From positions 1 to 25,758 of the forward strand of contig CAZROS010000001.1 in the NCBI GenBank assembly GCA_964601825.1: a stretch of DNA of 25,758 bases, written 5' to 3'. The notes below the pieces were generated by a model. It made no database searches. It was given only the letters and a program-made list of their open reading frames with translations, and was not told where the DNA came from. Positions 1-25,758 of the stretch are shown here, piece by piece. The translations under genes were made by a program, and so were the position numbers. This DNA comes from an uncultured archaeon. Its GTDB lineage: Archaea; Aenigmatarchaeota; Aenigmatarchaeia; Aenigmatarchaeales; JACQIB01. Numbering within the stretch: the first letter of the stretch is position 1; the number at the start of each line of letters is the position of its first letter.

Positions 1-299
1 AGAGTTTCCATAAGGAAAAAAATCACGCGCTTGTGCACGGCCTCGCCTTTTTTCACACCCCTTTTCATATCTATTGTTGCTGTGTAGAAATATTCTGTTT
101 CGCCCAGCCGCTCTAAAATTTTTAAATTCTTCACTCCGGTTTCTTCCTGAACTTCCCGCACAGCAGCCTGCTCTTCTGTTTCGCCTTTTTCAATCCAGCC
201 TTTTGGCAAAGCCCACTTGTCTGAGAAATCTTTTATCAGAAGGATTTTTTTCAATGCCGGATTATAGACAACTCCGCCGGCGGAAACTTCTTGTTGCAT
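1..299 (-). CDS. NUDIX hydrolase (Ap4A-hydrolase-like), 3' end runs off the window
   Basis: Not in the ORF track. Hand translation from ATG at 299: MQQEVSAGGVVYNPALKKILLIKDFSDKWALPKGWIEKGETEEQAAVREVQEETGV..., containing a complete Nudix box GX5EX7REUXEEXGU. TTTTATAAAA box at 321-330. Confidence 0.9.
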   Translation of the reverse strand, partial: MQQEVSAGGVVYNPALKKILLIKDFSDKWALPKGWIEKGETEEQAAVREVQEETGVKNLKILERLGETEYFYTATIDMKRGVKKGEAVHKRVIFFLMET

Positions 300-393
300 G
301 GGAAATTGTTGAAGTTGGTTTTTTATAAAACTATGTAAAGCTTGTTCTATCACGCCAATAAAGATATTTAAATCCCATATACAATATTTTTAT

Positions 394-621
394 ATGGCAC
401 CGGGTAAAAGAACGCTGTTTAAAACAGAAGTTAGAGCAATGGCACATTTACATGAAAACGGGGGGAGTGCTCCAGGTTTAGATGTTTACAGAGCATCTGG
501 TACTTCTGGACATCCTGGGCATTTTCTGGATTATATTATTGGAATGGGATATGTAGGAAAAAATGGGAACGACTTTAGACTTACTCCTGATGGAAGAAGG
601 GCTCTAAGAAAATATTCATAA
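394..621 (+). CDS. Small hypothetical protein, probable winged-helix fold
   Basis: 75-aa ORF with TTTAAAT at 367-373. The C-terminal pattern 'LDYIIGMGYVGKNGNDFRLTPDGRRAL' is typical of a wHTH wing. Confidence 0.6.
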   Translation: MAPGKRTLFKTEVRAMAHLHENGGSAPGLDVYRASGTSGHPGHFLDYIIGMGYVGKNGNDFRLTPDGRRALRKYS

Positions 622-626
622 CATTT

Positions 627-737
627 TCACTTAACTGCGCTCACAATTTCCACAACATCCCGATTCTTTAATTTCTGCTCGCCTGAAATTTTCATTTTGG
701 TTTTTACATTCACAGCATATAAAAGCTTAAACTTCAA
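627..737 (-). pseudogene. ychF: Orphan C-terminal TGS tail of an archaeal YchF/Obg-family GTPase
   Basis: Hand translation LKFKLLYAVNVKTKMKISGEQKLKNRDVVEIVSAVK* matches the remembered archaeal YchF C-terminus (LYAI[DN]ARTKRR[VL]GEDYELKxxDIIKIVS). An in-frame stop lies a few codons upstream. Confidence 0.65.
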
Positions 738-2874
738 TTTTTCGCACGCGGATTAAAAAAGAATTTTTCCGGGGTTTCCTGCTGTAAAAAATAAATGCTG
801 CCGCCAGAATTCCTATGAGAGTTATTAGAGAGCCAGCATAATTAACAATAATGGGCGAGAAACTTATTTTTACATTTTCTGTTTTCGGAAAAATCAGCAT
901 GAATGACGGGCTCGCATAATAAATTTTTTCTCCGCCAGCGGACTGCCAATTCGGGAAATATGAAACTGAAATTATATGAGGCTTGCCTGGGCAGTTTGTT
1001 GCGAAAGAAATCTCTTCCTGCAAAAACTTCTCATTTGAAATCGCGCAATTATTTTCAATAGGAATTTTTCTAATCTCGCTCAAATCAAAAATCTCTGCCG
1101 CAAATTTTTCCTTGTCAAAAGCAGAAATTTCTTCATCCATCACAACTGGAAATTCCAGCAGAGAGTTATTCATCCACCATTCAAGCGACTGGACTTTTCT
1201 TTCTTCCTTTGAAATTTTCATAAAATTTGGCTGAAATGCAGGAACAGAAATATAACTTCCTGAAATAGAATTCAATTTAAAAACTTTCCACTCTTTGAAG
1301 TCTCCGATTTTTTCCCATTCGCTGCTGTTGCCCAAATCAGACTGCAGCCGGTCGAAAGTTGCTACTAGATATTTCACATTCAGCATTTTCAAATGCTTTG
1401 TCCCATCAGAAAAATTATATCCAGTTGTATGCTCCTTCCCTCCGATTGTTGGAATGCCTGCGCAGTGGTGCGAGATTTCGCATTGAGTGTAGGAAATAAA
1501 AGGAGAAGTTATTGTTGCCTGCGCATAAACCCCTTCCAGAGTGTTTCTGCCGGAAAAATATGGCATGGACTCAAAAGCGCGCGGCGTGCCAAACCTGTTG
1601 TTGATATCAGCCAAATCCACATACCCGCGGCCGTCTGTTCCCTTGAGCAGCTGATTAATTGAATTAAAAGTCTGCCAGTCTGCTTTTTTCTCCCAACCCT
1701 CATAATTCCATTTTATCCAGCCGGGAATGTAGCTCACGCTTGCGTATGTTGCGTAAAAAATTATTGCGCAGACAGCGATTGCCGAAAGCTGAAATAAAAA
1801 TCTCCGCCTAAACAGCCGCGGCAAAATATCTCCCAAAGCTGCAGCAGAAAGCATTAGCAGGAAAAAATATGTAAGCGGAACAAACCGCACATTCACATTG
1901 AACAAAAGCTCTCCGTTGAAAAATGCGAAAATTGTTGCCAGCGCGCAGAAGCCCAAAAATAAAATTTTTCTGTCTTTGTTTGCAAAGCCGCGCGCGAGCG
2001 CGTACACGCCAAGCAAAACAAAAATTATCGCTTCCTTCGGATACCACGCCTCAAGATTTATTCCCCAATCTCTTCCATATTTTGTTGTGTATTCAATATT
2101 GCTCAGAAGCGGAATTAGCCAGAAAGCAAGCAAAGAAAGCGCAAGTCCGAAAACTAAAAACAGGAATTTGAAATTCCGGAGAATTTCTTTTTTCTCTTTG
2201 CGCATAACAAAGAAAATAGCTGACAAGCCGCCTATTATTGCAGTAACCAAATGTGAAAAGAAAGTGAGAAAGTAAAGCGCTGGCAGCCAAAGAGAAAACT
2301 TTTTCTCTTCTGCTTTTTTGAAAAGGAACCCCAAAAACAAAATCATGAATCCCATGCTCAGCGCATAAGAGAATTCTCCAGCCAGATTGCTGGGAATGTT
2401 CCCGCCGAAAACATTGTTTTTTTCCTGAAAAAGAAAAATCAGCGAGAGCGCGGAAGAAATTATTGGTGTTGGAAATTTGAAGCCGAGCCAGCGCATTGTG
2501 ATATATGCTGAAACTGGAATTAGAAAATTCGGCAGAGCTGTGATAAGCTTGAACGCAATTGTAAGTGGAATTCCGATGTAAGAAAGCAATGACATGAAAA
2601 TATACGCAAGCGGAAAAATAAATTGAAAAATAGGATAGCCTGCCCATCTGCCCTGCGACCAGCCGAAAACTTCCCCTTTTGGAATTAGTTCGGTTGCCAT
2701 GAATTTTGCAAGATAATTATCCGAGCCTGTGTCCCCACCGGTTGTTGCTGTATTCAGAAGCAGGAGCTCGGGCTTGTAATAGAAAATCAAAAATCCGAAA
2801 ATCAAAATGAAAATCAGAATGTCTATATGCAATTCTTTTATTTCAGCTTTTTTCGTGCGCCTCATGGTTTCCAT
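727..2874 (-). CDS. Multi-pass membrane protein, PTPS-related/YfhO-like, predicted GT-C glycosyltransferase
   Basis: 715 aa, many TM segments, N-terminal GGDTGS loop, 'GWSQGRWAGYPIFQF', 'SNLAGEFSY', large extracellular C-terminal domain ending in one TM. Confidence 0.7.
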   Translation of the reverse strand: METMRRTKKAEIKELHIDILIFILIFGFLIFYYKPELLLLNTATTGGDTGSDNYLAKFMATELIPKGEVFGWSQGRWAGYPIFQFIFPLAYIFMSLLSYIGIPLTIAFKLITALPNFLIPVSAYITMRWLGFKFPTPIISSALSLIFLFQEKNNVFGGNIPSNLAGEFSYALSMGFMILFLGFLFKKAEEKKFSLWLPALYFLTFFSHLVTAIIGGLSAIFFVMRKEKKEILRNFKFLFLVFGLALSLLAFWLIPLLSNIEYTTKYGRDWGINLEAWYPKEAIIFVLLGVYALARGFANKDRKILFLGFCALATIFAFFNGELLFNVNVRFVPLTYFFLLMLSAAALGDILPRLFRRRFLFQLSAIAVCAIIFYATYASVSYIPGWIKWNYEGWEKKADWQTFNSINQLLKGTDGRGYVDLADINNRFGTPRAFESMPYFSGRNTLEGVYAQATITSPFISYTQCEISHHCAGIPTIGGKEHTTGYNFSDGTKHLKMLNVKYLVATFDRLQSDLGNSSEWEKIGDFKEWKVFKLNSISGSYISVPAFQPNFMKISKEERKVQSLEWWMNNSLLEFPVVMDEEISAFDKEKFAAEIFDLSEIRKIPIENNCAISNEKFLQEEISFATNCPGKPHIISVSYFPNWQSAGGEKIYYASPSFMLIFPKTENVKISFSPIIVNYAGSLITLIGILAAAFIFYSRKPRKNSFLIRVRKIEV

Positions 2875-2913
2875 AAAATCTCCCTATTTAAATCTTTGAA
2901 ATAAATTGGATTT

Positions 2914-3471
2914 ATGAGAAAAGAATTCTGCTTTTTGGTAGGCAGGTTCCAGCCATTTCACTTTGGGCATCTGGCTTCTGTAAAAGCCGCAGCAAAGCTT
3001 TACAAAAAAGTTGGGGTAGGAATTTTTCACCCTTCTTTTGGAAAGCCAAACAGGAAAAAGATTTTCATGCCACATGCGTTTGAGCCTGCGCAAAATCCGT
3101 TTCCATTCCAAATTGTGAAAGAGATGATTAACAAATCTCTAAAAGCAGAAAAAATTAAAAATTATAAAATTTTTAAATTTTACCCGACTGGAGTTTACTC
3201 GGTTTCAAAGTTCAAGCGCAACCTTCCTTTCCCACTTAAGTCCACAGAATTTTTTATTTCCGGCAAAGATATTGACACCAAAATTATTTCGCGCATAAAG
3301 GAGATTGGAGGGACTTACAAAACACATAAAATTTTTCTGGGAAAAAATTTCATGAGCGGGACTGAAATCAGAAAAGACTTTTTTGCTGGCAGGAAAAGGT
3401 GGGAGAAGGCTGTGCCGGCGGTAGTTAGAAAAATTCTGGATAAAAATGCTGGGCTTGGTTTGAGCACTTGA
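2914..3471 (+). CDS. Cytidylyltransferase-like nucleotidyltransferase (NMN adenylyltransferase NadM-like)
   Basis: GRFQPFHFGH (HxGH), NPF motif and C-terminal SGTEIR motif. Confidence 0.8.
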   Translation: MRKEFCFLVGRFQPFHFGHLASVKAAAKLYKKVGVGIFHPSFGKPNRKKIFMPHAFEPAQNPFPFQIVKEMINKSLKAEKIKNYKIFKFYPTGVYSVSKFKRNLPFPLKSTEFFISGKDIDTKIISRIKEIGGTYKTHKIFLGKNFMSGTEIRKDFFAGRKRWEKAVPAVVRKILDKNAGLGLST

Positions 3472-3519
3472 GTTTTGCCATAAAAATTGATTTATAAGTT
3501 TTTCGCCTATACAACTTTT

Positions 3520-3810
3520 ATGGCCCCCCCTCCAGCTCATGACCCAGATAGCATTTCAGTTGAACTTCTATTTGAGCTTTCTGGACATTACATAATGCCA
3601 GGCAAAGAGGAGGAATATAGAAATTGCCTAAAGTTGGCATCGGGTGCGATAGATTTCGCAAAGAGAGGAAAGCTTGGCATGGCTGGTCTGGCTGTGTCCA
3701 CAGCCATGAAAAAATATCCGCAGTGTGCGAACAATGGAGGAGACCCGCTTTTTTATGGCTTGCTGAAATATGTGGAGCGCGAAATCACAGCCCAAGAAAA
3801 CCAAAAATAA
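3520..3810 (+). CDS. Hypothetical protein (96 aa)
   Basis: ATG at 3520 is preferred over the track start 3487 because TTTATAAG at 3491-3498 lies about 28 nt upstream. Confidence 0.55.
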   Translation: MAPPPAHDPDSISVELLFELSGHYIMPGKEEEYRNCLKLASGAIDFAKRGKLGMAGLAVSTAMKKYPQCANNGGDPLFYGLLKYVEREITAQENQK

Positions 3811-3843
3811 TTCTTTTATAAATTTTCATTTCCAAGATTTTCC

Positions 3844-5172
3844 ATGCTAGAAAAACTCGGAGCCGGCCTGCGCGCAGCTTTGGATAAAATAACCCGCGCT
3901 GGCTATGTTGACTCAAACACAGTCGGCGAGCTTGTGAAAGATATTCAAAGAACTTTGCTTGCCGGAGATGTTGATGTAAAATTAGTTTCCGAGCTTTCCC
4001 AGAGAATTAAAAAGCGGGCGCTTGATGAAAAGCCTCCTGCAGGAATGAGCGCGCGCGAGCATATAGTTAGAATTGTTTACGAGGAGCTTGTTCAATTTTT
4101 AGGAAAAAAACCTGAAATAAAAATTGGCCAGCAGAAAATTTTGCTGTGCGGTTTGTTTGGAAATGGAAAAACAACAACAGCAGCAAAGCTCGCGAAATTT
4201 TTCCAGAAAAAAGGTTTGAAAGTTGGATTGATAGCCTGTGATGTTGTGCGGCCTGCTGCCTATGAGCAACTGCAGCAGCTCTCGGAGCAACTGCATGCGG
4301 ATTTTTTTGGAATTCAAAACGAAAAAGATTCATCGAAAGTTTTGAGCGAAGGCTTGAGAGTTTTGAAATCAGATGTGATAATAATTGATTCTTCCGGAAG
4401 AGATGCTCTGAATTCTGAAATGATTTCTGAAATAAAATCCCTAAATAAAATTGCAAATCCAGAAGAGCGTTTGCTTGTGATTTCCGCAGATGTTGGCCAA
4501 GCAGCAAAAGTGCAGGCCGAAAAATTTCACGAGGCAGTTGGAATTACTGGAGTAATAATTACAAAAATGGATGCAACTGCAAAAGGCGGCGGCGCGCTAA
4601 CTGCTTGTTCTGTGACGCGCGCGCCTGTGAAATTTATAACAGTCGGGGAAAAAATTGATGCTCTGGAAATTTTTGATCCAGAGAGATTTATTTCGCGTTT
4701 AATTGGCTTCGGAGATTTGCAATCGCTTTTGGAAAAAGCGCGCGAAGCAATTCCAGAAAAGAAAGCAGAAGCGCTTGCGGAGAAAATGCTTGAGGGAAAA
4801 TTTTCAATGGATGATTTTCTTGAGCAGATTGAGACAATGGGAAAAATGGGCGGGCTCAGCTCAATAATGAGCCAGATTCCGGGAATGGGCGGAATGAAAC
4901 TTCCGAAGGAATTTGATGTTGCAAAGCAGGAGGGAAAAATGAAAAAATGGAAATTTGCAATTCAATCTATGACTGTTGCTGAAAGAGCGGACCCGACAAT
5001 TGTTGACTCAAAAAGAATTTCAAGAATTTCAAAAGGCTCTGGTGTTTCTGAGGCAGAGGTGCGCGAGCTTTTGAAAAATTACGAGCAAGCCAGAAAAATG
5101 ATGAAAATGATGGGCGGCGGAGGAATGAAGAGAGGTCCGCTGGGAAGATTGGCGAGGAAATTCAAGATGTGA
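3844..5172 (+). CDS. srp54: Signal recognition particle protein SRP54
   Basis: NG domain (G..GNGKTTT, DSSGR, TKMD, GGGAL) followed by the Met-rich M domain (RISRISKGSG). Confidence 0.97.
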   Translation: MLEKLGAGLRAALDKITRAGYVDSNTVGELVKDIQRTLLAGDVDVKLVSELSQRIKKRALDEKPPAGMSAREHIVRIVYEELVQFLGKKPEIKIGQQKILLCGLFGNGKTTTAAKLAKFFQKKGLKVGLIACDVVRPAAYEQLQQLSEQLHADFFGIQNEKDSSKVLSEGLRVLKSDVIIIDSSGRDALNSEMISEIKSLNKIANPEERLLVISADVGQAAKVQAEKFHEAVGITGVIITKMDATAKGGGALTACSVTRAPVKFITVGEKIDALEIFDPERFISRLIGFGDLQSLLEKAREAIPEKKAEALAEKMLEGKFSMDDFLEQIETMGKMGGLSSIMSQIPGMGGMKLPKEFDVAKQEGKMKKWKFAIQSMTVAERADPTIVDSKRISRISKGSGVSEAEVRELLKNYEQARKMMKMMGGGGMKRGPLGRLARKFKM

Positions 5173-5191
5173 GATGGAGGTATAGATAATT

Positions 5192-5857
5192 ATGAGAAAT
5201 ATAATGTTCACAACTACTACTGAAAATCTGCGCACCATAATTGCAGGAATGGAACCAACAGAAGATGATTCTATATTGGCTATTGCAGGTTCGGGCGATC
5301 AGGCATTTGCGCTTTTAGAATATGCTGGAAAGGTAACGGCAGTAGATATAAATAGTGATCAAATGTGGTATGTGAGGAAGAGAATAGATGCTCTAAAAAA
5401 AGGGCATTACAGAGAATTTCTGGAATCCCCAATTAATGATGTGACAGAGTTTCTAGAAAGAAGTTCAAGAAATATATATTTCAGAGGTTTTTTCAGAACA
5501 AATAGAAGACTGGAGCGCATAAGAAAAAGATTGGATAGATTGGAAATTGTGGAAGGTGATATTTTTCAAATTATTAAAAAACAGAAAGGCAATTTTAACA
5601 AAGTATATTTTAGTAATTTGGGAGATTGGGTGGCTAGAGAACAGTTATATGAATCTGATGGATTAGACCATTTGCCGAATGGCTGCCTTGTTTATTGTTC
5701 ATCGGGCCCTCCTGTAGAAAGCGATCATTTAGTTGTAGACGAAAGACTAACATCACAATCAAGAAGGTTCGGCAAGTATTGGAGACCAACAGTTTACAGA
5801 AAAGTCTCACCGCCGATTCAATTTTCTCCTGTCGCACCAGTCAGATATGTTGCATAA
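5192..5857 (+). CDS. Class I SAM-dependent transferase, DUF3419/BtaA-like
   Basis: 'ILAIAGSGDQAFALL...VTAVDINSDQ' resembles the DUF3419/BtaA SAM-binding motif. Arg codons are AGA-rich, unlike neighbouring core genes. Confidence 0.55.
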   Translation: MRNIMFTTTTENLRTIIAGMEPTEDDSILAIAGSGDQAFALLEYAGKVTAVDINSDQMWYVRKRIDALKKGHYREFLESPINDVTEFLERSSRNIYFRGFFRTNRRLERIRKRLDRLEIVEGDIFQIIKKQKGNFNKVYFSNLGDWVAREQLYESDGLDHLPNGCLVYCSSGPPVESDHLVVDERLTSQSRRFGKYWRPTVYRKVSPPIQFSPVAPVRYVA

Positions 5858-5895
5858 CTAAGCGCCTTTTTAATTTGCTCGGTTAATATTTTTTC

Positions 5896-6038
5896 ATGGC
5901 AAAGCTTTCCATATTTCTTGACGAAAGCGGAGACCTTGGAAAGCGCGGCTCAAAATATTTTTAATTGAAAAGAAAATTTCAAAAATAATAAATCTATGGG
6001 AGAACAAAAACAATCAGACGGACCCCACAGGCGCTTGA
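5896..6038 (+). pseudogene. DUF3800 gene remnant with large internal deletion
   Basis: 5896-5964 encodes MAKLSIFLDESGDLGKRGSKYF*, the (I/L)DESGxLG N-terminal signature of DUF3800. A shifted frame continues LIEKKISKIINLWENK..., resembling a C-terminal tail. Confidence 0.7.
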
Positions 6039-6082
6039 AGTGCACCTCAAGGTACACGACACCCATAGGACTTACCCGTCTG
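6015..6082 (-). ncRNA. Putative structured RNA, candidate DUF3800-associated motif
   Basis: Minus strand: closing stem CAGACGGGU/GUCCGUCUG (6074-6082 with 6015-6023), inner hairpin CUUGAGG-UGCA-CUUCAAG (6034-6051), TTTAAATA at 6109-6102 upstream and a U-rich tract downstream. Confidence 0.5.
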
Positions 6083-6156
6083 TTAAGATATGATACTTTG
6101 TTATTTAAAAAGGCATAAAATTAAATCTTTATAATCTTCTCGTATAATTTTCTCCC

Positions 6157-6804
6157 ATGCGCACCTTTATTCTCTACAGCCACGCCCGCACTGATTCAAA
6201 CTGGAATATAGAAGACATGCCTAGCTCTGGTGGAAGAATGGATTTAGTGACAAGATGCGTTTCCGCAAGCCTCTGGCTTTCTTACACAATTCGGCGCGAT
6301 GCGGAGTTTATTGTTATTTTGAACGGCGCCCCTCGGCCGCCGATTGCAATAAAATTTTCCGGAGAAAAATTAAAAAATGTTTCTCCAGATGAGCGTTCTG
6401 TTGGGCTGTGGCTGAAAAAAGTTTTGGCGCAAGAAATTCCAAAAGACTGGCTGGAAGTTTTTCCGGGAATTTTCGCAGCCCAAAAATCTTTTCAGGGAAT
6501 TGTGAAAGAATACTCAAATGAACGCCCACGTTCAATCACGGGAAGAGCTTCAAATAAAGTTTTTGTTCTGCACGAAAAAGGCGAGCCAATTCAAGAGCAG
6601 AAATTTTCTGCGAGCGGCAATTTAGTTTTTGTGCTTGGAGACAATGTTGGCATCCCAGCAAAGGATGAAAAGTTTGCTTTGCGCTCAGCAGAAAAAATTT
6701 CGCTTGGGAAAACTTCATATGTCGCGAGTGCGTGCGTTTCTGTTGTGAACTGGATTTTAGACGGCTCGGCGCAAGGTAAACCTGTACGCCCCGCTAAATT
6801 GTGA
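6157..6804 (+). CDS. trmY: tRNA (pseudouridine54-N1)-methyltransferase, SPOUT
   Basis: GGRMDLVTRCV, LSYTIRRD, SPDERS, VFVLGDNVG, ISLGKTSYVASAC motifs. Confidence 0.93.
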   Translation: MRTFILYSHARTDSNWNIEDMPSSGGRMDLVTRCVSASLWLSYTIRRDAEFIVILNGAPRPPIAIKFSGEKLKNVSPDERSVGLWLKKVLAQEIPKDWLEVFPGIFAAQKSFQGIVKEYSNERPRSITGRASNKVFVLHEKGEPIQEQKFSASGNLVFVLGDNVGIPAKDEKFALRSAEKISLGKTSYVASACVSVVNWILDGSAQGKPVRPAKL

Positions 6805-6874
6805 AAAAATAAATTGCAATAATTTTTACACATTAGCTAAGCGAGCGCTCATGGGTTTACCCTGAGCGCGAGCC
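6763..6874. repeat. REP/MITE-like palindromic element with imperfect terminal inverted repeats
   Basis: GGCTCGGCGCAAGGTAAACC (6763-6782) versus reverse complement of 6854-6874, GGCTCGCGCTCAGGGTAAACC (18/21, one gap). Hairpin GCGCTCA-T-GGG-TTTA-CCC-TGAGCGC at 6845-6869. Confidence 0.45.
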
Positions 6875-6885
6875 ATTGAAATCTA

Positions 6886-6891
6886 TTTAAA
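6886..6891 (+). promoter_or_regulatory. TATA box for pus10, leaderless-type spacing
   Basis: TTTAAA 27 nt before ATG 6913. The same spacing recurs at 367/394 and 11839/11811. Confidence 0.55.
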
Positions 6892-6912
6892 CGCTCTCCA
6901 AGAATTTAGTTT

Positions 6913-9681
6913 ATGATTCCGCTATTGCAGAAAATTCTTGAAGCAAATCTATGCGACTCTTGTGTAGGCAGGCAGTTTGGCCAATTGCTTTCAGGCTACA
7001 CAAACGCAGAGCGCGGGAAATTTCTGCGCGCTTTTGCAGCAACAGCTGTTGACGGGAGAAAGCTCTCAACAGAAAAAATAAATCCAAATAATTTTTCTGG
7101 CTTTAAGTTCAGGCAGAACGCGGATTTTGAGAAAATTCTAATAGGGGTGCGGGGTGCGAAGCATCCTGCGTGTGAATTGTGTTATGGACTTTTTGATAAC
7201 TTGGACAAAACAGCAAAGCGCATCTCAAACTCCCTAAGCAAATATGAATTCTCAACTTTTGTTATTGGCACAAACCTCTCGCGCAAACTTTTGGATGCAG
7301 AAGAGAAATTGTGGGAGCGCTGCGGAATTGATTATTGCGAGCCCATGCGGGCTGAATTAAACAGAGAGCTGGGCAAGCGAGTTGAAAAAATTGCAGGAAA
7401 AAAAGCAGACTTGAAAAAACCTGACATTGCTGTTCTCTTGGACATGGAAGCGAACAAAGTTTGGCTGAATGTAAACCCGCTTTTTATTTTCGGCTATTAC
7501 CAAAAATTGCAGCGCGGATTCCCGCAATGCAAATGGGGCACGCCTCACAAATACAAAACTTCTGTTGAGGAGCAAGTGGGTTTGCCTGCTTTAAAATTAA
7601 CTTTAGGAAGAGACCACAAATTTCACGGATGTGTCGCTGGAGATACGAAAATCCTACTCAACGAATGTTCGCTTCCAATCAGAGAGTTAGAAAATTCCTA
7701 CAGCAAACATGAAGCAATGTCTTTTGACGAGAAAGAGAAAAAAATAGTTGCATCAGATATAAAAGATTTCATGAAAATGAAAGCCGTCATATATAAAGTT
7801 AAAACAAAAGAAACCGGAAGAGATATACTTGTTACAAATGAGCATCCGTTCTTTACATCCGAAGGGATGAAGCCGCTTGCGAACTTAAAAATGGGCGAGC
7901 TTGTCGCTGTTAATCCTTTAGAGCCCGCCACATATTCTGAATTTAAAGGAAAAATAATTTCAGATGAAAAAGAAATTAATTTAGTTATAGAGAAATATGC
8001 GCCGACTTCTTTCAAATCTAAAATAATCAAAGAGCTGAAAGAAAGAAAATTGCTGCCGCTTTTTGCTGATAGCCCCTCTGCTTTGATTCTTGCGAGAATC
8101 GCGGCATTTCTGTTTGGAGATGGAAATGTAAGATATACAAGAAAAAGAGATGTTGGAATAGAGTTTTATGGTGAAGTTGTTGACTTGAGAGAAATACAAA
8201 AAGATTTAGAAAAATTGGGATTTAAGTCTGAACTTTATAAGAGAAATTTGAGAACATCAATTATAAAAGATTATTATGGAAACGAAAAAATAATAGAACC
8301 CAAAAAAGAGCAGAGAGTTTTGGTTTGCTATTCTAAAAGCTTGTGGGCTTTGCTTGTAGCATTGGGCGTGCCTGTGGGAAATAAAGTTGTAAACGAATTT
8401 AAAATACCAGATTGGATAAAAGAGTCAGACTCATTCAAGAGAGAATTTCTCGCTTCTTTATTTGCTTGCGAGATGGACGTTCCAAGATTAGACAAAAGAA
8501 ATTACAACAGAAAGAGCTTTAACACTCCCAGATTTTCTCTGAACAAAATAGAAAGCAAAGTCAATAACATGGTTGCATTTATGGAAGATATAAAAGAAAT
8601 TCTTTCGGAGTTTGGAATAAGAACTCTCAAATTAAGGCTTCTGCCTTACACTACAAGAAAAGATGGAAATAAATCTATAAAGGTAATACTGGACTTCAAT
8701 AACAGTTTTGAAAATCTGATAAATTTATACAACAAAATAAACTTCAGGTACTGCAGGCAGAAAGAAATTCGCTCTAAACATGTACTGGAATATCTGCTCA
8801 TGAAAAAATATTTTGTTGATAAGCGCAAAGAGCTTTACAAAAAAGCTTTGGAATTAAAGAAAGATGGAATGAAATTATCTGAAATTCATAGAAAGCTGAA
8901 TAGCGATCATGTTAGTAAAAAAGACTTGTGGCTGTGGGTTAGTGGCAATATAAAAAATAGAAATATAAAAGTTCGGAATAATTTCCCAAGTTTTGATGAT
9001 TGGCTCAAAAAACATTCAGAGGGACTTGCTTATGGGTTGATTTGGGAAACAATAGAATCTGTAGAAAAGGTTGGTGAAGATTTCGTTTATGATTTGACCA
9101 TTCCAAGAAATCATAATTTCTTTGCCAACGGCTTTTTGGTTTCAAACTCCGGCCGCGAGGATATTGATGCACGTTGCCTTGCCTGGCGGCCGTTTGTTTT
9201 GGAGATTGCAAAGCCGCGGCTGCGCAAAATTGATTTAAAGAGATTAGAAAAAACAATTTCAAAATCAAAAAAAATAAAAGTCCGCGGATTGAAATTTTCC
9301 AATATGGAAACTGTCCGCGAAATTAAAGCAGCAGCTGTTGACAAAACTTACAGAGCGCTCGTTCAATTGAAAAAATCCATTAGCAAAAAAGATTTGAAAA
9401 AACTTTCTGCTTTGCGCGGAACAATTTCCCAGCGCACTCCTGAAAGAGTTTTGCACAGGCGCGCGGATTTACATAGAAAGCGCGAGGTTATTTCAATAAA
9501 AGCAAAATTAAAAAATAAAAAAACTTTGGAGCTTGTGATAAAGGGGAGCGCAGGGCTTTACATCAAGGAATTAATTTCCGGAGACAATGGCAGGACGCGC
9601 CCGAGCGTTTCAGAAGTTCTTGGGACAGAAGCGAAGTGCAAGGAATTAGATGTTGTAAATATAGGAAAGATAAAACTTTAG
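6913..9681 (+). CDS. pus10: tRNA pseudouridine 54/55 synthase Pus10 precursor containing an intein (416 aa after splicing)
   Basis: N-terminal LCDSCVGRQF and CELC Zn ligands, THUMP region 'AELNRELGKR', catalytic 'FHG|SGREDIDARCL', C-terminal 'SQRTPERVLHRRAD' and 'AGLYIKELISGDNGRTRPS'. Confidence 0.95.
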   Translation: MIPLLQKILEANLCDSCVGRQFGQLLSGYTNAERGKFLRAFAATAVDGRKLSTEKINPNNFSGFKFRQNADFEKILIGVRGAKHPACELCYGLFDNLDKTAKRISNSLSKYEFSTFVIGTNLSRKLLDAEEKLWERCGIDYCEPMRAELNRELGKRVEKIAGKKADLKKPDIAVLLDMEANKVWLNVNPLFIFGYYQKLQRGFPQCKWGTPHKYKTSVEEQVGLPALKLTLGRDHKFHGCVAGDTKILLNECSLPIRELENSYSKHEAMSFDEKEKKIVASDIKDFMKMKAVIYKVKTKETGRDILVTNEHPFFTSEGMKPLANLKMGELVAVNPLEPATYSEFKGKIISDEKEINLVIEKYAPTSFKSKIIKELKERKLLPLFADSPSALILARIAAFLFGDGNVRYTRKRDVGIEFYGEVVDLREIQKDLEKLGFKSELYKRNLRTSIIKDYYGNEKIIEPKKEQRVLVCYSKSLWALLVALGVPVGNKVVNEFKIPDWIKESDSFKREFLASLFACEMDVPRLDKRNYNRKSFNTPRFSLNKIESKVNNMVAFMEDIKEILSEFGIRTLKLRLLPYTTRKDGNKSIKVILDFNNSFENLINLYNKINFRYCRQKEIRSKHVLEYLLMKKYFVDKRKELYKKALELKKDGMKLSEIHRKLNSDHVSKKDLWLWVSGNIKNRNIKVRNNFPSFDDWLKKHSEGLAYGLIWETIESVEKVGEDFVYDLTIPRNHNFFANGFLVSNSGREDIDARCLAWRPFVLEIAKPRLRKIDLKRLEKTISKSKKIKVRGLKFSNMETVREIKAAAVDKTYRALVQLKKSISKKDLKKLSALRGTISQRTPERVLHRRADLHRKREVISIKAKLKNKKTLELVIKGSAGLYIKELISGDNGRTRPSVSEVLGTEAKCKELDVVNIGKIKL
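7630..9147 (+). mobile_element. Intein with LAGLIDADG homing endonuclease (506 aa)
   Basis: Starts CVAGDTKILL, block B VTNEHPFF, endonuclease motifs ARIAAFLFGDG and FLASLFACE, block F/G VYDLTIPRNHNFFANGFLVSN, followed by Ser+1. Confidence 0.95.
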
Positions 9682-9737
9682 TCACTAGTAGTCACAAAGG
9701 TTTATATCGCACTTCATTCCTTTCTTTTCAGATTCGT

Positions 9738-10880
9738 ATGGATTTATCTGTTATAGAAAATGATTTTAAAACAGTTCTCAGCCAGAAAAGGCTTTTAGAC
9801 CATCTGAGAACACAGTACAATGGCTGCACTTTGGTTTATGCAAAAAGGCATGGAAGCCAATGGAGGGCTGGAAATGTTGTTCTAGAAATTGGAATAGAAA
9901 GTGGCAGCGGCACGCGGAAAAGAGAAATTATAAAATACTATAACGACCCAGCTTATGATGCAGTAAGCGACCCGCAACAAAAAGAATATTTACAGAGATG
10001 CTACAAGGGAAATGAAATAAGGCAGCAACTGAGATTATCCACACATTACCCAAAAATGTTTCCGAGAGTTTTATGCGATGATGACAGGGCTGTGCTTATG
10101 GAATTCAAGGAAGGCGAAAGCGCTTTAGAAGTTTTCAAATCTGGTAAAGAAGATTCGAGAGATAAGGCTGCAAGATTTTCAAGGCTCGCTCCTCAAAGGC
10201 TTCAAGAAATGTTTTCAACATATCCTAAATCTGATGCGCCTAATTCACATTGCTTGGAAGATGTTTCGCGGACAATTTTTTACCATACAGAAAGGCTGCG
10301 CAATGACAGCAGATTTAATTTGCCGGAAGAAGAGTTTAGAAGAATTGTAGATCTAACAAGAGAGTGGAGCCTAAAACTTTCGAAAAGATATGTTGGCCAG
10401 CCAATTCATGGAGATTTGAATGCTGATAATTTGAGAATTACAGAAAGCGGCGAGCTTTCCCTGATAGACCCGAAAGATGATTCTAGCAACAGCATTGTAA
10501 AAGATTTCGGCAGGTATGTGCCGTCATTTTTAGTTAACTGCTTCGATTACAGTGGTTGGGGTGTTGATTTCGCAGCCGCGCGAGCTAAGGAAATGATAAA
10601 GAGTTTGAACTTAACAAAAGAGGAAGTTGCAAGATTGAGATTTTTCTCTGGCCAGTCAATGCTTTCGTTTTCTTATTATGGAACTCAAAAAGATGGAAAA
10701 GATAACAGCGGAAATCCAAAAAGAAACGGCCCGCTTTCGCAAACATACAGAAGGCATTCTATAAGAACTTTGAGTGATTTGGAAGCTGCTGGCAAGGAGG
10801 ATGTGGACACGTTTGCAGAATCTTTTGCTGGAACTTTTGTGGAAGAAGCACAAAAATATCAAGCTGTTGCAGGTGTTTGA
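9738..10880 (+). CDS. Aminoglycoside phosphotransferase/choline kinase-like protein
   Basis: IHGDLNADN catalytic loop and LIDP motif. The ATG at 9738 avoids the overlap with pus10 implied by the track start 9636. Confidence 0.75.
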   Translation: MDLSVIENDFKTVLSQKRLLDHLRTQYNGCTLVYAKRHGSQWRAGNVVLEIGIESGSGTRKREIIKYYNDPAYDAVSDPQQKEYLQRCYKGNEIRQQLRLSTHYPKMFPRVLCDDDRAVLMEFKEGESALEVFKSGKEDSRDKAARFSRLAPQRLQEMFSTYPKSDAPNSHCLEDVSRTIFYHTERLRNDSRFNLPEEEFRRIVDLTREWSLKLSKRYVGQPIHGDLNADNLRITESGELSLIDPKDDSSNSIVKDFGRYVPSFLVNCFDYSGWGVDFAAARAKEMIKSLNLTKEEVARLRFFSGQSMLSFSYYGTQKDGKDNSGNPKRNGPLSQTYRRHSIRTLSDLEAAGKEDVDTFAESFAGTFVEEAQKYQAVAGV

Positions 10881-11390
10881 ATGATAGTAATTTTTTCGGG
10901 CCTGTCGGGTTCGGGAAAAACCGCAATAGCTTTTTCACTTGCAAAGAAAATTGGCGCAGAAATAATCAGAAACGATGAAATAAGAAAATCTCTTTTTCCC
11001 AATCCAACCTATTCTGAAGAGGAGAAAAAAGTAGTTTACAAAACAATGTTCTTGCTCGCGAAAAAAATTTCTGAATCTGGAAAGCATGTTATTTTGGATG
11101 CAAGTTTTTATAAAAAATCTTTGAGAGATGAGGCGCGCTCTTTGGGAAAAACTTTTCTGGTTTACACAAAATGTCCTTTGGAGATTTGTGTGCAGCGCAC
11201 AAACCACAGAGATGGAAGTGAAGTTGCTGAAAGCGATAAGAGAACTTATGCGCTGAACGAAAAATACGGAACACTTCCTGGAATTAGTGTGCCATTTGAA
11301 GAGCCAGAGGATGCCGACTTAACTTTGAAAACAGACAATCTTAGTATAGAAGAAAGTGTTGAGAAAATACTTAATGAAATAAAGAATTAA
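10881..11390 (+). CDS. P-loop small-molecule kinase (AAA_33/adenylylsulfate-kinase-like)
   Basis: GLSGSGKT Walker A, VILDAS Walker B, C-terminal 'PGISVPFEEPEDADLTLKTD' resembling CysC. Abuts the upstream stop (TGAATG). Confidence 0.8.
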   Translation: MIVIFSGLSGSGKTAIAFSLAKKIGAEIIRNDEIRKSLFPNPTYSEEEKKVVYKTMFLLAKKISESGKHVILDASFYKKSLRDEARSLGKTFLVYTKCPLEICVQRTNHRDGSEVAESDKRTYALNEKYGTLPGISVPFEEPEDADLTLKTDNLSIEESVEKILNEIKN

Positions 11391-11413
11391 AGCTTTGAAA
11401 GCGAGCAATAATT

Positions 11414-11623
11414 ATGCAAGTCAATGTTACAGGAGGCAAGAATTTCTATTCTTTCAGAATACGCGAAGAGGATTGCAGGCTTGAAGTTATAGCAGATAAA
11501 AAAGGCAGACATATACGCTATTTGAGAAATAATGTAGCTTATTGGGGAGGAGACATAAGACCTGAAGAGAATGAAGCAGAATCCCTGAGAAATGCTCTCA
11601 ATAATAAGCTGAGGGAAGGATGA
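11414..11623 (+). CDS. Hypothetical protein (69 aa), possibly truncated
   Basis: Co-oriented ORF filling the gap; no recognised family. Confidence 0.45.
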   Translation: MQVNVTGGKNFYSFRIREEDCRLEVIADKKGRHIRYLRNNVAYWGGDIRPEENEAESLRNALNNKLREG

Positions 11624-11649
11624 GAAGCAAGCCACGCACTTACAGGAGA

Positions 11650-11811
11650 TTATGGAGTTTCAACAACTTTTTCAAATGCGGCTCTTTCAAGCGGAGTCCT
11701 TGGCTCGGTTCTCGTATAAAAAGCTATAATACCCTTTACAATATCCGGGGAAATCTCCGGTGTTTTAATTAGAGTGTCATCCAAATCCAATGCTAGGAAA
11801 GTTTCTGGCAT
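11650..11811 (-). pseudogene. Inverted 5' fragment of a HAD-family hydrolase
   Basis: MPETFLALDLDDTLIKT (HAD motif I DxDxT), TTTTAAAG box 28 nt upstream, stops after 53 aa at an inverted-repeat junction. Confidence 0.7.
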
Positions 11812-11886
11812 AAAAACATCTGTAACTAAATCTTTAAAAGAGTTTATTTTGAACAGCTTCTTTTTTAATTTGAATTTCAACACCAT

Positions 11887-12363
11887 CTCCACATTCTGAT
11901 GTTAGAGATATTGATGCAGCTTATGAGCACATGATGGCTGACAGGACAATAAAATCCCGCACAGAAGTTATGAAAAAAGAAGGAATTTACGAAACAGTTT
12001 ATTTGAATGCGAACAGATTTTTCGATCCAACTCCTTATAGATTAGAGCTTGCTCCGCGCGGGCTTGTTATAAGAAATACCGGATTTGCGGGGCTTTTTCG
12101 ATGATATTGTAACTGCAGATGAGATCGGAATCAAGCTCGGTACAGGGGCTTTTGAATTTTTGAAAGATAAATGCGGCGGAAGAATTGTTTATGTTGATGA
12201 CAATCCTGATTACATTCAGGTGGGAAGACAGAAAGGTTTGGAAAGCTATCACACACGCGAGTTCGCTCGCAAGGCTTATGAAGATGGATGTAAATCGATG
12301 AGTCTGCCTTGTATCGGAGGTTTGCAGGAAATCAGACATGTGGCTTCTCTATCTGGGCAATAG
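11887..12363 (+). pseudogene. 3' part of the same HAD hydrolase, frameshifted near 12084
   Basis: Open frame ...HSDVRDIDAAYEHMM...RNTG, then a +1 shift to LRGFFDDIVTADEIGIK...IVYVDDNPDYIQVGRQKG (HAD motifs III/IV). No motif I on this strand. Confidence 0.7.
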
Positions 12364-12964
12364 CAGATGATAAATCGTAAACTTTTTCTATGTACGCATC
12401 AGCTTCTTTGGATTCAGAACCAACCAAAATTCCTTTCAGCCCCTTTAATTTTGCTGGCAGAATATCTTTCTTCAAGCTATCTCCAACCATTGCAGCATTT
12501 TCAGGCTTAAAGCCCATCTCATCCAGAATTATATCAAAAATTTTTGTGTTCGGCTTTGATTTTTCAAAATATTCCGCCCCGTAGATTTTTTTGAAAAAAC
12601 TTTCTATTTTTAGAATTTTTAAAATCCTTTCCGCAACATCTGTCGGGCTGTTTGAAGCAATAACCAGAGTGTTGTTTTTGGAAATATTTTCAATAACTTC
12701 ATAAAGTTTTTCATCATATTTCAAATGCTTTTCAATATTGGATTTTCTCAGGATTTCAAACATATCTTTTCTTTGCAATCCGAGAGAGAGTAAAACTTGG
12801 GTGCGGCTGTCGAGCTCTTTCAGCTTTTCTTCCATAATTTCTTTAGCTCTATCTTCAGAAACCTTCTGATTTTCAGCAATTTTTCTTATAATCATTTCAT
12901 CTCTTTCTTTCCACAGGCTTTCAGAAAAATACAGGGTTTTGTCCAAGTCAAAAATTATCAGCAT
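12332..12964 (-). CDS. HAD-superfamily hydrolase (nucleotidase-like)
   Basis: MLIIFDLDKTL, ASNS, KPN, MVGDSLKKDI: all four HAD motifs. Start moved to ATG 12964. Confidence 0.88.
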   Translation of the reverse strand: MLIIFDLDKTLYFSESLWKERDEMIIRKIAENQKVSEDRAKEIMEEKLKELDSRTQVLLSLGLQRKDMFEILRKSNIEKHLKYDEKLYEVIENISKNNTLVIASNSPTDVAERILKILKIESFFKKIYGAEYFEKSKPNTKIFDIILDEMGFKPENAAMVGDSLKKDILPAKLKGLKGILVGSESKEADAYIEKVYDLSSAIAQIEKPHV

Positions 12965-12973
12965 GGAAAACAT

Positions 12974-13000
12974 TTGTATAAAAGATTTAAATACGTATTG
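12974..13000. promoter_or_regulatory. Bidirectional AT-rich promoter between the HAD and dCMP deaminase genes
   Basis: TATAAAAG and TTTAAATA elements in the 48-bp gap between divergent ATGs. Confidence 0.45.
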
Positions 13001-13012
13001 TGTAATAGATAT

Positions 13013-13498
13013 ATGCAAAAAGCAATTATCAGGCCGCCGTGGGATGAGTATTTCATGAATATTGCTCACGCAGTTAAAGCCCGCTCAAATTGCATTAAGA
13101 GGCAAGTTGGCGCAGTTATTGCAAAAGACAATAGAATTATTTCTACCGGCTATAATGGAACCCCCAGAAAAATAAAAAATTGCAACGAGGGCGGCTGCGA
13201 GCGCTGCAATTCAAACACTCCATCTGGAAAAGATTTGGATAAATGCATTTGCTCGCATGCTGAAGAAAATGCAATAACTCAGGCAGCGCTTCATGGAGTC
13301 AGGCTTGAGGGAGCGCAAGTTTACACAACTTTCACTCCATGCACAGCCTGCACAAAATTAATACTTGGCGCAGGAATTTCTAAAGTTGTAGCTGCAGAAA
13401 ATTATCCAGACAAAAGAGGCATGGCGCTTTTGAAAGAAGCCAAAATAGAGTTTGAATTTCTTGACACAACGCGCCAGAAATCTTTTAGGGAATTTTAG
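13013..13498 (+). CDS. dCMP deaminase
   Basis: RPPWDEYFM, STGYNG, HAEENAI and PCTAC Zn motifs. Start moved to ATG 13013, sharing a divergent promoter with the HAD gene. Confidence 0.93.
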   Translation: MQKAIIRPPWDEYFMNIAHAVKARSNCIKRQVGAVIAKDNRIISTGYNGTPRKIKNCNEGGCERCNSNTPSGKDLDKCICSHAEENAITQAALHGVRLEGAQVYTTFTPCTACTKLILGAGISKVVAAENYPDKRGMALLKEAKIEFEFLDTTRQKSFREF

Positions 13499-13983
13499 TA
13501 TTTTCCGACATCAATCCCAACATCTCTTGGGCCAAAAGCCATAGGCAACAATTCGCTTATTTTCACTATGTAAACTAAAGTTTTATCTGTGTTTGACATC
13601 ACAACTTCTGTATCCACTCCAGAAACTTGTGAAACTTCATAAATAGCCTGCCTGCACATTCCGCAAGGAGTTACAGGCTTATCTAATTTATTTTTTCCTT
13701 TTCCAATAACAGCTATTGCTTTTATTTTTCTTTTCCCATGTGAGCCGGCGTGATAAAGTGTTGTCTGCTCTGCGTGGGAAGTATTGCTGTATGCCGCGTT
13801 TTCAAAATTCGCTCCGCCGAAAATTTCTCCATCGATTGTCATAGCTGCTGCGCCAACAGAAAATCTAGAATATGGATTGTAAGGATTTTCATTCATTTGC
13901 TTTTCCGCTTCATCTAGCAATCTCTTATATTCATCAGAAAGCTTATCGTAGCTTACCTCTTCAATTGTAGCTTTAATTTCCAT
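13495..13983 (-). CDS. cdd: Cytidine deaminase
   Basis: PYSRFSVGAA, GANFENAAY, HAEQ, PCGMCRQ, ELLPMAF. Confidence 0.93.
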   Translation of the reverse strand: MEIKATIEEVSYDKLSDEYKRLLDEAEKQMNENPYNPYSRFSVGAAAMTIDGEIFGGANFENAAYSNTSHAEQTTLYHAGSHGKRKIKAIAVIGKGKNKLDKPVTPCGMCRQAIYEVSQVSGVDTEVVMSNTDKTLVYIVKISELLPMAFGPRDVGIDVGKY

Positions 13984-14003
13984 ATCTATGATAGAAATCC
14001 AAA

Positions 14004-14645
14004 TTATTTAAACCCATCTAGAAGCCTTCCAATCTGGCTGTTCAATCTTTCCAAATCCCCATTATTCTCAATCCTTGCATCAGCCATTCTGAAAACTTTG
14101 TCCATTCCTTTATTCTTCATATCCATCTCATCGCGCGCCAAAAACTTTTCATAGCTTGCAGTTGGATCCTGAAGTTTTCTGCGCTCAAATCTAATCTTTG
14201 GCTCTGCGTGCACATGAATTAATTTAAAGTTTTTAAAATTTTTTCTAAACAATTGGACTTCATCTTCAGATCTGAAGCCATCAACAATAAACTTTTCTTT
14301 GCTTGAAGAAATAATATCTCTAACTAATGCGTCCGCAAGAATGTCTTTCTTTCCTGAAATGAAACGCACAATATCTCCGAGCTTGGAAATTATCATTCTG
14401 TCCTCTTCTGGATTTCCTTTCAATAGCCCGCGCGCTTCTGCTTCCCTGCGCAAAATATCCGAGAAAACAAAAACTCCGAATCCCGCTTCTGTGAATTTTT
14501 TTGAAATTGTTTCTTTTCCTGCAGCAGCCGGCCCAGTCAGCCCAATAATAATTTTGCTTTCATTTTTCTGCGGCATTGCTGGTGGAGAAATTATTTTTCT
14601 CTTTTCATCTTCAGAAAGCGCGCCGATTGGGTTGAAGTCTGGCAT
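14004..14645 (-). CDS. Nucleoside monophosphate/dephospho-CoA kinase-like P-loop protein
   Basis: IIIGLTGPAAAGKET, IVDGFRS, RFERRK, IENNGDL. Start moved to ATG 14645. Confidence 0.8.
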   Translation of the reverse strand: MPDFNPIGALSEDEKRKIISPPAMPQKNESKIIIGLTGPAAAGKETISKKFTEAGFGVFVFSDILRREAEARGLLKGNPEEDRMIISKLGDIVRFISGKKDILADALVRDIISSSKEKFIVDGFRSEDEVQLFRKNFKNFKLIHVHAEPKIRFERRKLQDPTASYEKFLARDEMDMKNKGMDKVFRMADARIENNGDLERLNSQIGRLLDGFK

Positions 14646-14706
14646 GCTTTTTGTTTGAGAGAGCGGATATAAAAAGATTTTTATACACGAGAAGAGAATA
14701 AATTTC

Positions 14707-14985
14707 ATGGCTTTCGGCGAGAGGATTTATGATAATGGTGGGATTTTGAAGTCTGCACCCAGAAGGGAAATTTTAGCAACTATTAAAGAGCGGGGTTGCG
14801 CAACATATTCTGAACTATATAGATTATTTATGGAGAGACATGAAAAAATGAGCAAGGGGACGCTTCAGTACCATTTGGAAGCTCTTGAAAAAAGCGGAGT
14901 CATAGTTAAGGGAGAACCTTCTGGACGCCGCAGGTCATACAGGATTTCAGGAGACTATTTAAATGTTAATCCTCAAGAAACTTAA
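14707..14985 (+). CDS. Winged-helix transcriptional regulator (ArsR-like)
   Basis: RREILATIK...SKGTLQYHLEALEKSGVI HTH/wing pattern. Confidence 0.8.
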   Translation: MAFGERIYDNGGILKSAPRREILATIKERGCATYSELYRLFMERHEKMSKGTLQYHLEALEKSGVIVKGEPSGRRRSYRISGDYLNVNPQET

Positions 14986-14995
14986 GTGATAAAAA

Positions 14996-15277
14996 ATGGT
15001 CGTAAAATCCCACGGCGCGCGCAAGCGAACAAGAGGAAAATTCCGCGGCCCGAAAAAATTAACTGTAAATGCCTACCTGAAAGAATTTTCCGCAGGCCAG
15101 AAAGTCGGGCTTGTTGTCAATTCCAGCTCGCAGAAAGGAATGCCCTTCCGCAGATTCCACGGGCTCACAGGAACAATTCTGGAAAAGCGCGGGCGCGGTT
15201 TTGTTGTAGAAGTTTTTGACGGCAATAAGAAAAAAATTATCACTGCAAGGCCTGAGCATTTGAAAGCGCTCAACTAA
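14996..15277 (+). CDS. rpl21e: 50S ribosomal protein L21e
   Basis: KSHGARKRTR, KGMPFRRFHGLTG, ARPEHLK. Confidence 0.96.
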   Translation: MVVKSHGARKRTRGKFRGPKKLTVNAYLKEFSAGQKVGLVVNSSSQKGMPFRRFHGLTGTILEKRGRGFVVEVFDGNKKKIITARPEHLKALN

Positions 15278-15310
15278 TGGGTTTAAATCCTTTTCTGTTC
15301 AATAGTTTTT

Positions 15311-15784
15311 ATGAGATATCAAGTAAACGCAGCTGCAAATGGAAGTGTGAGGCAGCCAGCCAGTATGCTTTCAATTGGCACGCAAGTAGCCGCTGATAAT
15401 GGTCTCTCTGTAAAATATGACAGGGAAGTTTTGCTAGGCACAGAATTTATAGAAGCAATTCGCAGAGGACCTAAGACCCATACAATAAAATTTCACCAAG
15501 AGGGCGGCAGAGATGTTATAAGGCTTCCGTTATACAGCAGGCTTCCGCTTTTGGAAAAAGTTGCAGGCAGCGCTCCTGCAAGAAAAGTCGCTGTTGTTGA
15601 TTTTGATTATGTGCGTGTTGAAAGATTTGGAGAGCTCTCAGAAGAAGATGCCATCTCCGATGGCTTTTCGAGTGAGGAAACTTTCAGAATAGAAACTGAA
15701 AATTTGGCAAGGCAGAGAGGATTCAATCTTACTCCACAAAGCCGTGTTTCCGTTTATCATATTGCTGAAGTCTTTTGGATTTAA
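15311..15784 (+). CDS. ASCH (PUA-like) domain protein
   Basis: 'EAIRRGPKTHTIK' and 'GELSEEDAISDGFSS' ASCH signatures. Confidence 0.75.
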   Translation: MRYQVNAAANGSVRQPASMLSIGTQVAADNGLSVKYDREVLLGTEFIEAIRRGPKTHTIKFHQEGGRDVIRLPLYSRLPLLEKVAGSAPARKVAVVDFDYVRVERFGELSEEDAISDGFSSEETFRIETENLARQRGFNLTPQSRVSVYHIAEVFWI

Positions 15785-15830
15785 TGCCGTCTCGCTCTCT
15801 TGAATCCTGAGCACTCAATTATTTTCAACC
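15781..15830 (-). repeat. Displaced copy of the last ~17 codons of the NIF3-family gene
   Basis: 44/50 nt identical to 16991-17040. Reads LKIIECSGFKRARRH* versus LKIIECSGFKRVRRH*. Confidence 0.9.
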
Positions 15831-15849
15831 AAATTTTCGCGCGCGACTG

Positions 15850-16365
15850 CTAAACAAAAACAATATTCTTAGCAATATCAATCATTTCCTTGCAAACATT
15901 TATCATGTCGGTGATTTTCTTTTCATCCTCAATGGAAACTTTTACGCCATAAGTATAATCTTCCCTCATTTCAATAATGCTGTCCATGTCTTCATATTTT
16001 AACAGATTGGTAAACTTTTCATCAATCTCTAATTTGCCCTCTTCTTTCAATTTTTCAATCAGCGCAACAGTGCATGTTTGGTTTCTTGATTCATAGCCAA
16101 ACTTAAGAGCTATCGCCAGGAAACAATGGTAAACACAGTAAAAGCCCGCAACCATTGACCAGTCTGAAAATCCTATTTTGCTAAAACTCCCGATGGCACT
16201 GAAATTGTGCGCAGCCTTTTCAATATGCCTTTTTGCCGCCTCAATATCTGGCTTTATTTTTAGCAATCCCCTGTGTTTGGGCCTTTTTCCCAGCTTTCTA
16301 TTTTCTTCCATTTCTTTATTTGCTTTATTCAGGCACCATTCAATATGCCTAGAAGCGTGAGACAT
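15850..16365 (-). CDS. HEPN domain protein
   Basis: HIEKAAHNF, 'FYCVYHCFLA', 'GYESRNQTC', 'MREDYTY' HEPN pattern. Overlaps the upstream MNT gene. Confidence 0.8.
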   Translation of the reverse strand: MSHASRHIEWCLNKANKEMEENRKLGKRPKHRGLLKIKPDIEAAKRHIEKAAHNFSAIGSFSKIGFSDWSMVAGFYCVYHCFLAIALKFGYESRNQTCTVALIEKLKEEGKLEIDEKFTNLLKYEDMDSIIEMREDYTYGVKVSIEDEKKITDMINVCKEMIDIAKNIVFV

Positions 16366-16948
16366 CCTTTATCATCTCCACATATTTATCCTGCCCGTAG
16401 AGCACAATAGAATTTTTCACAATATCAACCATTGCTTTATCTTTCTTTTTAAGGCTGTTGGAAAAATCGCTTTGCGTCAGCTTTATTGCATGAAGTTTTT
16501 TCGGCAGCACCTTTTCCTTTTCCCTAAGAATAGCATTCACCTCTCTGGTCTCTGACTTTTCCATAATAATCATAATGTCAATATCCCTCGCATGAGAATA
16601 ATTTTTCAATGCAGAGCCGAACATTATTACCACTCTGTCTTTTTCTAATAATTCTTTGAACTCTTCTTTCCATCTATTGAAGTTGTTGGCTTCGTCTGCA
16701 AGCAAAAATGCCGCGAGCTTGCAAACATAGCTATCTTCCAGTTTGAGCTTGTAAACTATAGATTTTCCAATTTTTTCGGATTCCAGAATGCTGCTGGCGC
16801 TCAGCCTTTTTAGAATCTTCTGCGTGCCCACGTGGCTTATGCCCAAACTCTTACTCAGCAAATTTGCATTGTAAAATGCGGCAAAATCTTTGAGTAAATA
16901 AAGCAATGCAGCTCTCTCATTTTTGGTAAGCTTTATCATAATAACCAC
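16349..16948 (-). CDS. wHTH plus minimal nucleotidyltransferase (MNT antitoxin-like)
   Basis: N-terminal HTH (LSKSLGISHVG...) and FGSA...DIDIM (GS/DxD) motif. Confidence 0.85.
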   Translation of the reverse strand: MVIMIKLTKNERAALLYLLKDFAAFYNANLLSKSLGISHVGTQKILKRLSASSILESEKIGKSIVYKLKLEDSYVCKLAAFLLADEANNFNRWKEEFKELLEKDRVVIMFGSALKNYSHARDIDIMIIMEKSETREVNAILREKEKVLPKKLHAIKLTQSDFSNSLKKKDKAMVDIVKNSIVLYGQDKYVEMIKDVSRF

Positions 16949-16990
16949 AAGTTACTATATAGTAACTTTGAGTTATTTATAAAGTTTTCT

Positions 16991-17947
16991 TTAATGCCTT
17001 CTAACTCTCTTGAATCCTGAGCATTCAATAATTTTCAGCCCGAATTTTTTCTCCATTTTGTCCAAGAGCAAATTCATTCCCAAAGAATCTGAAGACATGT
17101 GGCCTGCAATAAAAACATTCAAATTATTTTTCTTCGCTTCCTCAAACTGCTTGTCTCCCATGTGCATTGCGACAATTGTTCCCACGCCCGCGTTCGCAAG
17201 TTTTTCATAAACTTTATCGCTACCTTCTGTCCCACCAGTCATTTCCAAATGGATTTTTCCAGCAAGATTTTCCATGCTGCCGGAAAAAAGTTTCAGCCCA
17301 GCATCTTTTTCAACAGCCCATTTATATTCTGGCTGCTTAAGCAAAAGTTTGTAAATCTCGCGCACGGTTTTTGGCTTTTCTTTTTCAAAAAGTTTTTCCA
17401 GAAAGGTGTGAACATGGTTGTCAGTAATTGTGTGGAAGCATGCAACAGAAATTCCCAAAAGTTTTGCCGCATCCTCTGTGCGTGTGTGATTTATTCCAGA
17501 AACCCCGCGGTTCACATCTGTTAAGCGTTCGTGTGTGTAGGCTTGGGCGTGAGCAATCGGCACGCCTGCTGCTGCTAAAACATCAGCCTGCATGTCCATC
17601 ACTCCGTAAAGCCCGGCAAGAGCGCGGCCTTCTGGGTGGTGCGCAATTAGAGCATCAATTTTTGTTCCCTTTTCTTTCAATCTATCAGCAAGCAAAATTT
17701 CCTGAGCCTCAATATCAATTCCAACCATAATTGTTTTCACTTGCCCGCCCGCGTCAAAAGCAATTCTCGAGTCATCAAATGGATTCCACAATCTCTCCTT
17801 GTCAAAAAGCTCTTTCTCCTCTTTGTCAAGTTTTTCAAATTTTTCTTTTATTTCAGCGAGTTTCTTTTTCAATCCCTTTTCTCCGCGCGGGTCTTCTTTC
17901 ATTCCCTCTGCAACTGCGAATTCATAGAGGTCTTTTAGAGCGGCCAT
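16991..17947 (-). CDS. NIF3/NGG1-interacting-factor family metal-binding protein
   Basis: EDPRG, VGID, AHHPEG, HTITDN, AGVGTIVAMH, AGHMSSDSLGMN metal-binding motifs. Confidence 0.85.
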   Translation of the reverse strand: MAALKDLYEFAVAEGMKEDPRGEKGLKKKLAEIKEKFEKLDKEEKELFDKERLWNPFDDSRIAFDAGGQVKTIMVGIDIEAQEILLADRLKEKGTKIDALIAHHPEGRALAGLYGVMDMQADVLAAAGVPIAHAQAYTHERLTDVNRGVSGINHTRTEDAAKLLGISVACFHTITDNHVHTFLEKLFEKEKPKTVREIYKLLLKQPEYKWAVEKDAGLKLFSGSMENLAGKIHLEMTGGTEGSDKVYEKLANAGVGTIVAMHMGDKQFEEAKKNNLNVFIAGHMSSDSLGMNLLLDKMEKKFGLKIIECSGFKRVRRH

Positions 17948-18041
17948 AGCTTCTAAATTGAAAGGGCTATTTATAAAAGTTTTTGCCTGCCAGGCGAAAG
18001 CTTTATATATTCATTATACTTATAGCCTATTAGTGATAATT

Positions 18042-18383
18042 ATGAATCGCCCAATGTTGAACAGAAGCGAGCTGAAAAGATATGTGGTAGAATTTCTATT
18101 GGCTTATGCAAATCAAAATCCCGGAACAGCATACATAGCCAGACCCGATATAGAAAATGCTGTTGCTGTGAACTCTGGTCTTGCTTTCAGGTATGGGATG
18201 CAGCAGTTAGAAGAAATCGGATTTCATGAAGAAGTATCTGATATACTAGATGAATTTTCAGAAGAAGGTTTTATTGAAAGGCGTAATAGAGTCTTTGATG
18301 GTGAATCTATAGATTCTTACAGAATTGCGCCAGAAAGATTTAATCATGGGCATGAAAGATGGTTCTATTTTCAGGACACTTAG
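18042..18383 (+). CDS. Hypothetical protein, possible wHTH
   Basis: ATG 18042 follows TTTATATA at 18002-18009. 'ILDEFSEEGFIERR...SYRIAP' wing-like pattern. Confidence 0.55.
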   Translation: MNRPMLNRSELKRYVVEFLLAYANQNPGTAYIARPDIENAVAVNSGLAFRYGMQQLEEIGFHEEVSDILDEFSEEGFIERRNRVFDGESIDSYRIAPERFNHGHERWFYFQDT

Positions 18384-18431
18384 AGATGAAATTTCTTGCT
18401 CACATACGCCCCATCATTCTCATATCTGAAA

Positions 18432-19298
18432 TCAAAATCTAACTCTCAACAAAGGCAGAGGAGAAATCCTAAAAATAACAACATCTCCGCTTTGAATTTT
18501 TTCTTTCTGCTCAATGACAGCATCAGGGGAAATAAAAGAATTGTCCTTGAGTGGAATTATTTTTAGCTCTTCGCCTTCTTCAATTGTGCCTGCGAGCAAA
18601 TTATAATCTGCCCTTGATTCGCGCACAAGCCAGCCGAGCTTTTTTTCCGCGGGCTTGAAGAATTTTATTTTTTTCCCAAGATATCTGCCGGCTCCAGCCA
18701 CCCAATCCTTTGAGCCATTTCCGCTGTAAACTAAAATGCCTGAAGTTATTCTGTGCTCTTCTTTCATTTTTTTAAACTCAACAATATATCTGAAATTTCC
18801 AAAAGGATTTGCAGAACCAAGCGCATAGATGCAAGTTCCATCAAATAATCTCCTTCCATTTACAGCAGCATCTATTCTTGTCTCGGGAATAATTCTGAAT
18901 TTTCCGGATTCCAAATTTTTTATTGCTGCATGTATGTTTTTTTCCAGAAGCTCGCCTTTGCTGCTTTTTGGATTTGTGTTCAAGCCAAGGATTGGAGTTT
19001 TTTTCAAGAAGTGCGAAATAAATTTAAAGTGGTCGTCACCGCCGGCCGCAATAACAAGGCTGGCTTTTGAGGCAATGCTTTCATTGAAATTATCTCTGCT
19101 CACAAGCGAGCCGGGAATTTTTTTCTCCAGAAAATCAAGCGCGCGCATGTGCTCAGTGTGGTTAGAAAAAATCTGCTCAGCATTTCCGCGCTTTGTGTAA
19201 ATCTTTCTTAAGCCTTTTTCATCCACCCCATACCTCACCATATCCATTTGAACTCTGCTCAATTTCGGGGCAATTATAACATTTGATAAAATATTCAT
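18432..19298 (-). CDS. NAD(H) kinase, NADK2-like subtype
   Basis: VIAAGGDD, PILGLNTNPKSSKGEL, SGILVYSGNGS. Start moved to ATG 19298 to remove the overlap with the reductase. Confidence 0.75.
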   Translation of the reverse strand: MNILSNVIIAPKLSRVQMDMVRYGVDEKGLRKIYTKRGNAEQIFSNHTEHMRALDFLEKKIPGSLVSRDNFNESIASKASLVIAAGGDDHFKFISHFLKKTPILGLNTNPKSSKGELLEKNIHAAIKNLESGKFRIIPETRIDAAVNGRRLFDGTCIYALGSANPFGNFRYIVEFKKMKEEHRITSGILVYSGNGSKDWVAGAGRYLGKKIKFFKPAEKKLGWLVRESRADYNLLAGTIEEGEELKIIPLKDNSFISPDAVIEQKEKIQSGDVVIFRISPLPLLRVRF

Positions 19299-19362
19299 AT
19301 TAATTTTTGAGGCTTTGCGATTTAAATCTTTGCGCGCGCCGCCAATGGTAGAATCCTGAAAT

Positions 19363-20616
19363 CTATTCTTCAACTTCCAGCGGAATCTCTTCTGCCTCAT
19401 GCCCAAGCATTTTCAGGAAATCCGGAGTTCCCATTTCTGTTTTTCCTCCGGAATATGGCAGCCTTTTTTCAAGCTCTGCCCGGAACTTCGGGTCTGTTCC
19501 GGCCATCTCAACAAGCTTGTTAATCAGATGCGGGAACATTTTTCCAATCTTCTGCAGGCGGTAGCTTGCCTTAACTTCATCGCTGATAATTTTCCACAAT
19601 TCTGTGTCGTATTTTTTCAAAAAGTTTTCAGAGAAATCATTTTTCTGCAGGGCTTCAGCAACAACTTGCGCGGCAACTCTTCCGGAAATCATTGCATTGC
19701 CAACTCCCTCGCCGCTTAAGGGATCAATCAGACTCGCTGCATCTCCTAAAAGCAAAAATCCATTTCCGTAGCATTTTTTGTGGTAGCTCGCAACCGGCAA
19801 ATTCCAAGCAAGAATTTGTCCCTGCAATTTTGAATTTTTGAATCTCTCTTTGAAAAGCGGATTCTCTGCAATAACTTTATTTTGAGCTTCCACCAAATTT
19901 ACACTTTTCTCAACTTTGTCTTTAACAATCATTCCGAGCCCGACATTTGCTTCTCCGTTTTCTAGAGGGAAAACCCAGAAATATCCTGGGATCAAATCTT
20001 TTATCATGTGAATTTCTATTCTATCATTCAAGCCAGTTACGCCTGTATAATATCCGCGCGTTGCAACAATAAAATGCTCGGAAGGATTTTTGTTCAATCC
20101 AAATTTTCTCGCGACAATGCTGTTCGCGCCATCGCATCCCAAAACTAATTTTGCGCGCAAAGTTTCATCTTGGCTGTTTTCATTTTTTCCTACAAGACCT
20201 GCGACTGCTCCATTCTCTACAAGAACATCCATCACATTGAAAACCCTGAACTTAACTTTGAAAGTTTTTGTCGCTGACTCGAAAAGATAATTGTCAAAAA
20301 TCTGGCGCTTGTGGCAGTAGCCCGGGGCAGGATTTTTTCTGTCCTCCACATCAAGATCAACAACTTTCCCGTTTGGGCTGCTGATTACAATTCCATAAAT
20401 TTTCTGTCCCGGAAGTTTTGTGTAGCCCTCGTAAATCCCAAGCTCTTTCAGAATTGCAGCAGCCTTTCTTCCCTGCGCATCTCCACAGATTTTGTCGCGC
20501 GGGAAAGCTGCTTTGTCAATTAGCAAAATATTTTTTCCTGCTTTTGCCAAATACATTGCTGCGATTGCTCCTGCTGGGCCTGCGCCGACAATTATTGCGT
20601 CAAAAGTTTCTGGCAT
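19363..20616 (-). CDS. Geranylgeranyl reductase family FAD-dependent oxidoreductase
   Basis: VGAGPAG, FPRDKICGD, GCDGANS, GYFWVFP, GDAASLIDPLSGEGVGNAM. Confidence 0.9.
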   Translation of the reverse strand: MPETFDAIIVGAGPAGAIAAMYLAKAGKNILLIDKAAFPRDKICGDAQGRKAAAILKELGIYEGYTKLPGQKIYGIVISSPNGKVVDLDVEDRKNPAPGYCHKRQIFDNYLFESATKTFKVKFRVFNVMDVLVENGAVAGLVGKNENSQDETLRAKLVLGCDGANSIVARKFGLNKNPSEHFIVATRGYYTGVTGLNDRIEIHMIKDLIPGYFWVFPLENGEANVGLGMIVKDKVEKSVNLVEAQNKVIAENPLFKERFKNSKLQGQILAWNLPVASYHKKCYGNGFLLLGDAASLIDPLSGEGVGNAMISGRVAAQVVAEALQKNDFSENFLKKYDTELWKIISDEVKASYRLQKIGKMFPHLINKLVEMAGTDPKFRAELEKRLPYSGGKTEMGTPDFLKMLGHEAEEIPLEVEE

Positions 20617-20676
20617 AAAAATCAGTTTGTTAATAGAAATTAAGGAATGTGAAGGTTTATAAAATTTAGTCTCGCC

Positions 20677-20787
20677 TTATTTCACTTCAATTGTTGCTTC
20701 AAATTTGTTGTTGCCTCTTGTAGAATCTGCTTCTCTTAAAGCATTTTCAGGGTCAGCCTCAATTTTGATTTTATAGACTCCTTGCAT
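20677..20787 (-). pseudogene. Orphan C-terminal half of a CARDB-type domain
   Basis: MQGVYKIKIEADPENALREADSTRGNNKFEATIEVK* fits the CARDB pattern GxYxIxxxxDPxNxIxExxxxNN. Overlaps the end of the 354-aa ORF in another frame. Confidence 0.6.
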
Positions 20788-21800
20788 TTTCCTTCTTCTA
20801 CTTCTTCAAGCATTTTTTGAATTTCTCTATCGCAGGTAGTTTTACAATTCCAAAGTTCAGGACCTGTTGAGAAACCGACATCAAAGAACATAATAAAAAT
20901 ATTTGCCCCAACACCTCCCCGAAGTCCGCTTTCACCAACAATTTTCCCGGTTCTTATCCTATTTCCCACTTCTTCAGCTATTCTCTGACTACCAGACTTA
21001 GGATGGAGCCCTCTCTTTGTATTGAATTCAACCTGAACTCTCCTTAGTTCCATTTCTCTCTCTAACATTGTTAGAGACTTTCCGGTTATTCTTTTTTGCC
21101 ATTCATCAACTATCGCTACAGCATCCTTTTTACTGAAAGGGGCGGATGATTCGTGTAAAGGCTTTCGAATCTCTTCTACACCATCAAATTTTAGAGATTT
21201 TTTCAAGGATTCTGAAAATTCAGTAACACCCGGATCGGATCTAAATTTGTATTTCACAAGAGCGGTTCTTCCAACCGTAACACCTCTAGGGTCGTCTAAA
21301 CCCGAGCTTATCGCATGCGTTGAAGCTTCTGCTTTTACATTAATTTTTTCATGCGTTCCAGCCAAAAATTTTGCCTGGGCTCCTGCTATTTCGGTCGGAG
21401 TTGCAGATTCTGTAACGAAAATTGTACCTTTCTTGATTAATTTATCTTTCTCAAATATTGGGGGGTCTTCATGTAAACCAAGTGGAGCAGAAGATTGTCG
21501 TGCGGTCCCGAAAACAACTGTGGGTGAAGATGATTGAGCATATGGATCTTTTTGTGTTCTCTCCTCATCATGTGGTGTATTAGTTTCTCCAAACAAACAT
21601 CTGTTCATACAATCTCTAGATAAATCTCCTGCAGTTAGGCTAGAGAATTCCACAGAAGCTTTTTTTACACCGTAGCCGATCGGATCGCACAATTGCGGAA
21701 TATTATAACACGGATTTGCAGCAACAGTTGCAGCTAGAGAAACTGTTGAAAGTAAAGAAAAGTAAATAGAAAATAAAATAATGGGAGTCTGGATTCGCAT
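20736..21800 (-). CDS. Secreted Cys-containing hypothetical protein (354 aa)
   Basis: Hydrophobic signal peptide ending in 'SLAA', Cys pairs at both ends, motifs shared with the two upstream ORFs. Confidence 0.7.
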   Translation of the reverse strand: MRIQTPIILFSIYFSLLSTVSLAATVAANPCYNIPQLCDPIGYGVKKASVEFSSLTAGDLSRDCMNRCLFGETNTPHDEERTQKDPYAQSSSPTVVFGTARQSSAPLGLHEDPPIFEKDKLIKKGTIFVTESATPTEIAGAQAKFLAGTHEKINVKAEASTHAISSGLDDPRGVTVGRTALVKYKFRSDPGVTEFSESLKKSLKFDGVEEIRKPLHESSAPFSKKDAVAIVDEWQKRITGKSLTMLEREMELRRVQVEFNTKRGLHPKSGSQRIAEEVGNRIRTGKIVGESGLRGGVGANIFIMFFDVGFSTGPELWNCKTTCDREIQKMLEEVEEGKCKESIKSKLRLTLKML

Positions 21801-21902
21801 AAGTTAGATACTTTTTAAGGATTTATAAATATCCATTCTGCATCGGCTGGCTGTCATAACACTTATTTTTGAATGCTTCACAAACTTCATGAATTTGGAT
21901 AT

Positions 21903-22565
21903 CTATGTCCTCTCTATAATAAGAGCTGTTCTCTTCTCAATGCCATCTGAACCAACGTGAACTTCAACTGCAGCTTCTGTTTCGGCACTAACAAGTTTGT
22001 ATCCTTCAGTCTGAAGTTTAACAGCTTTTTGTTGGTCGGCCGGCGTGGCAGATTGCGTTATAAAAACTTTGCGGGCTGTGGGGTCTTCCCAGATTCCCAG
22101 TCTCTCGAAATAAAGCATCTCTCTTTCGGGGTCCTGCCCAGTCAAAAAACAAGCAAGCATATCAAAATCTTGTGGAAGTTGTGAATAAACTTGTTTTAAT
22201 AAATTTTTATATTTTCTCCAAAATAATGCGTCGTTAAAATCTGATGCCTCAGAATCTTCTGGATAATTAACGATAAGTAAAATATCTGTGTCAACCTCAC
22301 CGCCAGGTGATATTTGAAAGCCCCTATCAGTTTTTTTAAATCGCATTTTTTGAATTTCTCCATCGGGCTTCTCATATCTTACTTCTTCAGAAGTTAAAGG
22401 TTTGTAGTTTGGAAAGTGTTCCACCCATTTGCCGAGCGCAGTGTCGCAAAAATTCATTAAAAATATTTCCTTTTGTGTATTTCCTTCAAGATAAGGACCG
22501 ACATCTCTCGGATTATAGAAAGCATGGGCAATTCTGCGCGGCCTAAATATTGGGACCCCCGACAT
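21903..22565 (-). CDS. Hypothetical cytoplasmic protein (220 aa) sharing a domain with the 354-aa protein
   Basis: TTTAAATA box about 30 nt upstream. C-terminal LGIWEDP / FITQSATP / RTALI motifs. Confidence 0.7.
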   Translation of the reverse strand: MSGVPIFRPRRIAHAFYNPRDVGPYLEGNTQKEIFLMNFCDTALGKWVEHFPNYKPLTSEEVRYEKPDGEIQKMRFKKTDRGFQISPGGEVDTDILLIVNYPEDSEASDFNDALFWRKYKNLLKQVYSQLPQDFDMLACFLTGQDPEREMLYFERLGIWEDPTARKVFITQSATPADQQKAVKLQTEGYKLVSAETEAAVEVHVGSDGIEKRTALIIERT

Positions 22566-22631
22566 ATAAGTAGTTATTGTTTTAAGTATTTAAATCTTCT
22601 CAGGCATCCACAGAAGTTACAGGAGAAATTG

Positions 22632-22762
22632 TTAGAAATCAAAAAATACAGCTTTTGCTGTTGCAGAGAGAACAGGAGCAGAAAGCAAAATTATAAAAAT
22701 AAGAAAAGAAATTGATAATGTACTGCACAATGCTCTAAAGTAGATTGGGAATTGTCTTCCAT
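22632..22762 (-). pseudogene. Frameshifted, truncated signal-peptide relic paralogous to the 80-aa ORF
   Basis: After a 1-nt shift following ATG 22762 it reads GRQFPIYFRALCSTLSISFLIFIILLSAPVLSATAKAVFFDF*. Confidence 0.65.
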
Positions 22763-22978
22763 ATTGTTACTATAGATCTTAAACTTTATAAATCTTATGG
22801 AACACCCCCATTCCATCTTTTTCCATATCTTCGGGTGTGTAAGTTTTTCCAACAGCGCATCTCTCCACGCACCTGTCATCTCCGGCTAGAGTTTCTTTCA
22901 AACCTTTTTGTGCTTCTCCCCAGAAATCATAAAATACAGCTTTTGCTGTTGCAGAGAGAACAGGAGCAGAAAGCAAAA
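22634..22978. repeat. 57-bp direct repeat (22634-22690 and 22922-22978)
   Basis: 56/57 identical, 288 bp apart, encoding LLSAPVLSATAKAVF(Y/F)DF on the minus strand. Confidence 0.95.
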
Positions 22979-23021
22979 GCGTGAAAATCAGAAGCGAAAT
23001 AAATATTGCGGATTGTTTCAT
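22779..23021 (-). CDS. Short secreted protein or truncated paralog of the 354-aa protein
   Basis: Signal peptide plus AGDDRCVERCAVGKTYTPEDME motif. Confidence 0.6.
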   Translation of the reverse strand: MKQSAIFISLLIFTLLLSAPVLSATAKAVFYDFWGEAQKGLKETLAGDDRCVERCAVGKTYTPEDMEKDGMGVFHKIYKV

Positions 23022-23089
23022 GTTAAAGTTTTCTTATTGCATATTTAAAATTCACTTCACAAATTGAGATTTTAGGGTTTATAAATTTT

Positions 23090-24496
23090 CTACGGAGTCA
23101 GCCTTTCAGGAGTTCGTGGGAAAAGAATTGCCTCCTGCACATTTCCCAATTCAAGAATTTGCTGAACAATTCTGTCAATCCCTGTTCCAGAGCCTCCGTG
23201 CGGCGGCATTCCATACCTGAAAGAATCTAAATAAAATTTTATTTTTTCTGTTGTAACTTTTTGGGCGCGCGCCTGCTCCATCAATTTCCAATAGCGGTGC
23301 TCGCGCTGAGCTGCTGTTGAGATTTCCAAACCTTTGTAAATCAAATCGCAGCGCTCGGCAACGCTGGGATTTTTTTCTGATTGCTTGTGGTAGAACTTCG
23401 CGAGCTTCCATGGGAATTCTGTGAGAAAAACAAAATCGCTTCCGAATTTTTCTTTTGCAATTTCTCCAAGAGCTTTTTCTCCCGTAGAATCCAATTCATC
23501 ATCTTCTCCATATTTCATCCCGCGCTCTTTCAGCAAAAGTTTTTTAGCCTCTGCCATTGCAATTCTTGGAAAAGGAATTTTTGGAATTTCAATTTTCTTT
23601 CCGAGAATTTTTAATTCTTCTGCGCCGCTTTCTGAAACGTGCTTGCAGACAGCCCGCATCATTTCCTCCATTGTGCGCATAACATCCTCCAAAGAATTTA
23701 TGAAAGCCATTTCAATATCCAGCATAATTATTTCTGTAACGTGCCTTGTGGTGTGGGATTTTTCCGCGCGAAAAGCTGGAGCGATTTCATAAACCCGGTC
23801 AAAGCCCGAGGCCATCATCATTTGCTTGTAGAACTGCGGGCTCTGCGCAAGGAAAGCTTCGCGCTCAAAATAAGTTACAGCAAAAACTTCACTGCCTCCC
23901 TCGCTTGCTTCTGCAATAATTTTCGGTGAGTGGATTTCAATAAAATTATTTCCTTCCAGATAATTTCTCACAGCAGTTGTTACCATATCCTTTACTTTAA
24001 AAATCGCAGCAACCTCTGGCTTGCGCAAATCAATAAAGCGCGCCCCTAATCGCGTTTCAAATTCAGCCGGAGTTTTTTTTGTTATTGGCTCCAATGGGAG
24101 CTGGGCTTCGCTTTCGTTTATAATTTTTATTTCAGCAGGAATTATTTCAAATCCATTTGGAGCGGATTTGTTTGCGCGGACTGTTCCTTTAACTCCAATT
24201 ACCCACTCTCTGCCAACTTTCTCAATTTTTTCCAGCAGTTCGTTTTTTACTTCGCCTTCTTTGAAAAGAATTTGCGCTTTTCCCTCTCTGTCAGCTAACT
24301 GGATAAATTTTAATTTTCCCAAATCCCTCAGCTCGCGCACCCAGCCCATGAGAACAACTTGCTTGCCATTCATCTCAGGAGAAATTTCCGCAGAATAATG
24401 CGTGCGCTGCCAGTCGCCGATTCCGTCAAAGATAGAAATTTCAGTTGCGGGGATTTTTTTCTTTTCCACAGAGACTTTTGTTTTGCGAATTGCCAT
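23090..24496 (-). CDS. aspS: Aspartyl-tRNA synthetase, archaeal type, probably non-discriminating
   Basis: OB-fold GWVRELRDLG, LAQSPQFYKQ, FRAEKSHTTRH, PPHGGSGTGIDR, LFPRTPERLTP. Pro in the anticodon loop 'KSAPNGFEI'. Confidence 0.95.
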   Translation of the reverse strand: MAIRKTKVSVEKKKIPATEISIFDGIGDWQRTHYSAEISPEMNGKQVVLMGWVRELRDLGKLKFIQLADREGKAQILFKEGEVKNELLEKIEKVGREWVIGVKGTVRANKSAPNGFEIIPAEIKIINESEAQLPLEPITKKTPAEFETRLGARFIDLRKPEVAAIFKVKDMVTTAVRNYLEGNNFIEIHSPKIIAEASEGGSEVFAVTYFEREAFLAQSPQFYKQMMMASGFDRVYEIAPAFRAEKSHTTRHVTEIIMLDIEMAFINSLEDVMRTMEEMMRAVCKHVSESGAEELKILGKKIEIPKIPFPRIAMAEAKKLLLKERGMKYGEDDELDSTGEKALGEIAKEKFGSDFVFLTEFPWKLAKFYHKQSEKNPSVAERCDLIYKGLEISTAAQREHRYWKLMEQARAQKVTTEKIKFYLDSFRYGMPPHGGSGTGIDRIVQQILELGNVQEAILFPRTPERLTP

Positions 24497-24533
24497 GCAA
24501 AAATTCAGCAGCAGGGATTTAAAAGTTTAAGAT

Positions 24534-24746
24534 TTAGAGTATTACAAAATATTTTTCTCTTCTAGTTGTGCAAGGCTCTCTTTGACCTTCAACTCTATGG
24601 CCATAAACACCGGAGCCGTCAGGATTTCTTGCAAAAAGCATAGCATCACATCCGTGTTGTAGACATGGAACTTGTTTAATCTCTAAATAACATAATGTCA
24701 TATCGCCCTGCTGGGCTAACACAAAACCATCTTCTTTACATGCCAT
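24534..24746 (-). CDS. Small Cys-containing hypothetical protein
   Basis: 70-aa ORF with five Cys, co-oriented between the EMC6-like gene and aspS. Confidence 0.4.
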   Translation of the reverse strand: MACKEDGFVLAQQGDMTLCYLEIKQVPCLQHGCDAMLFARNPDGSGVYGHRVEGQREPCTTRREKYFVIL

Positions 24747-24752
24747 AAAAAT

Positions 24753-25001
24753 TCACAAATTATAAAATACAACCCAAACTATAAACCAGACGAAAAAATA
24801 AATCCAGCCGCTGTTTGAGAAATACCATTTGTAGCCTTTCTTATTTTCCACAAAAAAATTTTCAAGGACAAACGCGCCCACGAAAAATCCCGCAAGCGCG
24901 AGCCCGGTTGCAGCCAAATTATTTTTCAGCAGAAAACTTGCATAGCCAAGCATAATTCCCAAAATCATGTAAAATATCAGCACAGAATTTTCCTCTTTCA
25001 T
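24753..25001 (-). CDS. Small 3-TM membrane protein, DUF5379/EMC6-like
   Basis: C-terminal 'WYFSNSGWIYFFVWFIVWVVFYNL' resembles the archaeal DUF5379 pattern. Start moved to ATG 25001. Confidence 0.6.
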   Translation of the reverse strand: MKEENSVLIFYMILGIMLGYASFLLKNNLAATGLALAGFFVGAFVLENFFVENKKGYKWYFSNSGWIYFFVWFIVWVVFYNL

Positions 25002-25053
25002 GAAAGAGCTTTCAAAGAACAAGATTTATAAATGTATGTTTACAATACCCAGC

Positions 25054-25689
25054 ATGCAAACTGACTGGAAAATTGCTGCTGCCGCAATAATCGGGCTTTC
25101 AATAGTTGCGTCTGCGCTGATTTTCTCCGGCAATGATGTTGTAAGCGGATTTTTCTCGCTGCCAACTCCGAGCTCGAAAACAACGCAAATAGAGCTTTCG
25201 CTTTCAGAGGACAAATACAGTTTTGATGTGAATGACGCGCCGCTTGTGGAAGTTCTGGTTGGAACCCCATTAGAAAATATCGCGCTGCAAGTTGGGAAGG
25301 AAAGATTTGATTTGAGCAGCCTTCAAACTGCAAGCCTCAAAGCAGAGAGCTTCACTGGCAGAATAGAGTTTTATGACAAGAAAATAATTCTAAAAGGCTC
25401 TGCGAAAAAAGCTTTTGTGAACAGCATTGGATTTAAAGATAAAGTAAGCATTATCTTGGAAGCAGATCATTTCTCAAAGCTTGTGGCGGAAAAAATAAGG
25501 CTTAACACGTTTTCCAATTCTGTAACCGGTACTTTGAGCGCTGACAGCGGGAAAACTTTAGTGCAGCTTGATAAGGACTCGCTTAATATCGGCGGGTTTG
25601 AGGGGAATCTAGTTTCAGAGGGAAGTGGTATAAATCTTGAAGGAATCGCACAGAGAGTTTCTGTTGCAGGCAAGGTCAACATTGGGTGA
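25054..25689 (+). CDS. N-terminally membrane-anchored beta-rich hypothetical protein
   Basis: MQTDWKIAAAAIIGLSIVASALIF anchor. ATG 25054 lies downstream of TTTATAAA at 25025-25032. Confidence 0.65.
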   Translation: MQTDWKIAAAAIIGLSIVASALIFSGNDVVSGFFSLPTPSSKTTQIELSLSEDKYSFDVNDAPLVEVLVGTPLENIALQVGKERFDLSSLQTASLKAESFTGRIEFYDKKIILKGSAKKAFVNSIGFKDKVSIILEADHFSKLVAEKIRLNTFSNSVTGTLSADSGKTLVQLDKDSLNIGGFEGNLVSEGSGINLEGIAQRVSVAGKVNIG

Positions 25690-25726
25690 ACTTTTAAATA
25701 CATAAATGCTTCTCTAAATGGTTTTT

Positions 25727-25758
25727 ATGGTTCTGGAATCTTTGTATTCAGCAAAAAA
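25727..25758 (+). CDS. Probable 5' start of the next gene (MVLESLYSAK...), truncated by the window
   Basis: ATG after TTTTAAAT at 25692-25699. Too short to assign. Confidence 0.3.
   Translation, partial: MVLESLYSAK

What the first reader, a model, noticed from the sequence alone, without database searches (positions are those of the whole stretch)
5896..6110. Collapsed DUF3800 gene with an intact-looking convergent structured RNA
Seen: only the first 22 codons (FLDESGDLG) and a probable C-terminal tail of a DUF3800 gene remain, joined at AAATATTTTTAA. Directly behind is a 68-nt element that folds better on the minus strand: a 9-bp closing stem with two G-U pairs, a 7-bp hairpin with a UGCA loop, two near-identical CCU(A/G)UGGG segments, a possible extra pairing of CCUAUGGG with CCCAUAG (5994-6000), its own TTTAAATA box and a U-rich 3' tract. 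Established: several structured RNA motifs of unknown function are associated with DUF3800 genes. Inference: this is an archaeal protein-RNA module, possibly TA-like or defence-related, whose protein was lost while the RNA survived. It also sits immediately upstream of trmY-pus10.
Basis: partly seen in the sequence, partly recalled or inferred. Interest (0 to 1): 0.7.

Follow-up and report, generated by a model that had tools for sequence, protein, structure and literature searches.

The report
Small RNA beside a broken nuclease gene
The window holds an intact small structured RNA gene of a family, common in tiny (DPANN) archaea and not catalogued in Rfam, that normally sits tail-to-tail with an RNase H-like "DUF3800" nuclease gene, here destroyed by a 508-base deletion; the pattern of loss suggests, without proving, that the RNA is the nuclease's antidote.

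Summary
Window 5897-5965 is the first 22 codons of a DUF3800 gene. A relative (L004) has the intact 216-codon gene, and the window lacks 508 bp of it, joined at AAATATTTTT|AATTG.

Window 6013-6084 (minus strand) is a real RNA gene. It folds at -36.9 kcal/mol (z = -5.0), against z = -1.4 on the plus strand. It belongs to a family of more than 130 copies with strong covariation: 91-92% of cells paired, 11-12 of 22 pairs with double changes. A BRE/TATA box lies at a fixed distance upstream, and most copies have a T tract downstream.

It is P1, then a UAAGU bulge opposite a single G, then P2 (the two CCU(A/G)UGGG segments pair with each other), then a GUGUACC-UUGA-GGUGCAC hairpin.

No Rfam family matches. 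The core and the tail-to-tail layout are shared with Rfam DUF3800-III and DUF3800-X.

- Protein-first sampling: 29 of 30 assessable archaeal DUF3800 genes carry the RNA.
- RNA-first sampling: about 45% of distinct copies have no DUF3800 nearby and lie among defence and toxin-antitoxin genes.
- Broken DUF3800 genes beside intact RNAs recur.

DUF3800 models as an RNase HII-like nuclease. My best reading is that the RNA is the nuclease's partner and probable inhibitor (inferred, about 0.4). This is a new variant of a known but functionally unexplained kind.

The parts
5173..6156 (.). Segment inserted between the SRP54 stop and the trmY start, relative to close relatives. It contains a 221-aa DUF3419-like methyltransferase gene (5192-5857), the DUF3800 remnant and the RNA gene.
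   Evidence: In L001/L002 the SRP54 stop abuts the TrmY ATG. L004 has SRP54-DUF3800-RNA-DUF3419-TrmY. Block comparison.
5897..5965 (+). 5' remnant of the DUF3800 gene: 22 codons (MAKLSIFLDESGDLGKRGSKYF) plus the TAA created by the deletion.
   Evidence: The DUF3800 profile hits nt 5899-5970, 20-25 bits. 93.6% identical to L004 2069-2146.
5962..5963 (+). Deletion joint. 508 bp of the DUF3800 gene (about L004 2147-2654) are missing, and the deletion is out of frame.
   Evidence: The two alignment blocks meet at window 5962. Sequences.
5963..6014 (+). 3' remnant of the DUF3800 gene, now out of frame. In L004 these are the codons for ..IEKKISKTINLWENKNNQ.
   Evidence: 92% identical to L004 2654-2802. 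Protein alignment A1 shows the natural C-terminus ..LW(K/E).
6013..6084 (-). Small RNA gene (match to covariance model R2). P1 is 6075-6082 with 6015-6022. The UAAGU bulge is 6070-6074, opposite G 6023. P2 is 6059-6069 with 6024-6034. P3 is 6051-6057 with 6040-6046, with loop UUGA at 6047-6050. The linker UUCAA is 6035-6039.
   Evidence: 68.7 bits, E about 1e-16. MFE -36.9 kcal/mol, z = -5.0. Family covariation.
6003..6014 (-). U-rich 3' tail AUUGUUUUUGUU with a U5 run at 6006-6010. Probable archaeal terminator of the RNA, antisense to DUF3800 Asn/Lys codons.
   Evidence: A T-rich tract follows P1 in homologues: 58 of 99 have a run of 4 or more T within 30 nt.
6102..6114 (-). Promoter of the RNA gene: GCC-TTTTTAAATA. 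The TATA 8-mer starts 32 nt upstream of the first G of GGGUAAG.
   Evidence: In 99 distinct family members, C+G is at most 5% at -31..-28, and the best TATA 8-mer starts at -35..-31 in 62 of them. Examples.
5864..5873 (+). BRE/TATA-like box GCCTTTTTAA upstream of the DUF3800 remnant. It is the inverted partner of 6105-6114. In L004 the same spacer precedes trmY.
   Evidence: Inverted repeat I3. Window 5860-5896 and 6127-6156 both resemble L004 3567-3597.

Best explanation
Window 6013-6084 (minus strand) is an independently transcribed, roughly 70-nt structured small RNA with its own archaeal BRE/TATA promoter and U-tract terminator. It belongs to a family found in DPANN archaea, with variants in CPR bacteria, that is the cognate partner of DUF3800, an RNase HII-like nuclease. 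The DUF3800 gene normally ends within a few bases of the RNA's 3' end on the opposite strand. In this window the nuclease gene was destroyed by a 508-bp out-of-frame deletion while the RNA gene stayed intact.

Proposed mechanism (inferred). The RNA binds DUF3800 through the conserved internal loop (G-UAAGU-CC opposite GG-G-U) and the GUGYACC-NNNN-GGUGCAC hairpin. It keeps the nuclease inactive, acting as an antitoxin- or immunity-like RNA within a toxin-antitoxin or defence module. Convergent transcription would also make the RNA fully antisense to the nuclease mRNA's 3' end, which may add a second layer of repression. Losing the nuclease is tolerated, so broken nuclease genes and orphan RNAs accumulate. 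A nuclease without the RNA is not tolerated.

Shown: the deletion, the RNA family, its structure, its promoter, the association and its asymmetry, and the RNase HII-like model.

Inferred: RNA-protein binding, inhibition and toxicity.
For: Deletion and intact homologue.

Strand-specific stability.

Family and covariation.
- RNAalifold gives 11 of 20 pairs compensatory.
- Alignment A4: 91% of cells paired against 32-53% when the partners are slid, 12 of 22 pairs with double changes, score 0.386 against 0.157 shuffled, 0 of 500 shuffles as high.
- The covariance model finds copies outside its seed at 55-71 bits.

Promoter and terminator conservation.

Association.
- 29 of 30 assessable archaeal DUF3800 loci have the RNA convergent to the gene.
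- The median gap between the stop codon and the RNA's 3' end is 2 nt, and 31 of 42 gaps are within +/-10 nt.

Asymmetry in the protein-independent scan. Among distinct RNAs there are 39 with an intact DUF3800, 5 with the gene cut by a contig end, 4 with a frameshifted or fragmented gene, and 41 orphans.
- Two further truncated genes lie next to matching RNAs: L065 (65 bits) and L080 (29 bits, the insertion variant).
- At most one intact gene has a weak RNA (L036).
- Orphans keep the structure: 92% paired, score 0.463 against 0.176.
- Orphans sit among PIN, AbiEii, GmrSD, type I R-M, Schlafen/AlbA_2, Fic and PycTM genes.

Nuclease.
- AF2 model, pLDDT 89. Best PDB matches are RNase HII: 1eke, E 3.5e-6, TM 0.54.
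- D9 E10 (DESGD) and D172 are invariant, and D126 is nearly so.
- Published work agrees on an RNase H-like fold and on DUF3800 as the retron type VII effector and a CRISPR accessory (PMC7736814, PMC10910872, PMC13594972).

Shared core. Rfam DUF3800-III and DUF3800-X have the same core and the same convergent, abutting layout in unrelated hosts. This points to DUF3800 itself as the common binding partner.
Against: - There is no experimental or transcript evidence here for expression, binding, toxicity or inhibition.
- The asymmetry could instead arise if one DUF3800 gene per genome serves several RNA genes in trans. Whole genomes could not be scanned.
- Most orphans (about 34 of 41) show no DUF3800 remnant at all. 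They are therefore not obviously recent toxin losses.
- Known RNA antitoxins (type III) are tandem repeats upstream of the toxin. This RNA is single-copy and convergent.
- PADLOC gives only weak hits for these proteins.
- Related RNAs in some phage contigs lie upstream on the same strand as DUF3800. Antisense overlap therefore cannot be essential across the superfamily.
- The deletion is seen in a single metagenomic contig, so an assembly artefact cannot be excluded.
Confidence: 0.42

Rival explanations
1. The RNA is an obligatory cofactor, scaffold or guide of DUF3800, giving an active ribonucleoprotein nuclease in the way TnpB/IscB work with omega-RNA. It is not an inhibitor. Orphan RNA genes would be extra isoforms used in trans by a DUF3800 encoded elsewhere. 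In the window the RNA would then be a functionless leftover, or would serve another copy.
For: - DUF3800 genes of this clade carry the RNA in 29 of 30 assessable loci.
- A core is conserved across motif classes.
- Some loci hold several RNA copies near one DUF3800 gene: L185, L151, L158.
- The inner P2 and the 3' linker are hypervariable.
- DUF3800 is RNase H-like, as are many RNA-guided nucleases.
Against: - The variable part is mostly base-paired and covaries. The single-stranded linker is only 5-13 nt and A-rich, which is poor guide material.
- Only 3 of about 48 orphans have a DUF3800 gene anywhere in several kb of flank.
- Repeated decay of the protein gene beside intact RNAs is not predicted by this model.
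Confidence: 0.25
2. The RNA acts only as a cis-antisense regulator, in the manner of a type I toxin-antitoxin system. It pairs with the 3' end or 3' UTR of the convergent DUF3800 mRNA and lowers its stability or translation. No protein binding is involved.
For: - The arrangement is strictly convergent, with the DUF3800 stop codon a median of 2 nt from the RNA's 3' end, and some ORFs read into the RNA.
- The RNA promoter is strong and conserved.
- Rfam DUF3800-III, -V and -X have the same layout.
Against: - Antisense pairing alone does not explain the conserved unpaired nucleotides (UAAGU, GGAU/UUGA loop) or the compensatory changes that maintain an intramolecular fold.
- It does not explain structurally intact orphans with no sense gene.
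- It does not explain the related RNAs upstream on the same strand in phage contigs.
Confidence: 0.1
3. The RNA has a function of its own unrelated to DUF3800, for example a small RNA of defence islands or mobile elements. DUF3800 would be a selfish nuclease gene that inserts precisely at the 3' end of such RNA genes, as a homing element does. Orphans would be empty sites.
For: - About 45% of distinct RNA copies have no DUF3800 gene and no remnant.
- The junction is very precise.
- The DUF3800-RNA unit changes place relative to neighbouring genes between the window and L004.
- DUF3800 relatives are common on viral contigs.
Against: - In the window lineage the RNA arrived with the inserted segment and is absent from the empty site in L001/L002.
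- Structurally different RNA classes in different phyla share one core and each tracks DUF3800. This is hard to explain by target choice.
- No empty and occupied pair of sites with matching flanks was found.
Confidence: 0.12
4. There is no functional RNA. The element would be a chance hairpin, a terminator of the DUF3800 gene, a small ORF, a MITE with terminal inverted repeats, or an attC-like single-stranded DNA recombination site at the end of a gene cassette.
For: - A hairpin lies at the 3' end of an ORF in variable, defence-rich regions.
- A perfect 10-nt inverted repeat flanks the remnant plus the hairpin.
- Short ORFs overlap the element.
Against: - More than 130 homologous copies show compensatory changes and many G.U pairs on one strand only.
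- BRE/TATA lies at a fixed distance and a U tract follows in most copies.
- Family members differ in length by amounts that are not multiples of three (72-79 nt), which argues against a coding sequence.
- The inverted repeat is two promoter boxes.
- Only one copy occurs in the 25.7-kb window.
- There are no R/L-box (GTTRRRY) features, and no integrase appears among the neighbour families listed.
Confidence: 0.03

Closest known systems
Rfam RF02984 DUF3800-X RNA (Weinberg et al. 2017, PMC5737381)
   Same: - Size of about 73 nt.
- P1, then a GUAAG bulge, then a (U)CC..GG helix with one unpaired base on the 3' strand.
- An apical hairpin with a GGAU loop.
- It lies convergent to DUF3800 and abuts its 3' end (L194: gene match ends at 3103, RNA at 3114-3187 on the minus strand).
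   Different: - DUF3800-X has large conserved internal loops (GAAAGGAUGAU / AUGGGAGCAAGUA) and a different apical stem.
- The archaeal RNA has a longer P2, the GUGYACC/GGUGCAC hairpin and only an A-rich 3' linker.
- Neither model finds the other class: Rfam gives no hit at E<=10 on the window or on L014, and R2 gives no hit on L194.
- The archaeal copies have BRE/TATA promoters.
Rfam RF02962 DUF3800-III RNA
   Same: - Same position and orientation relative to DUF3800 in 10 Chloroflexi loci.
- Same core: a stem closed by G.U, a UAAGU bulge, a CCUGG..CCAGG helix and a single G opposite the bulge.
   Different: DUF3800-III is 108 nt with two distal hairpins and a conserved GACAGACUGAAAUCG segment. 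Neither model detects the other class above threshold.
Type III toxin-antitoxin systems (ToxIN, CptIN, TenpIN)
   Same: - The proposed logic is the same: a structured RNA neutralises a protein nuclease encoded next to it.
- Both occur in defence or mobile contexts, and the toxin gene is lost more readily than the antidote.
   Different: - Type III antitoxins are tandem repeats upstream of the toxin on the same strand, and the toxin processes them.
- Their toxins have the ToxN/AbiQ endoRNase fold.
- Here the RNA is single-copy and convergent with its own promoter, and the protein is RNase HII-like.
- Toxicity and neutralisation were not tested here.
Retron type VII (reverse transcriptase plus DUF3800 effector; PMC7736814)
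   Same: A DUF3800 nuclease-like effector is paired with a structured non-coding nucleic acid encoded alongside it. One archaeal protein has a weak PADLOC hit to DUF3800_VII (3.2e-6).
   Different: No reverse transcriptase and no msr/msd are seen next to the archaeal modules. The partner here is a plain RNA gene.
TnpB/IscB with omega-RNA
   Same: An RNase H-fold nuclease has a structured RNA encoded at the 3' end of its gene. The compact two-part unit changes genomic position.
   Different: Omega-RNA lies on the same strand, overlaps the gene's 3' end and carries a guide segment. Here the RNA is convergent, no guide-like segment is evident, and there are no transposon ends.

Membership tests
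Rfam DUF3800-I/III/V/IX/X and any other Rfam 15 family | The covariance-model score reaches the family's gathering threshold. | tested here: not met
   - No hit in the window at gathering.
- No DUF3800 family at E<=10 in window 5850-6170 or in L014 2590-2720.
- No hit in 20 archaeal loci at gathering.
- The library does detect DUF3800-III, -V and -X in bacterial and viral loci.
DUF3800-associated RNA motifs (loose class of Weinberg et al. 2017) | A conserved structured RNA consistently encoded next to DUF3800 genes. | tested here: met
   - 29 of 30 assessable archaeal DUF3800 loci carry it.
- 48 of 89 assessable distinct RNAs from a protein-independent scan abut a DUF3800 gene or fragment.
- Covariation is shown.
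DUF3800-associated RNA motifs (loose class) | Identity with one of the 11 published motifs (DUF3800-I to -XI). | tested here: inconclusive
   - Five motifs are known to be in the Rfam copy used (I, III, V, IX, X), and none matches.
- The paper's supplementary files are not held.
- A published motif that is absent from Rfam therefore cannot be excluded.
DUF3800 protein family (PF12686), for the remnant ORF | Sequence homology to DUF3800 across the domain, with an intact reading frame. | tested here: not met
   - Only profile positions 3-26 remain.
- Pfam does not score the 22-aa peptide.
- Homology is shown by 93.6% nucleotide identity to the 5' end of the intact L004 gene.
- It is a pseudogene.
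RNase H type 2 (RNase HII) fold, for intact DUF3800 relatives | Structural similarity to solved RNase HII, and conserved acidic active-site residues. | tested here: met
   - AF2 model with pLDDT 89.
- Foldseek top 16 hits are all RNase HII/H2 (E 3.5e-6 to 9e-4, TM about 0.5).
- D9, E10 and D172 are invariant and D126 is nearly so.
- Residue-by-residue superposition on the catalytic DEDD residues was not inspected.
Type III toxin-antitoxin system | The antitoxin is a tandem array of short RNA repeats upstream of the toxin on the same strand. | tested here: not met
   The RNA is single-copy and convergent, and no tandem repeats occur in 5850-6160.
Type III toxin-antitoxin system | The protein is toxic, and the RNA neutralises it by direct binding. 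| not testable with these tools
   This needs expression, rescue and binding experiments.
Type I toxin-antitoxin system | An antisense RNA overlaps the mRNA of a small hydrophobic toxin peptide. | tested here: not met
   Convergent overlap with the 3' end is present. The protein, however, is a soluble nuclease-like protein of about 210 aa.
tRNA / tmRNA | A cloverleaf detectable by ARAGORN or by the Rfam tRNA model. | tested here: not met
   No tRNA or tmRNA is found in the window.

The most novel reading that the evidence does not exclude
A single conserved RNA core (a stem closed by G.U, a UAAG(N) bulge opposite one G, then a CC:GG helix) would be the universal handle by which DUF3800 RNase HII-like nucleases are held in check. 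This would hold in DPANN archaea, CPR bacteria, Chloroflexi and phages alike. It would define a new kind of RNA-antidote toxin-antitoxin or abortive-infection system: non-repetitive, usually convergent, and with its own promoter. Free-standing 'orphan' RNA genes in defence islands would then act as immunity against incoming DUF3800 modules.
Probability: 0.3. Interest if true: 0.8.

Novelty: new variant of a known kind. Interest (0 to 1): 0.58.

Why it matters
RNA motifs associated with DUF3800 have been known since 2017 and no function has been proposed for them. DUF3800 has since appeared as a retron type VII effector and as an accessory of Cas12a2/a3 and Cas13 loci, still without a mechanism.

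This finding adds four things.
- An archaeal (DPANN) class with clear promoters, so that it is plainly a gene.
- Evidence that at least three classes (III, X and this one), plus unclassified phage and CPR variants, share one core. The original description said the motifs did not obviously resemble each other.
- A natural-history asymmetry that yields a testable hypothesis. In protein-first sampling the protein almost always comes with the RNA. The RNA often occurs without the protein, and broken protein genes sit beside intact RNAs.
- A minimal pair of natural alleles for experiments: L004 is intact, and the window carries the deletion.

If the RNA is an antidote, this would be a new architecture of RNA-protein toxin-antitoxin or defence system in some of the least tractable archaea.

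Tried and rejected
- Rfam membership: all eight searches gave no match for the window or the archaeal copies.
- tRNA, split tRNA or tmRNA: ARAGORN found none.
- H/ACA or C/D small RNA, considered because trmY and pus10 are neighbours. By reading the sequence I saw no ACA box after P1, no K-turn or K-loop, and no C/D boxes. The trmY neighbourhood is incidental.
- MITE bounded by the 10-nt inverted repeat 5864-5873/6105-6114. The arms are two BRE/TATA-like promoter boxes, and there is no second copy in the window.
- A different partner protein for orphan RNAs. The 71 flanking ORFs fall into 50 similarity groups with no recurrent family.
- DUF3800 remnants next to orphans. None reaches 8 bits within 1.2 kb, against 24.7 bits for the window. 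Only about 7 of 41 keep a ..LWK*-like tail.
- Model R1 was built with a mis-registered structure string and was discarded.
- PDB search by sequence for DUF3800 gave nothing useful. PHROGs gave only an unnamed family.
- The supplement of Weinberg et al. 2017 is not held. Literature searches for newer functional work on these RNAs found nothing.
Full report
**What is at the coordinates**

Window 5897-5965 (+) is a 22-codon ORF, MAKLSIFLDESGDLGKRGSKYF*. Behind it, at 6015-6082, lies a 68-nt inverted-repeat element.
- Pfam cannot score so short a peptide.
- A profile built from 46 archaeal DUF3800 proteins hits exactly this stretch and nothing else in the 25.7-kb window (nt 5899-5970, profile positions 3-26; 20-25 bits).
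- The minus strand of the element folds at -36.9 kcal/mol, z = -5.0, with 0 of 200 shuffles as good. The plus strand gives -18.6 kcal/mol and z = -1.4.
- Rfam finds nothing in the window at gathering thresholds, and nothing relevant at E<=10 in 5850-6170. ARAGORN finds no tRNA.

**The gene really is collapsed**

I used the neighbouring genes to fetch relatives.
- In L001/L002 (TrmY 78% identical) the SRP54 stop codon abuts the trmY ATG. Window 5173-6156 is therefore an insertion relative to them.
- In L004 the order is SRP54, an intact 216-aa DUF3800 gene (PF12686), the same hairpin, a DUF3419-like methyltransferase, then trmY.
- Block comparison: window 5885-5962 matches L004 2069-2146 (93.6%), and window 5962-6111 matches L004 2654-2802 (92%).
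- The DUF3800-RNA unit also sits on the other side of the methyltransferase gene than it does in L004. The roughly 30-nt spacer that precedes trmY in L004 occurs twice in the window (5860-5896 and 6127-6156).
- The perfect 10-nt inverted repeat 5864-5873/6105-6114 is two BRE/TATA-like boxes facing each other, not transposon ends.

**The hairpin is a conserved RNA gene**

DUF3800 homologues of the L004 protein were aligned (A1) and used to fetch 78 loci from species-representative genomes. Local folding of the sequence just after each archaeal DUF3800 gene showed the same element on the strand opposite the gene.

The 22-sequence alignment A2 gives this consensus:
- P1, about 7 bp, closed by G.U;
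- a 5' bulge UAAGU opposite a single G;
- P2, starting CC:GG, 8-12 bp and variable;
- the hairpin GUGYACC-(GGAU or UUGA)-GGUGCAC;
- an A-rich 3' linker.

Support for the fold:
- RNAalifold finds 11 of 20 pairs with compensatory changes.
- Covariance model R2 (R1 was mis-registered and discarded) finds the element in every archaeal locus with room for it. This includes six loci outside the seed at 55-71 bits. Longer variants with insertions occur in L021, L031 and L080. The window copy scores 68.7 bits at 6013-6084 (-).
- On the 27-sequence alignment A4, 91% of cells are paired, against 32-53% when the partners are slid. Twelve of 22 pairs have double changes. The covariation score is 0.386, against 0.157 shuffled (0 of 500 shuffles as high).
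- Frequent U.G pairs fix the strand.
- Between the window and L004 the only two differences in the RNA form one A-U to G-C compensatory pair (6066/6027).

- The two CCU(A/G)UGGG segments are the two strands of P2.
- The proposed pairing with CCCAUAG at 5994-6000 is the antisense of the conserved Leu-Trp-Glu codons and does not covary.

**It has its own promoter and terminator**

- In 99 distinct copies the positions -31 to -28 relative to GGGUAAG are at most 5% G+C.
- An A-rich BRE-like stretch precedes that block.
- The best TATA 8-mer starts at -35..-31 in 62 of them. In the window it starts at -32 (6102-6109).
- This places the transcription start 1-3 nt before P1.
- A T-rich tract follows P1. 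In the window this is UUUUU at 6006-6010.

**Geometry of the module**

The DUF3800 stop codon lies a median of 2 nt from the RNA's 3' boundary, and 31 of 42 gaps are within +/-10 nt. Some ORFs, including that of L004, read into the RNA. The nuclease mRNA must therefore run antisense through the RNA gene.

**Relation to known motifs**

Weinberg et al. 2017 (PMC5737381) described eleven DUF3800-associated motifs of unknown function. They noted no obvious resemblance among them beyond a frequent UAA.
- None of 20 archaeal loci hits any Rfam family, and L014 gives nothing at E<=10.
- The same library finds DUF3800-III in ten Chloroflexi loci, and DUF3800-X and -V in viral contigs. In each case the RNA is convergent to the 3' end of DUF3800, abutting or overlapping it.
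- The printed consensuses show that III and X share the archaeal core. In X it reads ugGuGa-GUAAG-uCC...GGg-u-uCaCca, with a GGAU apical loop. In III it reads cucg-UAAgu-CCuGG...CCaGG-G-ugag.
- CPR-bacterial loci L082 and L071 carry an archaeal-type RNA.
- Phage contigs L217 and L271 carry the same core upstream of DUF3800 on the same strand.
- The window RNA is thus a new, uncatalogued variant within a superfamily that has a common core. I cannot exclude that it is one of the published motifs absent from Rfam, because the supplement is not held.

**Association measured from both sides**

Protein-first. Twenty-nine of 30 assessable archaeal DUF3800 loci have a clear RNA. L036 is weak, and in L076 the RNA lies 591 nt away. 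Two of these loci (L065, L080) are truncated genes with a matching RNA alongside (65 bits, and 29 bits for the L080 insertion variant).

RNA-first. A degenerate DNA pattern of the RNA core found 106 stretches in JGI metagenomes and one viral contig. All but two are confirmed by R2 at 39-75 bits.

| Class of distinct RNA sequence | Number |
|---|---|
| Abuts an intact DUF3800 gene | 39 |
| Abuts a gene cut by the contig end | 5 |
| Abuts a frameshifted or fragmented gene | 4 |
| No room to assess | 5 |
| No DUF3800 on that side (orphan) | 41 |

Properties of the orphans:
- Only 3 have a DUF3800 gene anywhere in the several kb held.
- None has a remnant of 8 bits or more, against 24.7 bits for the window. 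About 7 keep a ..LWK*-like tail.
- They keep the fold: 92% of cells paired, covariation score 0.463 against 0.176.
- Their neighbours fall into 50 unrelated groups.
- Those neighbours have a defence and toxin-antitoxin flavour: PIN, AbiEii, DUF6036, GmrSD, a type I R-M S subunit, C5 methylase, Schlafen/AlbA_2, Fic, NYN, PycTM, AAA_14/DUF4143 and D5-type primase.

**The protein**

- An AlphaFold2 model of the L004 protein (pLDDT 89) matches RNase HII structures best. The top match is 1eke (E 3.5e-6, TM 0.54), and all sixteen hits at E<=1e-3 are RNase HII/H2.
- D9-E10 (DESGD, compare the DEAG motif of RNase HII) and D172 are invariant, and D126 is nearly so.
- This agrees with published statements that DUF3800 is RNase H2-like, is the effector of type VII retrons, and accompanies Cas12a2/a3 and Cas13 loci (PMC7736814, PMC10910872, PMC13594972, bioRxiv 10.64898/2026.08.25.746378).
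- PADLOC gives only weak hits (DUF3800_VII 3e-6, PDC-M04A 7.5e-9).
- Relatives are common on viral contigs.

**How it most likely works**

Shown:
- a promoter-driven structured RNA gene;
- its tight, convergent coupling to an RNase HII-like nuclease gene;
- a core shared across otherwise different RNA classes that all track DUF3800;
- an asymmetry: the protein almost never occurs without the RNA, the RNA often occurs without the protein, and broken protein genes sit beside intact RNAs. The window is one clear case.

Inferred. The shared core is the DUF3800 binding site. The RNA restrains the nuclease, as an antitoxin- or immunity-like RNA. Antisense overlap with the mRNA's 3' end is a possible second layer. 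I put this at about 0.4.

Main rivals:
- The RNA is a required cofactor of an active ribonucleoprotein (about 0.25).
- Pure cis-antisense control (about 0.1).
- An RNA with its own function, next to which a selfish DUF3800 gene inserts (about 0.12).
- Non-RNA explanations such as a terminator, a small ORF, a MITE, an attC-like site or chance. The covariation, the strand asymmetry and the promoter together essentially exclude these.

**Caveats**

- No expression or biochemical data are available.
- Whole genomes could not be scanned, so trans-acting DUF3800 copies cannot be excluded.
- The RNA-first sample required the conserved core, so degenerate RNAs are invisible to it.
- Covariation counts are made on model-fitted alignments of related sequences.
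- The deletion rests on a single metagenomic contig.

**Verdict**

It is a new archaeal variant of the DUF3800-associated RNAs. It does not by itself reveal the function. It does supply a unifying core motif, a clear gene model and a testable antidote hypothesis.

Noticed in passing
window 6913-9681 (+): The pus10 gene encodes 922 aa because it carries an intein with a LAGLIDADG homing-endonuclease domain (Pfam Intein_splicing, LAGLIDADG_3). Pus10 in relatives L001 and L003 is 399-417 aa without it.
   Followed up: partly
window 5192-5857 (+): A 221-aa DUF3419-like SAM methyltransferase is part of the same inserted segment. It hits PADLOC 'mad2' weakly (1.2e-7). Its relative in L004 is only 70% identical in protein, while the DUF3800/RNA unit is 92-94% identical in DNA. 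The two parts may therefore have different histories.
   Followed up: partly
L217 2397-2478, L271 2394-2474, L264 2328-2413 (+), viral contigs: Bacterial phage contigs carry an RNA with the same P1-GUAA(A/G)U-CC...GG-G-U-P1' core and a U-tract terminator. It lies immediately upstream of DUF3800 on the same strand. None reaches any Rfam gathering threshold.
   Followed up: partly
L082 2640-2711 (-), L071 about 2618-2696 (-): Parcubacteria and Berkelbacteria (CPR) DUF3800 genes are followed by an archaeal-type RNA (UAAG(U/A)CC core, CCGGAUGG loop, UUAAAG linker). This suggests exchange between CPR bacteria and DPANN archaea.
   Followed up: partly
L185 611-690, 3162-3241, 3316-3393; L151 927-999 and 4117-4188; L158 4215-4290 and 5666-5739: Several contigs carry two or three copies of the RNA within a few kb. 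Some abut a DUF3800 gene and some are orphans.
   Followed up: no
L021 1258-1378 (-), L080 2195-2315 (-): These are variant RNAs with a GC-rich insertion of about 45 nt (two extra hairpins) between P2 and the apical hairpin. L031 has a different insertion on the 3' side.
   Followed up: no
L011 2001-2978, L015 2001-3050 (+): In some loci the DUF3800 reading frame continues for 370-440 nt through and beyond the antisense RNA gene. This gives a long C-terminal extension of unknown reality.
   Followed up: no
L193 1096-1174 (+) (IMGVR_UViG_3300014911_000002, 89 kb); same RNA in L191: An orphan copy of the RNA lies on a predicted viral contig, preceded by bacterial-type hairpin terminators rather than a TATA box. 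The flanking ORFs have no PHROG match.
   Followed up: partly
L047 2641-2747 and 3708-3815 (-): Two near-identical DUF3800-III RNAs lie about 1 kb apart in one Anaerolineales contig.
   Followed up: no

What the first reader, a model, noticed from the sequence alone, without database searches (positions are those of the whole stretch)
7630..9147. LAGLIDADG intein inserted in the catalytic motif of Pus10
Seen: a 506-aa intein splits FHG|SGREDID, with the catalytic Asp at extein +5, so Pus10 activity depends on splicing. It ends Ser-Asn instead of the usual His-Asn. By hand count only 3 of about 27 Arg codons in the intein are CGN, versus about 12 of 18 in the C-extein, suggesting recent foreign origin. 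Established: inteins favour conserved active sites, mostly in replication/repair proteins; I do not recall Pus10 as a standard host. Inference from memory: its internal layout (LKERKLLPL...ARIAAFLFGDG...LEKLG...LGVPVGNK...IPDWIK...FLASLF...FPSFDDW) resembles the Methanocaldococcus RtcB intein, implying a jump between two tRNA-processing genes.
Basis: partly seen in the sequence, partly recalled or inferred. Interest (0 to 1): 0.72.

Follow-up and report, generated by a model that had tools for sequence, protein, structure and literature searches.

The report
Homing-endonuclease intein inside archaeal Pus10
The tRNA pseudouridine synthase gene pus10 of this DPANN-type archaeon is interrupted, five residues before its catalytic aspartate, by an intact self-splicing intein with a homing endonuclease; this is an ordinary kind of mobile element in a host gene and site not described in the literature I could search, and the closest relatives of this genome lack it.

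Summary
ORF 6913-9681 encodes archaeal Pus10 (TIGR01213, 394 bits). A 506-aa class-1 intein with a LAGLIDADG endonuclease sits at nt 7630-9147, between FHG and SGREDID.

All splicing residues are present: Cys1, Thr69/His72, Asp488/His495, Asn506 and Ser+1. Both endonuclease acidic residues are present: Asp164 and Glu281.

The Ser-Asn ending is the norm for this intein family, not an oddity.

The element is not unique. At least 13 other Pus10 genes carry an intein at the same site, including two mini-inteins. They come from Aenigmarchaeota, Micrarchaeota and unclassified archaeal MAGs. I found no paper that describes them.

The 120 closest Pus10 relatives (51-88% identity) are all intein-free. 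A syntenic orthologue shows the precise empty site (FHG|AGRED). In the extein tree the window is nested, with bootstrap 100, among intein-free alleles. Horizontal gain in this lineage is therefore the best reading.

The codon argument does not show this. The Arg counts are right, but the intein's codon usage is typical of the window (z=+0.3), and the CGN-rich exteins are the outlier.

RtcB inteins belong to the same family (31-36% identity). The Pus10 inteins form their own clade (bootstrap 98) with an unresolved sister group, so a direct RtcB-to-Pus10 jump is unsupported.

Verdict: new member of a known kind, of modest interest.

The parts
6913..7629 (+). Pus10 N-extein (aa 1-239): zinc-ribbon cysteines (CDSC...CELC), THUMP domain and the start of the catalytic domain, ending ...KFHG.
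   Evidence: PF22023 Pus10_THUMP_arc 86 bits and TIGR01213 394 bits. The spliced pus10 gene (N- and C-extein joined) is 82% identical in nucleotides to the intein-free orthologue in L015, and homology runs up to window position 7628.
7630..9147 (+). Complete 506-aa class-1 intein with an embedded LAGLIDADG homing endonuclease, in frame and uninterrupted.
   Evidence: Boundaries. PF14890 71 bits, TIGR01445 and TIGR01443. AlphaFold2 model with pLDDT 91.1 and pTM 0.89. Top Foldseek hits are the TliVMA intein 7qss, PI-PfuI 1dq3, PI-TkoII 2cw7 and PI-SceI. The segment is absent from the syntenic orthologue L015.
7630..7944 (+). N-terminal half of the splicing (HINT) domain, intein aa 1-105. Block A is Cys1. 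Block B is Thr69-x-x-His72 (VTNEHPF, nt 7831-7851).
   Evidence: Motif positions. Aligns to the Ssp DnaB mini-intein. Retained in the mini-inteins P0048 and P0051.
8065..8745 (+). LAGLIDADG endonuclease core, intein aa 146-372. Motif 1 is IAAFLFGDG with Asp164. Motif 2 is FLASLFACEMD with Glu281. Lys252 lies in VPVGNK.
   Evidence: PF14528 24.5 bits. G163, D164, G165 and K252 are nearly invariant across the family. This is the second most conserved segment among the 11 full-length Pus10 inteins, after the C-terminal HINT half (60%): 52.5% mean identity and 43/227 invariant columns. It is deleted in the mini-inteins. Foldseek matches to I-DmoI, I-SceI and PI-SceI.
8746..9024 (+). Helical domain between the endonuclease and block F, intein aa 373-465. 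It is probably a DNA-binding or helix-turn-helix-like accessory domain (inferred).
   Evidence: Helices 376-411, 416-423, 430-438 and 455-462 in the model. Free-standing or partial relatives P0034 and P0042 carry HTH Pfam domains. Not tested further.
9025..9147 (+). C-terminal half of the splicing domain, intein aa 466-506. Block F is VYDLTIPRNHNFFANG with Asp488 and His495. Block G is FLVSN with Ser505-Asn506.
   Evidence: TIGR01443 30 bits. Aligns to DnaB and CDC21 inteins. 60% mean identity among Pus10 inteins.
9148..9681 (+). Pus10 C-extein, with stop codon at 9679-9681. Ser+1 is at nt 9148-9150. The catalytic Asp (+5) is at nt 9160-9162 in SGREDID.
   Evidence: PF21238 Pus10_C 194 bits. 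Alignment to human Pus10 2v9k. Homology to L015 resumes at 9151.
6157..6804 (+). Context gene directly upstream: a TrmY-like SAM-dependent RNA methyltransferase (PF04013). This family methylates the pseudouridine-54 that Pus10 makes (from my own knowledge).
   Evidence: PF04013 139 bits. The same trmY-pus10 adjacency is seen in L015 and L003.

Best explanation
Window 7630-9147 is a complete, splicing-competent class-1 intein that carries a two-motif LAGLIDADG homing endonuclease. It is inserted in frame in pus10, between Gly239 and the Ser that precedes GRED (catalytic Asp at +5).

Inferred mechanism:
1. The 922-aa precursor is translated.
2. Cys1 makes the N-S acyl shift, assisted by Thr69/His72.
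3. Ser+1 attacks the thioester (trans-esterification).
4. Asn506 cyclises, assisted by block F Asp488/His495 rather than by a penultimate His.
5. An O-N shift restores FHG-SGREDID, giving a 416-aa active Pus10 and a free 506-aa endonuclease.
6. The free endonuclease would cut intein-free pus10 alleles at the same site and be copied in by repair (homing).

The element belongs to a family of archaeal/DPANN inteins that end in Ser/Gly-Asn. Members sit in catalytic motifs of Pus10, radical-SAM enzymes, uS12, RtcB, RpoA', RpoB and HerA.

In this genome's lineage the element was gained horizontally, together with Ser at +1. The gain came after the split from its closest sampled relatives, which are intein-free with Ala at +1. 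The donor was an unsampled Pus10-intein allele.

Shown: the anatomy, the family membership, the empty site and the phyletic pattern. Inferred: splicing, endonuclease activity, and the direction and time of transfer.
For: Anatomy:
- Boundaries and residues.
- HMM hits above cut-off for the intein N- and C-terminal regions, the splicing domain and LAGLIDADG.
- Confident model (pLDDT 91) whose best PDB matches are bifunctional inteins: TliVMA, PI-PfuI, PI-TkoII and PI-SceI.

Functional constraint:
- 11 full-length allelic Pus10 inteins (505-521 aa) are all open.
- They have invariant GDG, E/D in motif 2 and PRLD..N.KSFN.P.FS.N.
- The endonuclease core is more conserved than the N-terminal splicing half: 52.5% versus 38%.

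Homing cycle:
- Two mini-inteins (167 and 147 aa) lie at the same site.
- One of them (P0051) is in a gene whose exteins are 91.5% identical to a gene (P0201) with a 521-aa intein.

Gain in this lineage:
- The 120 best Pus10 relatives are all 399-429 aa.
- The syntenic orthologue L015 has FHG|AGRED, and homology breaks at 7628/9151.
- The window is nested with bootstrap 100 inside an intein-free, Ala+1 clade, and intein-bearing alleles are scattered over about 6-7 places in the extein tree.

Rarity: the junction pattern occurs in only 7 of 185,579 species-representative genomes, all Aenigmarchaeota, Micrarchaeota or unclassified archaea.

Ser-Asn is usual in the family. Splicing without a penultimate His is established: Chen, Benner & Perler 2000, as cited in PMC4031507.
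Against: - No experiment was done. Splicing and cleavage are inferred from conserved residues only.
- No intein more than 56% identical to this one was found among about 15 billion proteins. The proposed recent donor is therefore unsampled.
- No co-conversion tract is visible in the exteins apart from Ser+1.
- Codon usage of the intein is indistinguishable from the host's. This fits either a related donor or long residence.
- Pairwise intein and extein identities are correlated among the 11 intein-bearing genes (r=0.81, Mantel p=1e-4). This also fits partial vertical inheritance.
- Motif 2 has Ala where relatives have Gly (LFACE versus FG.E), which could weaken the endonuclease.
- The trees are neighbour-joining on about 400-500 columns, not maximum likelihood.
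Confidence: 0.82

Rival explanations
1. One reading: the Pus10 intein arose by a jump of the (Methanocaldococcus-type) RtcB intein from one tRNA-processing gene to another.
For: The best NCBIfam match of the intein is NF038162 'intein-containing RtcB family protein', 280 bits over intein residues 1-506. RtcB inteins at three different RtcB sites share the whole layout and 31-36% identity.
Against: Radical-SAM (36-40%), RpoB (38.6%) and uS12 (up to 37%) inteins are at least as close. In the NJ tree the Pus10 inteins are monophyletic (bootstrap 98). Their nearest neighbours are rSAM and RpoB at bootstrap 32 and 27. All RtcB lineages fall outside that group. No Methanocaldococcus sequence appeared among the listed hits, so the specific comparison was not possible.
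Confidence: 0.08
2. Ancient resident: the intein was already in the Pus10 of the common ancestor of these DPANN lineages and was inherited vertically. It is missing from most relatives, including the window's nearest ones, through repeated precise loss or gene conversion by intein-free alleles.
For: Intein and extein pairwise identities are correlated (r=0.81, Mantel p=1e-4) and of similar size, 0.47 versus 0.44. Intein GC tracks host GC in seven loci with a constant offset. Codon usage is host-like. No close donor intein exists in the databases.
Against: It needs at least 4-5 independent precise losses just around the window, each followed by or coupled to Ser to Ala/Asn at +1, and dozens across the tree. 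The correlation is partly carried by a few local clusters (P0046/L005; L001/L003/P0201).
Confidence: 0.15
3. Dead insertion: the intein no longer splices (Ser505 instead of His, Ser+1 nucleophile), so pus10 is functionally inactivated in this reduced genome.
For: The penultimate His is missing. DPANN genomes lose many genes (general knowledge).
Against: The 2766-nt frame is fully open. Every catalytic residue other than the penultimate His is present. Ser-Asn is the majority state in the family, including 97 of 103 junction matches among the RtcB inteins. The exteins show only 7 unique substitutions against their closest relatives, fewer than the intein-free P0327 and P0328. This indicates continued purifying selection on Pus10.
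Confidence: 0.04
4. Assembly or binning chimera: the insert is an artefact of metagenome assembly.
For: The contig comes from a metagenome-assembled genome (inferred).
Against: The insertion is in frame, codon-exact and at the same site in at least 13 independent assemblies from different projects.
Confidence: 0.01

Closest known systems
Archaeal bifunctional LAGLIDADG inteins with solved structures (TliVMA/PhoVMA inteins 7qss/7qst, PI-PfuI 1dq3, PI-TkoII 2cw7, PI-SceI 1vde)
   Same: The architecture matches: a HINT splicing domain split by a two-motif LAGLIDADG endonuclease plus accessory DNA-binding parts. These are the top Foldseek matches (E 1e-16 to 1e-9). The class-1 residues are the same (Cys1, TxxH, terminal Asn).
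   Different: Only 11-16% sequence identity. Different host genes (V-ATPase, RNR, PolB). The penultimate residue is Ser rather than His. There is an extra helical domain at aa 373-465.
RtcB inteins (NCBIfam NF038162 'intein-containing RtcB family protein'; RtcB listed as an intein host in PMC4760082)
   Same: Same intein family. Colinear over all 506 residues at 31-36% identity, with the same motif order (LKERxLLPL, GDG, LGxPxGNK, FLAxxFGxE, FxxW, HNFxANxFxVSN) and the same Ser-Asn end. The host is also an RNA-processing enzyme, interrupted at its active site.
   Different: Different host and site. The Pus10 inteins form a separate clade with bootstrap 98. The whole-protein cut-off of NF038162 (1150 bits) is not met because the exteins are Pus10, not RtcB.
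Sister inteins of the same family in radical-SAM enzymes, ribosomal protein uS12, RpoA', RpoB and HerA (metagenomic, undescribed as far as I could search)
   Same: 30-40% identity over the full length for the radical-SAM, uS12, RpoA' and RpoB members, and 27-29% for HerA and some RpoB members. They share the same endonuclease, and each is inserted immediately before a Cys/Ser in a catalytic or universally conserved motif: CPW|C of CX3CX2C, PNSAxRK|C, |CNPYNADF and ETPEG..|CGLVKN.
   Different: Different hosts, and nearly all use Cys at +1. The window and most Pus10 alleles use Ser at +1.
Intein presence/absence polymorphism and the homing cycle in Haloarchaea (e.g. MCM and PolB inteins; PMC10643990)
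   Same: Sporadic distribution among close relatives, coexistence of full-length and endonuclease-deleted mini-inteins at one site, and an empty site in near relatives.
   Different: The host here is an RNA-modification enzyme rather than a replication ATPase. The lineage is uncultured DPANN, and no homing has been observed experimentally.

Membership tests
Intein (class 1, HINT-domain protein-splicing element) | Cys or Ser at intein position 1 (block A) | tested here: met
   Cys1 in CVAGDTKILL, nt 7630-7632. Invariant in all 13 Pus10 alleles.
Intein (class 1, HINT-domain protein-splicing element) | Block B Thr-x-x-His | tested here: met
   Thr69-Asn-Glu-His72 in VTNEHPF. The His is invariant among the 11 full-length Pus10 inteins (and retained in both mini-inteins), while the Thr position varies (T/S/A/K).
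Intein (class 1, HINT-domain protein-splicing element) | C-terminal Asn (block G) followed by Cys/Ser/Thr at extein +1 | tested here: met
   Asn506 | Ser+1. All alleles have SN|S or SN|C.
Intein (class 1, HINT-domain protein-splicing element) | Penultimate His (block G:6). Common but not obligatory. | tested here: not met
   Ser505. The family-wide tally is S 37, G 17, H 12, L 2, K 1. Splicing without it is documented (Chen et al. 2000, cited in PMC4031507). Block F Asp488/His495 are present.
Intein (class 1, HINT-domain protein-splicing element) | HINT fold and profile matches above curated cut-offs | tested here: met
   PF14890 71.0 bits (cut-off 35.8), TIGR01445 40.0 bits (24.5), TIGR01443 30.2 bits (15.6). 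Foldseek matches to mini-inteins with TM (target) 0.56-0.61.
Intein (class 1, HINT-domain protein-splicing element) | In-frame insertion in a conserved host protein that is absent from orthologues | tested here: met
   120 of the 120 closest Pus10 proteins lack it. There is a precise empty site in the syntenic locus L015.
Intein (class 1, HINT-domain protein-splicing element) | Autocatalytic protein splicing | not testable with these tools
   Requires expression of the precursor and analysis of the products.
LAGLIDADG homing endonuclease (two-motif, monomeric) | Two LAGLIDADG helices, each ending in a catalytic Asp/Glu | tested here: met
   IAAFLFGD164G and FLASLFACE281MD. D164 is nearly invariant in the family. 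The second acidic residue is E, or D in L002, in all full-length Pus10 inteins.
LAGLIDADG homing endonuclease (two-motif, monomeric) | Profile and fold match | tested here: met
   PF14528 24.5 bits against a cut-off of 22.5, which is marginal. Foldseek matches to I-DmoI (TM target 0.64-0.68), I-SceI, I-AniI and PI-SceI.
LAGLIDADG homing endonuclease (two-motif, monomeric) | Site-specific cleavage of the intein-less allele | not testable with these tools
   Candidate substrate: the L015 site ...AAATTTCACGGC|GCGGGCAGAGAGGAC....
Archaeal tRNA pseudouridine(54/55) synthase Pus10 (host) | Equivalog profile above cut-off, THUMP domain and catalytic GRED Asp | tested here: met
   TIGR01213 393.8 bits (cut-off 200). 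Pus10_THUMP_arc 86 bits and Pus10_C 194 bits. The GRED Asp aligns with human D344.
   The Pus10 clade has bootstrap 98. Its neighbours are rSAM and RpoB (bootstrap 32 and 27), and the RtcB lineages lie outside.

The most novel reading that the evidence does not exclude
This is one branch of an undescribed, DPANN-centred intein family that ends in Ser/Gly-Asn and has a strongly conserved endonuclease. The family has repeatedly re-targeted itself to catalytic motifs of the translation and RNA machinery: the Pus10 catalytic loop, the uS12 PNSA decoding loop, the RtcB metal site, the RNA polymerase NADFDGD and ETPEG motifs, and the radical-SAM cluster motif. This contrasts with the replication ATPases that dominate known intein hosts. 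Splicing at these sites (here with the unusual Cys1/Ser+1 pair and no penultimate His) might be conditional. It could then act as a post-translational switch on tRNA pseudouridine-54/55 formation and ribosome maturation in these host-dependent archaea.
Probability: 0.1. Interest if true: 0.6.

Novelty: new member of a known kind. Interest (0 to 1): 0.33.

Why it matters
Inteins are strongly biased towards replication, repair and nucleotide-metabolism proteins (61-67% in COG category L, PMC4760082). As far as the searchable literature shows, an RNA-modification enzyme has not been described as a host.

The Pus10 site adds a new insertion point in the active-site loop of a pseudouridine synthase. 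It comes with a natural series useful for studying intein gain, endonuclease loss and target switching in uncultured DPANN archaea:
- a full-length intein;
- mini-inteins at the same site;
- empty sites with Ala, Ser, Cys or Met at +1.

Practical points:
- These genes are annotated as 'hypothetical protein' or as a plain Pus10 of about 930 aa. Genome annotation and Pus10 alignments should mask the insert.
- The mini-inteins (147 and 167 aa, Ser or Cys at +1, no penultimate His) could interest protein engineers.

None of this changes how inteins are understood, so the value is incremental.

Tried and rejected
1. Codon usage as evidence of foreign origin. I recomputed it three ways. The intein is typical of the window and the exteins are the outlier, so I rejected it as evidence.
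2. Pure co-divergence of intein and host. I first favoured this. I revised it after the spliced-extein search showed that all close relatives are intein-free.
3. Co-conversion tract next to the insertion. The 30 nt downstream are only 70% identical to L015. But the protein alignment with P0326-P0329 shows no cluster of unique changes in the window. Inconclusive, so dropped.
4. Viral vectors.
   - The single-protein scan of viral contigs found one generic block-G match.
   - A degenerate HNFFANGF...N pattern found six viral inteins, in a DNA-polymerase-like protein, terminases and others. They share only the generic C-terminal splicing motif, not the endonuclease.
   - So no evidence for a viral carrier.
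5. Fetching the Methanocaldococcus RtcB intein. A search seeded with the RtcB-intein protein P0121 returned mainly bacterial (CPR, Chloroflexota and others) and some archaeal RtcB inteins in its top 120, and no Methanocaldococcus. The specific comparison stays untested.
6. Exact look-up of the window's own contig: not on record.
7. Supplementary tables of the 2015/16 intein survey: not held.
8. tRNA and Rfam scans of the window: nothing found.
9. The antisense ORF 7698-8030 (110 aa) inside the intein. I treated it as a chance ORF, because it lies inside a conserved coding region on the other strand.


Full report
**1. What is there**

ORF 6913..9681 on the + strand encodes 922 aa. Residues 240-745 (nt 7630-9147, 506 aa) begin CVAGDTKILL and end FFANGFLVSN. 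They are flanked by ...GRDHKFHG and SGREDIDARC....

With the insert removed, the 416-aa product is a standard archaeal Pus10:
- TIGR01213 at 393.8 bits (cut-off 200), plus Pus10_THUMP_arc and Pus10_C.
- It aligns with human Pus10 (PDB 2v9k). The D of SGRED falls on chain residue 345. That is native Asp344 if the one extra residue of the 530-aa chain is N-terminal (assumed). Asp344 being the catalytic residue is from my own knowledge.

So the catalytic Asp is extein +5, at nt 9160-9162.

**2. Anatomy of the insert**

Profile matches are above curated cut-offs:
- Intein splicing domain PF14890, 71 bits.
- Intein N-terminal region TIGR01445, 40 bits.
- Intein C-terminal region TIGR01443, 30 bits.
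- LAGLIDADG_3, 24.5 bits against a cut-off of 22.5, which is marginal.

Key residues:
- Splicing: Cys1; block B Thr69-x-x-His72; block F Asp488 and His495; Ser505-Asn506; Ser+1.
- Endonuclease: Asp164 (IAAFLFGDG), Glu281 (FLASLFACEMD) and Lys252.

An AlphaFold2 model built on 28 family members is confident (pLDDT 91.1, pTM 0.89). It shows a HINT domain split by an alpha/beta LAGLIDADG core (aa 146-372) and a helical domain (aa 373-465). Its best PDB matches are bifunctional archaeal and yeast inteins: TliVMA 7qss, PI-PfuI 1dq3, PI-TkoII 2cw7 and PI-SceI. Mini-inteins and free LAGLIDADG enzymes follow. Sequence identity is only 11-16% to the bifunctional inteins and free LAGLIDADG enzymes, and up to about 28% to the mini-inteins over the roughly 100 aligned HINT residues.

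**3. It is not unique: a set of allelic Pus10 inteins**

An exhaustive HMMER search with the full protein, and a word-indexed search with the intein, found other Pus10 proteins interrupted at exactly HG|C...SN|[SC]GRED:
- P0045 (928 aa), P0046 (913 aa) and P0047 (933 aa). P0047 is NCBI MFH0986855.1, Candidatus Micrarchaeota, annotated simply as Pus10.
- P0201 and P0203 (945 aa).
- P0204 (929 aa; MCD6476661.1, Candidatus Aenigmarchaeota, annotated 'hypothetical').
- The fragments P0001/P0009, P0024, P0049, P0053 and P0069.

A degenerate DNA pattern for the C-terminal junction (NGF-x-V-S-N-[S/C]-GRED) hit 7 of 185,579 species-representative genomes. They were Aenigmarchaeota x3, Micrarchaeota x1 and unclassified archaea x3. 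Six show complete open inteins of 505-516 aa. The seventh is cut by the locus edge.

Two genes carry mini-inteins at the same site: P0048 (167 aa) and P0051 (147 aa). The exteins of P0051 are 91.5% identical to those of P0201, which holds a 521-aa intein. That indicates a recent clean deletion of the endonuclease.

Among the 11 full-length Pus10 inteins the endonuclease core is better conserved than the N-terminal splicing half. It has 52.5% mean identity and 43/227 invariant columns, against 38% for the splicing half. This argues for selection on endonuclease function.

**4. Ser-Asn**

The penultimate residue among 69 family members with a defined C-terminus is Ser 37, Gly 17, His 12, Leu 2 and Lys 1. 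In the RtcB set, 97 of 103 junction matches end in Ser-Asn.

Splicing without the penultimate His is established: Chen, Benner & Perler 2000, cited in PMC4031507, which also names block F positions 4 and 13 as assisting residues. Both are Asp and His here. The feature is a family trait, not a defect.

**5. Relatives in other hosts, and the RtcB claim**

The best NCBIfam hit of the intein is indeed NF038162, 'intein-containing RtcB family protein', at 280 bits over residues 1-506. RtcB inteins at three different RtcB sites (GYGF|C, DIN|C and SPGM|C) are colinear with it at 31-36% identity. So the remembered resemblance is real.

The same family also sits in these hosts:
- Radical-SAM enzymes: CPW|C, inside CX3CX2C, 36-40%.
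- RpoB: ETPEG..|CGLVKN, up to 38.6%.
- Ribosomal protein uS12: PNSAxRK|C, 30-37%.
- RpoA': |CNPYNADF, 33-34%.
- HerA: 29%.

In a neighbour-joining tree of 51 full-length inteins (499 columns, 100 bootstraps):
- The Pus10 inteins are monophyletic (98%).
- Their grouping with radical-SAM (32%) and RpoB (27%) inteins is unresolved.
- All RtcB lineages lie outside.

A direct RtcB-to-Pus10 jump is therefore unsupported. The Methanocaldococcus sequence itself could not be retrieved.

**6. Origin in this genome**

*Codon usage.* The Arg contrast with the exteins is significant (Fisher p=2e-5). But it is the exteins that are unusual:
- They have 66% CGN, against 33% in the other 20 genes of the window (p=4e-4).
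- The intein-free orthologue is equally CGN-rich, at 20/33.
- The intein differs only weakly from the other genes (11% CGN, p=0.028).
- The intein's GC3 (0.318) lies within the window's 0.364 +/- 0.053.
- Its synonymous codon choice fits the window-wide model (z=+0.30, against -1.7 for the exteins).

The intein's low GC (0.335) comes largely from first and second codon positions, that is, from a Lys/Asn/Ile-rich composition. In seven loci the intein is always 2-11 points below its host gene and tracks host GC.

*Phyletic evidence.* This is much stronger.
- A search with the spliced Pus10 returned 120 best hits at 51-88% identity. All are 399-429 aa, so all are intein-free.
- The closest, P0326 (88%), lies in a syntenic locus, L015: PTPS-related, cytidylyltransferase, SRP54, TrmY, Pus10, deaminase, AAA_18.
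- The pus10 of L015 is 82% identical in nucleotides to the spliced window gene. BLAST homology breaks at window 7628 and resumes at 9151. The empty site reads CACGGC|GCGGGC, that is FHG|AGRED.
- In an extein tree of 91 Pus10 sequences the window is nested, with bootstrap 100, in a clade of intein-free alleles with Ala (once Asn) at +1. That clade sits inside a larger Ala+1 group. The intein-bearing alleles are scattered over about 6-7 positions.

Parsimony therefore favours gain of the intein, with Ser at +1, in the window's lineage after it split from its nearest sampled relatives.

*Caveats.*
- No intein more than 56% identical exists in the databases searched, so the donor is unsampled.
- No co-conversion tract is visible in the exteins.
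- Intein and extein distances correlate among the 11 intein-bearing genes (r=0.81, Mantel p=1e-4). This fits transfer mainly between related lineages plus stretches of vertical descent. It also leaves some room for an old resident with repeated loss.

**7. Mechanism (inferred)**

The steps are standard class-1 splicing:
1. Cys1 makes an N-S acyl shift, helped by Thr69/His72.
2. Ser+1 carries out the trans-esterification.
3. Asn506 cyclises, helped by Asp488/His495.
4. An O-N shift yields FHG-SGREDID.

In the precursor the insert separates the His-Gly strand from the GRED catalytic loop by 506 residues. Pus10 activity should therefore require splicing. This is an inference and was not tested.

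The released protein should act as a homing endonuclease on empty pus10 sites. Among intein-free relatives the +1 position is variable:
- A 51, S 15, M 14, C 5, L 5 and T 2 in one set.
- A 42, S 25, M 17 and C 5 in another.

So many alleles already offer a nucleophile. In the others it would have to arrive with the intein.

**8. Comparison and novelty**

The element is a bona fide member of the class-1 LAGLIDADG inteins and works like PI-PfuI or PI-SceI-type elements. The host and site are what is new.
- The library holds no paper with both 'Pus10' and 'intein'.
- Nothing relevant came up for inteins with (tRNA) pseudouridine synthases.
- Pus10 is not among the top-15 archaeal hosts in the large survey, where RtcB is listed with 10 cases.
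- The sequences are public but annotated as plain Pus10 or as hypothetical proteins.

I rate it a new member of a known kind. It is of modest interest to intein and tRNA-modification specialists, mainly because it comes with a natural series (full intein, mini-intein, empty site) in DPANN archaea. It also belongs to a family that favours translation and RNA-machinery active sites.

**9. Limits**
- All functional statements are inferred from sequence and a predicted structure.
- The trees are distance-based.
- The taxonomic placement of the window rests on the names of its Pus10 relatives only: a DPANN archaeon near Aenigmarchaeota.

Noticed in passing
window 6157-6804 (+), directly upstream of pus10: A TrmY-like RNA methyltransferase (PF04013, 139 bits) precedes Pus10. 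This family makes m1-pseudouridine-54 from the pseudouridine that Pus10 installs (from my own knowledge). The pair therefore looks like a small functional operon, and the intein could gate both steps. The same adjacency is seen in L015 and L003.
   Followed up: partly
proteins P0005, P0007-P0023, P0064, P0067, P0077, P0092, P0127: More than 25 clusters of archaeal ribosomal protein uS12 carry a roughly 505-515-aa intein of this same family. It is inserted in the universally conserved PNSAxRK|C decoding-centre loop. A search for papers on uS12 inteins found nothing relevant. An intein in a ribosomal protein may be more noteworthy than the Pus10 case.
   Followed up: partly
proteins P0002, P0003, P0004, P0006: Radical-SAM proteins, one from Thermoproteota, have the same intein family inserted inside the CX3CX2C iron-sulfur motif (SCNFxCPW|C). 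The third cluster cysteine is thus the +1 splicing nucleophile.
   Followed up: no
proteins P0208-P0215, P0220-P0222, P0225, P0227: Many RtcB proteins of about 1440-1690 aa from CPR bacteria, Omnitrophica, Acidobacteria and Aenigmatarchaeota are long enough to hold two inteins. RtcB inteins of this family occupy at least three sites (GYGF|C, SPGM|C, DIN|C) within 30 residues of the metal-binding Cys.
   Followed up: no
window 5192-5857, 9636-10880 and 10881-11390 versus L015: Three genes that flank trmY-pus10 in the window are absent from the syntenic locus of the close relative. They are a DUF3419-like protein, a 414-aa ORF with no Pfam hit that contains an HGDLNADNL kinase-like motif, and an AAA_33/APS-kinase-like P-loop kinase. 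The neighbourhood has therefore seen several indels besides the intein. The GTG start at 9636 overlaps the end of pus10 and is probably too far upstream.
   Followed up: no
window 15850-16365 (-) and 16349-16948 (-): Overlapping HEPN-domain and nucleotidyltransferase (Polbeta/NTP_transf_2) genes form a typical HEPN-MNT toxin-antitoxin-like pair.
   Followed up: no
proteins P0034 (307 aa) and P0042 (397 aa): Short proteins with HTH domains plus a LAGLIDADG region match only the endonuclease part of the intein at 32-34% identity. One is annotated as a LAGLIDADG homing endonuclease in an Aenigmatarchaeota MAG. They may be free-standing relatives of the intein's endonuclease.
   Followed up: no
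window 20736-21800 (-) and 25000-25689 (+): These two ORFs have no Pfam hit and the most atypical synonymous codon usage in the window (z=-3.0 and -3.3). On codon grounds they are better candidates for foreign DNA than the intein.
   Followed up: no

Follow-up and report, generated by a model that had tools for sequence, protein, structure and literature searches.

Invertible promoter switches and intragenic invertons (fimS/FimBE; elements of Bacteroides; bioRxiv 10.1101/2023.03.11.532203) resemble the locus described here in that a short block bearing a promoter and a gene's 5′ end is oriented against the rest of that gene. They differ from it in that no repeats were found here at the true breakpoints and no invertase, a single orientation was present in four samples, a functional ON state was lacking and the host was an archaeon. 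The locus was also compared with pseudogenes that decay by small inversions and indels. A gene interrupted relative to its intact homologues, several independent lesions and the loss of invariant residues are common to both, and, as in the pseudogenes of reduced or accessory genome regions, the gene lay in a strain-specific islet in an arrangement apparently fixed in the population. The block, however, was unusually small (∼270 bp) and took promoter, start codon and catalytic motif together, which gives it the look of a switch. To our knowledge, inverton systems have been described mainly in bacteria. For the protein itself, comparison was made with its closest relatives of solved structure, plant XMP phosphatase (7ef6/7ef7) and the yeast pyrimidine nucleotidase Sdt1/SSM1 (3onn, 3nuq, 3opx), which were matched by the profile of the gene's family with E values of 1e-9 to 2e-6 (7ef6, 1e-9; Sdt1/SSM1, 2e-7). 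The match took in the core with motifs II–IV; the motifs come in the same order, and motifs I and II are likewise separated by a C1-type cap. It was limited to this core, whereas the kinase-linked subfamily to which the gene belongs has a signature of its own, a cap Trp, a C...LPC tail and an APS-kinase-like partner. No member of this subfamily has been characterised so far. The locus is very probably a pseudogene in an accessory islet, broken by a ∼270 bp inversion that was not mediated by repeats and by a nonsense codon, a deletion and a frameshift, and not a switch.

The window, that is, the whole stretch of DNA analysed (25 758 nt), is contig C1 of a 781 kb assembly (161 contigs, ∼80 % complete, 37 % G+C) of a DPANN-type archaeon from groundwater metagenomes. 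On its plus strand, pus10 with an intein (6913–9681) is followed by a gene for an APH-like protein (9636–10880), an intact gene for a P-loop kinase of the AAA_33/APS-kinase type (10881–11390) and an orphan ORF of 69 residues (orf69; 11414–11623), which lies between the kinase gene and the broken HAD gene. The latter extends from ∼11617 to 12363, with pieces on both strands, and is met convergently by an intact, generic HAD-IA hydrolase gene on the minus strand (12332–12964; Pfam HAD_2, E 8e-24; TIGR02253, E 2e-25); a dCMP deaminase gene (13013–13498, plus strand) comes next. In a same-genus relative (G001) and a same-family relative (G003), pus10 is followed within about 100–150 nt by the dCMP deaminase gene and an NMP-kinase gene. 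Because both relatives are without the whole block, 9682–13012 (APH-like protein, P-loop kinase, orf69, broken HAD and intact HAD) constitutes a strain-specific islet; the proteins flanking it are 81–96 % identical between the window and G001. No homologue of the APH-like protein or of the broken HAD was found in the 20–60 relatives searched.

The HAD gene is present in three pieces. A minus-strand ORF (11650–11892; MPETFLALDLDDTLIKT...EKVVETP*) has a Met codon at 11811 and a TAA at 11650–11652, and its codons 1–53 (11653–11811), which include HAD motif I (DLDDT), matched positions 1–53/54 of the family profile (18 bits). On the plus strand, a frame open over 11874–12101 (...SPHSDVRDIDAAYEHMM...RNTGFAGLFR*) contains the middle piece with the cap domain (11892–12101, frame 0; profile positions 77–110, 27.6 bits), and the +1 frame, open over 12085–12363 (RGFFDDIVTADEIGIK...VYVDDNP...), contains the C-terminal piece (12088–12363; profile positions 164–249, 51 bits), in which the motif III Lys, the VDD of motif IV and the C...LPC tail are followed by TAG. 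The Asp residues of DLDDT align with the family-invariant D9 and D11, and K136 (motif III) and D157 (VDD, motif IV) likewise occupy invariant columns. The earlier note had placed motif I with its TATA box on the minus strand and motifs III and IV on the plus strand; both the ORFs and a box at −28 confirmed this.

Homologues were collected without any minus-strand information. An exhaustive HMMER search of 1.84 billion protein representatives, with the plus-strand C-terminal piece alone as the query, retrieved P0002 (244 aa, E 4e-5) and P0003, and subsequent profile searches added P0004–P0007. The profile used here was built from these six remote homologues only, the broken gene being left out. 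Ranked by this profile, the three pieces were the top three of the 22 850 six-frame ORFs in the genome (C-terminal piece, 51.6 bits, E 1e-13; middle piece, E 2.5e-6; minus-strand piece, E 0.005), and no second copy of the family was found among these ORFs. The minus-strand piece aligned with residues 1–32 of P0002 (44 % identity, E 7e-6). The reconstruction of the earlier note aligned end to end with P0002 (BLASTP; 78 bits, E 2e-22), and when the block was flipped and the frameshift bridged, a full-length collinear match to the profile (112.8 bits) was obtained. The outcome that the earlier note had named as refuting, a reconstruction that fails to align over the junction as a single HAD, was thus not observed with these independently retrieved homologues. 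Its central proposal, that one HAD gene was split by an inversion carrying promoter and motif I, also stands: judged by homology to the six-member profile, the pieces are collinear parts of one HAD gene whose 5′ end was inverted. In the homologues, the HAD gene shares a strand with the kinase gene before it; the last two thirds, which lie on the plus strand like the kinase gene here, are therefore taken to have kept the ancestral orientation, the minus-strand piece being the one that moved.

The family is a remote one. Its nearest members are only 27–30 % identical to the broken gene, and the reconstructed 211-aa protein fell short of the cut-offs of both Pfam Hydrolase (E 0.13) and TIGR02254 (E 0.014), as the intact homologues likewise remained just under the Pfam cut-off. 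A word-indexed search of 5.8 billion proteins with the reconstruction returned nothing, as did back-translated pattern scans of metagenome contigs (carried out twice) and of genome contigs; a six-frame search of 60 relatives returned only the window itself, and phmmer with the reconstruction as a single sequence against the PDB gave noise only. When 50 further genomes of the phylum were searched with the family profile, the matches were confined to the generic HAD core. The best two of them (G016 and G021) were ordinary HAD-IA proteins with neither a kinase partner nor the N-terminal signature, and were rejected as family members.

The ends of the inverted block had been placed at an ATGG/CCAT core (11652/11886). 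Re-inverting 11652–11886 does, mechanically, yield one open frame, but the resulting junction leaves out a conserved segment of the family (...KKDS.IY.W...H.), and these breakpoints had to be given up. Minus-strand homology runs on through the TAA to ∼11617: the stretch ETP*SPVSAWLASHP aligns ungapped with the family segment, and its part beyond the stop codon (SPVSAWLASHP; HAD codons 55–65, 11617–11649, minus strand) aligns with the family's s-k-i-y-k-W-l-e-k-h, including the invariant Trp. With the junctions in the revised ranges, the N-terminal score was 62.5 bits, against 42.4 bits for 11652/11886, a gain of 20 bits. For control, the 11 residues were shuffled 3000 times and also replaced by 3000 random 11-mers drawn from non-coding frames; none of the 6000 reached 62.4 bits (mean 47, SD 2.4, maximum 58). 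A separate profile search of genomes likewise carried the minus-strand match to 11617. The inverted block accordingly comprises ∼270 bp (∼11617–11893), with the left breakpoint within ∼11605–11627 and the right one within ∼11880–11897. Since it extends past the TAA at 11650–11652, this triplet is a nonsense codon within the gene. That a frame stays open over a junction chosen by hand counts for little as evidence. A reading frame had been thought to be restored at the left end as well; the sequence concerned, HALTGDY... (HALTGDYGVEIQ...), starts right after the TGA of orf69 (11621–11623), which leaves nothing to be restored at this end.

The two revised breakpoint zones share no exact inverted repeat of at least 5 nt, although the longest repeat expected by chance averages 5.2 nt. 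The lack of an inverted match at these breakpoints points to an illegitimate event with little or no homology, and not to recombination between repeats. The imperfect inverted repeats that had been proposed as boundaries (11645–11659 and 11879–11890) share an exact 6-mer and a gapped 5/6 match. Equal or better inverted local alignments were obtained in 7 % of random window pairs from the same genome at the same spacing (P ∼0.07), the pair was not among the 25 best inverted pairs of a repeat scan, and its left arm falls within the block, in ordinary coding sequence; as boundaries, these repeats were discarded. It was observed that the two arms encode TP*SP (minus strand, 11644–11658) and TPSP (plus strand, 11880–11891), each in the HAD frame of its own strand. 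On the sequence alone, this pair could be the remnant of a short duplication at the breakpoint, or a product of chance (P ∼0.07).

These results bear on the explanation that the block is a phase-variable invertible element, an intragenic or promoter inverton by which a phosphatase is turned on and off, whether or not a dedicated recombinase takes part; the recombinase-free form had been suggested before. A promoter together with the start of a gene is typical cargo of an invertible promoter switch, the flip at 11652–11886 gives an open frame, and 11645–11659 and 11879–11890 are weakly similar in inverted orientation; this similarity is at chance level, however, and lies partly within coding homology, off the breakpoint, and the revised breakpoints have no repeat. 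Searches of the window revealed no serine or tyrosine recombinase, and neither Resolvase (PF00239) nor Phage_integrase (PF00589) had a match in the 781 kb, ∼80 % complete assembly, in which control families were detected. Neither of the hallmarks of an inverton, inverted repeats at the block ends and an invertase, was thus present.

Orientation was examined in Logan contigs, which had been produced with a different assembler from four samples (X1–X4) of one groundwater study at a depth of 3–10×. They matched the window with zero differences and covered both junctions, original or revised, as well as the TAA and the frameshift. In X1, a single contig spanned 11300–12484; the TAA (11650–11652) was contained without differences in contigs of X1–X3, and the sequence of the frameshift zone was identical in contigs of X1, X2 and X4. 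The X4 contigs broke at 11641/11680 and 12188/12264, at a depth of 3–5×; we read these breaks as coverage dropouts, the one at 12188/12264 lying away from any junction. Neither alternative joints nor loose ends occurred in the contigs of the four samples, down to a likeness of 80 %, and at the same likeness no related strain with the ancestral orientation was found among them. The orientation of the window was the only one present in these contigs, which drop rare variants. Alternative-junction 30-mers for five breakpoint models were absent from the genome's own assembly, and when the inner block alone served as the query for further DNA runs, the four already known came back. As far as these contigs show, the arrangement is fixed in the population sampled. 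With a single orientation in four samples, no repeat at the true breakpoints and lesions that would persist in the ON orientation (TAA, motif II gap and frameshift), the invertible element is largely refuted and has become extremely improbable.

The same contigs decide on whether the inversion is only apparent, a chimeric join or a mis-resolved repeat having been mistaken for it during assembly. The genome is a fragmented metagenome bin (161 contigs) and the depth of the public runs is low (3–10×), which would leave room for such an error. The junctions, the TAA and the frameshift were nonetheless reproduced by another assembler in four samples with zero differences, and no repeat long enough to mislead an assembler was present. 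A chimera of the MDA type and a mis-assembly were rejected on the agreement of four independent assemblies, and the probability left for an artefact is close to nil.

Apart from the inversion, the gene carries three kinds of lesion. The in-frame TAA (11650–11652, minus strand) stands at a family-invariant Asp (KKDS/KRDT). At 12063–12068 (plus strand), the hmmalign alignment lacks 11 residues over HAD motif II, the family-invariant (Y/W)T(S/A)xT strand, and the segment from the cap to the invariant Gly of MG..D.FD is 23–25 residues shorter than in every homologue. In an alternative alignment, RNT is kept as motif II and the next helix is deleted; a core element is missing either way. Part of this shortening could, as far as the alignment can tell, be lineage specific and not a lesion. 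The frame switches by +1 in the zone 12084–12096 (TTTGCGGGGCTTT, plus strand): frame 0 homology stops at the invariant Gly (12081–12083), and +1 frame homology begins at the invariant Phe–Asp (12097–12102). A frameshift at about 12084 had been noted earlier as the one extra lesion; it is present, but the TAA and the gap at motif II accompany it. Of the 38 family-invariant columns, 21 are retained and 17 lost, four by deletion, one by the stop codon and 12 by substitution. With four types of lesion (inversion, TAA, gap and frameshift), the single uninterrupted frame of the homologues is not kept, and together with the lost invariant residues this identifies the gene as a pseudogene; the preference for decay expressed in the earlier note is borne out. 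As the TAA, the motif II gap and the frameshift remain after the block is flipped back, no working gene results. The three pieces (∼230 codons) are nevertheless free of stop codons except for one TAA and one frameshift, despite the 37 % G+C of the genome; with so few stop codons, either the decay is recent or selection may still act on one of the pieces. The promoter of the flipped piece, too, is intact and canonical.

That promoter lies within the block. A TATA-like box (TTTTAAAG; 11832–11839, minus strand) is located 28 nt upstream of the HAD ATG at 11811. A TATA box at such a distance from the ATG is expected for leaderless archaeal transcripts. Over 409 long ORFs of the genome, TATA-like hexamers have a sharp maximum between −29 and −27 relative to the ATG, which indicates that most transcripts of this archaeon are leaderless, and because TTTTAAAG sits exactly at the genome-wide −28 peak, the designation of the block as promoter carrying is well supported. 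Ahead of the ATGs in the plus-strand pieces, no TATA-like box occurs at this spacing.

A canonical TATA box at −28 also allows the view that the rearranged locus is in use, as a 53-aa motif I peptide, as an antisense RNA directed into orf69 and the kinase operon, or as a split enzyme. A transcript of the flipped piece would converge on orf69, which ends at 11623, and stop codons within the pieces are few. Split genes are known in DPANN archaea (Nanoarchaeum). The plus-strand pieces, however, are without a TATA-like box at the right distance from any ATG, the protein lacks a core β strand or helix at motif II, and its frame is interrupted; no RNA run holding the locus turned up in a search, and the searches gave no relatives for a selection test. 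Use of the locus is very unlikely. A variant, that the flip was kept for rewired transcription (leftward transcription converging on orf69 and the operon of the APH-like protein and P-loop kinase, as an antisense regulator of the surviving kinase genes, or the 53-aa peptide) or that rare recombinase-free re-inversion occurs below contig detection, is very unlikely.

For the pseudogene, we infer the mechanism of the inversion, the order of events and the loss of function of all the pieces. The ancestor would have been a HAD-type phosphatase of ∼245–290 aa from a small archaeal subfamily, encoded by one gene directly after that of an APS-kinase-like kinase, and the kinase–phosphatase pair resides in the strain-specific islet inserted between pus10 and the dCMP deaminase gene. 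An illegitimate rearrangement probably flipped ∼270 bp with the gene's own TATA box, start codon and first ∼65 codons, including the catalytic DxDxT, and the promoter now faces away from the remaining two thirds of the HAD gene. Three more lesions are present: the TAA at an invariant Asp, the loss of 23–25 residues around motif II and the +1 frameshift. So understood, a tiny non-homologous inversion was followed by point lesions, and the locus is a clean and well-documented case of the death of an accessory gene in a very small archaeal genome, which is an ordinary process. For genome scans it holds a caution, namely that an inverted block with a promoter and weak “inverted repeats” can mimic an inverton.

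A by-product of the analysis is more useful than the pseudogene itself, namely a newly defined archaeal pair of an APS-kinase-like kinase and a special HAD phosphatase. The loci of the pair are L013:7300–8941, L015:6779–9489, L016:3457–7772, L017:1419–5734 and L014:3–1029. In all five homologue contigs, the HAD gene is uninterrupted and on the same strand as an AAA_33/APS-kinase/KTI12-like kinase gene just upstream, the HAD start lying 5 nt past the kinase gene or overlapping it by 8 nt. The pair is divergent from Archease–RtcB in four of the five contigs, and in four of the five a TrmB-type regulator is found downstream of it. The window's kinase shares 33 % identity (E 8e-31) with the kinase encoded just ahead of P0004, it matches Pfam AAA_33 (E 9e-18) and APS_kinase (E 6e-16), and its closest solved structure is the APS kinase 7yq0 (E 2e-17); it is the conserved upstream partner of the broken HAD's family. 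The broken gene thus has the homologous kinase gene upstream of it, on the strand of its plus pieces; unlike in the homologues, orf69 and a separate promoter intervene.

The HAD proteins of the pair share an N-terminal signature (MP..h.hD.DdtLWKaP), an invariant Trp in the cap and a C-terminal C...LPC tail; members carry the JGI label ‘FMN phosphatase YigB’. By sequence, the two proteins may form a nucleotide-directed, or possibly an RNA-end-directed, kinase/phosphatase pair. No paper describing the pair was found in a literature search, and the archaeal kinase–HAD gene pair is apparently uncharacterised. The public gene call of P0003 starts late: a TTG at L015:7722 (7722–7799), 5 nt after the stop codon of the kinase gene, adds MPRRTLIVDGDDCLWKAPVGGYLFPR. 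This extension corresponds to HAD motif I, and the frame is open upstream of the called start.

The intact HAD at 12332–12964 had been seen as making the broken gene redundant. It scored only 16.6 bits (E 0.0056) against the family profile of the broken gene, compared with 51.6 bits for the C-terminal piece, and belongs to a different subfamily, generic HAD_2/TIGR02253 (CTE7 type); it was rejected as a paralogue, which leaves the argument from redundancy unsupported.

On the other side of the break, orf69 matched no Pfam or NCBIfam model, a search of 300 genomes of the class returned no homologue, and the homologous kinase–HAD loci do not contain it. It has an ATTAAAG at −28 from its ATG, like real genes of this genome. 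Its TGA (11621–11623) abuts or overlaps the left breakpoint zone, and the present end of orf69 may have been created by the inversion; if the breakpoint lies at or left of 11621, the ancestral orf69 would have been 17–21 codons longer and would have extended to a TAA inside the HAD TATA box.

Three further observations were made around the islet. Between the window and the same-genus relative, the dCMP deaminases are only 45 % identical, against 81–96 % for the flanking proteins, and the cytidine deaminase (13495–13983) was without a match in the stretches of the two relatives that were compared. This divergence of the deaminases suggests that a whole segment was replaced (window 9682–13990). 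Pus10 of the relatives (L035 and L036) matches the Pus10 of the window (6913–9681) as two adjacent pieces, without the insert of ∼500 residues.

Follow-up and report, generated by a model that had tools for sequence, protein, structure and literature searches.

Toxin-antitoxin gene pairs have a reputation for mobility, although a mobility gene is missing from most of them and their movement has rarely been demonstrated. How such a pair reaches a new site is the question raised by a locus in the genome assembly of a tiny DPANN archaeon (781 kb, 80% complete). In the window, by which we mean the whole 25,758-nt stretch of DNA analysed, a minimal nucleotidyltransferase (MNT) gene and a HEPN gene lie between an intact NIF3-like gene and a second, short copy of that gene's own 3′ end. 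The parts of the locus are as follows.

14996-15277, plus strand: L21e ribosomal protein gene (Pfam PF01157, E=8e-25).
15311-15784, plus strand: ASCH-domain gene (Pfam PF04266, E=1e-4).
15781-15837, minus strand: orphan (displaced) NIF3 3′ end, with the 16 last codons and stop, about 10 decayed bases beyond them and a 1-nt deletion.
15838-15849, minus strand: GC-rich 12-nt joint CAGTCGCGCGCG from the HEPN stop to the orphan tail, read directly from the sequence.
15850-16365, minus strand: HEPN-domain gene, 171 aa (Pfam PF05168, E=3e-6).
16349-16939, minus strand: MNT gene fused to a winged helix-turn-helix (wHTH), 196 aa, with its ATG at 16939 (Pfam PF18765 and PF01909).
16940-16990, minus strand: putative cassette promoter/operator, with an inverted repeat at 16940-16977.
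16991-17047, minus strand: functional repeat copy, the 3′ end joined to the NIF3 body, delimited by repeat alignment.
16991-17947, minus strand: NIF3-like gene, 318 aa, intact (weak match to Pfam PF01784).

The 1.15-kb insert contains the promoter, the MNT gene and the HEPN gene only, the HEPN gene overlapping the MNT gene by 17 nt. As in canonical MNT-HEPN pairs, the HEPN gene comes second in the operon and overlaps an MNT gene of the GSx(n)DxD type, but the MNT described here bears an N-terminal wHTH. Its catalytic motif reads GS...DIDIM, with G108, S109, D119 and D121 invariant among 22 sequences; it matches the PADLOC model PDC-M05A (E=3e-14) and scores 16 bits against the NCBIfam MntA model, whose cut-off is 60. 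The HEPN protein has 1115 relatives, the nearest 69% identical, and the nearest relatives of the two proteins are only 65-69% identical. Where canonical pairs have the Rx4-6H RNase motif, this HEPN family has R-x4-Y, an invariant R134-E-D-Y-T-Y139 without a following His.

The promoter/operator begins 1 nt past the NIF3 stop and forms the left edge of the cargo. It comprises a BRE-like GAAAAC, a TATA box TTTATAAATA and a palindrome AGTTACTATATAGTAACT, and is the sole conserved non-coding block of the cassette; the same TTTATATAGTAACTnnnAGTTnCTATATAGTAACT block lies upstream of the MNT start codon at all related loci inspected. Judged from its sequence, the module would be a self-contained toxin-antitoxin-like unit with an archaeal promoter and a palindromic operator, in which the wHTH-MNT is the presumed autoregulator and neutraliser of HEPN. 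The cassette may be addictive, although the lack of a canonical RNase motif in HEPN makes addiction less secure.

The gene that is interrupted belongs to a large family (5572 homologues, many labelled NIF3 by their sources). Direct reading of 15781-15830 against 16991-17040 gives 44 of 50 identical positions, and a repeat search extends the direct repeat to 58 nt at 84% identity (15780-15837 and 16990-17047), or to 51/59 when one gap is allowed. The repeat occurs in two copies only within the 781-kb genome, and the longest identical run between them is 19 nt. Five of the 16 core codons are changed: CTG/TTG, ATT/ATA, GAA/GAG and AGG/CGG are synonymous, and GTT/GCG replaces Val by Ala. These values agree with the original prediction, which had described synonymously diverged copies of the NIF3 3′ end around the module. 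Chance similarity of the two tails is ruled out by shifted-window controls: the alignment score is 76 at the window, and a score of at least 60 was reached in only 1 of 217 pseudo-cargo controls, each shifted within its own locus.

The orphan copy has neither a start codon nor an upstream open reading frame. The TTAA at 15781-15784 is common to its stop (15781-15783, minus strand) and to that of the ASCH gene (15782-15784, plus strand).

A tandem arrangement of this kind could arise as an assembly artefact, if two strain alleles of the NIF3 end had been placed one after the other, on either side of an insertion specific to one strain. Alleles of co-assembled strains would be expected to differ at synonymous sites only, a run of N adjoins the repeat at the related locus L072, and the contig of L081 has an additional 50-nt tandem copy for which Logan contigs give no support. 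Against this, unscaffolded contigs of separate sequencing runs span both window junctions. The HEPN/orphan/ASCH junction is crossed exactly by Logan contigs from four groundwater runs (X1, 15070-16369; X2, 15658-16428; X3, 15572-16676; X4, 14986-16966), and the MNT/promoter/NIF3 junction in two of them (X1, 16342-17388; X2, 16668-17557). Moreover, the 19-nt identical stretch is shorter than any assembler word length used, and the pattern is repeated in assemblies of many studies. We therefore regard an assembly chimera at the window as effectively refuted and give the artefact almost no credence; the merger of two strains, against which the original prediction had warned, is excluded by the junction-crossing contigs.

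Depth over the cargo equals that over the flanks and is even, at 5-11x. Excision junctions, which had been proposed as something to look for, were not seen in the assembled contigs of the runs: at about 5x for the window, and likewise for L045 and L081, the Logan contigs held no excision or empty-site joints and no circles. At L045 the word depth of the cargo is about 70% of that of the flanks, but the depth of the repeat unitig does not fit a mixture of filled and empty sites, and the gap is better explained by strain variants inside the cargo.

Relatives of the locus reveal the arrangement before the cassette. In at least eight contigs (L012-L017, L020 and L023) that encode a NIF3 protein 79-87% identical to that of the window, NIF3 and L21e overlap by TTAA, each contig has one NIF3 tail, and MNT-HEPN is missing; in one lineage within that identity range the TTAA partner of NIF3 is a membrane-protein gene, again with no MNT-HEPN. 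The empty-site contigs and the window have HTH, AAA_18 and dCMP-deaminase neighbours in common. The MNT-HEPN cargo is thus an insertion into the last 20 codons of NIF3, and the 12-nt joint at 15838-15849 is its non-homologous junction. Because the orphan keeps the TTAA overlap seen in the empty sites, it represents the resident NIF3 end, as had been proposed from the shared stop. Two further arrangements that the original prediction had anticipated did not appear. No contig was found with NIF3 directly convergent on ASCH, which the known empty sites also lack, and none in which MNT-HEPN comes after NIF3; a donor arrangement, with a close relative of the cassette immediately behind NIF3, was likewise not found. 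When JGI metagenome contigs were scanned for an exact match to the NIF3 tail pattern, only two were recovered, and each has the empty-site arrangement already known.

We then asked how far the scar recurs across the cassette family. Among 51 loci with enough flanking sequence (the window and 50 from other genomes), 12 have locus-specific flanking repeats of 29-189 nt, compared with 2 of the 217 shifted controls (Fisher p=5e-8), and a wider search added four further loci. One repeat, at L092, was left out because it contains the module promoter and so reflects tandem modules instead of target duplication, and L072 was set aside because its run of N adjoins the module. The targets comprise at least nine different gene ends. 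Genes for a P-type ATPase, for NusA and for an amino-acid kinase are among those affected at the 3′ end, and the RNase HII gene is affected at its 5′ end. Counterparts of the 12-nt joint at the other loci are spacers of 3-45 nt with no common motif. The recurrence of the scar points to integrase-free, homology-driven movement of such gene pairs. For L040, a second empty site was sought via the downstream gene and none was obtained, that gene being multi-copy in the L040 genome.

Established vehicles were also considered. A transposon or insertion sequence was rejected, there being no conserved terminal motif and both the duplications and the right-hand spacer being of variable length. Attachment sites of the tRNA type were rejected as well, since none of nine loci scanned, four of them repeat-bearing, has a tRNA gene. 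A viral or plasmid carrier of the cassette found no support either, the MNT-HEPN module being encoded on no viral contig.

A related possibility is that the cassette is an integrase-borne or CIME-like remnant, the repeats being attL and attR and the tyrosine recombinase having been lost or acting in trans. Archaeal and bacterial integrative elements do insert at the 3′ end of tRNA genes or protein genes, bringing a replacement end; the window repeat contains an identical 19-nt core; and tyrosine recombinases are encoded somewhere in 9 of the 10 other repeat-bearing genomes. However, no match to a tyrosine or serine recombinase (PF00589, PF00239) was detected in the cargo or its neighbourhood, in keeping with the original prediction, nor elsewhere in the genome, although a recombinase could be absent from an assembly that is only 80% complete. 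Nor was a tyrosine recombinase detected in the L045 genome, whose repeat is a perfect 83 nt. At least nine unrelated targets, repeats of such variable length with no common core or end motif, and a cargo consisting of a promoter and two genes and found on no viral contig also argue against this origin, which we consider improbable.

The choice then lies mainly between duplication of the target in place and the arrival of a second allele, and the differences between repeat copies bear on it. Under the first, a break-repair or template-switch event about 58 nt before the NIF3 stop would have inserted the cassette with a long target duplication, after which the copies would have diverged where they lay; ordinary allelic recombination with relatives may subsequently have replaced the functional tail. 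The pattern is one described for restriction-modification systems (PMC2853133), and near-identical repeats are found at L045 (83/83), L081 (105/108, 97%) and L060 (36/37, 97%). Both window copies have a derived TCA codon where all close orthologues have TCG, a shared state compatible with origin in situ or with gene conversion at a later stage, and at L045 and L096 the copies within each genome have four genome-specific states in common.

The diverged pairs tell against such decay. Six loci taken together have 77 changed codons, 39 of them synonymous, compared with 29% expected from a simulated in-situ decay model (p=5e-5), and 54 of 98 differences fall at codon position 3, compared with 41% (p=0.003). 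Individual loci differ in strength: the ratio of synonymous to nonsynonymous changes is 12:3 at L090 and 12:1 over the 3′ two-thirds of L040, whereas L047 shows the opposite trend (1:12). For the window alone, four of five changed core codons are synonymous (p ~0.03), and the ratio of 4/7 with edge codons included is not significant. In addition, in all three diverged or identical pairs checked, those of the window, L040 and L045, similarity ends 0-6 nt from the target stop codon. Such boundaries would not be predicted from a staggered duplication at random, and they fit orthologous gene ends with unrelated flanks.

Orthologous tails were compared over 48 nt. The orphan tail matches the L011 orthologue at 45/48 positions, the L012 orthologue at 44/48 and the window's own intact tail at 42/48; overall, the two window copies match these orthologues at 41-45/48 and each other at 42/48, so they are not mutual nearest relatives. 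In a lineage test with four orthologues, limited to the same 48 nt, two sites group the intact tail with L012 and the orphan with L011, and one site groups the intact tail with the orphan; this length is too short to assign a lineage. Across the cassette family, the conclusion that differences between copies are those of alleles from two lineages is supported, and with it the earlier claim that both copies evolved under coding selection and that the tail came from a related genome. For the window by itself the signal is thin, and the donor origin of the new NIF3 tail is suggestive. Taken together, we regard in-situ duplication as rather unlikely. Combined with later allele replacement, it is hard to separate from homology-anchored insertion. 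At L045, L081 and L060, in-situ duplication explains the near-identical repeats equally well.

Homology-anchored insertion, whether Campbell-type or by homology-facilitated illegitimate recombination, is our best reading of the locus, and one that we judge somewhat probable. The observations behind it are the insertion itself, the repeat, the empty sites, the undetected recombinases, the many targets and the synonymous bias. In this scheme, DNA of a related lineage in which the cassette immediately followed that lineage's NIF3 end would have entered the cell, and recombination would have been anchored in the conserved NIF3 3′ end. The incoming DNA may have been a small circle, resolved by a single crossover in the tail, or a linear piece, joined by one homologous and one illegitimate joint; we infer an intermediate of one or the other form. 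The NIF3 body would then read into a tail brought by, or recombined during, the event, and the resident tail, its TTAA overlap with ASCH kept, would be displaced 1.2 kb downstream as a non-expressed orphan. Host homologous recombination would suffice, presumably through RadA, which the genome encodes, and an integrase or transposase would be unnecessary. Direct repeats usually destabilise inserts, but an addictive cassette would counter-select its own loss, and such selection would explain why the scar is so often retained in the family.

A more far-reaching version can be put forward tentatively, as a possibility short of an even chance. In DPANN archaea, the cassette together with a copy of the conserved end of its neighbouring core gene, used as a portable homology arm, might loop out as a circle through recombination between the flanking repeats, re-enter related genomes at that gene end by a RadA-mediated single crossover and be retained by addiction, in a cycle that needs no recombinase of its own. 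If this were true, host homologous recombination and addiction would be a sufficient transposition mechanism for toxin-antitoxin modules.

The closest known pattern is insertion with long target duplication (Nobusato et al. 2000, as cited by Furuta, Abe and Kobayashi 2010, PMC2853133). As in the cases described there, a small addictive module without mobility genes lies at or near a gene end. The account gives inserts of less than 20 kb lacking mobility genes (here 1.15 kb), direct repeats of more than 30 bp and variable length that are single-copy in the relatives' empty site (here 58 nt), and an insert that is missing at the relatives' site, as in our empty-site contigs. Flanking repeats there were significantly enriched over average genes, and here over shifted controls. 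The cargo is a restriction-modification system there and an MNT-HEPN pair here, in DPANN hosts, and the screen as reported retained no archaeal cases. For restriction-modification systems, the cargo itself was proposed to make double-strand cuts; nothing equivalent is present here. In the restriction-modification cases each copy closely resembles its partner and is further from the empty site. The window copies, by contrast, match each other no better than they match the orthologues, and many of our pairs are 84-88% identical with a synonymous bias, which points to two alleles over a fresh duplication. Long target duplication, known from that literature only for bacterial restriction-modification systems, is thus extended to archaeal hosts and to another class of addictive module, and this extension favours host recombination over a cargo-nuclease mechanism.

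Similar recombination is described for rhs genes, whose C-terminal parts are displaced via circular intermediates (Jackson et al. 2009, PMC2935791), and for T6SS effector-immunity modules, where displacement occurs through homology-facilitated illegitimate recombination (Kirchberger et al. 2017, PMC5361080). In these systems, as here, incoming DNA homologous to the end of a resident gene recombines at that end, and the displaced end persists downstream, detached and duplicating part of the gene, with no dedicated recombinase invoked. In those systems the piece pushed aside is a toxin tip that still functions or an immunity gene, and several such fragments accumulate in arrays; here it is a single non-functional 58-nt tail of a housekeeping-type gene, and the cargo is a separate operon, not a new gene end. 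Integrative elements in gene 3′ ends and their integrase-less derivatives, the CIMEs (reviewed in PMC5704250 and PMC7563491), likewise have 3′-end direct repeats around foreign DNA and a proximal copy that keeps the gene intact. They differ from the present case, in which no integrase was detected, no common att core is found, and target and repeat length vary by locus.

The window and about fifteen homologous loci offer a testable answer for a very abundant archaeal cassette family, in which the divergence of the displaced tail would be a record of the distance between donor and recipient. For annotation, short orphan gene ends beside small cassettes in metagenome-assembled genomes are better read as real scars than as assembly errors or pseudogenes. 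The ASCH gene of the window has only one homologue among 45 related genomes, and since no ASCH gene lies between L21e and NIF3 in the relatives, it represents a separate, earlier insertion.

The repeat that prompted the original prediction is real. Read directly, 15781–15830 and 16991–17040 are identical at 44 of 50 bases, at the positions predicted; a repeat search lengthens the match to 58 nt with 84% identity (51/59 with one gap allowed), and these two copies are the only ones in the genome. The insert and its borders are laid out as follows.

15781–15837, minus strand, orphan NIF3 tail, a fragment without a start codon
15838–15849, GC-rich joint of 12 nt on the HEPN side of the insert
15850–16365, minus strand, HEPN gene (171 aa), overlapping the MNT gene by 17 nt
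16349–16939, minus strand, wHTH-MNT gene (196 aa)
16940–16990, minus strand, BRE/TATA promoter and palindrome
16991–17047, minus strand, repeat copy forming the 3' end of the intact NIF3-like gene (318 aa)

A single nucleotide separates the NIF3 stop from the cassette promoter on the minus strand, and beyond this nucleotide, the promoter/palindrome, the two genes and the joint, the insert contains nothing else. The cargo has a G+C content of 36.8% (genome, 40.5%), and the genome carries one copy of the cassette. The orphan translates as (A)KIWLKIIECSGFKRARRH*, with a 1-nt deletion close to its 5' edge. Within their 16-codon core the two tails differ at five codons, four of them synonymously, as originally noticed. 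Direct reading also bears out that a TTAA is common to the stops of the orphan and of ASCH, which converges on it.

The window structure does not derive from merged strains, a possibility raised at the outset. Logan contigs are unscaffolded and each sequencing run is assembled separately; in four groundwater runs they read through the HEPN/orphan/ASCH junction free of mismatches, in two they do so at the MNT/promoter/NIF3 junction, and their depth over the cargo equals that over the flanks. The tails share no identical run longer than 19 nt, which is not enough for an assembler to jump between them. Together these observations exclude a strain merger, and an assembly artefact in the window is extremely improbable.

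The nearest public NIF3 proteins are 79–91% identical to that of the window, and their contigs contain neither MNT-HEPN nor ASCH. In the 87%, 85% and 79% relatives NIF3 is directly convergent on the ribosomal protein gene L21e, with the stops overlapping as TTAA; the window's neighbours of L21e (HTH, AAA_18 kinase-like and dCMP-deaminase genes) recur on the longer contigs of the 87% relative. A 215-aa membrane-protein gene lies between L21e and NIF3 in the 81% relative, again with a TTAA overlap, and in the 91% relative the gene after NIF3 is AdoHcyase. The cassette-less contigs show that the cassette is an insertion at the NIF3 end, and the retained TTAA overlap marks the orphan as the resident gene end, as predicted. 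The empty sites differ from those anticipated in that NIF3 faces L21e, or in one lineage the membrane-protein gene, rather than ASCH, which makes ASCH a second, separate insertion in the L21e/NIF3 interval. The same-genus reference genome has neither NIF3 nor ASCH, and an M1 peptidase gene is convergent on L21e, so the neighbourhood is generally fluid.

The TTAA overlap lies at 15781–15784 in the window and at 3770–3773, 993–996, 1009–1012 and 1917–1920 in contigs L012, L020, L021 and L023 of NIF3 relatives. Its partner is L21e in three lineages, the membrane protein in one and, via the orphan, ASCH in the window, a recurrence that reflects either extreme compaction or a preferred junction. 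Relative to L012-type contigs, the ASCH insertion spans 15278–15786 and is bounded on both sides by TAATG (15275–15279 and 15782–15786); an 8-nt inverted pair, TTAAATCC and GGATTTAA, also lies at its edges, and both features could be due to chance.

Woese- and Nanoarchaeota encode a very large family to which the MNT and HEPN proteins belong; the closest relatives are 65–69% identical at best. We retrieved 80 genomic loci of this family and aligned the 300 nt upstream of MNT to the 300 nt downstream of HEPN; 51 loci (the window and 50 from other genomes) had enough flank. A direct repeat scoring at least 50 was found at 12 of the 51, compared with 2 of 217 shifted pseudo-cargoes at the same loci (Fisher p = 5e-8), and searching out to 2.5 kb added four loci with extra genes inside (L081, L090, L047 and L057). 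The repeats are 29–189 nt long, 84–100% identical and different in sequence at every site. The anatomy is that of the window: the target gene remains intact through one copy, and the second lies orphaned beyond the cargo. Duplicated targets include those below.

L040, 3' end of a heavy-metal P-type ATPase gene, repeat of 189 nt
L045 and L096, 3' end of NusA, within the conserved NusA-S12 operon
L060, 3' end of an amino-acid kinase gene
L081, 3' end of an 812-aa gene
L041 and L059, 5' end of RNase HII

Several loci show further peculiarities. At L041, the gap that separates the RNase HII start from the HEPN stop (5124–5358) is filled by a 16-nt unit (TAAACTAACTTTTAAC) repeated in tandem about 12 times; no more than one or two such units are present at the orthologous L059. 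At L040, the orphan ATPase tail is followed by a 302-aa gene (5615–6523) with no Pfam match and five matches in its own genome: itself, a full-length one (74%), a TGA-split copy counted as two (73% and 84%) and a weak partial one (43%). Possibly this is a mobile gene that has escaped recognition. At L081 (3775–3945 and 5742–5862) the repeat boundary differs among strains: in run X23, 13 extra bases (TCAGAAAAACTTG) restore the target's original last three codons beside the functional copy. A 50-nt tandem copy within the orphan of the deposited L081 contig finds no support in the Logan contigs.

The promoter/operator (TTTATATAGTAACTnnnAGTTnCTATATAGTAACT) is the only conserved non-coding sequence among the family loci. 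Its strongly conserved block TTTATATAGTAACTnnnAGTTnCTATATAGTAACTnnnnGTTAC directly precedes the MNT start codon across the family (window 16943–16983; L045 3956–4000), and when reads are placed on the window, pieces of this block attract contigs from other organisms. The other cargo edge has no shared motif and a spacer of 3–45 nt. The nine loci scanned contain no tRNA genes, and no viral contigs carry the module. As predicted, no tyrosine or serine recombinase was detected, to the limit of the 781-kb, 80%-complete genome, in which positive controls scored; the genome of L045, which has a perfect 83-nt repeat, likewise yielded no tyrosine recombinase. With no shared core and no recombinase detected, an integrase element, whether decayed or mobilised in trans, is an unlikely explanation. 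RadA is present in the window's genome (G000); its gene (contig C20:2978–5164) has two separated Rad51-family matches in one 840-aa open frame and probably carries an intein.

Alternatively, the target end could have been duplicated in situ, and the functional tail perhaps replaced later by another allele. The near-identical young repeats in the family favour such long target duplication. We simulated it on the real sequences, with the orphan decaying neutrally and the functional copy taking mostly synonymous changes, and under this model 41% of the differences should fall at codon position 3 and 29% of the changed codons should be synonymous. Six pairs with a clear frame, pooled untrimmed, gave 54 of 98 differences at position 3 (p = 0.003) and 39 of 77 changed codons synonymous (p = 5e-5). 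The signal is driven by L090 (12 synonymous and 3 non-synonymous changes), the 3' two-thirds of L040 (12 and 1) and L103 (position 3 in 10 of 14 differences); L047 shows the opposite trend (1 and 12). Moreover, similarity ends 0–6 nt from the target stop codon in the window, L040 and L045, which fits orthologous gene ends with unrelated flanks and not a randomly placed staggered duplication. We regard in-situ duplication as plausible, if doubtful.

Evidence for allelic divergence from the window itself is thin: five changed codons, one derived codon (TCA) common to both tails, and four-taxon site patterns of 2 versus 1. The proposal that both tails were once coding thus draws its support from the six-locus pool. 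L045 and L096 represent an orthologous insertion; within each genome both copies share four genome-specific states, indicating that repeat copies keep recombining with each other. NIF3 itself (16991–17947) is mosaic, the window being closer to L011 (46–51/60) than to L012 (35–38/60) at gene positions 391–480 and closer to L012 elsewhere, a pattern that fits frequent homologous exchange between these populations.

Homology-anchored insertion is the best-supported reading. Incoming DNA from a related lineage, with the cassette already directly behind its own NIF3 end, would recombine within the conserved NIF3 end, either as a small circle by a single Campbell-type crossover or as a linear fragment joined homologously at one end and illegitimately at the other; both routes would displace the resident tail. 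This would account for the variable repeat length, the arbitrary HEPN-side joint, the stop-codon boundary, the allelic-type divergence, the many targets and the lack of a detected recombinase. The original interpretation is partly supported in the window and considerably strengthened at family level. Recombination between the repeats would also loop the cassette out, a loss that an addictive module would resist, and this resistance could explain why visible scars are enriched in the family. Assembled contigs for the window, L045 and L081, in which perfect repeats collapse into one unitig, showed neither a circle nor an excision junction of the kind proposed for checking at the outset.

The pattern seen here, insertion with long target duplication, has been described for restriction-modification systems in bacteria; none of the cases that passed the screen for such systems is archaeal (PMC2853133). 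There each copy resembles the other almost perfectly and the empty site less closely (PMC2853133), whereas the window tails resemble each other (42/48) no more than they do the L011 and L012 orthologue tails (41–45/48). The mechanism favoured here is that proposed for displacement of rhs C-termini, via circular intermediates (PMC2935791), and of T6SS effector-immunity genes, via homology-facilitated illegitimate recombination (PMC5361080). Our literature search found no description of such displacement for toxin-antitoxin cassettes or DPANN archaea.

We infer the function of the MNT-HEPN pair from its sequence. MNT has the catalytic GS...DxD motif, and the pair scores under the curated MntA cut-off. 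The HEPN family (alignment A2) has an invariant R-E-D-Y-T-Y instead of Rx4-6H, together with KHRGL near the N-terminus and ESxNQxCT; the two tyrosines beside the HEPN arginine might be the site that MNT modifies.

Follow-up and report, generated by a model that had tools for sequence, protein, structure and literature searches.

What is the short block of DNA that separates the aspartyl-tRNA synthetase gene (aspS) from a housekeeping gene in this archaeon, and how did it arise? The window, the whole stretch of 25,758 nucleotides that was analyzed, is chromosomal DNA of a DPANN archaeon, and MAGs that are moderately related to it carry the label Aenigmatarchaeota. The window holds an islet of ~2.4 kb, located between aspS and the gene of a geranylgeranyl-reductase-type FAD oxidoreductase (GGR). 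An earlier note on this DNA had described the islet as a locally shuffled family of secreted proteins, similar to polymorphic effector loci. The paralogous modules, the two signal peptides and the local duplication and shuffling were borne out by our analysis, whereas the effector analogy was not. Overall, we consider it probable that the block is a strain-specific 'dark-matter' islet, which encodes two predicted Sec-exported proteins and one cytoplasmic protein and arose locally through duplication, divergence and short-tract recombination.

Organization of the aspS–GGR interval

The islet contains three ORFs in the order C80, B220 and A354; their positions and their common orientation on the minus strand were all confirmed as previously read. 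The conserved left flank is aspS (23090–24496, minus strand), whose product matches Pfam tRNA-synt_2 (2.4e-86) and carries an OB anticodon domain. The conserved right flank is the GGR-type gene (19363–20616, minus strand), whose product matches Pfam FAD_binding_3 (9.5e-22) and GGR_cat (7e-7). Compared to their counterparts in three relatives (L001, L045 and L046), the AspRS is 89–90% identical and the GGR-type protein is 86–88% identical.

C80 (22779–23021, minus strand) encodes an 80-aa predicted exported peptide, in which a signal peptide is followed by module A (CVERCAVGKTYTPEDME, 22818–22871). B220 (21903–22565, minus strand) is 220 aa in length; its N-terminal 155 residues are unique, and its C-terminal residues 156–220 (21906–22100) form module B. 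A354 (20736–21800, minus strand) is a predicted exported protein of 354 aa. It starts with a signal peptide, followed by the Cys-containing module A (21558–21611), one Ser/Pro linker, module B (~21261–21482) and a C-terminal half, which contains three further Cys residues and is largely helical in a low-confidence model. In hydropathy analysis, C80 and A354 each showed one N-terminal hydrophobic segment of signal-peptide type, and B220 showed none. The reading of the islet products as surface proteins leaves B220 unexplained: its module would be extracellular in A354, yet B220 itself has no signal peptide.

Scored with the host codon table, the coding log-likelihood ratio (LLR) is 0.34 for C80 and 0.15 for A354, in both cases in frame 0 only, and 0.22 for B220; the value of A354 is the lowest among the long ORFs. 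C80 and A354 are 100% identical on the independent contigs L077 and L076, respectively. These two contigs come from two other runs and match the window at 100% across both junctions of the islet, so an assembly chimera was ruled out.

The earlier note had assigned to each gene its own TATA box, and promoter-like TATA boxes were indeed found ahead of the islet genes. At the left edge, the promoter-type box AAATTTATAAACC (23076–23088, minus strand) precedes C80 and matches the box exactly; it is the counterpart of the sole box that separates aspS from GGR in L001. At the right edge, the box AATTTTATAAACC (20654–20666, minus strand) is the GGR promoter and contains one mismatch. The 'CARDB tail', previously placed at the flank of the islet, was not recovered; positions 20677–20805 are a 42-codon open segment, which overlaps the 3′ end of A354 in a different frame and matches nothing in Pfam.

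A variable spot downstream of aspS

The aspS–GGR interval was compared across close relatives, as the earlier note had suggested, and the islet is absent from L001, L045 and L046. In L001 and L045 the site is empty, and in the nearest relative aspS and the GGR-type gene abut. In L046 the junction is occupied by an orphan of 174 aa that is unrelated to the islet, as seen on nine contigs. Nucleotide homology to L001 and L045 stops at 23076 and returns at 20639; to L046 it returns at 20667. Between L047 and L002, another indel is located at the same spot, and the occupants are mutually unrelated. The occupants in L046 and L047, as well as the ORFs in or near the interval of L002, L054 and L005, are unrelated to the islet proteins. 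Among the ORFs of these five genomes that were compared, L047_168 and L002_160 are the sole related pair, and they are orthologs downstream of the site. Ferredoxin and desaturase genes, which fill the interval in outgroups, gave no signal as a source of the islet DNA.

Being absent from the closest relatives, the locus behaves as an island. Since the junction is either empty or filled by this unrelated orphan in these relatives, the 3′ flank of aspS is a recurrent variable spot. The nearest relatives are ~84% identical in DNA across aspS, and the difference at the junction can be read as gain or as loss.

One possible source of such a gain is import, in which an unsampled virus, plasmid or other archaeon delivered the 2.4 kb as a finished block that integrated at the 3′ end of aspS, with the flanking boxes as attachment-site or target duplications. 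The position of the inserts would agree with this, as the insert of the window starts no more than 15 nt from the aspS stop and those of L046 and L047 start right at it; the three differ in cargo. The two best box copies in the window (23076–23088 and 20654–20666) flank the islet exactly, and no counterpart of the islet DNA was found in the relatives in any frame. However, no integrase, recombinase, transposase, reverse transcriptase or other mobility gene was identified by Pfam among the window ORFs of at least 100 aa, the islet proteins and two small neighboring ORFs, and tRNA and Rfam scans of the window detected neither tRNA nor ncRNA. The codon usage of the islet genes is host-like, their LLR being positive with the host table, and their composition is not atypical (GC 0.39–0.40, compared to 0.34–0.45 for the neighbors). 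Viral contigs and phage records contain no match to the islet proteins. The 13-nt box itself occurs 9 times, upstream of genes, compared to 2.5 copies expected; it is palindromic and equals the usual promoter consensus in this genome, which makes it weak evidence for an attachment site. Import of a finished block is quite improbable in our estimate.

Modules A and B are old paralogs

Module A was proposed to be common to A354 and C80, and module B to be common to A354 and the C-terminus of B220. Both similarities proved significant against shuffled controls. For module A (CMNRCLFGETNTPHDEER in A354 and CVERCAVGKTYTPEDMEK in C80), 18 residues were aligned by BLASTP with 26 bits and an E-value of 6e-5; none of the 2000 shuffles scored as well (z 7.2), and the pattern CxxRCxxGxTxTPxDxE is common to the two proteins. 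For module B (107–179 in A354 and 156–220 in B220), ~65 residues were aligned with 26 bits and an E-value of 6e-4, and one of the 2000 shuffles was as good (z 5.8). As an empirical null, we used all 276 pairs of the 24 proteins of the window. A354/C80 (z 6.75) and A354/B220 (z 5.59) ranked first and second, whereas the next-best pair reached z 3.47 and the 99th percentile was 3.41. BLASTP, shuffles and the 276-pair null agree for both modules.

In the two module alignments, the identity is 0.83 and 1.0 at second codon positions and 0.56 and 0.45 at third codon positions. Second positions are kept and third positions are randomized, which points to old homology at the protein level and past selection on the protein. 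Module B is of beta-beta-alpha-beta-beta order in the A354 and B220 models alike, both of which are of low confidence; with pLDDT values of 41.9 and 48.5, the single-sequence AlphaFold2 models are too poor for use.

Two young repeats within the islet

In addition to the modules, the islet contains two repeated DNA tracts, which are much younger than modules A and B. The first one (22634–22796, minus strand), identified by repeat search, blastn, alignment and translation, is a relic copy of the C80 cassette, which comprises promoter box, leader and signal peptide. The box of the relic is located at 22782–22794 and its signal-peptide copy at 22634–22720; the copy is 87% identical over 87 nt, with one 57-nt core at 98%. 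The translation reads ...LSISFLIFIILLSAPVLSATAKAVFFDF*, in the same frame as B220 and three stops apart from it; it lacks an ATG, and the stop follows 8 codons beyond the cleavage site. The earlier note had named a signal-peptide relic as a flank of the islet. The relic is present, but it is located inside the islet, between C80 and B220.

The second tract is a 23-nt patch, found by repeat search and blastn (E 2e-4), in which 22 of the 23 positions are identical between A354 (20810–20832, minus strand; DREIQKM) and B220 (22343–22365, minus strand; DGEIQKM). The patch is in frame in both genes (D[RG]EIQKM), and none of the 500 codon-shuffled controls reached a length of 23 (maximum 18). Judged from its sequence, it is a recent short-tract transfer. 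A diversity-generating retroelement was not found, as no reverse transcriptase is present in the window, the repeat differences are not adenine-specific and the repeat sits in the signal peptide. Neither tandem nor simple repeats were revealed by scans of the window, and inverted repeats of any significance were absent.

Both the 23-nt patch and the absence of the islet from the nearest relatives had been missed in the earlier note.

A relic of this type could also mean that the islet is decaying. C80, the relic and B220 would then be pieces of a duplicate gene that resembled A354, and some or all of the ORFs would be non-functional. The missing ATG and the early stop of the relic, together with its B220 frame, would agree with such decay. 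So would the collinearity of C80 and B220 with modules A and B of A354, the lack of a signal peptide in B220, whose module would lie outside the cell in A354, the low coding score of A354 and the finding that all three proteins are singletons. Against this, the ORFs of 354 and 220 codons are intact in a genome of 39% GC and their coding signal is frame-specific; a suitably spaced promoter-type box precedes each gene, and the codon-position pattern of the modules indicates past selection. We regard decay as unlikely.

The islet proteins are orphans

In a word-indexed search against 5.8 billion clusters, A354, B220 and C80 each matched itself alone, and an exhaustive HMMER search of 1.84 billion representatives returned for A354 the self-match alone. 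Searches of Pfam, NCBIfam, PHROGs and PADLOC were empty for all three proteins, and so was the PDB, either by sequence or by two-sequence profiles of modules A and B; the earlier statement that neither module belongs to a recognized family was thus upheld. The cluster searches likewise produced no homologue with an invariant housekeeping architecture. The earlier note had also asked whether module A occurs with varied downstream domains elsewhere; no homologue was found in any collection searched. When the module A motif was scanned for as degenerate DNA, it was present in the organism's own contigs alone, and viral sources were empty. As far as these searches reach, all three proteins are true orphans.

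For the N-terminal part of B220, a degenerate minimal nucleotidyltransferase (MNT, Pol-beta fold) was tried and rejected; the hhalign probability was 3.9%, and the HMM and Pfam searches were empty. In pairwise comparison, B220 and the MNT of L032 scored 31.6 bits, the best among ~15,000 segments, with the GS...DxD catalytic motif falling in a gap. Foldseek with the low-confidence B220 model gave no match at E ≤ 0.001, and the TM-scores were below 0.2.

The orphan status bears directly on the polymorphic effector reading, in which A354 would be an effector or toxin, B220 its immunity protein, partner or donor, and C80 and the relic spare N-terminal cassettes for switching. In line with this, A354 and C80 have a signal peptide and a conserved N-terminal module followed by differing downstream parts, the recently exchanged short tracts show that recombination among the genes occurs, and the locus is strain-specific. 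Moreover, conflict genes are reportedly enriched in the dark-matter islands of archaea (PMC6393860). However, no toxin, immunity or trafficking domain was detected in Pfam, NCBIfam, PADLOC or PHROGs. The gene that follows A354 is the housekeeping GGR, while the signal-peptide-less B220 is located upstream, not downstream, and has a module in common with A354, unlike an immunity protein. No homologues exist in anything searched, hence there is no polymorphic family. The likeness to polymorphic effector loci was therefore dropped, and such a locus is in our view very improbable; the earlier roles for B220, as partner, immunity factor or donor cassette, were pure conjecture and gained no support.

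A model for the origin of the islet

We propose that the islet was assembled locally, through successive segmental duplications combined with rapid divergence and short-tract recombination. A single gene with a signal peptide, module A and module B might have been the start; such an ancestor may fit, since the order of C80 and then B220 mirrors that of modules A and then B in A354. The islet would need no mobility machinery, and the 3′ flank of aspS would tolerate insertion and turnover.

DPANN archaea rely on contacts with other cells, and orphans that have no explanation make up a large part of their gene content. The islet products may be dispensable and fast-evolving proteins. After export, A354 and C80 are predicted to reach the cell surface or the medium, which is where an archaeon of the ectosymbiont type would encounter its host and competitors. 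As no homologue was found, we infer function from the signal peptides and general knowledge of these archaea alone. If the exported products act on host cells, they could be strain-level specificity factors.

So far, the analysis contributes two unassigned protein modules and one documented variable spot, rather than a new mechanism. With its small size, clear module sharing, dated duplication layers and three alleles at one junction, the locus is a possible model for the origin and turnover of orphan genes, and a tidy example of how tiny symbiotic-type archaeal genomes could make strain-specific, predicted exported proteins.

Comparison with known systems

Like classical genomic islands and integrative elements, the islet is present or absent between relatives at a fixed junction by the 3′ end of a conserved gene. 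The 13-nt boxes that bound it could be read as the short direct repeats of such an element, but they equal the local promoter consensus. Different from these elements, it is 2.4 kb in size and lacks an integrase, a tRNA target and any compositional deviation.

In polymorphic toxin systems of the CDI/Rhs type, an exported protein combines a conserved N-terminal part with a C-terminal part that differs, and there are an immunity gene downstream and orphan cassettes. The islet is similar in its conserved N-terminal and differing C-terminal parts, its adjacent partial copies and its signs of recombination. However, it has no toxin or immunity domain, no downstream immunity gene and no cross-strain family; in addition, its partial copies are located upstream and bear N-terminal instead of C-terminal parts.

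The vlp/vsp families of Mycoplasma are clusters of co-oriented genes in a host-associated organism with a reduced genome, in which a near-identical promoter-leader-signal-peptide cassette precedes divergent mature regions. C80 and the relic share such a cassette, which is near-identical (98% over the 57-nt core), and the box is conserved as well. A more far-reaching reading, in which the islet captures a reduced-genome archaeon in the act of making new exported proteins, is distinctly unlikely; here, a portable promoter-leader-signal-peptide cassette and small modules would be copied through short-tract recombination onto neighbors, at a hotspot behind aspS with different orphans in each sister lineage, to give a strain-specific surface or effector set for contact with hosts or competitors. 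Different from vlp/vsp, the relic cassette heads no live gene, and the signal peptide of A354 is weakly similar. There is no lipobox, as no Cys is found at the predicted cleavage sites of the islet signal peptides, and mature-region repeats and homopolymer or invertible switches are also lacking.

The archaeal 'dark matter' islands described by Makarova, Wolf and Koonin are contiguous short, unannotated, narrowly distributed genes amid housekeeping genes; DPANN genomes are unusually rich in unannotated gene islands, and genes of integrated elements and defence are said to be enriched in them (PMC6393860). Compared to these islands, the islet is tiny (three genes) and has no integrated-element or defence genes; all of its proteins are singletons, and paralogs and fresh repeat tracts are found within it. 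Like them, it is a short block of unannotated orphans amid housekeeping genes, some with signal peptides. As a contiguous set of unannotated, narrow-range genes in a housekeeping context, the islet belongs to the descriptive class of archaeal dark-matter islands.

Organization of the aspS-GGR island

The interval between aspS (23090–24496, minus strand) and a geranylgeranyl-reductase-type FAD oxidoreductase gene (GGR; 19363–20616, minus) is filled by three co-oriented ORFs: C80 (22779–23021, minus; 80 aa), B220 (21903–22565, minus; 220 aa) and A354 (20736–21800, minus; 354 aa). As an earlier note on this DNA had described, a TATA-type box or close variant lies upstream of each. A354 and C80 contain one N-terminal hydrophobic segment each, which ends with an Ala-rich cleavage-type motif (SLA/A and LSA/T, respectively); a hydropathy check of B220 found no hydrophobic segment. 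Scored with a codon table derived from adjacent housekeeping genes, each of the three ORFs has a coding-type signal confined to its own frame; their GC contents are unremarkable.

The possibility that the island is an assembly artefact was rejected, as contigs from two other runs match it at 100%. The SRR12113383 contig is identical to 19906–22139 (end of B220, A354 and start of GGR), and the SRR12113430 contig to 22670–24055 (aspS and C80), breaking within the repeat described below.

The remaining window is ordinary chromosome, encoding SRP54, Pus10, RNA methyltransferase, kinases, HAD hydrolase, deaminase and NAD kinase; no integrase, transposase, reverse transcriptase, tRNA or Rfam match was found in the window. 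The 922-aa ORF at 6913–9681 (plus) is an archaeal Pus10 pseudouridine synthase with THUMP and Pus10_C domains, broken by an intein that bears a LAGLIDADG homing-endonuclease domain (Intein_splicing 3e-18, residues about 249–745). The 414-aa ORF at 9636–10880 (plus) has no significant Pfam match and only weak kinase-like matches (APH, E 0.018). Between aspS and a conserved small membrane protein gene lies a 70-aa Cys-rich ORF (24534–24746, minus). With a coding score close to zero (LLR 0.03) and no family assignment, it is probably not a gene.

Two shared modules of no recognised family

A354 shares module A, a Cys-containing stretch, with C80 (26 bits, E 6e-5 by pairwise protein comparison) and module B, an α/β stretch, with B220 (26 bits, E 6e-4). 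B220 and C80 gave no match to each other. The all-versus-all alignment with shuffled controls that had been proposed upheld both similarities: against composition-preserving shuffles, A354/C80 reached z 7.2 (0/2000 shuffles as high) and A354/B220 z 5.8 (1/2000). B220 had also been considered as a nucleotidyltransferase relative, with a pairwise z of 7.6 to a gene at another locus, but every profile test failed and this candidate was rejected. Because that match had looked equally good, we ranked the module pairs against all 276 pairs of the 24 proteins of the window; A354/C80 came first and A354/B220 second (z 6.75 and 5.59), and the next pair scored 3.47. Modules A and B, though short, are real. 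Inside them, conservation peaks at second codon positions (0.83 and 1.0) and third positions are near random (0.56 and 0.45), which points to an old homology at the protein level and not to DNA copied recently. Both predicted models, of A354 and of B220 and both of low confidence, have a β-β-α-β-β pattern over module B.

The claim that neither module belongs to a recognised family was also borne out. A354, B220 and C80 each match only themselves among 5.8 billion clusters; A354, which holds both modules, was also searched exhaustively with HMMER against 1.84 billion representatives and again found only itself. The island proteins have no match in Pfam, NCBIfam, PHROGs or PADLOC, and none in PDB by sequence or by module profiles; viral contigs and phage records gave no match for the island, and scanning DNA with a degenerate pattern of module A gave none either. 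The suggested Foldseek search, run with the B220 model, yielded only noise.

Younger DNA repeats

The C80 promoter box, leader and whole signal peptide recur 288–293 bp downstream (87% over 87 nt, with a 57-nt core at 98%), and the similarity ends abruptly past the codons for ...AKAVF(Y/F)DF. This second copy, the relic, lies between C80 and B220, lacks an ATG and terminates in a stop; it shares its frame with the B220 ATG, three stops separating them. It is plausibly debris, a fragment of a broken second copy; the same reading extended to C80 and B220 is weaker. In addition, A354 in its C-terminal part and B220 in its N-terminal part have in common a 23-nt tract identical at 22/23 positions, which both genes read in frame as D[RG]EIQKM; 0/500 codon-shuffled controls scored above 18. 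From the cassette repeat and the in-frame tract it follows that the three genes recently exchanged or copied short tracts, atop the old duplication. The order of C80 (signal peptide and A) and then B220 (... and B) equals the module order within A354, which would fit descent from a signal peptide-A-B ancestor.

The repeat holds a small hairpin, ACAGC-AAAA-GCTGT (22648–22661 and 22936–22949, minus). The lone base difference in the 57-nt core changes TTTTAT in the C80 copy to TTTTTT in the relic; the resulting T6 run lies about 125 nt past the C80 stop, and through the hairpin and this run the relic might serve as a C80 terminator.

The aspS-GGR junction in relatives

By its AspRS relatives, the organism belongs among DPANN archaea; those of 67% identity are labelled Aenigmatarchaeota. 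In the nearest relative, L001 (AspRS 89%, GGR 86%; L045 has the same sequence), only 31 bp with one AAAATTTATAAACCTT box separate aspS from GGR. Nucleotide homology with the window ends at 23076 and restarts at 20639 (L001/L045) or 20667 (L046). The window's two best copies of the box (0 and 1 mismatch) are located exactly at both island edges; since this box doubles as the general promoter consensus of this DNA (9 copies versus 2.5 expected), they are not read as an attachment site. L046, a second close relative (AspRS 90%, GGR 88%), carries at the junction a 174-aa orphan (1484–2008, plus) without family and unrelated to the island proteins. It recurs in L078–L083; its 9 contigs come from several samples, and their order is invariably aspS-174-GGR.

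One step further out, a 170-aa ORF of L047 (2362–2874, minus) abuts the aspS stop and is missing from its close relative L002 (4405–4443); this indel at the aspS 3′ flank is the second one and independent. Among relatives whose AspRS is about 67% identical, a conserved 56–57-aa 2x[4Fe-4S] ferredoxin comes next after aspS (L052, L053, L055, L057, L058 and L060), which is missing from the window's clade; their GGR-type gene is about 30% identical to the window's, and L048 and L005 additionally have a 440–458-aa desaturase-like gene in the interval. The orphan occupants resemble neither each other nor the island proteins, and the island DNA matches no relative in any frame. Synteny with the nearest relatives is confined to the small membrane protein, aspS and GGR; the genomes are rearranged, and presence or absence at the junction is not strictly polarised as gain versus loss. 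Because unrelated occupants, indels and an empty junction are seen across relatives, the aspS 3′ flank is a recurrent gene-turnover spot in this clade; turnover is favoured by the three different states found at a single site. The comparison of this interval confirmed the island.

Two other aspS neighbourhoods were noted. In L032, a Nanoarchaeota MAG, the gene after aspS encodes a Pol-beta-type nucleotidyltransferase (11424–12361, plus; Pfam Polbeta, 1e-12), adjoined by a 142-aa ORF that is HEPN-like by the look of its sequence; the two match the MNT-HEPN pairs that PMC6393860 describes for DPANN in a housekeeping context. L003, an Aenigmatarchaeota-related MAG, has a second, divergent AspRS-like gene (12677–13903, minus; 34% identity), some 1.3 kb downstream of aspS and oriented opposite to it.

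Nature of the island

What the earlier note had observed is real and statistically sound, with two exceptions: the 'CARDB tail' did not hold on checking, and the relic lies inside the island, not on its flank. Its reading as a local cluster of shuffled paralogues and as an island stood, but no evidence for an effector system was found. A polymorphic effector/immunity locus is of low probability: no toxin domain, no immunity gene downstream and no family across strains was found. Import as a block would agree with the site specificity, beyond which it has no positive support.

These data show the anatomy and evolutionary history of the islet. The best-supported account, from sequence comparison, is a strain-specific 'dark-matter' islet, which would encode two predicted Sec-exported proteins and one cytoplasmic protein and would have arisen mostly in situ through duplication, divergence and short-tract recombination. 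The signal peptides, together with general knowledge of these archaea, suggest a surface or host-contact role. DPANN genomes are reported to be particularly rich in 'dark-matter' islets (PMC6393860), and the island would be a further instance of this already known kind of feature.
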